DNA of 44,299 bases from Candidatus Micrarchaeia archaeon (GCA_049976305.1 JBMFIM010000006.1:1-44299); one strand, 5' to 3'. Positions 1-44,299 are shown, counted from the stretch's first letter. Numbers and translations are program-made. The notes: a model not told the origin generated them from the sequence alone.

Positions 1-105
1 GTTACTGTTGTTCCACTTCATAGAGAAATAAAGCTTGGTACGCTATTTGGTATATTGGAGTTAGGTAAAATTAGCAAAGAAGAATTCCTGAAAAGAACCA
101 AGTAA
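1..105 (+). CDS. hicA: HicA-family type II toxin, 3' part (truncated by window start)
   Basis: Not in the ORF track. Frame 1 reads VTVVPLHREIKLGTLFGILELGKISKEEFLKRTK*, matching the HicA C-terminal pattern (V.VP.H.E...GTL..IL......EEF). Confidence 0.75.
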   Translation, partial: VTVVPLHREIKLGTLFGILELGKISKEEFLKRTK

Positions 106-227
106 CTTGTTAGGGCTGGTGGCCATTGAACGGCAACGCCAACGACTACAGCGGCAACGGCAACAACGGCGTGCCAAGCAACGTTATGTTTGTGAGCAAC
201 TGGTGGTCTGGCTACACGCCGCCGTGA
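106..227 (+). repeat. Orphan copy A of the 3' end of the pilin-LamG gene (GWWPLNGNANDYSGNGNNGVPSNVMFVSNWWSGYTPP*)
   Basis: Aligns with 15154-15273 with 6 substitutions and a 2-nt insertion near its 5' end; has no start of its own; abuts the hicA stop codon. Confidence 0.95.
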
Positions 228-282
228 TTGCTGGTACTGTAACATATTTTATTTCTTTTCTGCTTAATCTTGTTGTGGCCTT

Positions 283-1752
283 ATGCAGAACGACGTCTAT
301 GAGATTGTAGCAAGGAGGGGCGTATTTTTCAGAGCTTTCAGCATATACAACGAAGTCGGCGGCTTCTATGACTTTGGCCCTATAGGCTTCAGGATAAGGA
401 AGAATATAGAGGCTGCTTGGAGAGATGTGTTTGTAAAGAAGACAGGTGCATATGAGGTAGAAACATCCCTTATCGTTTCAGAGCCTGTGCTTACTGCCAG
501 CGGCCACCTCTCAACGTTTACAGACCCTATAACTTATTGCGAGGTCTGCGGAACTCCTTACAGGGCAGACAAGCTTATTGAGAGCTATTTTGAGAAGAAT
601 GGAATGATTGAAGAGGCAGGCAATGTAAAGAAGGAAAATATTGATGAACTGGAAAAGCAGCTGAAGAGCTTGCCTATAAAATGCGAGAAATGCGGGAACA
701 GGAAATTTTCAAAAATAGAGAAATTCAACCTAGTGTTCAAGACTCAAGTAGGGCCCACAGGCAAGGAGCCCGCTTACTTGAGGCCAGAGACCGCTCAGGG
801 CATATTCGTAGATTTCTATTCCCTTTACCAAGCATATAGCCCAAAGCTTCCTTTTCTTGTTGCTCAAGCAGGCAAGTCTTTCAGGAATGAGATCTCGCCA
901 AGGCAGCAGCTTATCAGGCAAAGGGAGTTCGGCCAGATGGAGCTTGAGCTGTTCTTCGACCCTGAAGAAGGCGCAGCAGGCGAAATTGGCGTTTACAATT
1001 TGCCAAGCCTGCTCAATGAGGAAATCAATTTTGTGAAAGCAGGAAGCGAAGAGGCTAAAAAAGAGAGCCTCGCAAGCTTGCTAAGCTCGGGGCTAATACC
1101 ACACGCCTATATGGCATTACTTCTGTTTCTGGAGAAGAAGCTTATTGGCATTTTAGGAATAAAAGATGAGGAATACAGGTTTAGGCAGCTTGAGCCAGAG
1201 GAGCTGCCACACTATTCCAAGGGCAACATAGACCTCGAGGTTAGGACAAGTTACGGCTTTATAGAGGTAGCAGGCAACGCCTACAGGTCTGATTATGACC
1301 TAGGTCAGCATGCCAAGCTTAGCGGCAAAGATTTGAGGATAAATGTAAACGGAAAGAAGGTGCTTCCTCATGTTGTCGAAGCGAGTATGGGCCTAGACAG
1401 GCTTCTTATTGCTATGCTAGAGCACTCTTGGCAGAAGGGCGAAGACCGTGGATGGGCCTGGCTTAAGCTGCCTGAAAGCATAGCGCCTTATCGCTATGCC
1501 GTTTTTCCTTTGCAAAAGGACGATAAGCTTTTGGCGAAAGCAAAGGAAATATACAAGCACCTGCTCGAGCAGGGCGTAGACTGCTACTACTCAGAAACAG
1601 GCAGCATAGGCAAGCGCTATGCAAAAGCCGATGAGATAGGCGTACCTTATTGCGTGACAATAGACTACACCACGCTGGAAGATGATACAGTAACCATAAG
1701 GAACAGGGATACAACCCAGCAGGTAAGGAAAGAGGCATATGCAATACAATAA
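283..1752 (+). CDS. glyS: Glycyl-tRNA synthetase (class II, archaeal/eukaryotic type)
   Basis: GFYDFGPIG, YLRPETAQGIF, GKSFRNEISPRQQLIRQREFGQME, PHVVEASMGLDR, and anticodon-binding domain GSIGKRYAKADEIGVPYCVTID. Confidence 0.97.
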   Translation: MQNDVYEIVARRGVFFRAFSIYNEVGGFYDFGPIGFRIRKNIEAAWRDVFVKKTGAYEVETSLIVSEPVLTASGHLSTFTDPITYCEVCGTPYRADKLIESYFEKNGMIEEAGNVKKENIDELEKQLKSLPIKCEKCGNRKFSKIEKFNLVFKTQVGPTGKEPAYLRPETAQGIFVDFYSLYQAYSPKLPFLVAQAGKSFRNEISPRQQLIRQREFGQMELELFFDPEEGAAGEIGVYNLPSLLNEEINFVKAGSEEAKKESLASLLSSGLIPHAYMALLLFLEKKLIGILGIKDEEYRFRQLEPEELPHYSKGNIDLEVRTSYGFIEVAGNAYRSDYDLGQHAKLSGKDLRINVNGKKVLPHVVEASMGLDRLLIAMLEHSWQKGEDRGWAWLKLPESIAPYRYAVFPLQKDDKLLAKAKEIYKHLLEQGVDCYYSETGSIGKRYAKADEIGVPYCVTIDYTTLEDDTVTIRNRDTTQQVRKEAYAIQ

Positions 1753-2617
1753 GCTCTTTGTTTCTGATTTTTCCCTACTGCACACCTATTCCAGCGGCCA
1801 AACTCTCAACTTTGCAGGCACCCTTGAGCAAAAGAAATACTTCCTCCACCTTTCCGCAACTACTCCCTATTCAGCTTTTGACATAAATTATGCGGCATCA
1901 GGCGATGCAAGTGGCACTTTGTATTGGCGCTACAAAGGCCTTCTTGGCGAAAAAGAGGCAGAGGAGGAGCTCAAGCAGCTTCTCGGTGTGCACACCGGCG
2001 TTCGCAGCATATACTCAAAGCTAGAAAAGGACATGCTCCTCAAAAAGGCTATAGAGGAATTTTACGGCATGCGTGTAGTAAAAGCAGACCCTTGGCAGAC
2101 TGCTGTGTGTTTCATTGTCTCGCAGTTCAACAACATAAAGAGAATAAGCAAGATAATAGGCATGCTCATAAACAAGTTTGGCAAGGCTGAGAATGGCGCA
2201 AAGCTTTTCCCGTCTCCAGAGTCTATCGCAAGAGCGAGCAAAGCCTCGCTGCTTGCATGCGGCCTGGGATTCAGGGCTTCTTATCTCAAAGACTTCGCTA
2301 GTGGCATAGTTGAGGGGTTCGACCTTTCAAGCTTGTACAAGCTTGGCTATGAAGAAGCGAAGAAGGAGCTTATGCAGTTCAAAGGCATAGGGGACAAGGT
2401 TGCAGACTGTATTCTGCTTTTTGGCTACGGCAAGCTCGAAGCGTTTCCTGTAGATACTTGGATAAAGCGTATTGTGGAAAAGGAGTATTTGCATAGGCGT
2501 TCAAGCCTTAAGCAGATTCACGAGTTTGCAGCCAGGCGCTTTGGCAGCTTGGCAGGCTATGCCCAGCAATACCTATTTCAATATGCAAGAGAAAGTGGAT
2601 TGTATGCAAGACGTTGA
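1739..2617 (+). CDS. 8-oxoguanine DNA glycosylase/AP lyase (OGG1-like HhH-GPD family)
   Basis: DPWQTAVCFIVSQFNNIKRI, CGLGFRA, HhH motif LMQFKGIGDKVADC, AFPVDTWI, AGYAQQYLF. Confidence 0.9.
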   Translation: MQYNKLFVSDFSLLHTYSSGQTLNFAGTLEQKKYFLHLSATTPYSAFDINYAASGDASGTLYWRYKGLLGEKEAEEELKQLLGVHTGVRSIYSKLEKDMLLKKAIEEFYGMRVVKADPWQTAVCFIVSQFNNIKRISKIIGMLINKFGKAENGAKLFPSPESIARASKASLLACGLGFRASYLKDFASGIVEGFDLSSLYKLGYEEAKKELMQFKGIGDKVADCILLFGYGKLEAFPVDTWIKRIVEKEYLHRRSSLKQIHEFAARRFGSLAGYAQQYLFQYARESGLYARR

Positions 2618-3161
2618 GAAAATAGAAAGGAGGCTTGAGGAGCTTCAAAAGAGAAAGGATGAGGTAGACGAGCTTTCAAGAGAGGTAATAAGGAACGCGG
2701 GCAAGGCAGTAGTGCTTGTCCACGCTGGCAGGCTCGACATGGCAAAGAAGCAGCTTGAAAAGCTAAGGCAAATGCTGGCAAGGCTTAAAAAAATCGATAA
2801 AGGCTTCGAGTACTATTCGCAACAGGCAAAGCAGGAATATGCAGAAGCTTTGGCCTTCTACGTCTTTGCAAAGGAGAAAAGGCTTGCGAGCCTGGCAGAA
2901 TCTGGAGTAGATGAAGCTTCTTACCTTCTTGGCATGCTAGACCTAGTAGGGGAGCTTAAGAGGCACGCTGTTGACGCACTAAGGAAAAAAGATGCCGGCA
3001 CTGCTGAGCTTTGCTACAAGGCCATGAGCGACATTTACGACTCTACATTGCATTTGAAGTTTGCAAGCGCAATAGTGCCTGAGCTTAGGAGGAAGCAGGA
3101 CACTGCCAGGATACAGCTGGAGAGTGTTGCAAACGAGCTTTTGGCAGCAAATAATCCATAA
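2604..3161 (+). CDS. Translin/TRAX (C3PO)-like protein
   Basis: LSREVIRNAG, QEYAEALAF, YLLGMLDLVGELKR, LRRKQD. Start placed at ATG 2604, overlapping the upstream stop. Confidence 0.88.
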   Translation: MQDVEKIERRLEELQKRKDEVDELSREVIRNAGKAVVLVHAGRLDMAKKQLEKLRQMLARLKKIDKGFEYYSQQAKQEYAEALAFYVFAKEKRLASLAESGVDEASYLLGMLDLVGELKRHAVDALRKKDAGTAELCYKAMSDIYDSTLHLKFASAIVPELRRKQDTARIQLESVANELLAANNP

Positions 3162-3201
3162 ATATTATAAATCTTAACATTGTTGTTAAAAACGTGGTAA
3201 T

Positions 3202-3705
3202 ATGAATTGGCGACCAAAGGGCAAGAAAGCCCAAAGCGCAATGGAATACCTCATGACCTATGGCTGGGCAATACTCATAATTGCAGTAGTGCTCGGCGCA
3301 CTGTTCAGCCTCGGCGTATTCAGCAGCAGCTCTTTCCTCGGCACAGCCTGCATCCCTCAGTCAGGATACATGTGCAGCAACCCTATATTTCAACACGGAG
3401 TTGGACTGAAGCTTACATTGGGGCAAGCAACAGGAACTAGCTGGACAAGTGCTACTTTTTGTGTAATTCCTACCGGCGCATCATTACCTAGTTCAGGTTG
3501 CGGAAAATATGCAGCCAACACATCAAGCACAGGTCTGAATTCAGGACAAACAGTTACTCTTCTGTTTACAAATGATACTTTAGCATCGTTAACATCGTAT
3601 CCAATTGGGGCAGGATTCTCCGGGCAAGTATGGGCTTACTACAGCACTTCAACGAGCTCAAACCTCATGACAGAAATCGGCACAGTAACCGCAAAAGTGT
3701 CATAA
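3202..3705 (+). CDS. Type IV pilin-like protein with class III signal peptide
   Basis: KKAQ/SAMEYLMTYGWAILIIAVVLGALF class III signal followed by a short S/T/G-rich domain with 4 Cys. Confidence 0.9.
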   Translation: MNWRPKGKKAQSAMEYLMTYGWAILIIAVVLGALFSLGVFSSSSFLGTACIPQSGYMCSNPIFQHGVGLKLTLGQATGTSWTSATFCVIPTGASLPSSGCGKYAANTSSTGLNSGQTVTLLFTNDTLASLTSYPIGAGFSGQVWAYYSTSTSSNLMTEIGTVTAKVS

Positions 3706-3712
3706 ATACGTT

Positions 3713-4633
3713 TTAATTTTCTTTATTTTTATTTCCTTTTTCTTCTAAAATTAGCATTAGCTCGTCAGGGCTTATTAGGGGCTTTCTCAGCCTGTCCTGG
3801 TCCTCTGTAACAAGCCTCGGGCATGCAGTATTGACAAAGGCGTCTATTTCAAGCATGTTGTTTAATGAGTCGAAGTCGAAGGTGTTTGCTAGCAAAACAA
3901 CTGCTTGCATGCCTTTGCTCTCTATTTTCTTTTTCAAGATATTTGCCAGAGCAAGGTTGTATTGGCCTATTTTTGTGCTAACCAAGATGCCAAACCTTCT
4001 TGCCGACGCAGCCCTAGCAATTCTAGCCTTCTTTTTGCTTTCTTCCTCATTTCTAAGGTAGTCTATTTGTTCTATTCTGCCTTGAAAGGGATCGATGACA
4101 AAGAAGGGCTTTGTTGTCGACAGTAAAGCGCCTACCGGGTGGAAAAGCCCGCCGCCAAAATAAACGAAGGCATCTACCTGCTTGTCAAGCGACGCTACGT
4201 TGCCTACGTCGCAGCCAAGGATCTGGCCTTCATGCTTTGCAAACCCGTTCGGCTTGTTGAAGAATATTTGCTTGCCATTTTGCTCATAAAAGGCCTTTAT
4301 GCCCTGGAGCTGGTGAATGTGCTGTATGGTAGTGAGTATGCATAGCTTCTGGTAAGGCTTCAGCAATTCCAAGGACTTTGGCAAAAGGTCCAAGCTGGCA
4401 GTTATGTGGTACTCCACGTACTCTACGTTGAAATCTACATGCTTGAACTCTGCATGACCGAAGTGCACAAGCTTGTCTGCTCCTATTTTCTTTGCCTCAT
4501 CTATCGCCAAGTCGCATGCGCCGAAGCTTGGCTCGGCTGAAACATAAACCTCGTTTCCCTCTTTTTCAAGCCTCTCCGCATATTGCATTGCGTATTGCTT
4601 CAATCCTTCTGGGAATTGCAGCAGAATTCGCAT
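3713..4633 (-). CDS. dph2: Diphthamide biosynthesis enzyme Dph2
   Basis: LQFPEGLK, FGACDL, LVHFGH, GQILGCD, GGGLFHP, NTACPRL (three Fe-S Cys). Confidence 0.96.
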   Translation of the reverse strand: MRILLQFPEGLKQYAMQYAERLEKEGNEVYVSAEPSFGACDLAIDEAKKIGADKLVHFGHAEFKHVDFNVEYVEYHITASLDLLPKSLELLKPYQKLCILTTIQHIHQLQGIKAFYEQNGKQIFFNKPNGFAKHEGQILGCDVGNVASLDKQVDAFVYFGGGLFHPVGALLSTTKPFFVIDPFQGRIEQIDYLRNEEESKKKARIARAASARRFGILVSTKIGQYNLALANILKKKIESKGMQAVVLLANTFDFDSLNNMLEIDAFVNTACPRLVTEDQDRLRKPLISPDELMLILEEKGNKNKEN

Positions 4634-4640
4634 CTTTAAA

Positions 4641-5228
4641 TCAGCCTGCTACTTCATCGCTTTCGCTGGGCAAGATCTGGCTTGCCTGCTGGCTAGGATT
4701 AGGCTTAAGCTCTTCTATGTGTATAGCGTACTTGCCAGATAGCTTTTTTATTGCCCGCTCTAGTGCAATCTTCGCCTTTTTCCTGTTTGCTGAGAATGTC
4801 CTAAGCACAAATACCTTCGTGCCCTCTTTTACCCTTGCAGCAACACCTACAGGCTTGCCGAATGTCATCGACATTCCTTGCGAAAGCCTGTCTGCTCCTG
4901 CAGCGGTTGCGAACCTCTTTTCCCTCAGCACATGGTGTGGATATGTCACAACGTAGAAGTAGTAATTGCCCGGCAACTCCTTTTCAAGATATTTGTTTGC
5001 AACCTGCCTAGCCGCTTCTAGAGCGTTTGACCTAAGCTGAATGTCCTGCTTTGAGACAAGGCTAAGCTCTAGGTCGTACTCTGGCTTATTGGTGCCCATA
5101 TTGAATATTAGCAAGCTAGTCCTGGGCAAGGCCTTTATGTAGTTCTTTCTAGGCTTCCTTATCGAGTACCTCGTCCAAGGCTGGGTAGCGTCAATGTTCC
5201 TTACAGACCTTCCTGGCCTTATCTTCAT
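4641..5228 (-). CDS. rpl10e: 50S ribosomal protein uL16 (L10e)
   Basis: ALEAARQVANKYL, YPHHVLRE, AGADRLSQGMSMTFGKPVGVAARV. Confidence 0.96.
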   Translation of the reverse strand: MKIRPGRSVRNIDATQPWTRYSIRKPRKNYIKALPRTSLLIFNMGTNKPEYDLELSLVSKQDIQLRSNALEAARQVANKYLEKELPGNYYFYVVTYPHHVLREKRFATAAGADRLSQGMSMTFGKPVGVAARVKEGTKVFVLRTFSANRKKAKIALERAIKKLSGKYAIHIEELKPNPSQQASQILPSESDEVAG

Positions 5229-5421
5229 AAAACCACTATATTCTTTTTGTGGAGATACCTTTAATATTCTTCCTTTTCTTGCTCAGACTGTGCTTTTGCC
5301 TTGTTTGCTCGCCGGCCTATTTTTCTTTATCTTTGAAAACGAAGGTCTCTGTAGGTATTTACAAACATATTTAAATGTTTATCAAAGTAAAAAATGTTTA
5401 CTAGAGTATAAAAGTGAGAGC

Positions 5422-5721
5422 ATGGGCAAAACGAATTACCTCGGCCTTGGGCTATATCTCCTCGACATCGTTGCAACCCTGCAAAGCATACAGAACCTTC
5501 TCGCACATATAGGCCCGCTGCTTAGCGCCATACTTTTCACCATAGCGGGAATTTTCTTTGCCATAGCGCAGCTCTTTCCGGCTTACAAACGGGCTTCGAT
5601 GCATTCAACAGCTGCAGACATACTAGTTGGCGCAATAATTGTCGGCGTATTGTCGCTTGCATCTAACGGCTTGGCTGTGGCATCTACGCATTTGCTCATT
5701 AACAACACAAACACCATATAG
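5422..5721 (+). CDS. Small two-TM membrane protein, VirB2/TrbC/CedA1-pilin-like
   Basis: 99 aa from ATG 5422; two hydrophobic helices split by a short basic loop (PAYKRAS); first gene of an operon with VirB4-like ATPases. Confidence 0.55.
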   Translation: MGKTNYLGLGLYLLDIVATLQSIQNLLAHIGPLLSAILFTIAGIFFAIAQLFPAYKRASMHSTAADILVGAIIVGVLSLASNGLAVASTHLLINNTNTI

Positions 5722-5729
5722 GCGAAGCC

Positions 5730-6707
5730 ATGCAGGCTTTTGGTCTTTACGGCTATAGCGTGTCTGTGCTTGTAATAAGCATAATGCTTGGCATAGCAGG
5801 CATAGCCTTGGGTCTTGGCTTTGCACTTGACAACAAGAAACTCAAGGAGTTTGGCAAGAATGAAATGATGCAAAGCGTCTTCAACGGCTTGCTTGTTGGA
5901 TCTTTGATGGCCCTTTTCTCAGCCAACGGCATTGTGAGCATGATGTTAAACGGAATAAGTATGCAGGCCAACACTTCGCTAAGTTGCCCATTGCTTTTGC
6001 AATCTAACAAAGCCATGTGCGTAGCATACGACTATCTTGTATCGCCAACGCCGTATACATTCATGGGAAGCACCAACATGTCTATACTTGAGCTTTCCTC
6101 CATACTGCTAGGGGTCCTCTATGGCGTATACGCCTTGCTAGGCCTTGCAAGCATATTCCTTGCGCCACTGCTTTCGCAGATAAAATACGCTTCGCAGCTT
6201 GTCGCCACAATAGCGATCAGCGCTTCCCTGCAGTCTTCTTTCATACTCTTTGCAGCAGCTACGGCGATAGCAGTAATACTGCCGCTTGGCATGGTGCTCA
6301 GGACTTTTTACCTTACACGCAAGCTGGGAAGCTTTCTCATTGCCTTTGCAATAGGCATATATGTGGTACTGCCCCTCTCTTATGTCTTCAATGCTTATGT
6401 TGCAAATGGCTACATATCTCAATTGCCTGCAGAGCTAAGCCAGCTTTCACAGATAAGCACCTATACCGCCTATGCCAATGCGCTTAGCTCAAACACAATA
6501 CCTGGGAGGATTTATTCACTAATAGAATCAGGCATGGGCATAATTGTAGGATTTATCGAGAAAGTGTTCGGAATATTGGCATATCTTGTGCTTTATGCCT
6601 TTGTCTTGCCGCTCTTTAGCCTCGTGCTTACAGCAATAAGTATAAAAGAGCTTGCTTCTGCAATGGGCTCCGATGCCGGCGTGCTCGATAGGCTTAGGTT
6701 GATTTGA
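5730..6707 (+). CDS. Polytopic membrane protein, CedA/VirB6-like
   Basis: About 7 hydrophobic segments; ILPLGMVLRTFYLTRKLGSFLIAFAIGIYVVLP resembles the archaeal CedA-like channel motif; operon context. Confidence 0.55.
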   Translation: MQAFGLYGYSVSVLVISIMLGIAGIALGLGFALDNKKLKEFGKNEMMQSVFNGLLVGSLMALFSANGIVSMMLNGISMQANTSLSCPLLLQSNKAMCVAYDYLVSPTPYTFMGSTNMSILELSSILLGVLYGVYALLGLASIFLAPLLSQIKYASQLVATIAISASLQSSFILFAAATAIAVILPLGMVLRTFYLTRKLGSFLIAFAIGIYVVLPLSYVFNAYVANGYISQLPAELSQLSQISTYTAYANALSSNTIPGRIYSLIESGMGIIVGFIEKVFGILAYLVLYAFVLPLFSLVLTAISIKELASAMGSDAGVLDRLRLI

Positions 6708-7240
6708 TGCATGTGCTAGAGAGCATTCTTAGTGCGAAAAGGCGCATAGCCATGTTCAATGCTTCTTGCTTGGTAAAAGAGCTCGGCAATGAGTACATGG
6801 CAATGGGCGCAATGGAGCTTAGCATAAATAACGCAGAGAGGGAACGTATAGAAGGCGTTCTTGCATCAGCAGGTTTCGATATTGAGTATGTATTGAAGAT
6901 AGAGCACGCCGATGCAAGCAAGATTAGGGAGGAGCTTGAGTACAAGAAGCAGCTCAAAGAGCTCAAGCTTGCAAAGGCAAGCTATCCCAAGCAAAATGAG
7001 CTTAGGAAGCAGATCGAGGTGATAAATGGCGAGCTTGAGAGCATAGGCGATTCGAGGCCTTTGCTTGCAAGGGTTTTTGTCAAAGTGTTTGCAAAGGAGC
7101 CTTCAGCAGCACTCGCAGCAAAGCAAGTAATTGCAAATGCCGAAAACCTAGCCAATGAGCTTGCGGGTATTGAAGGAATAGAGTGCAGAATGCTGAAAGG
7201 AAAAGAGCTAGAGGCGCTATTCTGTGTTGGCAACGCATAA
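6704..7240 (+). CDS. Hypothetical protein, resembles a VirB4 N-terminal region
   Basis: Start/stop overlap with the upstream gene; coiled coil followed by ARVFVKVFAKE...LANELAGIEGIECRMLKGKELEALF; overlaps the next ATPase by 17 nt. Confidence 0.6.
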   Translation: MMHVLESILSAKRRIAMFNASCLVKELGNEYMAMGAMELSINNAERERIEGVLASAGFDIEYVLKIEHADASKIREELEYKKQLKELKLAKASYPKQNELRKQIEVINGELESIGDSRPLLARVFVKVFAKEPSAALAAKQVIANAENLANELAGIEGIECRMLKGKELEALFCVGNA

Positions 7241-8252
7241 AAGCCTTGGTGGCATGATGCCTTTGCTGAACACTGTGTCAGAGTGCGAGCTGATATCGGG
7301 TCTGGCAAGCGGCATATACCTTGGCTTAGACGCCGATTTGCATAGGCCTACTTTTCTGGATTTTGAAAAGCTTGTAAACCCTCATGTTTTCGTATGCGGC
7401 ATGAGCGGCAGCGGCAAGACGTTCTTGCTCAAAAGCCTAGCTGTAAAGCTTGCTTCCCTTCTTGGCATGCGCGTTTTCTGCATAGACTTTACTGGCGAGT
7501 ATTCAGGCCTTGAGGAATATGGAATAGAGCGCATAGACCTCTCTTCGCTTGATGAGGAAAAGAAGAAGGAGCTTGCAGACAAGGCCTTGGAAAGCATAGT
7601 AAAAGGGATGAGGAAAAGGGGAATGAGCAAGCTCAACACCTTTGTTGTTCTTGACGAGTCTTGGAAGCTTGTGAAGAGCTCAGCCTACTTCAACTCATTG
7701 CTGCGCGAAGGAAGAAAATACGGCATAGGGGTCATAATGGCAACGCAGCTCATAGGAGACATGGAGCTTGGCATGCTTGACAACGTCTCGACGCTGTTCG
7801 TGTTCAGGTTGCAGAATGAAGACGAGCTCAATAAGCTAGCTGCAAGCTACAACCTTCCAGGGCAGCATATTAGAAAGGTGCAGTCTGCCGGCGTTGGCTC
7901 ATGCCTTGTTGTGATGCTTGGCAAAAGATCCAGCGCGCCCCAGCAGGTTTTTGTAGTGGAACGCGTCGCAGGCTATAAGACAAAAGAGTATGTGCGTTTG
8001 TACTTGGGTGGTGGAGTGTATGTAGAAGTTGACTTGGAGAAGTTTGGTAGCATGGCAAGCGCACTATGCAGCGAATGCGCTGCCACGCTTCTCGATCTTG
8101 CAAAGCAAAAGAAGACAATGGAAATAGACGAGATAGTGGCAATGCTTATGGAGCGTGTGCCAAGCCTGCAGATTATTGACTTCTTGAGAAAGCTCGGCAT
8201 CAAAGACGGAAGCATAGCCGACTCTTTTGCAAGGGTCTTGGCGGAAGAATGA
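7224..8252 (+). CDS. VirB4/HerA-like (DUF87) ATPase, CedB-like
   Basis: GIYLGLD...NPHVFVCGMSGSGKT (Walker A), IDFTGEY, VVLDESW (Walker B), LREGRKYGIGVIMATQ. Confidence 0.88.
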   Translation: MLATHKSLGGMMPLLNTVSECELISGLASGIYLGLDADLHRPTFLDFEKLVNPHVFVCGMSGSGKTFLLKSLAVKLASLLGMRVFCIDFTGEYSGLEEYGIERIDLSSLDEEKKKELADKALESIVKGMRKRGMSKLNTFVVLDESWKLVKSSAYFNSLLREGRKYGIGVIMATQLIGDMELGMLDNVSTLFVFRLQNEDELNKLAASYNLPGQHIRKVQSAGVGSCLVVMLGKRSSAPQQVFVVERVAGYKTKEYVRLYLGGGVYVEVDLEKFGSMASALCSECAATLLDLAKQKKTMEIDEIVAMLMERVPSLQIIDFLRKLGIKDGSIADSFARVLAEE

Positions 8253-8256
8253 GAGC

Positions 8257-8916
8257 ATGGAAGCATATCTAAAAAGTAGCATAAAGTTGCCTGCAAAGAT
8301 GGAGGCAAGCCTGGCAGAAGTGCAAGCTATTCTTTCAAACTATCCGAATCTCAAATTTGTGGGAAGAGGAAGCACGCTAAAATACATGATCGATGGGAAT
8401 GAGACAGGCCATTTCTTCCTGCTATCCATTTCAGAAGAAGAAATTGTGTTTGACATATTTTCAACGATTTCGCCCCTTTATTTCCTCAACGAATCTTTGT
8501 CAAAGCTCTTTGCCTTGCTTGAGGGCATATCGCAGCTATGCACAGTGGATCTGTCTAATTTGCTGCCATACTTAATCATGGCCTTGTCAAAGTCTCACAT
8601 CGAAGAGCGGTTTTTGAGCAATTCAGGAAGAGGATGCAGCGGAGGCGATGCCGCGAGGCTGCTTGCGCGCCGCATAATTTTACTTGAGAAGGAATTGGAA
8701 TCTGAACGTTTGGCAAGAAGAAAAGCGGAAGAATTTTTGCGCAAGGCAATTTTGCAGCTTGTTATAAGACGTTCAAGCAAGCAGAGCGTAGAAGATTTGG
8801 CGAGCGCAGTAGGGCTCGAGCGAAAGCAGATAGAGAGCATGATTGCAGAACTGCCAAGCTATGGCTATAGGGCTATTTGGCTTGACAAGGACACATTCGA
8901 GGTTGTGGAAGCATGA
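8257..8916 (+). CDS. Hypothetical protein with coiled coil and C-terminal HTH-like segment
   Basis: ATG at 8257, 4 nt after the upstream stop; SVEDLASAVGLERKQIESMIAEL is HTH-like. Confidence 0.65.
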   Translation: MEAYLKSSIKLPAKMEASLAEVQAILSNYPNLKFVGRGSTLKYMIDGNETGHFFLLSISEEEIVFDIFSTISPLYFLNESLSKLFALLEGISQLCTVDLSNLLPYLIMALSKSHIEERFLSNSGRGCSGGDAARLLARRIILLEKELESERLARRKAEEFLRKAILQLVIRRSSKQSVEDLASAVGLERKQIESMIAELPSYGYRAIWLDKDTFEVVEA

Positions 8917-9305
8917 TATTCCAAGCCTTTGTGCTGTCTATGGGAATAGTAGCATATGTGCTGCTAAGAAACCTAAGGCTTAGGAGGGACAAGGTAGTAA
9001 TAAAGCTAGGTCCAGCTACTGTGGAGAGAGCTAGCACAGCATGCAAGGGCTTTGAAGATTTTGCCAAAGATATGCTAATCGCAAACGGCTACGGGCTTTA
9101 TTCGGGCAGGGCTTTGGAAAAGGCTGCTTATGAAAAGCTAGGCATTGCCAGATGCAAGTCAAGGCTGCTTAGCAAAAGGTCAAACGCCAAGGAACTCGTT
9201 CTTTTTGCAAAGGATTATGATGAATTTGCCTCTTGTCTATTTTCCCGTTGCAGCATCTTGCATGCCTACTTGGTAAACTACAAGCTTAGTGTTGTTTATG
9301 CCTGA
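8913..9305 (+). CDS. Hypothetical protein with N-terminal membrane anchor
   Basis: ATGA overlap with the upstream gene; hydrophobic N-terminus MIFQAFVLSMGIVAYVLL followed by basic residues. Confidence 0.6.
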   Translation: MIFQAFVLSMGIVAYVLLRNLRLRRDKVVIKLGPATVERASTACKGFEDFAKDMLIANGYGLYSGRALEKAAYEKLGIARCKSRLLSKRSNAKELVLFAKDYDEFASCLFSRCSILHAYLVNYKLSVVYA

Positions 9306-9420
9306 CTTGTCAAGCGAGCTTTTCAAAGATTATTCCCGCTCTTTTCAATTCGTTCTACACACAGTGCTTGCAGCTATTGCCTTACTTCTTGCCTTTTCTG
9401 TTTTCCTAGGTGTTTTGTAA
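9298..9420 (+). CDS. 40-aa single-TM membrane peptide (below ORF-track cutoff)
   Basis: MPDLSSELFKDYSRSFQFVLHTVLAAIALLLAFSVFLGVL*; overlaps the upstream stop and ends in TAATG coupled to the next ATG; exactly fills the gap. Confidence 0.6.
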   Translation: MPDLSSELFKDYSRSFQFVLHTVLAAIALLLAFSVFLGVL

Positions 9421-11495
9421 TGATTGAGGAAATAGTAGCTATTCCAGACGGGCTGAAGGGCGAGCAGTTTCTTGAGGCAAGCCTTGGGAGAGAATTTGCT
9501 TTAGTGCACGATCTTAGCCACATGCGAACGCTGATATTTAGTAGAGAGGGTTTTGGGGGTAGATATGGAGTAAAGGCAAGGCCGTCCAGCATCGAGCTAA
9601 ACGGCAGCTTCATTTTGGCATCAGCATTGCAAACAAAAGGCATTGGCATATACAACCTCTTCGGATTCTCGAACAACCAGCTTATTGTTATGTTTTACAG
9701 GCTCGACTCAAAAGACGCAGAGAAAGCAAGGAAGAGAGTCGAAGATGAATTGAGCAGCTTCCAGACTAAGGTGGTTAGGCGCGTGAACGAAATAAACCTG
9801 AATTCTGAGCTTTACTACGACTCGTACAGAAGGCAGCTCCTTGCTTCATGGCTAGAATCGCTTAACGAGGCAGAGGCCTCAAACACCTGCTACAATGTTG
9901 TTTTGGCGTTTCCAGAAAACGATCGAGATATGCTTGACTACCTAAAGTCTAGGTCTGTGCTTTCAAATTTTTCAAAAATAAGCGCCAAAAGCATCGAAGA
10001 GCTGTTTGATAAAGCAAGGAGAAAGGATGTGCCGATAGGGCCATCAGCAGCTGCAAAATTTATCTCTCTTTCTCCAGCAATCCAGCGTATTATAAGCCTT
10101 GGCAATATGGCAGTGCAAAACGGGGACATATGCATAGGCAGCGGGCTTGTCTACGGAGAAAAGCAAATTGACGTTTGCATGGATTCTTCCTCACTAAAGT
10201 TTGGTACAATCATATCGGGCCTTCCTGGTACAGGCAAAACCTTTGCAGCGATGAGCATTGCAGAGCAAGCCCACAAGGAGGGCATACCAGTAGTCGCAAT
10301 AGCGCCAACTGAGGAGTGGAACGCCTTCGGTAATGCAAACAATCTGCCTGTGATAAGCTTTTACCAGTCTGCCATTCCTATAAACTTTTTCAAATGCGAT
10401 GCAAAAATTAACATAGAAAGGTTCTATGAGAACTTGGCTTCGCTGCTTGCCCTCGCTTCTAACGCAGGTCCGTATACACGTACTTTGGAGAAGGTACTGC
10501 TTGCTGCTTTCAGAAAAGTTTATGCCGAGACTGTAAGGCCTGATCCTCAAGATGTTTATGACGCCATAGAGGATGAGATCATAGAAGAACATGCAAAAAG
10601 GAGCAATGTTGGGATAGAATTTACGAAGCACGGTGAGAACACGATGGCAGCATTGCAGAATCTCAGGCTTATGCTTATGCGCAGGGAGTTTGCTTATTCT
10701 GAGGGCATAGACTTTGCAAAACTATTAGAAAGGGGCGCAATATTCGACCTCTCGAGTGTGAGCAATAGTATGAAGCCTTTCTATTATTCGCTTATCCTTA
10801 ACCAGCTTTATTCAGTGATAGACTCTTTGCCTGAAGACACCTCTAATGGCCTTAGGCTTCTCGCTTTGCTCGAGGAAGCCCAGCTGCCCTTACAGGGCAA
10901 TACTTCTCAGGCCGTGGTTGAAGATTTGAAGCAGAGGATACAGGACTTCAGGAAGAAGAAGGTTGGCCTCGTGCTTATAACGCACAACGTGACCGACATA
11001 AACAAAAGCATAAGGAGATTGTGCCAGAATAAGCTCTATTTTAGGCAGAGCCCTGATGTGGCAAGATTTGCAGCAAGCGATCTAGTTTTCGGGGATATTG
11101 AACAAAGCAAGGTGCATACGTTGCTAAAGACACTAGGCGATAGGATCTGTGCTTTCGTTTCTGTAGATAGGAACAACCTCTCTGTCCGCAATGCGATCCT
11201 TGTAATTACCAGAGAACTAAGCATGCCTGATGTACAACGCACAGAAACATATCTGCCGGGATTGTCAAAGATGAGGGTTTTGCTAAAAAACGATAGTGGT
11301 GTGCCTGTGGAAGCAAGAGTGAAGATAGAGTATGTTGGTACAAAGGTATTTTCGGGTAAGACGGACAAAAGCGGCATAGTCGAGTTGGATTCTTTGCCTG
11401 GGAAAAGATACAAGGTTTATGTGCTTGGAGAAAAGAAAAAAGATACAAAGGTTTTTGTAGCAAGAGGCGGCGAGGAGAACGAGTTTGTGCTTTGA
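9420..11495 (+). CDS. HerA/VirB4-like (DUF87) ATPase with C-terminal beta-sandwich (prealbumin-like) domain
   Basis: IISGLPGTGKT (Walker A), LLEEAQ (Walker B), FRKKKVGLVLITH; C-terminus VLLKNDSGVPVEARVKI...GKTDKSGIVEL...GKRYKVYV. Confidence 0.82.
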   Translation: MIEEIVAIPDGLKGEQFLEASLGREFALVHDLSHMRTLIFSREGFGGRYGVKARPSSIELNGSFILASALQTKGIGIYNLFGFSNNQLIVMFYRLDSKDAEKARKRVEDELSSFQTKVVRRVNEINLNSELYYDSYRRQLLASWLESLNEAEASNTCYNVVLAFPENDRDMLDYLKSRSVLSNFSKISAKSIEELFDKARRKDVPIGPSAAAKFISLSPAIQRIISLGNMAVQNGDICIGSGLVYGEKQIDVCMDSSSLKFGTIISGLPGTGKTFAAMSIAEQAHKEGIPVVAIAPTEEWNAFGNANNLPVISFYQSAIPINFFKCDAKINIERFYENLASLLALASNAGPYTRTLEKVLLAAFRKVYAETVRPDPQDVYDAIEDEIIEEHAKRSNVGIEFTKHGENTMAALQNLRLMLMRREFAYSEGIDFAKLLERGAIFDLSSVSNSMKPFYYSLILNQLYSVIDSLPEDTSNGLRLLALLEEAQLPLQGNTSQAVVEDLKQRIQDFRKKKVGLVLITHNVTDINKSIRRLCQNKLYFRQSPDVARFAASDLVFGDIEQSKVHTLLKTLGDRICAFVSVDRNNLSVRNAILVITRELSMPDVQRTETYLPGLSKMRVLLKNDSGVPVEARVKIEYVGTKVFSGKTDKSGIVELDSLPGKRYKVYVLGEKKKDTKVFVARGGEENEFVL

Positions 11496-11544
11496 GTTAG
11501 AGTTACTTTCTTTAATCTTTATTTCAAAAGGTAATTGTGGGATT

Positions 11545-12144
11545 ATGGCAAAACAGGCACCACCTTGGGATCCTCAGACTGATGTGTTCATAAACGAAAT
11601 AGACGGGATAGTGTCAGAGAAATATGGCATTAGCTTTAGAGACCTTCTTCTAAATCCTGGAAAGTACTCTGGCAAGAAGGACATAAAGGCAACGTTTCAG
11701 AACATAAAGACAGAGGTTGACAACTACTTCAAGACGCTTCTTAGCACATATGCTGACGAGCTTGAGAAGGTAAATAACGAGCTTGAGAGCCTAACTTCAC
11801 AGTATAAGGAGCTTGACGCGCTCATAGCAAGCAAGGCCTCTTTGGCAAAAGTGCCTTACATAAAGCCTTCGTCAATTACAAGGAAGGAGCAAGAAGAGGA
11901 GATAACAATAAAACAGTATGATCCTTCCCTTGAGCCGCTTGTAAGCAAGCTTGTGAGCATATCGCACTATGTGGCGGACATGTCCATAAAATACAAGAAC
12001 AACGTCATAGGCTCTTGGCTCTTCTCAGGGAGCAAAAACTACGTGCTAACGCTGGAGATACCAGCAAGCGACGCTCTTGTAATACAGACAAGCAAAGATA
12101 CCATTGACATGCTTCTTGGTACTGTCGAGCCATTTTTGCAGTGA
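11545..12144 (+). CDS. Hypothetical protein with coiled coil
   Basis: Long ORF with normal codon usage; probable start ATG 11545 (MAKQAPPWDPQTD). Confidence 0.7.
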   Translation: MAKQAPPWDPQTDVFINEIDGIVSEKYGISFRDLLLNPGKYSGKKDIKATFQNIKTEVDNYFKTLLSTYADELEKVNNELESLTSQYKELDALIASKASLAKVPYIKPSSITRKEQEEEITIKQYDPSLEPLVSKLVSISHYVADMSIKYKNNVIGSWLFSGSKNYVLTLEIPASDALVIQTSKDTIDMLLGTVEPFLQ

Positions 12145-12150
12145 CATCAA

Positions 12151-12702
12151 ATGCAGGCAATCGTAATTACAGGCACGCCAGGTACTGGCAAGTCCCGGCT
12201 TGCTAGGCTTCTTAAGCAAAAGATCAAAAACGCCGAGATTGTGAATGTCAACGAATTTGCAATAAAGCATGGGCTTGTTATCGGGGAAGATGAATTTGGC
12301 GCCAGCATAATAAATACAAAAAAGCTCTCTGTGTTGCTGAACGCGCTTGTAGATAAAAGCAGGCGAACGCTCATCCTCGAGGGCCACTTGCTTTGCGACA
12401 TGAAAATTAAAAATGCAAAGGCAGTAGTGCTCAGAGAGCACCTTGCTACTTTGAAGAAGAGGATGGAGATGAGAGGCTATAGGAAAAGAAAGATATACGA
12501 CAACCTTGTTGCCGAGGCTACAGACTATTGCGGCATAGAAGCATCAAAACGCTACAAGCAGGTTGGCGAGTTCTTGTCCAGTGATCCAAAGCTTTTGGAA
12601 AAGGTTTTGCAGTTTATAAAGTATGGTAAGAAAGAAGGAGACATAAACTTACTCGGCGAGCTCCTGAGCCTGATGAAGCAAGAGAGAAACTTTTCTCTAT
12701 AA
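12151..12702 (+). CDS. Adenylate kinase AK6/Fap7 family
   Basis: IVITGTPGTGKS P-loop, LILEGH motif, RMEMRGY...KIYDN. Confidence 0.88.
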   Translation: MQAIVITGTPGTGKSRLARLLKQKIKNAEIVNVNEFAIKHGLVIGEDEFGASIINTKKLSVLLNALVDKSRRTLILEGHLLCDMKIKNAKAVVLREHLATLKKRMEMRGYRKRKIYDNLVAEATDYCGIEASKRYKQVGEFLSSDPKLLEKVLQFIKYGKKEGDINLLGELLSLMKQERNFSL

Positions 12703-14067
12703 ATTGAGAAACTTCTTTCTTAGCTCTCCGTAGACTATGTCTATATAGTCTTCTGGTACTTTGTCCACGTAAAGCTTCGCACCTTTCAGCATTATGTCTT
12801 TCCTTCTCTTTCTAAGCCCGCCTTTAGCCACAAACCTAAGTAGTTCTTCAGCGCTTGCGAATCTGTTGGGCTCTATGGCAAACAGAAGGTCGTCTTTCAA
12901 GAAAGTCGCTATTGCCCTTTTGTGCTTCTTGAGAAATAGGTCGCTTGCCGTCTTCATGAATACGCTTGGCCCTTTCATGATTCTTGACTGCGCTTGCAGC
13001 TCGCGTGAAACAAACATCATTATTCCCTTGTCCTCAAACACTACCGGGATTGCGAATTCGAAGTTATATGAGTATGCGTTTGCAAACTCCTTTATTATCT
13101 CTGCAGTTTTCCTAAGCTGCGGCCAAGTTATGTCTTCGCTTTTTTTTGGAAGCTTTGTAACCATGACGAATATGTGGAAGCCCGCAGTGCGGAGGAAGGC
13201 GTTTAGCCAGGATGCCGCCTCTTCGTGGGAAAAGCCCTTGTCGTAGAAAAGGCTTTTTGAAGGTTTTGCTACGAATGCTCTTGCAAGCAGCGTAAATCTC
13301 GCCAAAGACTCCATAGACACAGGCGCAGCCACGTTTCTGTCAGGGTCTACAGGATCCACTACCACAAATTTTGAATAAAACTTCTTTACAAGCTCAATAT
13401 TTTTGTTAAGATCCTTGCTTTTTGGCTCTATCACTATCGGTAGCTTTGCTTCTGCGAAAAATTTAAGCACATTGTAGAAGGAGCCGAACTGGTATACTAG
13501 CAGCTCGCAGAGATATCCTGAGAATCCGCCGGTATAGACTTCAGCGCCGTAAAGGTCATGGTTTTTGAGGAAGAACTTGAGAAGCCTAACCTCATCCTTT
13601 TCCTTTTCGCTCAACTGGCTAAGTACAAATTCGGTATGAAGCGGCGACCTGTCAACAGCCGTTGCCATCTCCTCTATGTTTTCTATTTTGTATGCAGGCA
13701 CTATGTCTGCTTCTACTCCCAAGCTGTATAAATATGCCCTAAGATACGGATGCTCCGCATATTTTATCTCGTAATCATCATCTTTGCCTATAATCTTCTT
13801 TGCATAATCGAGACCTTCTTTTGTTATTTCCTTTTTGCTTTTCTTCTTGTCGAAGAGAAGAAACACGTCTATGTCGGAGCTCCCTCTAAGATTTGTGCCA
13901 TGCACTAGCGAGCCTACGACCCTTATCTCTACGTTTCTTGGCACTATCCTCTCAAGTCTTCTTACTATTTCATCTACCTGCCCGGTTTCCTTCTCAATCT
14001 CCTCTTTGCTGGGCTTTATCCTTTCTAGAGCCTCCTTAAGTATTTTTTTCACCTTTTCTTCCTGCAT
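12697..14067 (-). CDS. cca: CCA-adding enzyme (archaeal class I)
   Basis: GSLVHGTNLRGSSDIDVF, YAEHPY, DIVPAY, AVDRSPLHT, YGAE..GGFSGYLCELL, DPVDPDRNVA. Confidence 0.97.
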   Translation of the reverse strand: MQEEKVKKILKEALERIKPSKEEIEKETGQVDEIVRRLERIVPRNVEIRVVGSLVHGTNLRGSSDIDVFLLFDKKKSKKEITKEGLDYAKKIIGKDDDYEIKYAEHPYLRAYLYSLGVEADIVPAYKIENIEEMATAVDRSPLHTEFVLSQLSEKEKDEVRLLKFFLKNHDLYGAEVYTGGFSGYLCELLVYQFGSFYNVLKFFAEAKLPIVIEPKSKDLNKNIELVKKFYSKFVVVDPVDPDRNVAAPVSMESLARFTLLARAFVAKPSKSLFYDKGFSHEEAASWLNAFLRTAGFHIFVMVTKLPKKSEDITWPQLRKTAEIIKEFANAYSYNFEFAIPVVFEDKGIMMFVSRELQAQSRIMKGPSVFMKTASDLFLKKHKRAIATFLKDDLLFAIEPNRFASAEELLRFVAKGGLRKRRKDIMLKGAKLYVDKVPEDYIDIVYGELRKKFLNL

Positions 14068-14108
14068 AAAAACAATTATATAAAGAAGTACATTTTAAAT
14101 AAGTGCTA

Positions 14109-14180
14109 GGGCTCGTAGCGCAGTAGTAGCGCGCTCCGTTCGCAGCGGAGAGGTCGCGGGTGCGAACCCCGCCGAGTCCA
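14109..14180 (+). tRNA. tRNA-Ala(CGC), with non-canonical A18 and G55
   Basis: Acceptor GGGCTCG/CGAGTCC with G3:U70; D stem GCGC/GCGC; anticodon stem CTCCG/CGGAG with CGC at 14141-14143; T stem GCGGG/CCCGC; discriminator A; CCA not encoded. Confidence 0.9.
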
Positions 14181-14289
14181 TTGTTTTTGGCAAAGTTTAG
14201 TCTGATTTCAAGTTGTCTTGTAGCTTTTTCTCAGTTTATGCAAGCTAAAAGAAGATACTTTTTATTTTTTAAATACTATAAGTGAAAAC

Positions 14290-15273
14290 ATGCAGAAAAG
14301 GGGCGCAATGAATGGGCAGCATCCAAAAGGTAACAATAATTCCAATCTTATTATAACAAAGAGGCTCTTAGCCGATGCTTCTCCGAAAGCCCAAAGCGCA
14401 ATGGAATACCTCATGACATACGGCTGGGCAATACTCATAATTGCAGTTGTGTTGGGCGCCTTGTTTCAGCTCGGCGTTTTCAACGCCAACAACTTCGCCC
14501 CGAAGGCGCCTCCAGGTGCGTGCCAGGTATTCAGGCCAAATGGGCCCTACACGACTTCTTTTATTAATTTAGAGGGTGAGTGTCAGGGCGAGCTTCCACA
14601 ATATGTAGCGCAGTTCAATGGCGGAGGCAACACTGGCATTACACTTAATTCGTACAATTTCAATACTACTCCCTTTACTATATCTTTTTGGGAGTACTAT
14701 TTTAGTTATACTAATTGTTATACCTCAAGCAACGGAGGAAACTGTGACGAAAATGTAACGATGAATGTTAATCCAAACAAATGTAGGTCCAGCTCTAATT
14801 ATTTATGTGTAATAGATTTCGATCTTAGGACTACTTTATTACATTGGTTTACTTGGGGTAGGGATATTTTTTATAACCCTGTTCAAACAGGAAAATGGTA
14901 TTTTATTGCATGGACCTATAACCCGTCGAAAGAAAACAATATTTCTGCGTATTTAAATGGAGTTCTAATTGGAAGCAATACTGGCGCAAATGTTGTACTT
15001 GATGGACGAATAACCATCGGCTATGGAGGCGGGGTAGGGAGCATAGACGGATATGTATCTAATTTCCAAATTTATAACACTTCACTATCTGCAAATCAGA
15101 TTCAAGCGCTCTACCGAGAGGGCATAGGCGGCGCGCCCATAGACTTGCAGCACCTTGTTGGCTGGTGGCCGTTGAACGGCGACGCCAACGACTATAGTGG
15201 CAACGGCAACAACGGCGTGCCAAGCAATGTTGTGTTTGTGAGCAACTGGTGGTCTGGCTACACGCCGCCGTGA
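14290..15273 (+). CDS. Type IV pilin-like adhesin with class III signal peptide and LamG/concanavalin-like domain
   Basis: KAQ/SAMEYLMTYGWAILIIAVVL signal; LamG motifs FTISFW, GKWYFIAWTY, AYLNG, IDGYVSNFQIYNTSLSANQIQALY, LVGWWPLNGDANDYSGNGNNG. Confidence 0.9.
   Translation: MQKRGAMNGQHPKGNNNSNLIITKRLLADASPKAQSAMEYLMTYGWAILIIAVVLGALFQLGVFNANNFAPKAPPGACQVFRPNGPYTTSFINLEGECQGELPQYVAQFNGGGNTGITLNSYNFNTTPFTISFWEYYFSYTNCYTSSNGGNCDENVTMNVNPNKCRSSSNYLCVIDFDLRTTLLHWFTWGRDIFYNPVQTGKWYFIAWTYNPSKENNISAYLNGVLIGSNTGANVVLDGRITIGYGGGVGSIDGYVSNFQIYNTSLSANQIQALYREGIGGAPIDLQHLVGWWPLNGDANDYSGNGNNGVPSNVVFVSNWWSGYTPP
15138..15273 (+). repeat. Copy B (in-gene copy) of the repeated pilin-LamG 3' end
   Basis: Direct-repeat match to 106-227 and 16594-16709. 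Confidence 0.95.
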
Positions 15274-15285
15274 GTGGGCATGATT

Positions 15286-16527
15286 TTAGCTGGGCTTTAG
15301 CGTCTTAAGGCTTTCTACGTCTATCGGCTTTATGCCCTCGTCCTCTAAATATTCAAATCCTCTTTTGTCCCTTACAAACAAGAACTTTCTTTTTGTGTCA
15401 AACTTTTTCATACTGTTTATTATGCCGGTGATATCGTTGCTGCTCAGCCTTTTTCCCCACTTTACTTCAAGCAGAACTTCTGGTTTGTTGAAGCGAAGGA
15501 GCAATCCATCAACGTCATAATCGCTTGCCTCAAGGACAGATTCGGCCAAGCCAAACTTATGGGCGAGCTCTTCCCTTATAGCATCTTCGACAATCCTTGG
15601 CATTATTTCATCTACAATTCTTATTGCCTCGGCTTCTGTAAAATCGCGCATAGATATTCCATATTTTTCGTCAGCATAAAAGAACAGGCGCATAAGTGGC
15701 GAAGCTATTTTGTAAACGTTCTTGTTTTTGCCAAATACCTTTATCCTCCTGAGTATTCCTAAATTTATTAAGGTGTTCAGATACGGCTGTATTATGCTTG
15801 GATCGTCTTTTGGTATCAGCTTCTTAGAAAAGAGGCTACTTGCAATTTCGCCGCTCACAACCTTGCCGCCAGCTACAGATCTTACAATACCTTCATATGT
15901 CGCAGCTATGCTTTTTTCTTCTTCAATAAATATCTCCCCGAAAAGCGCAGGAACACTATTCTTAGACCCCATCAATATCTTTGCTATTGTCTCTCTTGCA
16001 CTTGTCCTATTGTCAAAATAGTCTATTGCAATTGGCTCTCTCATAATTGTTGCGACCTCGAGAAGGTCGGCGTTTGCGAGTCCATAAGGTGTTAGTGCTT
16101 CTAAGACTTCGTCGAGACTTATTATTGGTATCTGTATTTCGTTGAAGTAGCCGAGCAGGCTCGAATGCTCAGCAACAAGCTTCTTTGCCAAATTTAGCGT
16201 AGATGTAATTGCTATGAGCTTACCATCTTTGCTTACCGCATGAAGCAGGTCGAAGAATGGCTCGCCGAGCCTGTGAAATTCATCTACAACTACGCACTTT
16301 TTTGAAGACAGCTCCCTAAGCAGAATTTCAACGAATGCATCGTAGCTAATGATCCTATTATCTCTTTTTGACAATATGGTCCTGTCTCTATTTACAAAAA
16401 AGTACTCATCATAGCTTACAAACTTTTCTACAAGGAATGACTTGCCAGTCTTTCTCCTGCCATATACAAGTACCCACTTTTTGGAAGAGTCTATTTTCTC
16501 GGCTTCTACCCGCCTTTCCACAATCAT
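15286..16527 (-). CDS. Archaeal ATPase with winged-helix and C-terminal PD-(D/E)XK (DUF234-like) domain
   Basis: LVYGRRKTGKS (Walker A), VVVDEFH (Walker B), YLNTLINLGILRR...YKIASP wHTH, DVDGLL...LLEVKW nuclease-like motif. Confidence 0.85.
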   Translation of the reverse strand: MIVERRVEAEKIDSSKKWVLVYGRRKTGKSFLVEKFVSYDEYFFVNRDRTILSKRDNRIISYDAFVEILLRELSSKKCVVVDEFHRLGEPFFDLLHAVSKDGKLIAITSTLNLAKKLVAEHSSLLGYFNEIQIPIISLDEVLEALTPYGLANADLLEVATIMREPIAIDYFDNRTSARETIAKILMGSKNSVPALFGEIFIEEEKSIAATYEGIVRSVAGGKVVSGEIASSLFSKKLIPKDDPSIIQPYLNTLINLGILRRIKVFGKNKNVYKIASPLMRLFFYADEKYGISMRDFTEAEAIRIVDEIMPRIVEDAIREELAHKFGLAESVLEASDYDVDGLLLRFNKPEVLLEVKWGKRLSSNDITGIINSMKKFDTKRKFLFVRDKRGFEYLEDEGIKPIDVESLKTLKPS

Positions 16528-16537
16528 ATAATCACAA

Positions 16538-16561
16538 TAAGTATAATTATGATTATACTTA
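16538..16561. promoter_or_regulatory. Perfect 10-bp inverted repeat, candidate operator of the ATPase gene
   Basis: TAAGTATAAT-TATG-ATTATACTTA, 11-34 nt upstream of the minus-strand ATG at 16527. Confidence 0.6.
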
Positions 16562-16593
16562 AAACCTTTTCTATTTATGGCTCAAACGGCATA

Positions 16594-16709
16594 CATAGAC
16601 ATGCTTGCAGCACCTTGTTGGCTGGTGGCCGTTGAACGGCAACGGCAACAACGGCGTGCCAAGCAATGTTGTGTTTGTGAGCAACTGGTGGAATGGCCAC
16701 ACGCCGTAA
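16594..16709 (+). repeat. Orphan copy C of the pilin-LamG 3' end (degenerate)
   Basis: Matches 15138-15273 with a 4-nt insertion, an in-frame 21-nt deletion (gacgccaacgactatagtggc) and a variant tail WWNGHTP*. Confidence 0.93.
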
Positions 16710-16836
16710 TTTGCTTGTTTCTTGGGCGGACAGCTTTCTAATTATAGGAAGAATAAGTCAGGTAGTATTGAAAATGTAAGTGTCAAAGTAGGCTTAGACA
16801 TATGCCTTATTAAATCTTAAAGCTCTCATTTTATGC

Positions 16837-17526
16837 ATGGACCAGCTCGAAGAGAGAATATCTGGAGAGATAACAATGAGCGATGCGCCAGGAACTACTA
16901 TGAAGAAATGGCGTGAAATATTTGGCATATCGCAAGTGGAGCTTTCCAAGTATTTGAAGATATCCCCCTCTACAATAAGCGACTATGAAGGCAATAGAAG
17001 AGCAAGCCCTGGTGTAAACGTCGTCAAGAGGTTTGTGCACGCGCTTGTGCAAATAGACCAGGAGCGAGGCGGAAGCGTTATAAGGAACTTGCAGAAGCTT
17101 GAAGCCAAGTCCGAAGAAACAAATTACTACTATCTTCATGACTTCTCAGCTCCAATAACAGGCGTTGACTTTGCAAGGCAAATAGAGGCAAAGATAATAA
17201 CAAATCCCAACTACCTCGATACCATGAAGCTCTTTGGCTACACAATTCTAAATAGCCTAAAGGTCATTCTCGAGATATCGCCAAGCGAGTATCCAAGGCT
17301 ATTCGGCTCTACGTCAGAGCGTGCCTTTATTTTTGATGAGGTAAGCACCGGCAGGTCCCCAATGGTGGTTGTGCGCGTAGCACCGATAAAACCTAAGATA
17401 GTGGTAATACTCAACCTTGACAATGTGGACAAGCTTGCAGTGAAAATCTCTCAAATAGAGCACGTTCCATTGCTGACTACAAAGCTAAGCGCCGAAGAAA
17501 TAAAGCTCAGGCTTGGAAATATTTAG
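16837..17526 (+). CDS. Conserved archaeal XRE-family HTH transcriptional regulator (COG1709-like)
   Basis: ISGEITMSDAPGTTMKKWREIFGISQVELS...SPSTISDYEGNRRASPG; ERAFIFDEVSTGRSPMV. Confidence 0.88.
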   Translation: MDQLEERISGEITMSDAPGTTMKKWREIFGISQVELSKYLKISPSTISDYEGNRRASPGVNVVKRFVHALVQIDQERGGSVIRNLQKLEAKSEETNYYYLHDFSAPITGVDFARQIEAKIITNPNYLDTMKLFGYTILNSLKVILEISPSEYPRLFGSTSERAFIFDEVSTGRSPMVVVRVAPIKPKIVVILNLDNVDKLAVKISQIEHVPLLTTKLSAEEIKLRLGNI

Positions 17527-18412
17527 TAGGATTTTTACCCCGCATTTTCCTTCCGAGGTCGAACATTGCTTCATGCATTATTCCGTCATAAAAGTAGGTT
17601 TTTCTCTTTAGCAGCTTTCTTAGCCTATTGTCTACCTCTTCTGCAGACATGTCTTCGGGCTTTATATAGTCAGAGCCGTATGTGGCGCTCCATGGTTCAT
17701 CGAATGAAACTATGAAAGGCATTACATATGTCGCACTGTTCTTAAAAACATGAGAGATGTTCGACCTTATCGCAAGCAACCTTTCCTCAACCCCGTACAG
17801 CACCGAAGATGACTGTGTCACTATGGAGCCCCCTTCGTTAAGAATTCCTTTCAGTTTTGCGTAGAATTCTTTGCTATAGAGAGCATAGGATTTGTTTCCT
17901 TCAGCAAGGTCTGTCAGATCGAGTATTATTGCATCAAATTTTTCATTAGTTCTGCTTATAAACTTCTTTCCATCGTCTATTACTACCTTAGCCCTTGGGT
18001 CTTCAAATGCACCATCGCTCATGTTCGGCAAATATTTCTTGCTCAGCGCTATTACCTTATCGTCGAGATCTACCATTACTGCTTCCTTTACGCTTTTGTA
18101 CTTCAGCACCTCTCTTAATGTAGCGCCTTCGCCGCCACCGATAATTAGAACCTTTTCAGGGTTTCCATTCGCTATAAGAGTTGGATGCACTAGGCTTTCA
18201 TGATATATTCGTTCGTCGAATTCGCTGCTTTGAATGTCGCCATCTATCACTAGCGTCTTTCCTAGGAGTGGAAGCTCGTATATGCTTATCTCCTGATATT
18301 TGCTTCTTGCATTTGCAACGCTCTTTTTTATTTTAAACAAGTGCCTGCCGATTGGGCTAGTTTCTACCAGCCATTTTCCTGTAGTCTCTCGCATGATTGT
18401 TTTGCGCATCAA
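17507..18412 (-). CDS. speE: Spermidine synthase / polyamine aminopropyltransferase
   Basis: SKYQEI, LVIDGDIQSSEFDERIYHESLVHP, VLIIGGGEGATLREVLK, FDAIILDLTD. Confidence 0.93.
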   Translation of the reverse strand: MMRKTIMRETTGKWLVETSPIGRHLFKIKKSVANARSKYQEISIYELPLLGKTLVIDGDIQSSEFDERIYHESLVHPTLIANGNPEKVLIIGGGEGATLREVLKYKSVKEAVMVDLDDKVIALSKKYLPNMSDGAFEDPRAKVVIDDGKKFISRTNEKFDAIILDLTDLAEGNKSYALYSKEFYAKLKGILNEGGSIVTQSSSVLYGVEERLLAIRSNISHVFKNSATYVMPFIVSFDEPWSATYGSDYIKPEDMSAEEVDNRLRKLLKRKTYFYDGIMHEAMFDLGRKMRGKNPTKYFQA

Positions 18413-18460
18413 AAGTTAAAATACCAAACGTCAAACAAACTATCGGCTTGCATTCGAAAT

Positions 18461-20011
18461 TCAATACCTAAGTATGGGCATCGATTTCACTTTATCTCCG
18501 TTAAAGGCGTATTGGCCTTTGCCGCTTTCATCTACATAAAGAAGCTTGAAGCCCTCGTTTGAGAACTTGTTTTTCAACACTTGCCTGTCTATTTCTGCAA
18601 GGGTCGTGCCATTTGCATATGCTTCCTTCCCTCTTTCAATTTCGTTTTTTCTTATTAGCCTTTCATGCAGTTCTTTGTATTCCTCAACGCTTATTTCAAT
18701 CCTGTTCTCTAAGGCGCTTATGTCCATGTATTTCTCAGCATCTTTGCCTATGCATAAAGGCTCGTATATGGCTACTGTAGAGCCTGCTCCACTGCCATAA
18801 GACATCATGATTATCGGCTTTATCTTCTCAGCGCTTCTAAGAAGGCTCATAAGTGCCACTATTATGGAGTTGTTATAAGAGTTTCCTATTCTCGAAGGCA
18901 ACCCTATGGCTTTGTCGAGTCCTATTTCTCTGGCAAATTTGTTGAAACCTTCGGTTTGCCTTACTTTCTTGTGGAACGCCCAAAGCTTTGCTATTTCCTC
19001 GCTGTTGCTCAAGTGCTCTACCAAGTCTTTCCCATTAGCTTGGTCGGTATAGCTTCTTACAACTTTTGTAAAAAGCTCGAGCGCATTGCTAGCATTTCCT
19101 ATGGGCTCCTTTTCTCCAAGCTGTTGCTCCAGCTCAGCGATCTTGCCTTGGCTTCTAAGCAGGTGCACGTATAGTATGCTTGCTAGGTAGTATGCCTCTT
19201 TTGGGAAGGGAACATGGCTTATTGCATAAAAATCTTCAGGTATGCCAAACTTCTCCTCAAAGGCCTTAAACGCTGAAGCTACTGTGATGACATAAGCCAC
19301 TTCAGAGCCATAGCCTGAGGGCACGCGTGGCGTATGCTCATCCGGCTTGTAGAAGTCATACGCAGGCAGGTTGTAGTGCGTAGAGTTGGCAGAAATTTTC
19401 ACCAGCAGCGGATCTTTGGTTATGTATAGCAGAGTGCTTGCAGCACCTTGCGTGGCCTCGGCATTTTTTGCCTTGGCTGAGTCGTACAGGGCTATGTCTG
19501 TGCCGATGACCAAAGCCCCTTCAAGTGTGCCAAGCTCTACTGAATTATTCACAAGCTGAATGGTCTTGAGCAAAGCGGTGCATGCAAACTTTGTTTCGAA
19601 GCTGTCGCTTCTCCTGAAATCTTCTAGCATCATTTCATAAGCTTCTTTTTGCATGCCTGTAGCTGCATCTAGCTTTTTCTTTATTATGGGCTCTACTATC
19701 TCGAGCACAGCCATCGACAATGGCCTGCTTCCTTCCACGCTTGTTTCAGTAGCAAGATATATGCCCCGTATTCTGTGCTGCTTGTAGTGGTTTAAAAGCT
19801 CGCTATTGTTTGCTACGTGCTCCACAAAGCGTAGCAGGTTGTTTGCCGCAAGCGTTACTACTGTATCTGATTCGCCAGCAAACCTAAATTCGTTAACGAG
19901 CAGGCCCTGCCTTATCTTCTCTGCTGGTGAGTTCTGTATTGCAGAGATAGTGTCAGCGGTTACTATGTATCTAGGCACGTCTAAGCCGATGTAGCTTATT
20001 CCACTTGCCAT
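18461..20011 (-). CDS. mvaS: Hydroxymethylglutaryl-CoA synthase (bacterial/haloarchaeal-like, with insertions)
   Basis: ATETSVEGSRP (catalytic Glu), ETKFACT (catalytic Cys), DIALY..AEATQGAA, DFYKP, HVPFPK (His), RIGNSY, SYGSG. Confidence 0.85.
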   Translation of the reverse strand: MASGISYIGLDVPRYIVTADTISAIQNSPAEKIRQGLLVNEFRFAGESDTVVTLAANNLLRFVEHVANNSELLNHYKQHRIRGIYLATETSVEGSRPLSMAVLEIVEPIIKKKLDAATGMQKEAYEMMLEDFRRSDSFETKFACTALLKTIQLVNNSVELGTLEGALVIGTDIALYDSAKAKNAEATQGAASTLLYITKDPLLVKISANSTHYNLPAYDFYKPDEHTPRVPSGYGSEVAYVITVASAFKAFEEKFGIPEDFYAISHVPFPKEAYYLASILYVHLLRSQGKIAELEQQLGEKEPIGNASNALELFTKVVRSYTDQANGKDLVEHLSNSEEIAKLWAFHKKVRQTEGFNKFAREIGLDKAIGLPSRIGNSYNNSIIVALMSLLRSAEKIKPIIMMSYGSGAGSTVAIYEPLCIGKDAEKYMDISALENRIEISVEEYKELHERLIRKNEIERGKEAYANGTTLAEIDRQVLKNKFSNEGFKLLYVDESGKGQYAFNGDKVKSMPILRY

Positions 20012-20076
20012 GGGAATCTATGAAACTTAGCGGGCTAGGCTTTTAAATGTCCATAGCCTATTTGACAAAAGCCGAA

Positions 20077-20460
20077 TTATTTCCTTAGAAGTTTCCCTAT
20101 TAAGAATGAGGTATAGTAGTATTCGGTTGCGTAGCCATTCATTATAGAAAAATGAGGCAATTCCTTAATCTGATCCTTAAATTTGGTATTGATTGCTACC
20201 CTTGCCATCTTGCCTGTGTGGCTGTGGTTCTCAAGCCTTATCTCAAAAAGCGGCTCATGCGAGCTTTCATCATAAAAAGTATAAATAACCTTTTCTACAC
20301 GCTCTATGTCGTCATCAAACCCCTTTTCTTTTGATTCGCTGTATTTCACCTGGCATTCAATTTTTTCTTTCAAGCCCTCGACTGGCTGTTTGAACGCTCT
20401 GATAAATTCGTCGACTGTTTTTTCCATCTCTGGAGTAAGTGGTGGCTTTATGATAAGCAT
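20077..20460 (-). CDS. Hypothetical protein
   Basis: 127-aa ORF filling the gap between the HMG-CoA synthase gene and tRNA-Gly; no motif recognised. Confidence 0.6.
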   Translation of the reverse strand: MLIIKPPLTPEMEKTVDEFIRAFKQPVEGLKEKIECQVKYSESKEKGFDDDIERVEKVIYTFYDESSHEPLFEIRLENHSHTGKMARVAINTKFKDQIKELPHFSIMNGYATEYYYTSFLIGKLLRK

Positions 20461-20551
20461 ATCTGCCTTTTTTAGTTCGCATGTTCCTAATATCCAAAAC
20501 AGAAGAAAATAGAATAAGCAATAAAAATTGAAGCATGCAAAAATATACTGT

Positions 20552-20624
20552 GCGATCGTAGTCTAGCCTGGTAGGACTTTGGCCTTCCAAGCCAAAGACC
20601 CGGGTTCAAATCCCGGCGGTCGCA
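20552..20624 (+). tRNA. tRNA-Gly(TCC)
   Basis: Acceptor GCGATCG/CGGTCGC; anticodon stem TTGGC/GCCAA with TCC at 20586-20588; T arm CCGGG-TTCAAAT-CCCGG. Confidence 0.96.
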
Positions 20625-20634
20625 TGGTGTTTCT

Positions 20635-20910
20635 ATGCCTGCTTTCAAATACCTGATTACTGGCAGGGTGCAAGGAGTAGGTTATAGGAGCTTTGTAGCG
20701 AGGCTTGCAAAGCAATACGGAATTAAAGGGTTTGTGAGAAATATGCCAGGCGGCGAAGTAGAGGTCATTGCTCAAGCTCCTGAAGCAGACGCGCTTATGG
20801 AGTTTGAAAAGGAGCTTGAGAACTATTCGTCAAACGGGGCCTATGTAGAAGCAGTAGAAAAAGAGGCAATCGAAGAAGGGGATTTTGAAGATTTTTCGAT
20901 AAGGTTCTGA
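20635..20910 (+). CDS. acyP: Acylphosphatase
   Basis: ITGRVQGVGYR, GIKGFVRN...GEVEV, FSIR. Confidence 0.95.
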   Translation: MPAFKYLITGRVQGVGYRSFVARLAKQYGIKGFVRNMPGGEVEVIAQAPEADALMEFEKELENYSSNGAYVEAVEKEAIEEGDFEDFSIRF

Positions 20911-22227
20911 CTAGACCTCTATGCTGCTGCCCAGCGACGGCGTGTAGACCTTGTATTTTTTGTCAACTGCTTTTGAAAACTCTGCTATCTTCTGAGGCTC
21001 CCCATGGACTATGACCACGTTTTTTAGCCCTTCGATCCTGCTGATCATGTGCATGAGCGACTGCCTGTCAGCGTGGGCTGAGAGCCTGTACTGCTCTATT
21101 TTCATTTCTATCTTCACCTGCTTGCCATCAAGCTCTATAGTTCTTTCGCCATCAAGTATTTTTCTCCCAGGCGTATCAGGTGCCTGGTAACCTACAAAGA
21201 TGAGCTTGCTATTGGGATCGCCAGCGCTTCTCTGCAGGTACTTTACAATCGGCCCACCTTTGAGCATGCCACTGGTTGTTACTACTATGCTTGCTTCATT
21301 TCCGCTTGCTATCTTTCCTCTTTCTTGCCTGCCTTTTACAATATGGAAAAACTTGCTCTTGAATGGGTCATCTTCGCTCATCAGTATCTGCTTCTGGATC
21401 TCATCCCTGCAGTATATTACATTGTGCCTGTATATGCGCATGGCCTTGTTTATCATGCCGTCTATGTATATGTTTGTTTGCGGCAATATGCCAGAGCGCA
21501 TGTAGTCGTTTAGTATGAAAAGAACTTCTTGTGCCCTGCCTACTGCAAAGCTCGGTATTAATGCCTTGCCGCCTGTAAGTATTGTTTCTTTTATGCTGTT
21601 TATGAATCCGTTTAGCACCTCGCGCTGCGGCGGAAATACGTCTGCATCGCCGCCATAGGTGCTTTCAGTTATCAGCGTGTCAGCCTTTAGGTGTTCTGTG
21701 TATGCCGGGTCCAGGAGCCTGGTGCTCCTCATGTTGAAATCGCCAGTATAGAGAAGGCTTTCGCCTGTGGTAGTGTCCTTTAGCTCTACCATGGCGCTGC
21801 CCAGTATGTGCCCGGCAGGATAGAGCTTAACCTCAAAGTCGCCTATGCGGTAGCTTTTGAAATACTCAAGGAATCTGTGGTGCCTAACCATCTCCTCTGT
21901 GCCGTGCTTGCTAACATCTTTCGGCTTTGACAATCTCAGGTAATCGCTTATTATCACATTAGCCAGCTCAAGAGTAGGCTTTGTTGCGTATACGCTCCCT
22001 GTAAAGCCTTGGGAGTACATATGCGGCAGGTAGCCGCAGTGGTCAAGATGTGCATGCGTTACCACTACCGCGTCTATATCTCCAAAGCCTTCTTTGCTCA
22101 GCAGCGGCATTTCGTTCTGCTGCGCAAGCTTCACGCCTGCATCAAGAAGAATGGTTGTTTCCTTACCATCTACTCTTATGCAGCTTCTTCCTACCTCTCC
22201 AGCTCCTCCATAAAAAGTAATCTTCAA
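20911..22227 (-). CDS. Metallo-beta-lactamase/beta-CASP ribonuclease (CPSF73-like, no KH domains)
   Basis: GGAGEVGRSC, THAHLDHCG, AGHILGSA, YTGDF, ESTYG, FAVGRAQE, TSGMLKGG, GYQAPDT, SAHAD, VHGE. Confidence 0.93.
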   Translation of the reverse strand: MKITFYGGAGEVGRSCIRVDGKETTILLDAGVKLAQQNEMPLLSKEGFGDIDAVVVTHAHLDHCGYLPHMYSQGFTGSVYATKPTLELANVIISDYLRLSKPKDVSKHGTEEMVRHHRFLEYFKSYRIGDFEVKLYPAGHILGSAMVELKDTTTGESLLYTGDFNMRSTRLLDPAYTEHLKADTLITESTYGGDADVFPPQREVLNGFINSIKETILTGGKALIPSFAVGRAQEVLFILNDYMRSGILPQTNIYIDGMINKAMRIYRHNVIYCRDEIQKQILMSEDDPFKSKFFHIVKGRQERGKIASGNEASIVVTTSGMLKGGPIVKYLQRSAGDPNSKLIFVGYQAPDTPGRKILDGERTIELDGKQVKIEMKIEQYRLSAHADRQSLMHMISRIEGLKNVVIVHGEPQKIAEFSKAVDKKYKVYTPSLGSSIEV

Positions 22228-22878
22228 TCAAGCACCGTTAGAATCAGCATTGTTTGAATTCTCGTTGGCATTGTTTTTGCTCTTTTTCTTCTTTATTACA
22301 GCGACATCCTCTAGGCTTATGCTCTGCTGCACCACCTGCGCAGGCCTCTTCCTTTCCTTCTTTACGAACATGCCAAGCTTCTGCTTCAGCTCGTCTATTT
22401 TTGCATTGGCTTCAGCAACGCTTTTGTCTAAGCTCTCTATGCTCTTCTGCAGTTCCTCAATGTCCTTGTCGACAAGCTGGGCCTTGTTTCTCAACTTTTG
22501 CGATTCCAAGGCTTCTTTGAGCTGAGCCTCTACCTCACCGAGCCTCCTTAGCAAAGCCTTCTCATCCTCCAAGGTTCTTGCCTCTGTAGCTATCTTGAAT
22601 TCAAGCACCTCCTTTGCGTGCTTAAGCCTGCCTATGTTTTTGTATTTATCATTGAGCTCGACAAGCTTCTTCAAGGCTTCGCTCTCGCTTTTCTTGTATG
22701 CCAGCCTGTGCCTTAGCCTGTTCAGCTGGCTTATCAACTCCTTCCTTTTTGTGAATGCTTGCTCCAGCTCGTTTTTCAGCAAGGCCTTTGGATCCTGCTG
22801 CTCATTATGCGCTTGCGAGCTCGCAGCTTGAGCTTGGGCTTGCATCTGCATTGCAGGCTTAGGCTCTGCAGGCTGCAT
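22228..22878 (-). CDS. Archaeal coiled-coil protein (COG1340-like)
   Basis: Heptad-rich E/K/L sequence with LEFKIATEARTLEDEKALL. Confidence 0.7.
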   Translation of the reverse strand: MQPAEPKPAMQMQAQAQAASSQAHNEQQDPKALLKNELEQAFTKRKELISQLNRLRHRLAYKKSESEALKKLVELNDKYKNIGRLKHAKEVLEFKIATEARTLEDEKALLRRLGEVEAQLKEALESQKLRNKAQLVDKDIEELQKSIESLDKSVAEANAKIDELKQKLGMFVKKERKRPAQVVQQSISLEDVAVIKKKKSKNNANENSNNADSNGA

Positions 22879-22909
22879 GTTCTGGCTGTTGGCCTTTCCT
22901 GTGTCTTCT

Positions 22910-24076
22910 TTATTGTTGATATTCAGTAAATCGCCCTAGTACGCCTTTGTAAACATCGATAAGCATGTTGGTAGTATTCTCAAGCGAGAATTGTTTAGCA
23001 GTAGAAACTGCCTCTTTCTTATATGCATCACTATTATTTAAAACTATTTCTATTTTCCTTGAGCAGTCAAGGTAATTGCCCGGAGCAAAGAGCTCGCCAT
23101 TCTTGCCCCTTTTTACAAACTCCCTCATTACTTGAGTGTTTGCAGTTACTACCGGCTTGCCTGTAGCCATTGCTTCCAGGCACACAATTCCTTGGGTCTC
23201 AAAATCCGAAGGCAAGCAAAACACTGTGCTTGCAGCATACAAGCTTGGCAAAAGGCTCTGCTGGACAAAGCCTAAGAACTTGACTTTGCCGTCAAGACCA
23301 AGCCTCCTTGCTAACGCCTTCATTCTATCTAGCATAGGGCCAGTACCTCCTATGACTAGCTCAACATCATCCCTTTTTTTCGTTATCTTTGCCATCGCCT
23401 TTAGCAATACGTCAATGCTTTTTTCCTTGCTTACCCTGCCTACATAAAGCACAATCTTCCTGCTGGTGTCAAGGCCGAATGCCTTTATTGCCTTTTCAGG
23501 ATCTACCTTGGTATTGAACGTTTTTGTGTCTATGCCGTTTGGGACTGTGAAGACATTCTTGATCTTCCTTCTTTCAAGCATTGCTTTTACGCTATTGCTT
23601 GGCGCTATTACCGCGTCACATCTTCTGTAGAAGAATTTTGCATATTTCCACATGTATTTCTTGTAAAAGCTTTTGAAGTTTTTAGGCAGATAGACGGATA
23701 CTGAGCTGTCGTTCAGCATTGTATGGAAGGAGCCTACTAAAGGATAGCCGCCGATCTTCGAAGCGAGCAGGCCGTTAAAACCCAGTGCGAACGGCGTTTG
23801 GGCGTGTATCAAGTCTACTTCTAGCTGTTTTAGCTTAAGTATGGAATGATATGGAAAAAGCGCCACGCTGTATTGAGGGTAGGGCTTAAACTTTATGCCC
23901 GTGTGTATGAAAACGTCCTTACGCTCATATTTTTTCTTATCGGCAATTGTGCCTGGGGCAAAGATAAAGACCTTATGGCCCTTTCTTTCAAGCTCCTTCT
24001 TGAAATTTAGCATTGACGTTACGACTCCATCAACAGCAGGTAGATAGGTATCGGAATAGAAAGCAATCTTCAACAT
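22910..24076 (-). CDS. GT4 family glycosyltransferase (monoglucosyl-lipid synthase-like)
   Basis: SDTYLPAVDGVVTS, LIHAQTPF, PNGID, YVGRVSKEKSID, ETQGIVCLEAMATGKPVV. Confidence 0.92.
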   Translation of the reverse strand: MLKIAFYSDTYLPAVDGVVTSMLNFKKELERKGHKVFIFAPGTIADKKKYERKDVFIHTGIKFKPYPQYSVALFPYHSILKLKQLEVDLIHAQTPFALGFNGLLASKIGGYPLVGSFHTMLNDSSVSVYLPKNFKSFYKKYMWKYAKFFYRRCDAVIAPSNSVKAMLERRKIKNVFTVPNGIDTKTFNTKVDPEKAIKAFGLDTSRKIVLYVGRVSKEKSIDVLLKAMAKITKKRDDVELVIGGTGPMLDRMKALARRLGLDGKVKFLGFVQQSLLPSLYAASTVFCLPSDFETQGIVCLEAMATGKPVVTANTQVMREFVKRGKNGELFAPGNYLDCSRKIEIVLNNSDAYKKEAVSTAKQFSLENTTNMLIDVYKGVLGRFTEYQQ

Positions 24077-24082
24077 TCCACC

Positions 24083-24577
24083 TTACTGCGGCCCCGGCTT
24101 TTGGCTCGCTTGTGAAGTGCTTGCATTGGCATTTGCTGCTTTATCGCCCAACCCCATTCCTGTCTCTGCAGCTTTGGTTACTACTATTGCCTCGCCGCCT
24201 GCCTTTCTTATTTTCTCCTCTGCGCCCTTTGAGAATGCGCTAGCCTTTATTATTGCAGGGATTGTCAGCTTGCCACTGCCAAGTACCTTAAAGCCGGTAA
24301 GCTCAACAGTAGGCTTGCCACCTTGTGTTTGCAGCTTTTTAAGCTGGTTGTCTATGCTTCCAAGGTTTATTTCCTTCATCTTTTTCTTAAGGTGGAAAAA
24401 GCCTTTGCTTCTTATTCTCTCCCTTTCATATACCACAATATAGGTGAACTTGTGCTTAACACCGCCCCTTCCTACGCCGCCTCTGTCTCCAGCTCCTCTG
24501 TTGTTCTTTATGTTTCCTGCTCCCCATCTTCTGTTGCCAAGGTACTTCCTAACTTTTTTCTTTATTCTCAATACCAT
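24083..24577 (-). CDS. rpl15: 50S ribosomal protein uL15
   Basis: [12 protein letters not shown]...[36 protein letters not shown]. Confidence 0.95.
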
Positions 24578-24579
24578 AA

Positions 24580-24996
24580 TCACACCATCCTATTTATCAG
24601 CTTGTTTATCTCAGCTCCCCTGTAGCCGAGTGCACCTCCTTCTTTGAAATGCTTCTTTATACCTTCATAGCCGTGCTTTGGAGGCCTTAGCCTTATAGGT
24701 AATGGCATGAGCTCGCTTGCTTTCTTTTTTCCAGCCAGCAGGGCATCGATGTCTTCTTTGCTCAATTTTATTTCCTTCTTATCCAAAAGCTTAGAAAGCG
24801 TCTCTTGGCTTATCTCCCCATAGGTTATGTAGTTAATGCATTTCTTTATCATTCCCATATTGGCTGGTGTTGGAAAGACAAGCGAAAGGTTGTTTACATG
24901 AGGAAGCCTCAGCCTTTTCAGGGTCTCAGCAATATCCTTTCTAACTCCTACAGTCCCTCTGACGCGTATCAAGGCAAGTAGCTTGTCGTTATTCAT
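24580..24996 (-). CDS. rpl30: 50S ribosomal protein uL30 (archaeal)
   Basis: IRVRGTVGV...[49 protein letters not shown]. Start placed at ATG 24996. Confidence 0.95.
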
Positions 24997-25119
24997 AAAA
25001 ACACGCCACAGAAATTGCATAAATATTTCTCTCTATACTTTATTAATCTTGTTGTTGCTGCACATTACAGATTCAGCTTAATATGTAAATATAAAAACCA
25101 GTAAAGGCTGATTGATAAT

Positions 25120-27780
25120 ATGTTTGCCCAAAAGGAGCCTGCGACGCTGCGCCCGGCTCAAAATGAGCATAGGCTTTCTATAAAAGAATACATCAAGCAG
25201 CTCGAGCCTATTTTGCGCGAAACGGGCGATGCAGGCAGGGCGTATCTAAAGGTTTTGGAAAAGGTAGATAAAAAAGCAGCAAAGGTTCTGCTGGAGCTTG
25301 CACATAACCCGCTTTTTCCAGACTTCCTTAAGGGCCTAGGAGAGGATGGCGCTTCAGGATTTGCCCGTGCTATTTACATAGTAGCGCCTGACTTTTACGG
25401 TAATGAAAGTGATTTCACATCTCTTTTTGCAAATAAAGAAGTAGCAAATTTTGCAAGTCAGCTCGGCCCTGCAAGCAAAGACTTCTTCGTCAAGATGCTT
25501 GCTGCCAAGCATAAGGAGCGTTTTCTGAGCAGTCGGTTGCTTGAGGTTCCAGAAGCTATAAGAAAGCTAGAAGAGAATGCCTTTGATTTTTTCGAGGCTT
25601 TGGACCGTGTTGAGGACTGGGATATTTTGTTAAGCAAAAGTGTTGTGGATGCTGTTGGAAAACTTAGCGCAAGGAAAAGGCACATGGTCTTGGAATATGC
25701 AAAAAATGCAGGATCGGCGAGCTTGCTGGCGGAGTTGCCTGGGCAAGCGCTAGAAGCTATTGACAAGATTTTGGATAACGACCAGATTTTAAGCGAGCTG
25801 CTGTATGCAATAGAGCAATCGCCCAACCCTAAGGAAACTGCAGCTAAGCTCGCCAACGAAGATATGCTAGCATTCATAAACAGCCTGGGCTACGCGGGTG
25901 TAGGCTATTTAAGGAGTATAGGCAAGAACCTAGATGCGCTTACGAATCCTGCCTTAATAAAGTCTGGCAGCCTTATAGGAAAGCTGAACAGGAATCTTAT
26001 GCAAATGTACTTTTCGGCAATCGCAAATGTGCCAGATGCGGTGGAAGACCTTGTTGACTGCGGGTTTCTAAGATGGCTGGCAAACCAAGGAGAAAGCAGC
26101 TATTGGCTCCTTCCCAAGTTGGCCAACGTTCTTAAATTTTCAAGGCAGCACGGGCTCTACTATGATAGTCCCTCGTTTGAAAACTATTACATTATCCGCC
26201 TTATGAACATCGAAAAATCTGATTTCAAGAAATTGGAGTTCGATTTGGAGATATGGAATAGGCTTTTGGACTCTTTTTCCACGCTTGAAGAACTTGGAAT
26301 AAAGCTTGAGAAGAGGGACTTTGAGAAGATGCAAAAGCTTGTGAAGGCAAAAGGCGGCTCGCCGGTATACCTCTGGCTCGGGGCGCAGGCAATAGTGTAT
26401 ATGGCAAAACTCCCAGGAACCAAGTTTCAAGATCTTGCTGATGCATATCACATTTTGCTGTCTTTAGACGAAGAGAGGATAAACGGCCTTATCATTTCAA
26501 GCATAAACCAATACCTGGCACACACCTTCAATCTGCCGATAGAAAAATTGCCAAGCAGCATTAGTGAGTGGGGACTTGACAACCTTAAGTTAGTGCTGTT
26601 GAATTTGGAAATGTTCAAGTCTAATCCAGATCTGCTAAGAAAGGATTTTCATGAGTTAGTTCTAACCCGCGCCGATTTCTTTGCGCTCTCCTCAATATTG
26701 CCTAATTTTGGCAGTATGCAAGAAAAAAGGGCTTATGCAATCGCTTCTCGGCCAGATTCAGAAGCATGGCTTGAAGAGACGATTGGTAAATTGGCCAGTC
26801 TCCTAGCCAAACTTTTTCCCAGCCACACAGACGCTTCTAATCTTATCAAAGAAATCGAAGGCTACATGAACAAGATAGAGGGCATTGGCGGTAAAGAGCT
26901 TAGGGCAAAATTGCTTTATGTGCGTAGGAACTATCTGAACAGCCAGAATTGGTCTGCGTTTTATAATGCATGGACTAGCATACGCCCTTCAGTTGAATCT
27001 ACAAAGCGCATAAATCCCAAAGAATACGAAGAAATAGCACCAGCGTATCTTTCTGTTTTGTCCCTGCTTGCAGGCGAACACTTCAGAATCCAGATTTCTA
27101 AGCTAATGCAAGAGCTCCAAGATGAAAACAAAAGCAAAGAAGAGATAATCGGCAAGGCCGTCAAGCTGCTGCTGGCGTATATAACTGAAGTCAAGAAATT
27201 CGGGCAAGGGCTTGAGGAGGTTGAGAATGAGATCATAAACATAAAAAGAGAATTGGGCGAATATTTTGAAGGAAGCCTTTATTTCGAGCCTGCAAGAAGA
27301 GGTTTGGACATAATCTTTGGAGGCAGATACAGCGGCGATTGCACAGCTCCTTCCGGCGAATGGTTTCCGGCAAACTTCGGCTGGGCAAGCAATCCTGAGG
27401 CAAGCATTATCAACTGCTACTGGAAACGGGCAGGAGAAGATGAGAAAGTTCCTGTTGGAAGAATTTACCTATTTGCAGTCAAAATAAACGGTAAGCCAGG
27501 CGTGATTGTAGACTCGATAGAATTTCTAGAATCTTTTGTAACATCGAGCAGGATTGAGAAGGCAGTGATACAGATGCTAAAGGACTACTCCAAATTCATC
27601 AACGTACCTCTTGTAATTGATGCCCTCTACTCGATCTCTAACAGGACATGGGTTGAGGGCGCTGTTATGAATGCCGGATTTGAAATAAAAGAGGTTGAAA
27701 TACAGAAAATCGGCAAGCATGTGTCTGCCGAACATGTATTTTCTACGCCTCATAAGAAAAAAGTGTTCCTCATAAAATAA
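25120..27780 (+). CDS. Large hypothetical protein: N-terminal degenerate helical repeats, C-terminal alpha/beta domain
   Basis: 886-aa ORF; recurring amphipathic units in the first ~340 aa; C-terminal GRYSGDCT...GRIYLF...VIVDSIE. Confidence 0.75.
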   Translation: MFAQKEPATLRPAQNEHRLSIKEYIKQLEPILRETGDAGRAYLKVLEKVDKKAAKVLLELAHNPLFPDFLKGLGEDGASGFARAIYIVAPDFYGNESDFTSLFANKEVANFASQLGPASKDFFVKMLAAKHKERFLSSRLLEVPEAIRKLEENAFDFFEALDRVEDWDILLSKSVVDAVGKLSARKRHMVLEYAKNAGSASLLAELPGQALEAIDKILDNDQILSELLYAIEQSPNPKETAAKLANEDMLAFINSLGYAGVGYLRSIGKNLDALTNPALIKSGSLIGKLNRNLMQMYFSAIANVPDAVEDLVDCGFLRWLANQGESSYWLLPKLANVLKFSRQHGLYYDSPSFENYYIIRLMNIEKSDFKKLEFDLEIWNRLLDSFSTLEELGIKLEKRDFEKMQKLVKAKGGSPVYLWLGAQAIVYMAKLPGTKFQDLADAYHILLSLDEERINGLIISSINQYLAHTFNLPIEKLPSSISEWGLDNLKLVLLNLEMFKSNPDLLRKDFHELVLTRADFFALSSILPNFGSMQEKRAYAIASRPDSEAWLEETIGKLASLLAKLFPSHTDASNLIKEIEGYMNKIEGIGGKELRAKLLYVRRNYLNSQNWSAFYNAWTSIRPSVESTKRINPKEYEEIAPAYLSVLSLLAGEHFRIQISKLMQELQDENKSKEEIIGKAVKLLLAYITEVKKFGQGLEEVENEIINIKRELGEYFEGSLYFEPARRGLDIIFGGRYSGDCTAPSGEWFPANFGWASNPEASIINCYWKRAGEDEKVPVGRIYLFAVKINGKPGVIVDSIEFLESFVTSSRIEKAVIQMLKDYSKFINVPLVIDALYSISNRTWVEGAVMNAGFEIKEVEIQKIGKHVSAEHVFSTPHKKKVFLIK

Positions 27781-27887
27781 GCAATGGAAACTTATTCCTC
27801 TTAAAAAAATAAAAATAAAAAGAAATGGAGATCAGTACCATTTGTCATTGGAAAAGAATTTTAAGGCTAATGCGCTAAAGAGATGCA

Positions 27888-29483
27888 ATGCTTTCACCAG
27901 AAGCCTCAAATGCTTTCGAAGTAACAGACAAGGTAGTCTATAAAATCTATCGAAACGGGCAGGTCAGCATTTTATATTACAAGATAGATCCAGATCCTGA
28001 AACGCTTGCTTATCTCGATGTGGCGAATGCTAGCAGGCTAAGCCCCAAGGAAGGGCAAACAATTTTGGAAAGACTAATAGAGAAAAGCGATTCGATGCTT
28101 CCGCGGGGAAGCAAGCTTGCTGAGATAAACAGTCTTTTGCGCGAAGGAAAGTGTAAGAAGGAAGAAATAGAAGCGGCGCTGAAGCGAGAGGGCAATCGGA
28201 ATGCCCGTAGCGCTTTGGACAATATCATAAGGGTATTGGGGCACAACAACATACTTGAGCAGGGCCACGTTCTTATTGCCATCGTTGCGCCCATTTCTGC
28301 TGTAATGAACATTCAAGATGAAAGGTTTGTTTCTACGCAAGAACGTTCTACCAGATATGTCTCTTTCGACGAGATGTATGTGCCTGAGTCTATAAAAGGT
28401 AACGCCGAAGCTTTGTCAATCTACAGCGAAGCAGTTAAAGAGCTTGACAACGCAATGAGCAAGGCGCTGGAGGCAATGTCCAAACGCCTCACCGAAGCCT
28501 ATATTAGAGAGCATAAAAAAGAGCCTGAGGAGCAGTACATAAAAGATGTCATAAAGCCGAGCGCAAGGGATTTGTGCAGAGGGCTTGTGCCTATGGGGAA
28601 GCAGACTGTTGTGTTCTTGTCTATCAATGCAAAAAGTTTGGAAAGCATAACAAAAAAGATGCTTTCAAGCAATGATCCTGTTAACAGGCTTGTTGGCGAA
28701 GGCCTCAAGCAGGTTGCAAAAGAGAACGTGCCCTCCTTCGCTTCGCGCATAGACCCGGATGCTTTTGAACTTGCTTATCATGCAGGCGTAAAAGGAATTG
28801 AACTTTCGAACACAATGCCAAATATTAAAGATTTTGAATCTGAGAAGGTCGAGCTACATGGCGAAGAAGAGGCAAAGCTTGTTGAAAAGATTGGCTTAAT
28901 GGCTCTAAAGAGGCCAGAGGAGGTGCCTGATTACATACGCAATATTACTGGTTTGCGCCAGGGCAAGTATAATGCGCTAAACAATACCGTATTAGGCATA
29001 GGCTCGCTGCTTTTCGATATAGAAGTAAGCGTGGGCACATTGAGAGATCTTCAGAGACACAGAGACGCCATTAAAAATTATCAAGTAACCGATGCTGTAT
29101 TTTATTTTCCGAGAGAGCTCATGGAAGATCCCATATTCGAGGTTGTTGAAAGGGCTATCAAGAAAAATGTAGAAGCAAGAAAAAGGCTCTCCGAAATGGG
29201 CTTTGGAGCCGAGGCCAAGCTTCTTCTTCCTCTTGCTGCAGGCGCAAGGCTTGAAATGGAAATGAGTTTTGGTGAAGCAGTTTATATAATAGAGAATAGA
29301 AGCACGCCAGAGGGGCATCCAGAATATAGACAAATTGCATTGAGGATGTGGGAAGAGCTCAAGAAGGCATATCCAAACCTTGTCGGCAATTTAAAAGCAT
29401 TTGTTCCTGAGCGCACAAGCACATATGCTTCTAGGGAGGAAAGGCAGGGTGTGGAAGAAGTCAATAAGGAGCATCTGTACTGA
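27888..29483 (+). CDS. thyX: FAD-dependent thymidylate synthase, tandem two-domain ThyX/Thy1
   Basis: GHNNILE, QERSTRYV, ARDLCRGLVP, RDLQRHR, AKLLLPLA, ENRSTPEGHPEYRQIA. Confidence 0.85.
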   Translation: MLSPEASNAFEVTDKVVYKIYRNGQVSILYYKIDPDPETLAYLDVANASRLSPKEGQTILERLIEKSDSMLPRGSKLAEINSLLREGKCKKEEIEAALKREGNRNARSALDNIIRVLGHNNILEQGHVLIAIVAPISAVMNIQDERFVSTQERSTRYVSFDEMYVPESIKGNAEALSIYSEAVKELDNAMSKALEAMSKRLTEAYIREHKKEPEEQYIKDVIKPSARDLCRGLVPMGKQTVVFLSINAKSLESITKKMLSSNDPVNRLVGEGLKQVAKENVPSFASRIDPDAFELAYHAGVKGIELSNTMPNIKDFESEKVELHGEEEAKLVEKIGLMALKRPEEVPDYIRNITGLRQGKYNALNNTVLGIGSLLFDIEVSVGTLRDLQRHRDAIKNYQVTDAVFYFPRELMEDPIFEVVERAIKKNVEARKRLSEMGFGAEAKLLLPLAAGARLEMEMSFGEAVYIIENRSTPEGHPEYRQIALRMWEELKKAYPNLVGNLKAFVPERTSTYASREERQGVEEVNKEHLY

Positions 29484-29545
29484 ACAGAGGGCTGCAGCAA
29501 TTTGTAGATTTTGTTTTTAAATCTAATCTTGCAAAATTTTTTGCA

Positions 29546-30892
29546 ATGATTAAAGAGTTTGCAGGTGCGAGGCGGGCAGAAGAAGATGAGTCTGAGATAT
29601 ACAAAAAACTTGAAAACCTGCTAAATTCAAGCGCCGAGAGTTTGAAATTATTCCGCTTGAGCAGGAGCATAGTTTCTTATGAGTATGATGGCAGGGCAAT
29701 CGAAATTTCTTTTCCAAGCTTCCTTATACTTACTTCAATTTCAGGCCACAACCTGCTTCTTGTTGGTTCGACAGGCTCAGGAAAGACGACAGCGGCAAGG
29801 GCTTACGGCCGCGGAGTGTTTGGAAGCGAAGCATATCTTCAGATCTCGCCAGAAACAGACCTGTCTAAGCTCATCGATATAAATTTTGGGGAAATGAAGG
29901 AAGGTACACTTGGAAACGCCCAGAAAATTACTGATTATGTGTCAGCACCTTTTGTGGTTGTAGACGAGATAAACAGAGTGAATCCCAAGCAGTTGAACAT
30001 ACTACAAGAATATCTCAACAACGGTGTTCTGAACTTGGAAGGGGGAAGGCGAGTGTCAGTAGGCATTCAAACAAGAAGTGGCAGGTATCAGCAAAAGATT
30101 GCGTGCATAAATGTAGGCGGCGAGTACACCGGTGTCTTGCCTCTCGATGCTGCGGTAGCCGATAGGTTTTCGATCAGGCTTAACCTTGACGATTACCCGC
30201 CAACATCGCGCGACATTGTTTCAATGCTTGAATCTAAAGAGGTTTTCAACGCGGAAAAAATAGCAAAAATGAATTTGACTAAAGAAATCATTTTCTTGTT
30301 TGAAAAGCTCGATGAAGTTCAGATTAGCGAAGAAGCTGAGAAGTATGCATTAATGCTGTCTCACCTTAATTACTGCTACAGATCTCCAACAGGACTCAAA
30401 TCCGGAATAAAAGATTTTTCAAAGTCGATTTGCGAAGGTTGCCACGCTGCAGAAAGGTTTGGAAATCTATGCGGCTCTGTCCGCGGTGTTTCGAACAGAA
30501 GCCTGATTGCGCTTACCGATCTTGCAAAGGCCTTCGCTATTTATCGTAACTATATTTATAGAGATACCCCTCTAATGGTAGAGGTTGAAGACATGATGGC
30601 TGCTGCTAGGTTTGTGGTTAGCCCACGCGAGCTAATAGATGAAGAGTGGGTGGAGATTCAAGGGGACAGCAGCTATACAAGAAGTCTGGACCTGTTGCTA
30701 GGCTATATTGAAGAAGCTATGCAAGACATCCTGTCTTTTGAGGCTAGCAATGCTTTCCCGTCAAATAAGCAAGAGGCACAAGAGGTTAAAGACGAAGTGT
30801 TGCAGACCTACCCGTATGCCTACTTTAGCGATGTGGAAGACATGAAAAGGCTTTTTGCAAAATACAGGAAAAAGGAGCAGGTGCGAAGATGA
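29546..30892 (+). CDS. MoxR-family AAA+ ATPase with a 4-Cys insertion
   Basis: LLLVGSTGSGKT (Walker A), VVVDEINRVNPKQLNILQE (Walker B), PLDAAVADRF; C-x-CEGC-x-C cluster in the lid. Confidence 0.85.
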   Translation: MIKEFAGARRAEEDESEIYKKLENLLNSSAESLKLFRLSRSIVSYEYDGRAIEISFPSFLILTSISGHNLLLVGSTGSGKTTAARAYGRGVFGSEAYLQISPETDLSKLIDINFGEMKEGTLGNAQKITDYVSAPFVVVDEINRVNPKQLNILQEYLNNGVLNLEGGRRVSVGIQTRSGRYQQKIACINVGGEYTGVLPLDAAVADRFSIRLNLDDYPPTSRDIVSMLESKEVFNAEKIAKMNLTKEIIFLFEKLDEVQISEEAEKYALMLSHLNYCYRSPTGLKSGIKDFSKSICEGCHAAERFGNLCGSVRGVSNRSLIALTDLAKAFAIYRNYIYRDTPLMVEVEDMMAAARFVVSPRELIDEEWVEIQGDSSYTRSLDLLLGYIEEAMQDILSFEASNAFPSNKQEAQEVKDEVLQTYPYAYFSDVEDMKRLFAKYRKKEQVRR

Positions 30893-32646
30893 CCTCTTTA
30901 AAGAGCCTGCTTCGCGATAGAGCGCAAAGGTATCGCATAGCAGAAGTCCAACTTCAGGTGTCTTATACAAAAGAGGACGAGATAAGCGCGAGCATCGACA
31001 TTCCGAGTTGGGTTGCAAATATTGAAGTGCCTAGAGTAAAGTTTAGCGCTGAGGTGGCAGATCGTCTTAGCGAGTTTATCATAAACCATGAATTTGGGCA
31101 TTGGAGATATTGCCCTAGAGATATTGCTGGCTGGTGGGAAATAAGAAAAGCAGTGGATGACGCTCTTAAGGATCTGGGCTTAAATTTGCCAGAAGCGGCG
31201 CGGGATCAATGTGTCAACATTTTTGCAGATTTCGTAGATAATATTGCAAACATCTATTCCGAATTCGAAAATAAGAACGCAGAGAAGTACAGGGAAGGCC
31301 TAAGAGATTTCTTCCTTTTTACTTACAAGCGCGGCGAGTTTGCATTTTTGTATGATGAGTCGAGAAGGGCGGAGATCAACTTGCCTACGCTGCTCCTTAT
31401 CAACGTTTTTCAATTCTTTTTCATGCCAGATAAGAATTCGAGAATATTGCAAAAGGAAGAGCTTGCAAAGGTAGAATACACAACTGAAAAAATTGCAAAA
31501 ATCCTTCTTGGAGATTTGTCTGAAAAATATAGTAGCAGGTTAGGTTCGTTAAGTAGCCATGAAAAGCATGAAATTGTTATGGAATTGTTAAACAGGGAAA
31601 AGTGGTATTACAAAGCCAAGGAAATAACTAAGTACTTCGCGCCCCTTATGGTGAATGGCCCTACTGCTGTGAAAACATTTGATGTTATCGGTATGCCCGC
31701 ACCAGGATCCTCGAAGATTGACCTGCAGCAACTGCTTAGCGATGTTGACAAACTTTTTCCGCTTCTTGACAAAATATATAGAGAAGAAACCAGAAACAAC
31801 AAGGTAACAGTAGTAAAAAGTCCTGAAAGAGAGCTTTGGCAACCGAAGGTGGGAAGCGAACTTTACACCGAAGGCGAGAAAGACTTGGCTAGCAAGATTG
31901 CTAATAGGGACATAAGCCCTAGGGATATTAAGTGGATTCGTAACGAATTAGTAAGTCTTCACCGCCGCGAGAATTTTGAGAGTTCTCAGTTTAAAAGATT
32001 GGTTTTTATAGTGGACTCTTCTTCAAGCATGAGCTGGGGCAGTGTGATTGAGCTTGCCAAAGAGAAGGAAAAGTATGATCCTATGCAATTTTATCAGACT
32101 CTTAAGGACACCGCCCTCAATAAGGGCGAATATGATTATCTTGTTAGGGCTTTTTACTCTTTTATCGGCTCGTTTCAAAAGTCTGGAGCCTTGAGCGAGA
32201 TGCGAATAGGAATAATAAACTTCTCCGGAGCAACTGTGTGGAGTGGTTGGCGTTCCGGGAGCGAACAAGATTTACACCAGCTCAAGCGGTTTCTATTTGC
32301 GTTTCAAAACGGAGGCACTACTCTAGACATTGGAACTGTAAAGCAGGTCTATGGTAGTGTAGGCGAGCCTGTGCTTACAGTTTTAATAAGTGATGGCGAC
32401 CTTTCAAACACAGATGAAGTACTCGCATCTTTGGCACCAATTTGGAAGAGAAGCCCGTTTGTGTTCTTGAGCACAAGAAACAAAGGAGAATTTGCCAAAC
32501 AGCTAGAAAAAAGGGGCCTTGACGTTAGGTATGTATATTGGCCTGCCGATCTGGAGAAAATGATATTGGACTTCACTAACTGCGCAGCTGAAGGCCAATC
32601 AGGTTTACCATGCTCCAAGCGCAAAAATACAGTGGCTACTTTTTGA
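30889..32646 (+). CDS. VWA-domain protein with N-terminal HExxH metallopeptidase-like domain
   Basis: INHEFGHWRYCP and NIFADFVDN; MIDAS FIVDSSSSM, INFS, QNGGTT, LISDGD; ATGA-coupled to MoxR. Confidence 0.82.
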   Translation: MTSLKSLLRDRAQRYRIAEVQLQVSYTKEDEISASIDIPSWVANIEVPRVKFSAEVADRLSEFIINHEFGHWRYCPRDIAGWWEIRKAVDDALKDLGLNLPEAARDQCVNIFADFVDNIANIYSEFENKNAEKYREGLRDFFLFTYKRGEFAFLYDESRRAEINLPTLLLINVFQFFFMPDKNSRILQKEELAKVEYTTEKIAKILLGDLSEKYSSRLGSLSSHEKHEIVMELLNREKWYYKAKEITKYFAPLMVNGPTAVKTFDVIGMPAPGSSKIDLQQLLSDVDKLFPLLDKIYREETRNNKVTVVKSPERELWQPKVGSELYTEGEKDLASKIANRDISPRDIKWIRNELVSLHRRENFESSQFKRLVFIVDSSSSMSWGSVIELAKEKEKYDPMQFYQTLKDTALNKGEYDYLVRAFYSFIGSFQKSGALSEMRIGIINFSGATVWSGWRSGSEQDLHQLKRFLFAFQNGGTTLDIGTVKQVYGSVGEPVLTVLISDGDLSNTDEVLASLAPIWKRSPFVFLSTRNKGEFAKQLEKRGLDVRYVYWPADLEKMILDFTNCAAEGQSGLPCSKRKNTVATF

Positions 32647-32703
32647 AGGAGTCTGTGCATTAGCATAATAAGTTTATTAATCTTGATTTTGGAATAATAT
32701 CCG

Positions 32704-33462
32704 ATGCGTGCGCAAAAATTGCTTTGGATTTTGGCGTTTGGCCTAATTGTTGCAAGAAGCTTTGCCTATTTCAACGTCACGCACTTGACTGTCGGCGTCT
32801 ATTTGTCCAATTCAACATCCGCTAAGGTTGTTGAGAATTTGCAGTTCTTTATCAGCAATTCTTCAATACAGAGCTACATGCAGGACAGAGCTGCAGTAAA
32901 CCAGACGCTGAGCATTTGGCAAAAGGTGCTGAATACAAACCTGCTTGTGGAGCATATCTTCAACCCCAGGTCGAGCATCAAGAATTTTACTTTGTTGCCA
33001 GGCCCTGCAATCCCGCAGGGAAATGGTGCAGTCGCAACAATAAGCATGTATTATGTAGCGGAGAACGTTACTAGCGTGAAAGAGATAGCGCCAAGAAAGT
33101 TTGAATATACTTTCAATGATTCTTGTTTCAACTTTCAGCACACAGCAAGTGGCGAGGCCTTATTCCAAAATGCAACCCTGAACCTTTTCCTTCCCAAAGG
33201 CGCTAAGGTGCTCATGCCAGTTTATCCTTTGCCTGACTACCCTGTAGGCAACTATGCCAACTCTACGCAGTTTTCTTGGTTTGAGGCCGAGCCCCTCAAC
33301 AAGTTCCAGTTCTCATATGTAGTCACAGAATCGCTGCAGCAAGAAGTTACAAGGTTCTTCTCCAATGTCTACTATAGGCACAGGCCGGCTGTGATCGCCT
33401 TTCTCATTATAGTAATTGCAGGCATAGCGCTCGCAGTTTATAGAATTATGCACGGTAGATAA
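32704..33462 (+). CDS. Secreted, C-terminally anchored membrane glycoprotein of unknown function
   Basis: Signal peptide, several N-x-S/T sequons, C-terminal TM helix. Confidence 0.75.
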   Translation: MRAQKLLWILAFGLIVARSFAYFNVTHLTVGVYLSNSTSAKVVENLQFFISNSSIQSYMQDRAAVNQTLSIWQKVLNTNLLVEHIFNPRSSIKNFTLLPGPAIPQGNGAVATISMYYVAENVTSVKEIAPRKFEYTFNDSCFNFQHTASGEALFQNATLNLFLPKGAKVLMPVYPLPDYPVGNYANSTQFSWFEAEPLNKFQFSYVVTESLQQEVTRFFSNVYYRHRPAVIAFLIIVIAGIALAVYRIMHGR

Positions 33463-33463
33463 C

Positions 33464-34927
33464 TTGTTGCACAAGCATGAAATTACCGTACTCAGAGCAC
33501 TGATCTCTGCCAATGGCAGGCTTTCCTACGAAGACCTTATTAAAAAAACAGGCCTAGGCAAAGATTCTCTAAATTGGGCAATTAACAGCTTGAAGGAGAA
33601 AGGAGCAGTAAAGGTAAAGGAGAGCAAGCGAGAAATAGTGCAGATAAGTGAAGAAGGAATGGCATATGCTAGGCAGGGCTTGCCTGAAGAGAGGCTTATG
33701 CAGAGGCTTGAAAGTAGCGGTAGCTTGGTTTTGAGCGAGCTAAAATCCAAAGAGGATCAGCTAGGCTTGCAATGGCTTAAAGCCAAAGGCTTGGCAAAGC
33801 TAGAAAATGGCAGGCTTGTGCTTGTAAAGCGAGAGCCTGTGCAGGCAGGCGAGGCGCTGAGGCAATTGGCTAAAGATGCAGAGGCCTTTTCTCAGCTGAA
33901 GCAAAGCATGCCAAATGCAATAAAGGAGCTATTGTCAAGGCACCTTGTCAGCGTGTCTGAAAAGAGAGAAATAGAGAGCGTTGAGCTAACAGAGCAGGGC
34001 AAGGCCGCAGCTTCGCAGGGCTCTGCAGAGATAGTCCAGCTTACAAGCTCAATGATCAAAGAGGGCTCATGGCGTGGCAAGACCTTCGCCCCGTACAATC
34101 TCTCTGCAAAGATTGAGCCGGCAAGCCCTGCTAGGGAGCATTTGCTCAGAAGAATAATAAACAGGATAAGGCTTGCCTATCTCGGCATGGGCTTTGAGGA
34201 AATAGAGGGGCCTATAGTAGAGCCTGCATTCTGGGTTTTCGACTACCTTTTTGTGCCACAGGACCATCCTGCAAGGGATGTCCAAGACACCTTCTTTGTC
34301 GAAAGCCCTAGCCATGCTGAGCTAGAAGAAAAGGAGCTTGCAAACCACATTGGCAGGGTTCATGAGCGCAGCTGGCACTTGAAGTGGCAAGAGGAGATAG
34401 CAAGCCAGGTTGTGCTTAGGCCGCATACTACAAGCGTAAGCGGCAGGTTCATCTACAAGATAATGCATGACCTAAACAAGAACCCAAACGCTTATTCGTT
34501 GCCCATAAAGCTGTTCACAATAGGCAGGGTTTTCAGAAACGAGAACATAGACTACAAGCACCTGGCAGACTTCTACCAGACAGACGGCATAATAATAGGC
34601 AAGGACCTTACGCTTTCAGAGCTTTTCGACACATTGATAAAGCTTTACAAAGCTTTGGGCGTAGAGGTCAAGTTCAAGCCCTCGTATTTCCCATTCGTAG
34701 AGCCTGGCGTTGAGGTGGACGCAAAGCTGGGAGATGAATGGCTGGAGATGGGAGGCGCAGGGGTTATAAGAAGAGAGGTTACAGGCAGCAGGCGCAAGAA
34801 CATAAGGGTGCTTGCATGGGGGCTTGGCATAGAAAGGATAGCGCTTGCTGAGAACAAGTCAATAGGCAGCATAGCGCATCTGTACACTCCAAGCCTCGGC
34901 TGGCTTAGAAAATACAGCTTGGGATGA
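33464..34927 (+). CDS. pheS: Phenylalanyl-tRNA synthetase alpha subunit
   Basis: FDYLFVPQDHPARDVQDTF, LRPHTTS, GRVFRNENIDYKHLADFYQ, SYFPFVEP, LAWGLGIERIA. Confidence 0.97.
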   Translation: MLHKHEITVLRALISANGRLSYEDLIKKTGLGKDSLNWAINSLKEKGAVKVKESKREIVQISEEGMAYARQGLPEERLMQRLESSGSLVLSELKSKEDQLGLQWLKAKGLAKLENGRLVLVKREPVQAGEALRQLAKDAEAFSQLKQSMPNAIKELLSRHLVSVSEKREIESVELTEQGKAAASQGSAEIVQLTSSMIKEGSWRGKTFAPYNLSAKIEPASPAREHLLRRIINRIRLAYLGMGFEEIEGPIVEPAFWVFDYLFVPQDHPARDVQDTFFVESPSHAELEEKELANHIGRVHERSWHLKWQEEIASQVVLRPHTTSVSGRFIYKIMHDLNKNPNAYSLPIKLFTIGRVFRNENIDYKHLADFYQTDGIIIGKDLTLSELFDTLIKLYKALGVEVKFKPSYFPFVEPGVEVDAKLGDEWLEMGGAGVIRREVTGSRRKNIRVLAWGLGIERIALAENKSIGSIAHLYTPSLGWLRKYSLG

Positions 34928-34931
34928 TACT

Positions 34932-36557
34932 ATGCCTACATCCTCGCATTCAAGAAAATACCTGTATAGCCTTCTCGGCTATCAGCCGAGCGATGAAGAG
35001 CTATCAAAGCTTCTCGATTCATTGGGCATGACATTGGACAATGCAAGCAAGGAAAGCATAGAGGTAGAGTACCAGGCAAACAGGCCAGACCTTATAAGCA
35101 CAGTCGGCCTTGCGAGGTCTATTCGCTACTTCACAGGCAAAAGAAGCTCTTTCGAATACAAGGTTGGGGAGCCTTTGCAGGGATTTGAGGTAAGCGTAGG
35201 CAGGCGCGTTGCTAAGATAAGGCCGTTTTTCGCCGCGATGGTTGTGAAGGGGCTTGAGCTAAGCAACGATTCCCTGCTAGACCTTATCAACTTTACAGAG
35301 AAGCTTACTATCACCTACGGCAGAAACAGGAAGCGCGTTGCCATAGGTCTTCACGACCTCAGCAAGGTCGAGCCGCCTTTGACTTATGACGCCTTCTCCG
35401 ACGAGGAGTACGACGCCCTGAGGAGCGGAAGAATGAAATACAGCGAGGTGCTGAAAAATACCAGCAAGGGCAAAGCCTACTCGCAGCTTTGCAATGTTGG
35501 AGAGTACTATTGTGCGCTTAAGGACAAGCGAGGAACCCTTAGCCTAATACCTGTCCTTAACTCGGAAAGGACCATGGTAACAGAAAAGACTACAGACATG
35601 CTGGTAGACATAACCGGAACAAACGGCTTTGTTGTGGGGAAGACTGCTGACATAGTTGCTGCAAACATGATAGACATGGGGGCTAAGGTATACAGGGTAA
35701 GCATAAAAAAGAATGGCAGGCAGTATGCAACGCCAAGTATGTCAACGCTGGAGCTTTCAATTCCTCTTTCAAGGTTCAGCTACGAGCTTGGGGTAAGGCT
35801 TGCATTCAACAACGTAATAAGCTTGGCAAACAAGATGGGCATTCAGGCTGCGCTTGTTGGAAGGAACATAAGGTTTACAGTGCCTGCCTACAGGGCTGAC
35901 ATAATAAACGATCAGGACATAGTAGAGGATATTGCAATAGCATACGGCTACGATTATATTCAGCCAATTCCTGTTGTGAGCATAAGGCAGGGTGCTTTAA
36001 ACGAAAGGCAGAAAACAGCTGACGAGCTTAGGCATATGCTCAATGGCCTTGGCTTCTTCGAGACGATGAGCTCCTACCTTACAAACGAGGAGACGAACTA
36101 TACAAAGATGAGGCTCAAGCCAGATTCAAAGCAGATAAGGCTTGCGAACGCCAAAGCCATTACCGTTACGATGATGAGAACATGGCTTTTGCCCTCTTTG
36201 CTCTTGGGTTTGGCCAAGTCGCAGCACGATAAGCTGCCGCACAGGCTTTTCGAGCTTGATATGCGCTTCTACCTCGACTCTGGCAAGGTGAAAGAGGCTT
36301 ATGACCTTGCAGGCATAGTCTCTGATTCAGCGATAGATTTCAATGAGCTGAGCAGTGTGGTAAGCGCCATTGCAAGCTTTTTGGGGAAGAAGCTTGAAAC
36401 GAAGCCCCTTGACCACGCATCTTTCATACCTGGCAGGTGTGCAAGCATATCGCTAGACGGCAAGCAAGTAGGCCTTTACGGCGAGCTGCACCCAGAAGTT
36501 CTTGAGAATTTCGGCATACAGGCCCCAGCGATGGCTTTTGAGCTCGAGCTTTTCTAG
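34932..36557 (+). CDS. pheT: Phenylalanyl-tRNA synthetase beta subunit
   Basis: NRPDLIS..GLAR, GRNRKRVAIGLHD, VPAYRADI...DIVEDIAIAYGY, GELHPEVLENF. Confidence 0.97.
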   Translation: MPTSSHSRKYLYSLLGYQPSDEELSKLLDSLGMTLDNASKESIEVEYQANRPDLISTVGLARSIRYFTGKRSSFEYKVGEPLQGFEVSVGRRVAKIRPFFAAMVVKGLELSNDSLLDLINFTEKLTITYGRNRKRVAIGLHDLSKVEPPLTYDAFSDEEYDALRSGRMKYSEVLKNTSKGKAYSQLCNVGEYYCALKDKRGTLSLIPVLNSERTMVTEKTTDMLVDITGTNGFVVGKTADIVAANMIDMGAKVYRVSIKKNGRQYATPSMSTLELSIPLSRFSYELGVRLAFNNVISLANKMGIQAALVGRNIRFTVPAYRADIINDQDIVEDIAIAYGYDYIQPIPVVSIRQGALNERQKTADELRHMLNGLGFFETMSSYLTNEETNYTKMRLKPDSKQIRLANAKAITVTMMRTWLLPSLLLGLAKSQHDKLPHRLFELDMRFYLDSGKVKEAYDLAGIVSDSAIDFNELSSVVSAIASFLGKKLETKPLDHASFIPGRCASISLDGKQVGLYGELHPEVLENFGIQAPAMAFELELF

Positions 36558-37738
36558 CTTTTAGCCAAGCTTGCTGCTTCTTCTTTGCTCAGCCCCATGG
36601 CCTCTAGCAAAGGCTCTGCAACTTCTTTTGGCATAAGCTTTAGGAAGGGCAGAAATTCTGTCCTCAGCTTCCTGGCGCTTGCATGCATGCCCTTCGAGAG
36701 CTTGGCAATTGCCAAGCTCGTTGCAAGCCTGCTTTCTTTGGTTTCGCTAAGTAGCTTTATCTGCTTGGGGAAGGAATAGCTCTTCAGCCTCGTCACATAG
36801 CCGCTTGAAGATATGCTCACTCCTGCAGATGCGAGCACGCTTGCATATTTTCTTAGCGCATAATAACTTAGCCTGCTAGCCTTGTGCTCGTACATGCTAG
36901 CATGCGCAAGCAGCTCGTAGGCCTTCTGCGCATCTTCTGTGCCGTATCTGTTCGGTATGTTCTCGTCTATCCACTTGAGCAGCATCTCAAACTCCACATC
37001 GCTGTTTTCGAATGCAGCGAGAGCTTTGCCAAAGCTTCTTGAGAGAAATATGGAATCTAGCACTTTGAATATCTCGTATTTCCTGTTTCTTATTCCCAAG
37101 GCTTCAAGCGCATTGCTTTTGCCGCTTATTGCAAACTCAAGGTCGTTTATTGCTCCGCGCATGTCGCCATTGCTGCGCAGCGCAATTTCCTTGAGCGCAT
37201 CCATGCCAATGTTTGCATGCTCCTTCTGTGATATCCTTGTTATGTAGGCAAGAACCTCGTCTGTGCTCAGCTGCTTGAACTCAACAGGCACTGCCACCTG
37301 TCTGAGGAATGAGATCTTTTGGCTCCAATAATCGTTTGCTATAAACATTATCGGCTGCTTGCTATTCCTCACCATGCTGAGTATTGCAGTTTGGGCTCCC
37401 TTGTCGAACTTCTCCGACAGTTCGTCTATTTCATCGAACACTATGAGGTTTGTCCTTGCAAAAAGGCCCCTTGACTGCGTAGCCGGAAGAAGCTTTTTGT
37501 TAAGTGTGTCTGCGTCCCTGTAATCGCTTGCTGCGAGAAGCAAAATGCCAAAGCCATAGGTTGCTGCAAGTGCTATTGCCGCTGTTGTTTTGCCCACTCC
37601 GCTTGGGCCATAGAGCATAAGCGGCTTTGGAATCCTGCCTTGTAGTATTTCCTCTCCGAATCTTTTCAAAGCTTCAATCGCCTGCCTATTGCCCACTATT
37701 CCATTAAGCGAAGCAGGTGCATATTTTTCGCAGAGCAT
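36554..37738 (-). CDS. rfcL: Replication factor C large subunit
   Basis: EKYAP, YGPSGVGKTT, ASDYR, FDEIDEL, IAND, GDMRGAINDL, WIDENIP. Confidence 0.9.
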   Translation of the reverse strand: MLCEKYAPASLNGIVGNRQAIEALKRFGEEILQGRIPKPLMLYGPSGVGKTTAAIALAATYGFGILLLAASDYRDADTLNKKLLPATQSRGLFARTNLIVFDEIDELSEKFDKGAQTAILSMVRNSKQPIMFIANDYWSQKISFLRQVAVPVEFKQLSTDEVLAYITRISQKEHANIGMDALKEIALRSNGDMRGAINDLEFAISGKSNALEALGIRNRKYEIFKVLDSIFLSRSFGKALAAFENSDVEFEMLLKWIDENIPNRYGTEDAQKAYELLAHASMYEHKASRLSYYALRKYASVLASAGVSISSSGYVTRLKSYSFPKQIKLLSETKESRLATSLAIAKLSKGMHASARKLRTEFLPFLKLMPKEVAEPLLEAMGLSKEEAASLAKS

Positions 37739-37792
37739 GCAAGCGCCTAAGCAAAGCCTAAAAAATACTAATTTTAATATTTATACAATTAT

Positions 37793-37829
37793 GTGATATC
37801 CACCCACCCGCAAACGGCGTGGGCTTCCC
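37793..37829 (-). mobile_element. IS200/IS605-family right-end-like hairpin (relic, no transposase in window)
   Basis: Minus strand GGGAAGCCCACGCCGTTTGCGGGTGGGTGGATATCAC: GAAGCCC-hairpin-GGG...TCAC layout typical of tnpB-carrying element ends. Confidence 0.6.
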
Positions 37830-37945
37830 AAGCGAACAAGGTATGATTGATGGAACAAAAAGGCATATGCACCTTTGCATACTGCGGTTCGCTCTATGTG
37901 CCTGTAAAGAGATTTCCCGCTCACGTTGTTAACTCTCTGCCTGCA

Positions 37946-38018
37946 GCTCCGATCGTCTAGTGGTCAAGGATAAAGCCCTCTCGAGGCTTAGACCCGGGTT
38001 CAAATCCCGGTCGGAGCA
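37946..38018 (+). tRNA. tRNA-Glu(CTC)
   Basis: Acceptor GCTCCGA/TCGGAGC; anticodon stem AAGCC/GGCTT with CTC at 37980-37982; T arm CCGGG-TTCAAAT-CCCGG. Confidence 0.96.
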
Positions 38019-41000
38019 TTACCTTTTTCTCTTTTTCTATAGAGGAAATATGCCAATACTGCTGCAACGATTCCAGCACCTAAAATGCCGCTTACGTCGC
38101 CAAAAGTAAGATAGTATTCGCCTATCTGGACTGTGGCATAGGAGGTGTTTGGTGCATAGTAGTAGTTGAGCTCGTTTACTGTTAACGCACTAGGGTATGG
38201 GCGTGCCAAATTGACAGTGTTTGCCTGTAAAGGCAAAGGCAAAACTTTTGCCTGCAAAGGCTCCATAGGTGTTCCGTAATAAACTGCTATTATTTGAGCG
38301 TTGCCGAGCGCAGATCCGCCTCCGCAAGCTACAACATTGGCTGAGAAATCGCCGTTTGCATTTGTTGTTGCTATGGCGAACAGGCCGAGCTGCGAAGTGC
38401 ATACGCCAGTGCCGTTTGGATAGATAGGCACGCAATACATCCTGTTGCCTAATGGCGTATAGCCGCAATTTGGATTATTATAGATGTTGCATGCCTTGTA
38501 GTTCTGCGCGTACATGCTGTTTGGCGGAGGGTTGCATTCTCCGAGTGCATTGAAAGACGGTGCATAGGTGATAGTGTTTGCATTTGCTGTAAGCCCGAAC
38601 CATTCAGGATTTGAGAGTTCGCATCCAGGCTGCTGGCTCGGCATGGCAATCGTACCTATCTGAGGCGCATTATAGGCGTAGGCGCACAATATGGCGTTGA
38701 CAGGATTGATAATTGCGTTGTAGCCTACAAAGTTAATGTCCCTGTCATAATAGAGGTATATGGGCTGATTTGCCAATGGCTGGCTCTGTCCGCCAGCTAT
38801 TCCAAATGGCGGCACATACGCAGAGCCTGTAATCTGAATTACTGTTTGATTGAAGTTTGTAGAAGAGACTTGCGGTTTAGTGGAAAGAGTAATCACTACA
38901 GGGTTCGCCAAATCAATAGCTATAGGTGTATAAATTGTGTTGTTGAACCTGTCGTTGAACAATAAGTTTATGAGGTGGAACCCGAGATAATTGTTGAGGT
39001 TGAGCGTAAGGTTGCTTATTGAGCTAACCTGTTGATAGAAATCAAACAGCGGCACTTCTCCGAACTCTTGCAGGTAGTTATATTTAAGAGGGGCTTTAGC
39101 ATTTGGCATTAAGTTGTAAACGCCACTGGTTTCAATTGTCTGATAGGCAGGCATTACTATTTGGTACTGGTTGAATAGCTTTGCTGTAGCTTTTTGGCTT
39201 GGCTTTTCATAGTAATACTGGACTATCTGGTATTGTTGGGTTTGCAAACTATTCAATATTGTTTGCTTGTTTTGCGAACAGTCCTCAAATGTGCTTGAAA
39301 TCGTGTCGCAGTTGGTAATGTTCGCACGTACATAGCCGAACATTCTGTTGTTCTCTATTTCGTAGAAAACGTAAGGAGGCACTATTGTTGAAGTTAGGTT
39401 AGGAACGTAAAGCTTCTGCGTGTAAATGTCGTTTAGGTATGTGCCTGCATTTTCCAAGACGGTCTCAAAATTATTTGAGTTGGCCTTTGTAAGTGCAAAA
39501 GTATAGATTTTTTGCTCTGAATACTGTGGTGATGGCGTTTGTGGCTGCGTGTAAGGAGGAGAAAGGTAACTCGGCGGGTTGCACTCATCTAGGGTAACCC
39601 ACTGGCCTGTTATAGCATTTTGCGCTTTAGCATATTCGAACACTGCCGGGCCCCAGTTTTGGGCAAAGGAGTAAGTATAAGAGTATGGAACCAGAAGCTC
39701 GCCATTTATCCAGGTTTTGAGGTTCGTAGAAATCATAGGCATGCCAGTCGCTTGGCCGCTTACTTCAACATAGCCTGTAGAAGACCCACTAGAAGAGCTT
39801 GCAACGACTGTATAGGTTGTGCCAGGTTGCAGCTCTGAGCAGTAATCTGTAATATCCAGGCTTACCGGACCTGGGTTTGCGGTGTTAGATGCGCCGGGCA
39901 CTCCGTTGATCTTCAAGGTTATACTAGATGGTTGGTAAGGAGTGTTTGCAGTTATCACTGGCGATGCTGCTATGCAAATCTTGTTACCCTGTTGCTGCTG
40001 CACGCTCACGCTGGTTATTGAGGGCATTATCACCGGGTTGGTGTTTACTGTTATGGTGGTTTTTGTATGCTGGCCAGTAGTTGTATCTTTTGCCTCTACA
40101 CTTGTTGTGCCGGGAGCTATGCACGTGCTAGGCGATGAGCAAATGGTATATACCACAGAGCCCGTACCGCTAGCTACAACATTGCCTCCTATTAGAAGCT
40201 CTACTTGGTCGCCAGAGGATGAAGCTGTGGAAAATATTTGATCTGTTTCGCCATACGGCACATTGGTATACTGTATGCTTAAGGAAGGCGGGCCTTTGTT
40301 ATAGTAGGCAGGCCCCATACTAGGCGAGCTTTGGAAAGAATTGAGAAAGCCAGGCAGCGTTATTAGCTGCGTTGTGCCTGTATTCTCTACATATCGGAAT
40401 GGATTGGAGACGGTATAAACAGGAGGCAGCATATACTTTAGTTGATCCAGTTCGCTGCATACGCCATTGTTATTATTGCTACTGTACTTGCTGCTATCAA
40501 CATAGCAGTAGTATGGAGGCTGGCCTTGGAAAAGTTTGGTATAGTTCTGTACGTTCACCCTTGCGTTGAGCACAAGCTCGTCATATTGTGGTGAGTTGGG
40601 GGTTGAGCAGGAAGTCAAGCCAAGCCAGCTTCCTATCGTGCATAGTGCGTTTTTGATTTGGCCCCATATGCTTTGTGGAATCGGAGTTTTCTTCATTATA
40701 AGGTCTACTGTGGAATTGTAGTCGACTGAGAACCCTAGCTGTGGCGCAACAAAGCTCGATGAAATTTCAGGGCCTATTGGGGAGTAGCCGCCGTGGTAGT
40801 TGCTAGGAAGGTTGTTTGGCCAATAGTTGCATGAGGAGGAAGAGCAGAAGGTTACTGTATCGCCCTTGATAGTTATGTTGGCAGAGAGCGGCCAGCCATA
40901 AGGCGGATATGTGTAGTTGCTTGTGGCTGTGCTAGATAGGGAATAGTAGGTAGAGGATTTTGTCTGTGTATTTGCAACGCATGACCATGAATACTTGTTT

Positions 41001-43738
41001 CCGTATCCATTGTAAATCTCTGTAGAAACAAAGTGGCATTCATCCGCCGGTACGCAGCTTACGCCTGCAGGAGGTGTAGAGGAAGAGGAGGTGTAGATAT
41101 TTGATATGTCCACCGTTGCTTGGGTTATAGAGTTAACAGTTGTGCACTGCTCTTCCTGCCACACGTCATTGAACATGGTTGGGTTAATGGGCACGCTGTA
41201 GCCTGTAGAGTTGATAACGCGAAGAAGGAGAATGTTATAGTTAGCTACGGGGCATCTGCCAACAACCCATCCATCTAAATTCCAGTTAACCCCAAACAGA
41301 CCACAGTCGTAAGTACCTAAGCTACCAGCCCAATCATCTAGAACATACAAATATCCGTTGATGTCTTCCAATCCAAGTGGATGGTGGAATGCTGCTTTGT
41401 CAAAATCTGTTTGCGGATCAAATTGGCCTCCGTGCGCGCTTGCAATCACATTCGGCGCTGCTACGCCATTGAACTTCACGCCGTAGAGGCCCCCGTTGTA
41501 TAGATAGTCTGTTATGTTTACAAGCACCTGCTGGCCCAGGCTAGGCATCGAAGTGCCAAACGAAAGGCTCATGTTGCCTGTGAAGTTTATGAAATTGCCT
41601 ACTGTGAACTCATAAATATAGCCTTTTTTCGGCGTTGCAGCAAACAGCATGTCGCCTGTCGGAGGTGCGGCAATCTCAGGCAGCACCGGTACTTGTGTAC
41701 TAACAGCCCAAGACTCGGTAGTGTTTACTACCTCAATGCCTGTCGGAGTAGTAATCAGGCCTAGAATAAAAGGATGACCTCCATTGATCTCTCCTGTTAT
41801 GAATGCATCCCCTTTATCGTCGGCAGTCACATTGAACGGCGTAAAAGGTGTGCTCATGCTCGACAGTATTCTTGACGCTATGCTGCTTATGTCATAGCTT
41901 GCTACAACATATGTGCTTGTGTTCTGCGCCTCTATTACATTTGCCCAGTATGCATTCCATTCATTGTTCCATTCTTGCTGGTCTGTCTGGTTTGGTATGT
42001 TAGAATAGGAAGGCGGATAGTTGCTCATGTTGTAGTAGCCTTTAGGAATGAGCCTCAGAACTGTAAGGTAATACTGGTTGTTGCTTGACTGATTGAGCAC
42101 AAACACGTAGTCGTTTGGTATCGCCGCTATTGAGATCGGGTTTGCGACATAAGGGCTCTTCATGCCCAGCATGCTGAGGACGTTGTTAAGAGCTTGTACG
42201 GAATTGCCTTTGTTGGCTTTGCTAAGCAGCTTGTTTATGTTGCCTGCTATGCTTGACATTGCCTGCTGCAAGCCTTTAGGAAAAGAAATGACATTGCTTG
42301 GCGAAGATACAAGTATGCCGTTGTAGTTTATGTAGAACCTGCTGGGCGTGTCTATTGGGAAAGGCTCCTCTGTATTCGAAGGAGTGTAGTAATTCCAGGG
42401 GCTGAATATATCATAGCTATTCCAAAGTTGCTCGCCTCCAGGAGAGGGCAGCAGGTAGTTGAATTGGAAATAGGGCAATACGCTAGTATAGAAAATGTTG
42501 GTGCTTGTCTGGCCTTCTCCACTGCTCTGCTGGTTTTGTATAATTTCGTTGAATGGTATTTGCGTATTTTGCATATTTTGCAGGTCAAGGTTTGCTTGGT
42601 AATTGTAGGTGTAGTAGCAGTCGTATGCAGAATAGATTATGCTTGTGGTTGTGCTCGTGCTGCTTGTTGTGGTTGAAGTGGTGATTGTTGTAGTAATGCT
42701 TGTAGTAGTGGCCGTAGATGTCGAGCCTGATGATTGAAACAGCATTTGCGTCGGAATGGTGGTAGAGGCAGAAGAAACCGTTGCAGAGCCAGTTTGCTGG
42801 CTCTTGCCAGAGAAGGAAAATGAGGGTAAGTATGTGCAATAAGGTAAAGGATACTTGCAGGAATAGCTGACGACATACTGCGGGTTAATGCTTACGTGCA
42901 ACTTGTTCGGCTGCGCATTGTCGAAATCTGCAAACGGCGCATACCAAGTCCAAATTGCATGCTGTGCCACTGAAGGCACCTGCTGGAAGATGTAGGTATT
43001 TGATGTGAAACCGTTTGAAATTATGTCTAGGCCTTCCAGCATCGGCGACATTGCGAGTATGTTGATCTGCAAATCTGCTGGGTTCAACACCTTCATGTTG
43101 CCTACTGTTCCACTTGCAAATTGCGTATTGCTCCACGTTATTGTCAAGGGCAATATTACGTTGGTTTGGAGTTGGCTTGTCGTAGATTCGCAAGCAGCTC
43201 CTGCGATATAGGGGAATTGGCCAGTATATGGATATGTATAAAAGTAGTCTTGGGTTGTTGGGTTTTTGTCGCTAGTTAGAGGGCAAATAAGCAAAGCTGT
43301 AGCTGTTTGGCTATTCGAGTAGTTTACTTCATTGGCTGGAGAAAACTCATAGGTTTGTGGCAAGGTATTAGGTGCCAATATGTACGCGCTTCGTTGATAG
43401 CTTGTGGTTATGCTCTCTTGCACACCGCACGGCAGATACCCTCCAATTTGTTGTGTTGCGTAGGTGTTATAGGTATAGCTCGTATAGGCGCAGCCAGAGG
43501 ATGAATATGAAGTAGGGCTTATGCCGGCATTGCAGTAATCGCTGCAAGAAGTCCCAGAGCCTCCGCTACTGCTTGTAAGGCCCAAATTAACAAAGCTCTG
43601 CAGACGGTTATATGTGGTTCCTGCCGATGAGTTTATGTGCGAACCAGTAACAGTTAAAGGAAATGAAGCTTTGGCGTAAAGGAAGGCCGCCACACTTAAA
43701 ACTAATAATAAGCCTTCAAAGGCATTAGCCTTCGCCAT
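38000..43738 (-). CDS. Giant (~1912 aa) Cys-rich cell-surface glycoprotein with C-terminal membrane anchor
   Basis: Probable start MAKANAFEGLLLVLSVAAFLYA (signal); S/T/N/Y/P-rich beta-type body, many Cys and sequons, Thr-rich linker; C-terminal GILGAGIVAAVLAYFLYRKREK. Confidence 0.85.
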   Translation of the reverse strand: MAKANAFEGLLLVLSVAAFLYAKASFPLTVTGSHINSSAGTTYNRLQSFVNLGLTSSSGGSGTSCSDYCNAGISPTSYSSSGCAYTSYTYNTYATQQIGGYLPCGVQESITTSYQRSAYILAPNTLPQTYEFSPANEVNYSNSQTATALLICPLTSDKNPTTQDYFYTYPYTGQFPYIAGAACESTTSQLQTNVILPLTITWSNTQFASGTVGNMKVLNPADLQINILAMSPMLEGLDIISNGFTSNTYIFQQVPSVAQHAIWTWYAPFADFDNAQPNKLHVSINPQYVVSYSCKYPLPYCTYLPSFSFSGKSQQTGSATVSSASTTIPTQMLFQSSGSTSTATTTSITTTITTSTTTSSTSTTTSIIYSAYDCYYTYNYQANLDLQNMQNTQIPFNEIIQNQQSSGEGQTSTNIFYTSVLPYFQFNYLLPSPGGEQLWNSYDIFSPWNYYTPSNTEEPFPIDTPSRFYINYNGILVSSPSNVISFPKGLQQAMSSIAGNINKLLSKANKGNSVQALNNVLSMLGMKSPYVANPISIAAIPNDYVFVLNQSSNNQYYLTVLRLIPKGYYNMSNYPPSYSNIPNQTDQQEWNNEWNAYWANVIEAQNTSTYVVASYDISSIASRILSSMSTPFTPFNVTADDKGDAFITGEINGGHPFILGLITTPTGIEVVNTTESWAVSTQVPVLPEIAAPPTGDMLFAATPKKGYIYEFTVGNFINFTGNMSLSFGTSMPSLGQQVLVNITDYLYNGGLYGVKFNGVAAPNVIASAHGGQFDPQTDFDKAAFHHPLGLEDINGYLYVLDDWAGSLGTYDCGLFGVNWNLDGWVVGRCPVANYNILLLRVINSTGYSVPINPTMFNDVWQEEQCTTVNSITQATVDISNIYTSSSSTPPAGVSCVPADECHFVSTEIYNGYGNKYSWSCVANTQTKSSTYYSLSSTATSNYTYPPYGWPLSANITIKGDTVTFCSSSSCNYWPNNLPSNYHGGYSPIGPEISSSFVAPQLGFSVDYNSTVDLIMKKTPIPQSIWGQIKNALCTIGSWLGLTSCSTPNSPQYDELVLNARVNVQNYTKLFQGQPPYYCYVDSSKYSSNNNNGVCSELDQLKYMLPPVYTVSNPFRYVENTGTTQLITLPGFLNSFQSSPSMGPAYYNKGPPSLSIQYTNVPYGETDQIFSTASSSGDQVELLIGGNVVASGTGSVVYTICSSPSTCIAPGTTSVEAKDTTTGQHTKTTITVNTNPVIMPSITSVSVQQQQGNKICIAASPVITANTPYQPSSITLKINGVPGASNTANPGPVSLDITDYCSELQPGTTYTVVASSSSGSSTGYVEVSGQATGMPMISTNLKTWINGELLVPYSYTYSFAQNWGPAVFEYAKAQNAITGQWVTLDECNPPSYLSPPYTQPQTPSPQYSEQKIYTFALTKANSNNFETVLENAGTYLNDIYTQKLYVPNLTSTIVPPYVFYEIENNRMFGYVRANITNCDTISSTFEDCSQNKQTILNSLQTQQYQIVQYYYEKPSQKATAKLFNQYQIVMPAYQTIETSGVYNLMPNAKAPLKYNYLQEFGEVPLFDFYQQVSSISNLTLNLNNYLGFHLINLLFNDRFNNTIYTPIAIDLANPVVITLSTKPQVSSTNFNQTVIQITGSAYVPPFGIAGGQSQPLANQPIYLYYDRDINFVGYNAIINPVNAILCAYAYNAPQIGTIAMPSQQPGCELSNPEWFGLTANANTITYAPSFNALGECNPPPNSMYAQNYKACNIYNNPNCGYTPLGNRMYCVPIYPNGTGVCTSQLGLFAIATTNANGDFSANVVACGGGSALGNAQIIAVYYGTPMEPLQAKVLPLPLQANTVNLARPYPSALTVNELNYYYAPNTSYATVQIGEYYLTFGDVSGILGAGIVAAVLAYFLYRKREKGNAPTGI

Positions 43739-43925
43739 CAGATCTATAATAGAATATACGCCAATATATATAATAGTATTTCTGAGGTTCAAAAAAGCAA
43801 AAGAGAGCAAATAAAAAAGCAGATAAACTTTTCTTCCTCTCTACGTCTGTCTAATATCTTCGTCAAATGCAGAATTTTGTTTCTACATTTGGCAAATTAA
43901 TGTATTGATTATACACCAAGATTTA

Positions 43926-43940
43926 GAAATATTTAAATAC
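43926..43940 (+). promoter_or_regulatory. Candidate BRE/TATA promoter for the S-layer gene
   Basis: gaaatatTTAAATAc about 36 nt upstream of ATG 43976. Confidence 0.5.
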
Positions 43941-43975
43941 TTTGTCATTCATGTATTTTGCAGTTAAGTGATAGA

Positions 43976-44299
43976 ATGAATACACACAGAGTAAAGAGGA
44001 TTGCGGTATTGGCTGGCGCCTTGTTGATGGGCGCGGTTATCGCAGGACCAGTTTCCTTTAGCAACATACCGATCATAAACAGCGCAGGTCAGCCGGTAGT
44101 GCAGATAGTAGTAGGCTCTCATTCAGCACCAAGCGACGGCGTTGTGGCAGCAAACATTGCTGCGGTAATAGGCAATTTGGCATACACCTCGACGCCTGTA
44201 ACTGCAACAGTACAGGGCACAAGCGCTGTTAAGTGCGTGCCTGCAGCAACAGCCACTTGCACTGTTACAAACCAGCAGGTCTGGCTTGGCGAAAGCGGC
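43976..44299 (+). CDS. S-layer protein, N-terminal part (runs off window end)
   Basis: Not in the ORF track. MNTHRVKRIAVLAGALLMGAVIAG signal, then QIVVGSHSAPSDGVVAANIAAVIGNLAY, the Methanococcales/DPANN-type S-layer N-terminal motif. Confidence 0.85.
   Translation, partial: MNTHRVKRIAVLAGALLMGAVIAGPVSFSNIPIINSAGQPVVQIVVGSHSAPSDGVVAANIAAVIGNLAYTSTPVTATVQGTSAVKCVPAATATCTVTNQQVWLGESG

Follow-up and report, generated by a model that had tools for sequence, protein, structure and literature searches.

The window, that is, the whole stretch of 44,299 nucleotides of Candidatus Micrarchaeia DNA that was analysed (genome G000), contains a gene for a pilin-like protein with a LamG domain, the 3' end of which is present in three direct copies, one near the beginning of the window and two on either side of a single ATPase gene. 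The features concerned are as follows, with the strand in parentheses.

1..105 (+), last part of a hicA toxin gene that is truncated where the contig begins; copy A follows directly on the stop codon
106..230 (+), copy A, an orphan end of the pilin-LamG type that lacks a start codon and has an in-frame TAG just upstream
283..1752 (+), class II aminoacyl-tRNA synthetase gene (Pfam tRNA-synt_2b and HGTP_anticodon), the conserved right neighbour of copy A
14109..14180 (+), tRNA-Ala(CGC), found by ARAGORN (Rfam 61.6 bits), the left border of the variable region
14290..15273 (+), gene for a pilin-like LamG protein of 327 aa, comprising a putative hydrophobic helix near the N-terminus, a Laminin_G_3 domain and, at the C-terminus, a conserved tail
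15146..15273 (+), copy B, which is both the direct repeat on the left and the functional 3' end of the pilin gene
15274..16603 (no strand), putative inserted one-gene cassette of 1,330 nt, absent from the G002 site and skipped in contigs of metagenome runs X1 and X3
15286..16527 (-), ATPase gene (413 aa), probably of a divergent AAA_14/DUF4143 type (PDC-S01-like), with a D..EVK nuclease-like motif near the C-terminus
16528..16590 (-), sequence upstream of the ATPase gene and moving together with it, with 91% identity to the end of contig G001:C28
16604..16709 (+), copy C, the direct repeat on the right, an orphan pilin end that lacks 21 nt in frame and closes with a TAA of its own
16782..17526 (+), promoter region (16782-16836) and gene (16837-17526) of an HTH_3 regulator (Pfam HTH_3), the right border

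The predicted 327-aa LamG protein, which we take to be a pilin from the look of its motif, matched no pilin family in Pfam; its Laminin_G_3 domain occupies residues 112-272 (51.9 bits), and a helix is predicted at residues 33-60 by a low-confidence model. This AlphaFold2 model, built on a seven-row alignment (mean pLDDT 50.1, 34-67 in the tail), is too poor to bear on the function of the tail. As regards a possible class III signal peptide, the block QSAMEYLMTYGWAIL...G is invariant in all seven aligned pilin-LamG proteins, and the 5' and 3' ends of the gene are conserved (70-89% nucleotide identity) in 41 of 41 genomes searched. Selection on the tail at the DNA level was considered, the tail being 84-88% identical in nucleotides to that of the congener G002 and neighbouring genes 73-76%, and was rejected because ordinary constraint on the protein suffices. 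No RNA family other than tRNA-Ala was found within 13800-17200.

A repeat finder assigned the three direct copies to one family (114-230; 15160-15276, 94% identical to the first; and 16599-16715, 64% in an ungapped comparison). By gapped alignment, copy C lacks 21 nt with the reading frame kept, and the identities apart from this gap are 101/107 between copies B and C, 116/123 between A and B, and 91/99 between A and C; the blastn E-values (1e-47 for A-B, 5e-32 for B-C) far exceed chance expectation. The claims of the earlier note that the last ~135 nt of the pilin-LamG gene are directly repeated, and that the right-hand copy has an in-frame 21-nt deletion and its own stop codon (TAA at 16707-16709), are both borne out by these alignments. 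Copy B is the genuine 3' end of the 327-aa gene, and copies A and C are orphans, A lying in a 37-codon frame closed upstream by TAG and C in a 36-codon frame. Since B and C differ by the 21-nt deletion and in their last ~20 nt, they are not a fresh exact duplication.

The third copy had been placed right after a HicA toxin gene, and it does begin at position 106, abutting the stop codon of the fragment at 1-105. This fragment of 34 aa has no Pfam match, and its full-length relative in G040 (L101:1372-1602, 76% identical), which is preceded by a HicB-like gene, is a HicA_toxin (49.2 bits). No repeats were found around hicBA in the loci of three out of three relatives. Contig C14 of G004 is 93% identical in nucleotides to the window from base 238 on, upstream of the synthetase gene, homology starting only there.

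The genome-wide search proposed in the earlier note revealed at least four further copies of the pilin-LamG end elsewhere in G000, including an intact paralogue on contig C13 (14076-14249, minus strand), a degenerate piece on C2 (46925-47047), and copies with which contigs C19 and C16 directly open. The orphan ends are uniformly short: measured on a 186-nt query, they begin at positions 25-106 and run to the stop codon, and all eight internal orphans in the genus start within about 150 nt of the stop codon; this shortness fits a bounded duplication better than the random decay of a 980-nt gene. Downstream of pilin ends lies mostly accessory or defence-type cargo (two ATPases, AbiEii, and the hicA gene beside copy A, with an MNT-type nucleotidyltransferase following pilin ends in G032). 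Across most of the order such orphans are infrequent, with only one internal orphan among 109 tail matches in ten contiguous genomes. The label AbiEi for a 104-aa ORF beside the orphan of G003:C20 was dropped, as it had no Pfam support.

Copies B and C bracket exactly one gene, as had been stated: the only long ORF between them is the ATPase gene on the minus strand (15286-16527). Its AAA_14 P-loop (residues 16-142) scored 37.5 bits, above the Pfam cut-off of 27, and no Pfam DUF4143 match was obtained for the protein. Comparison by hhalign of the clade of the window ATPase with 58 DUF4143-bearing relatives gave a probability of 97.6% (E 3e-12, residues 19-423) and paired the D..EVK motif of this clade with the motif of those relatives. 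The G+C fraction of the gene is 0.411, versus 0.443-0.45 around it. The putative cassette consists of the short upstream region, the ATPase gene and about 12 nt past its stop codon; beyond about position 16590, G001:C28 continues with unrelated DNA. No terminal inverted repeats were found in the insert, the longest inverted match between its ends being 6 nt. The ATPase of the window was found in only 4 of 41 relatives.

The earlier note had called for alleles with an empty site, and these were found. On contig C63 of G002, a pilin end is followed by about 40 nt and then by the conserved HTH promoter and gene, with copy C of the window at the position of the pilin end (HTH protein 81% identical, tail peptide 92%). 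Metagenome contigs of runs X1 and X3, from two studies, join position 15271 to 16779 with the insert absent. About 55 nt upstream of the HTH gene align in all five congeners compared. The comparison with G002 is between species: its contig opens within the pilin gene, no SpeE was found on it downstream of the HTH gene, and the orthology of the two loci is accordingly defined by no more than tail, promoter and HTH gene. Copies B and C are closer to each other (98/101) than either is to G002 (107/122 for B and 87/101 for C). The best explanation of the locus, to which we give a probability of roughly 0.6, is that 15274-16603 is a one-gene cassette inserted behind the stop codon of the pilin gene with a long target duplication. 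Such an insertion would have duplicated the last ~105-125 nt of the pilin gene, copy B keeping the gene whole and copy C being the displaced spare.

The whole interval between tRNA-Ala and the HTH gene is variable, and the order of events in it is not fixed. In G004, the closest relative, other genes (GrpB, bPH_3) lie upstream of the HTH gene, and nucleotide identity is 90% up to position 14180, beyond which a wholly different pilin follows in flanks that are 90% identical. This variability would suit an exchange of alleles, the first option of the earlier note, in which a new pilin allele came in together with the ATPase gene, by way of the conserved anchor on the left and an illegitimate junction on the right, and the end of the resident allele was left as copy C; also compatible are the resemblance of the window pilin, full length, to a G032 pilin from another family (74% identical, versus only 55% to its own paralogue) and the variable 5' break points of the orphans. 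The ends of two old alleles would not be expected to be each other's closest relatives, as B and C are (101/107), and the same footprint at single-copy, non-pilin targets requires no exchange of alleles; we regard such an exchange as improbable by a wide measure.

The arrangement of pilin tail, ATPase gene and pilin tail recurs in relatives, as the earlier note had anticipated, and is found at four loci (G000:C6, G003:C4, G040:C21, G040:C30). At five more (G000:C19, G004:C21, G003:C22, G001:C48, G040:C4) a tail is followed by an ATPase gene with the far side cut off or bare; in G000:C19 and G004:C21 the tail is on one side only. On G004:C1 the ATPase gene is co-directional with the tail. The flanks of G003:C4 are on three different G000 contigs, so that no empty site can be defined there. 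Differing cargo between the repeats had been predicted, and the prediction failed: the gene between them belongs to the same ATPase family each time.

The footprint extends beyond pilin genes. Direct repeats of 45-341 nt (threshold, a direct repeat of at least 45 nt) flank 14 of the 63 ATPase ORFs of this family in the order, compared with 0 of 157 other G000 ORFs of 330-520 aa (Fisher p 8e-9), the control ORFs coming from a single genome and the related genomes being dependent samples. With the pilin loci excluded, 9 of 58 family ORFs have long flanking repeats. One such repeat, of 107 nt and 99% identical, copies the end of a ParA/MinD-type gene and stops at its stop codon; another comprises 82 nt of the end of a VIT1 gene; and a 24-nt repeat, outside the 14 counted, copies the 3' end of tRNA-Glu. 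At the ParA-type target of G030 (L063), for which an empty site was sought, the relatives match only part of the ParA gene at 67-71% nucleotide identity, at loci that stop short of the right-hand neighbour. No long direct flanking repeat was found at 49 of the 63 family ORFs, and a nearby tail was absent from 56 of the 60 ATPase loci compared outside the genus (of 66). The view of the duplicated gene end as a recombination platform is supported insofar as it marks the insertion of an accessory gene, but the system is not specific to adhesins, as ParA-type, VIT1 and tRNA-Glu ends are also hit.

The tail-linked ATPases are scattered over a quick tree of the family, built after five fragments shorter than 330 aa had been set aside (9 label changes for 10 rows, with 205 of 500 shuffles as low), and a single clade of tail-targeting ATPases was rejected on account of these scattered positions. 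Two family loci, L053 of G040 and L060 of G030, are 90.5% identical in nucleotides over exactly 1,335 nt, which comprise the ORF plus 6 and 33 nt. Such comparisons show the cassettes to be discrete units that have moved horizontally. Between G000 and G001, identity of 85% is unbroken from position 15182, within the tail, as far as the ATPase gene, and the partial tail of G001 adjoins a gene for a ribosomal protein instead of a pilin gene; by this alignment, the cassette has taken a piece of the tail along into a foreign context. No duplication was found at the new site in G001.

A simpler history of the window would be a decayed tandem array, in which the ATPase gene once lay between two pilin-LamG paralogues and the body of the second was deleted, leaving its end as copy C, with copy A a similar remnant. 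Tandem pilin-LamG genes are common across the order, and contig C1 of G032 carries the arrangement that this history predicts, an ATPase gene between two complete pilin genes, followed by four units of 1,974 nt (pilin plus nucleotidyltransferase, 98.4-99.4% identical) and three more pilin genes. Neighbouring paralogues can be near-identical, and hence the 98/101 identity of copies B and C is compatible with a tandem array. This history is nevertheless unlikely: the four tail-ATPase-tail loci would require four separate deletions, all with an endpoint no more than about 150 nt from the stop codon; single-copy targets that show the same footprint (ParA-type, VIT1 and tRNA-Glu ends) would go unexplained; and in G001 a partial tail is found to have moved with the ATPase gene into a non-pilin context.

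All of the genomes are bins of short reads, the contigs of which often break in the pilin-end repeat, and the contigs that start or end in the tail (G000:C16 and C19; G004:C1 and C21; G002:C63, C50 and C46; G005:C22; G001:C1) raise the question of whether the insert was threaded into the locus during assembly. The chromosome would then have the empty site, and the cassette with one tail would come from another, more abundant strain or a small circle, joined by way of words shared in the tail. In run X1, contigs of the ATPase gene (98-99.5% identical) had a word depth near 60, compared with 3-6 for contigs of the flanking genes and 5.2 for the contig with the empty-site join, although contig depth is not copy number and the required likeness was set at 85%, so that the joint may stem from relatives. 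The junctions between tail end and ATPase end, and between the ATPase upstream region and mid-tail, must however exist in reads; copies B and C differ as one shared copy would not; the tail/ATPase junction has independent instances on G001:C48 and, in run X2, on a contig of 1,413 nt; and tail-ATPase-tail arrangements lie inside long contigs of three other assemblies. Threading is accordingly judged quite improbable.

The absence of any integrase or transposase from the window, pointed out in the earlier note, extends to the genome as far as four families are concerned: tyrosine recombinases (PF00589), serine recombinases (PF00239), Y1 transposases (PF01797) and rve transposases (PF00665) had no matches in G000, which is 93.7% complete, and controls of the recombinase search matched in 14 of 14 and 12 of 14 genomes. 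One TnpB-type fragment is present on another G000 contig. Site-specific integration, with copies B and C as attL and attR and an integrase acting in trans at the 3' end of the gene, would account for repeats that end at a stop codon or tRNA 3' end, like classical att sites; it is very improbable in view of an insert with no integrase gene, a genome in which neither recombinase family was found, and repeats whose length varies between 24 and 341 nt across many targets.

For a cassette inserted with a long target duplication, the following route may be envisaged. The cassette would travel with one copy of the end of its host gene, for example after looping out between the flanking repeats, and would re-enter by homologous recombination of the host at any matching gene end, a Campbell-type single crossover regenerating the two repeats. 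The pilin-LamG end would be a favoured landing pad because it is present in multiple copies and its DNA sequence is conserved throughout the order. Insertion of cargo circles by single crossover, one of the two routes put forward in the earlier note, is the mechanism that we infer and prefer, although no joint leading from 16709 back to 15138 was seen among the contigs of four public runs, in which rare forms are dropped. As a more speculative generalization, of which we are doubtful, the AAA_14/DUF4143 (PDC-S01-type) genes might be autonomous recombinase-free cassettes that combine portable gene-end homology with a circular form, their own PD-(D/E)XK cut perhaps triggering entry and the pilin-LamG end serving as a universal dock between paralogues and species; on this view, the free circle might be what makes the cassette about 12-fold more abundant than its flanks in one metagenome.

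The locus provides a compact, testable case: a cassette of 1.3 kb whose empty site is known, a landing pad present in multiple copies, and one instance in which the landing homology was carried to a foreign context. If host recombination and portable homology suffice, they would explain the movement of defence genes in very small, integrase-free genomes. The conserved pilin end is also of practical concern in this group, where it fragments assemblies and may lead binning and the study of synteny astray.

The earlier note had compared the orphan ends with the pilS cassettes of Neisseria and with orphan Rhs/CDI modules, in which each fragment holds a different version of the variable part, available for exchange into the expressed gene. 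The likeness lies in promoterless fragments downstream of an expressed surface-protein gene to which they are homologous. Copies A and C, unlike those fragments, hold only the conserved last 37 and 36 codons, near-identical to the expressed end, and are followed by the tRNA synthetase gene and the HTH gene, respectively, both conserved in congeners. As the orphans contain no variable modules, the feature that defines those systems is absent and the analogy does not hold.

Campbell-type insertion-duplication and homology-facilitated illegitimate recombination are known mainly as laboratory or transformation phenomena of naturally transformable bacteria. The proposed route resembles them in that a circle or fragment with one region of homology is integrated by host recombination and the homology is duplicated on both sides; it differs in that the hosts would be archaea and in that no circular form was seen in contigs.

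The type of gene inserted is a familiar one. PDC-S01, or AAA_14 plus DUF4143 (COG1373), is described as a system of a single gene, the product of which begins with a P-loop ATPase and has a PD-(D/E)XK-type domain at its C-terminus (PADLOC-DB; PMC12988326; PMC3424549), and such genes as very common, enriched in archaea, transferred many times between lineages, and fourth among the most common defence candidates of prokaryotes (PMC12988326). The window protein is a far outlier of this type (26.8 bits in PADLOC, E 6e-7, N-terminal part only, no Pfam DUF4143 match), and relatives at other repeat-flanked loci scored 66-362 bits. The literature searched, mostly titles and abstract openings in which it may be missed, holds no description of flanking repeats or movement of PDC-S01-type genes.

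The closest known counterpart is the insertion with long target duplication of restriction-modification gene units in bacteria (Furuta, Abe and Kobayashi 2010, PMC2853133, where Nobusato et al. 2000 are cited for it), a mode of gene mobility that, on the text of that paper available to us, has been unexplained since its description: the insert lacks transposase and integrase, the mechanism is given as unknown, and no archaeal case was left after the screen reported there. Common to both, as far as that text goes, are a short insert of selfish or defence-type genes and variable repeats of more than 30 bp that match a single copy in the insert-free genome and often overlap the 3' end of a gene; in the window, the direct repeats exceed 30 bp, one copy is present at the empty site, and the insert is below 20 kb with no other mobility gene. 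No homologues of R and M genes were found in the insert, whose sole gene encodes the AAA_14-type ATPase, and the locus is therefore a variant of this mode and not a member of the restriction-modification set. The locus differs from those units in its cargo, one putative ATPase-nuclease gene in place of paired R and M genes, in its archaeal host, and in its target, a conserved gene end present in multiple copies, so that orphan copies accumulate and the cassette is able to take its landing homology from one genome to another.

The genome from which the window comes (G000) comprises 723 kb in 34 contigs, of which the window is C6, and its host domain is archaeal, the 23S rRNA on contig C2 being of archaeal type. 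The earlier note had described the end ("tail") of a pilin-LamG gene repeated around a single gene; this was confirmed, with coordinates correct to within a few bases. A repeat finder run on the window returned one direct repeat family with three copies (114-230, 15160-15276 and 16599-16715). The features concerned are as follows.

106-230: tail copy A, in a closed frame of 37 codons
14290-15273: pilin gene, 327 aa, Laminin_G_3 (51.9 bits); its 3' end is copy B (15146-15273)
15286-16527, minus strand: ATPase gene, the sole long ORF between B and C, AAA_14 (37.5 bits)
16604-16709: tail copy C, in a closed frame of 36 codons

Gapped alignments show an in-frame gap of 21 nt in copy C; identity outside this gap is 101/107 (B-C), 116/123 (A-B) and 91/99 (A-C). 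The N-terminal block of the pilin, QSAMEYLMTYGWAIL, does not vary in any of the seven aligned relatives. The window also contains a pilin-like gene of 167 aa (3202-3705) without a Pfam domain, of which the signal and helix region is 88% identical to the LamG pilin over 98 nt (3225-3322 versus 14385-14482).

The search for the tail in the whole genome and in relatives, suggested in the earlier note, yielded further G000 copies (an intact paralogue on C13, and copies at the extreme starts of C19 and C16). With 14100-17000 as DNA query, all 41 genomes of the order gave matches, many in each, of 70-89% identity, that cover the gene's 5' end (signal, helix) and 3' end (LamG end and tail) and only rarely its middle. 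Judged by these alignments, the pilin-LamG genes form a multigene family in which the ends are conserved and the bodies vary. More divergent versions of the tail motif follow the LamG domains of larger G000 proteins, and a degenerate piece (C2:46925-47047; L115:1426-1548) has the 23S rRNA gene on one side and a nucleotidyl transferase gene on the other, and is not accompanied by cargo. Along its whole length, variable body included, the window pilin shows 74% identity to a pilin of G032 (L104:12393-13277), from another family of the order; identity to its own paralogue on C13 is only 55%; alleles seem to be common to distant genomes. Tails without the rest of the gene (orphans) are rare elsewhere: ten contiguous genomes gave 109 tail matches, of which three are in frames shorter than 100 aa; two of these run off a contig, and the remaining one is an internal orphan. 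One orphan (L105:3943-4041, G021:C5) is located 33 nt past a 532-aa pilin-like gene with a different C-terminal motif. Many contigs of the genus begin or end within the tail, which therefore disrupts short-read assemblies. Breaks in pilin-LamG 5' or 3' ends were noted at G000:C16:1-83, C19:3-168 and C25:3790-3880, on C1 and C21 of G004, and on C63, C50 and C46 of G002; these conserved ends are a main source of assembly breaks in the bins of the genus (G000-G005).

The empty-site alleles for which the earlier note advised looking were found in the congener G002 and in metagenomes. On G002:C63, which starts within a pilin gene, the conserved promoter and HTH_3 gene that in the window come after copy C begin approximately 40 nt past the pilin end; the tail peptide is 92% identical and the HTH_3 protein 81% (aa), and neither the ATPase gene nor a second tail is present on this contig. 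SpeE, encoded after HTH in the window, was not found past HTH on G002:C63. Logan contigs from two public hot-spring runs of two studies join 15271 to 16779, skipping 1,507 nt (one contig in X1, side 48; one in X3, side 30), and at the 85% likeness threshold may derive from relatives. Copies B and C resemble each other (98/101) more than either resembles the G002 tail (107/122 for B, 87/101 for C). In X1, contigs of the ATPase (15284-16561) are 98-99.5% identical to the window at a word depth near 60, against 3-6 for contigs with the neighbouring CCA, pilin and HTH genes; word depth is not equal to copy number, and in that community the cassette may be present in several copies or belong to an organism of higher abundance. 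The same disparity, with 5.2 for the empty-site contig, would be expected had the assembly been threaded through a shared tail, an explanation that we consider improbable because B differs from C and the same junction types recur in four assemblies.

The closest relative, G004 (L014, G004:C6), is 90% identical to the window as far as tRNA-Ala (14180). Approximately 410 additional nt come next, and then a pilin of which the first 71 residues are 69% identical and the body is unrelated and Ser/Thr-rich; different genes, including GrpB and a bPH_3 membrane protein, precede HTH in G004. The pilin beside the tRNA gene has, by this comparison, evidently been replaced between G000 and G004, and everything between tRNA-Ala and HTH is variable. 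Allele replacement as the origin of copy C, with an incoming pilin leaving the end of the resident one as an orphan, ranks below assembly threading and below the tandem array discussed later, and is improbable.

The window ATPase is present in four of 41 genomes (E <=1e-10): G000, G001 (88% aa identity; the contig stops inside the gene), G035 and G037 (54%). Within the AAA_14/DUF4143 family it stands far apart, matching only AAA_14 in Pfam, and PDC-S01 of PADLOC at 26.8 bits. When the profile of its clade was aligned with that of 58 other members of the family (97.6% probability, E 3e-12, residues 19-423), its D..EVK motif was placed against theirs. Twelve clear family loci were found in the genus, seven with a tail copy within approximately 200 nt: besides the window (tail, ATPase, tail), there is G003:C4, where, with HAD/HIT and EF-Tu-like genes as neighbours on either side, two orphan tails flank a strong AAA_14+DUF4143 gene; tails are one-sided on G003:C22, G000:C19 and G004:C21, the ATPase is co-directional with the tail on G004:C1, and a partial tail adjoins a ribosomal protein gene on G001:C48. 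At an eighth locus (G003:C11) the ATPase lies behind another pilin-like gene. Outside the genus, where 60 of 66 family loci were fetched, tails are nearby at four: pilin-tail, ATPase and orphan tail on G040:C21 and G040:C30, pilin-tail and ATPase on G040:C4, and an ATPase flanked by two full pilin genes in G032.

Tail-linked ATPases are dispersed over a quick family tree (their 10 rows require 9 label changes, a number that was not exceeded in 205 of 500 shuffles), and near-identical ATPase genes occur in different families of genomes. Loci of G040 (L053) and G030 (L060) share 90.5% nucleotide identity across exactly 1,335 nt (the ORF, 6 nt and 33 nt) between unrelated flanks. G000 and G001 are 85% identical across an uninterrupted stretch that starts within the tail (15182) and reaches into the ATPase gene; the region upstream of the gene is 91% identical up to approximately 16590, beyond which G001 has unrelated DNA and no tail. 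The cassettes are, as far as sequence comparison can tell, discrete, travelling units, and the G001 locus indicates that one can bring a piece of tail into a foreign context.

Other genes also follow pilin ends in G000: an ATPase at copy B, AAA_14+DUF4143 on C19, an AbiEii toxin homologue with a partner ORF on C13, and NUDIX on C16. Thus, pilin 3' flanks are a hot spot for accessory genes. Copy A starts where a fragmentary gene of 34 aa ends, directly past its stop codon; the full-length relative of this fragment in G040 encodes a HicA toxin and has a HicB-like partner. Immediately 5' of the synthetase gene, G004 and G005 have a gene of 175-193 aa, and homology to the window begins only at base 238; further left, the G004 flank matches G000:C25 (90%), which terminates in the first part of a pilin-LamG gene. 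In G000 the pieces probably follow one another as C25 flank, pilin gene, a stretch missing from the assembly, hicA, orphan A and synthetase, an order reached by inference since the missing stretch conceals the remainder; copy A would then mark another locus of the pilin-cargo-orphan kind, in which the visible cargo is different.

G032 has 10 pilin-LamG genes in an array (L104; G032:C1:581000-598500), in the order pilin, AAA_14 ATPase, four tandem 1,974-nt units, three more pilins side by side, an ORF of 620 aa encoded by the other strand, and a final pilin. Each unit consists of a 292-aa pilin and a 175-aa Polbeta/MNT-type nucleotidyltransferase, and the units are 98.4-99.4% identical, so that recent unequal crossing-over looks to have amplified a pilin-plus-cargo unit. 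This amplification and the pilin-ATPase-pilin order of G032 lend some plausibility, for the window locus taken singly, to a decayed tandem pilin array, which is the least improbable of the alternatives and still doubtful, as it leaves unexplained both the uniformly short orphans and the targets that are not pilins.

Such targets emerged when flanks were compared for 63 family ORFs (5 fragments <330 aa left out). Any flank repeat was found at 21 of these, and direct repeats of 45-341 nt hugging the ORF at 14. Repeats at non-pilin loci include the following.

G030: 107 nt, 99% identity; 3' end of a ParA/MinD-type gene, up to its stop codon
G022: 82 nt; end of a VIT1 gene
G035: 121 nt; 5' end of a small gene
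G007: 24 nt; copy of a tRNA-Glu 3' end (below the 45-nt threshold, hence outside the 14)

Among 158 control ORFs of 330-520 aa in G000, five had any repeat, and one of at least 45 nt was found only at the ATPase itself. The excess (Fisher p 8e-9 for 14/63 versus 0/157; p 5e-6 for 9/58 with pilin loci removed) is to be read with controls from one genome and related genomes that are not independent. The footprint of flank repeats is not tied to pilins. Two adjacent AAA_14/DUF4143 genes (L056 and L087; G024:C8:967-5382) are accompanied by a direct repeat of 134 nt (95%) that copies the 3' end of one of the two ATPase genes, as though a cassette had inserted into the end of its neighbour.

The genome of G000 (93.7% complete) gave no match to Phage_integrase, Resolvase, Y1_Tnp or rve, with positive controls. 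Even an Xer-type recombinase is missing with the Phage_integrase family, for which the control was positive in 14 of 14 genomes. One TnpB-type fragment is located at the end of another contig. No terminal inverted repeats of the insert were found, and an Rfam search of the region gave nothing beyond tRNA-Ala. An integrase acting in trans is ranked below the tandem array and assembly threading, and is very improbable.

These observations are in keeping with insertion with long target duplication, most likely by recombination via portable homology. A cassette would keep one repeat copy, for instance when looped out between its two repeats, and would re-enter by a single crossover at a matching gene end, which would restore two repeats and leave the target gene whole. 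This route is favoured because a partial tail moves with the cassette in G001, the target is multi-copy and conserved, repeat lengths vary, and recombinases are lacking. A circle and host recombination would take part in it, and the nuclease domain of the cassette may have a role.

The earlier note's likening of the locus to pilS/Rhs cassettes fails, since the orphans contain no alternative modules. A literature search, mostly at title level, found no published description of such insertion for this ATPase family. Long target duplication has been described for restriction-modification genes in bacteria, as short inserts of selfish genes with long, variable direct repeats and no mobility gene, the repeats aligning with a single copy in an insert-free genome (PMC2853133). 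The window locus works like these restriction-modification insertions and differs from them in lacking the R-plus-M pair, in its archaeal host, and in its target, the end of a multi-copy adhesin gene.
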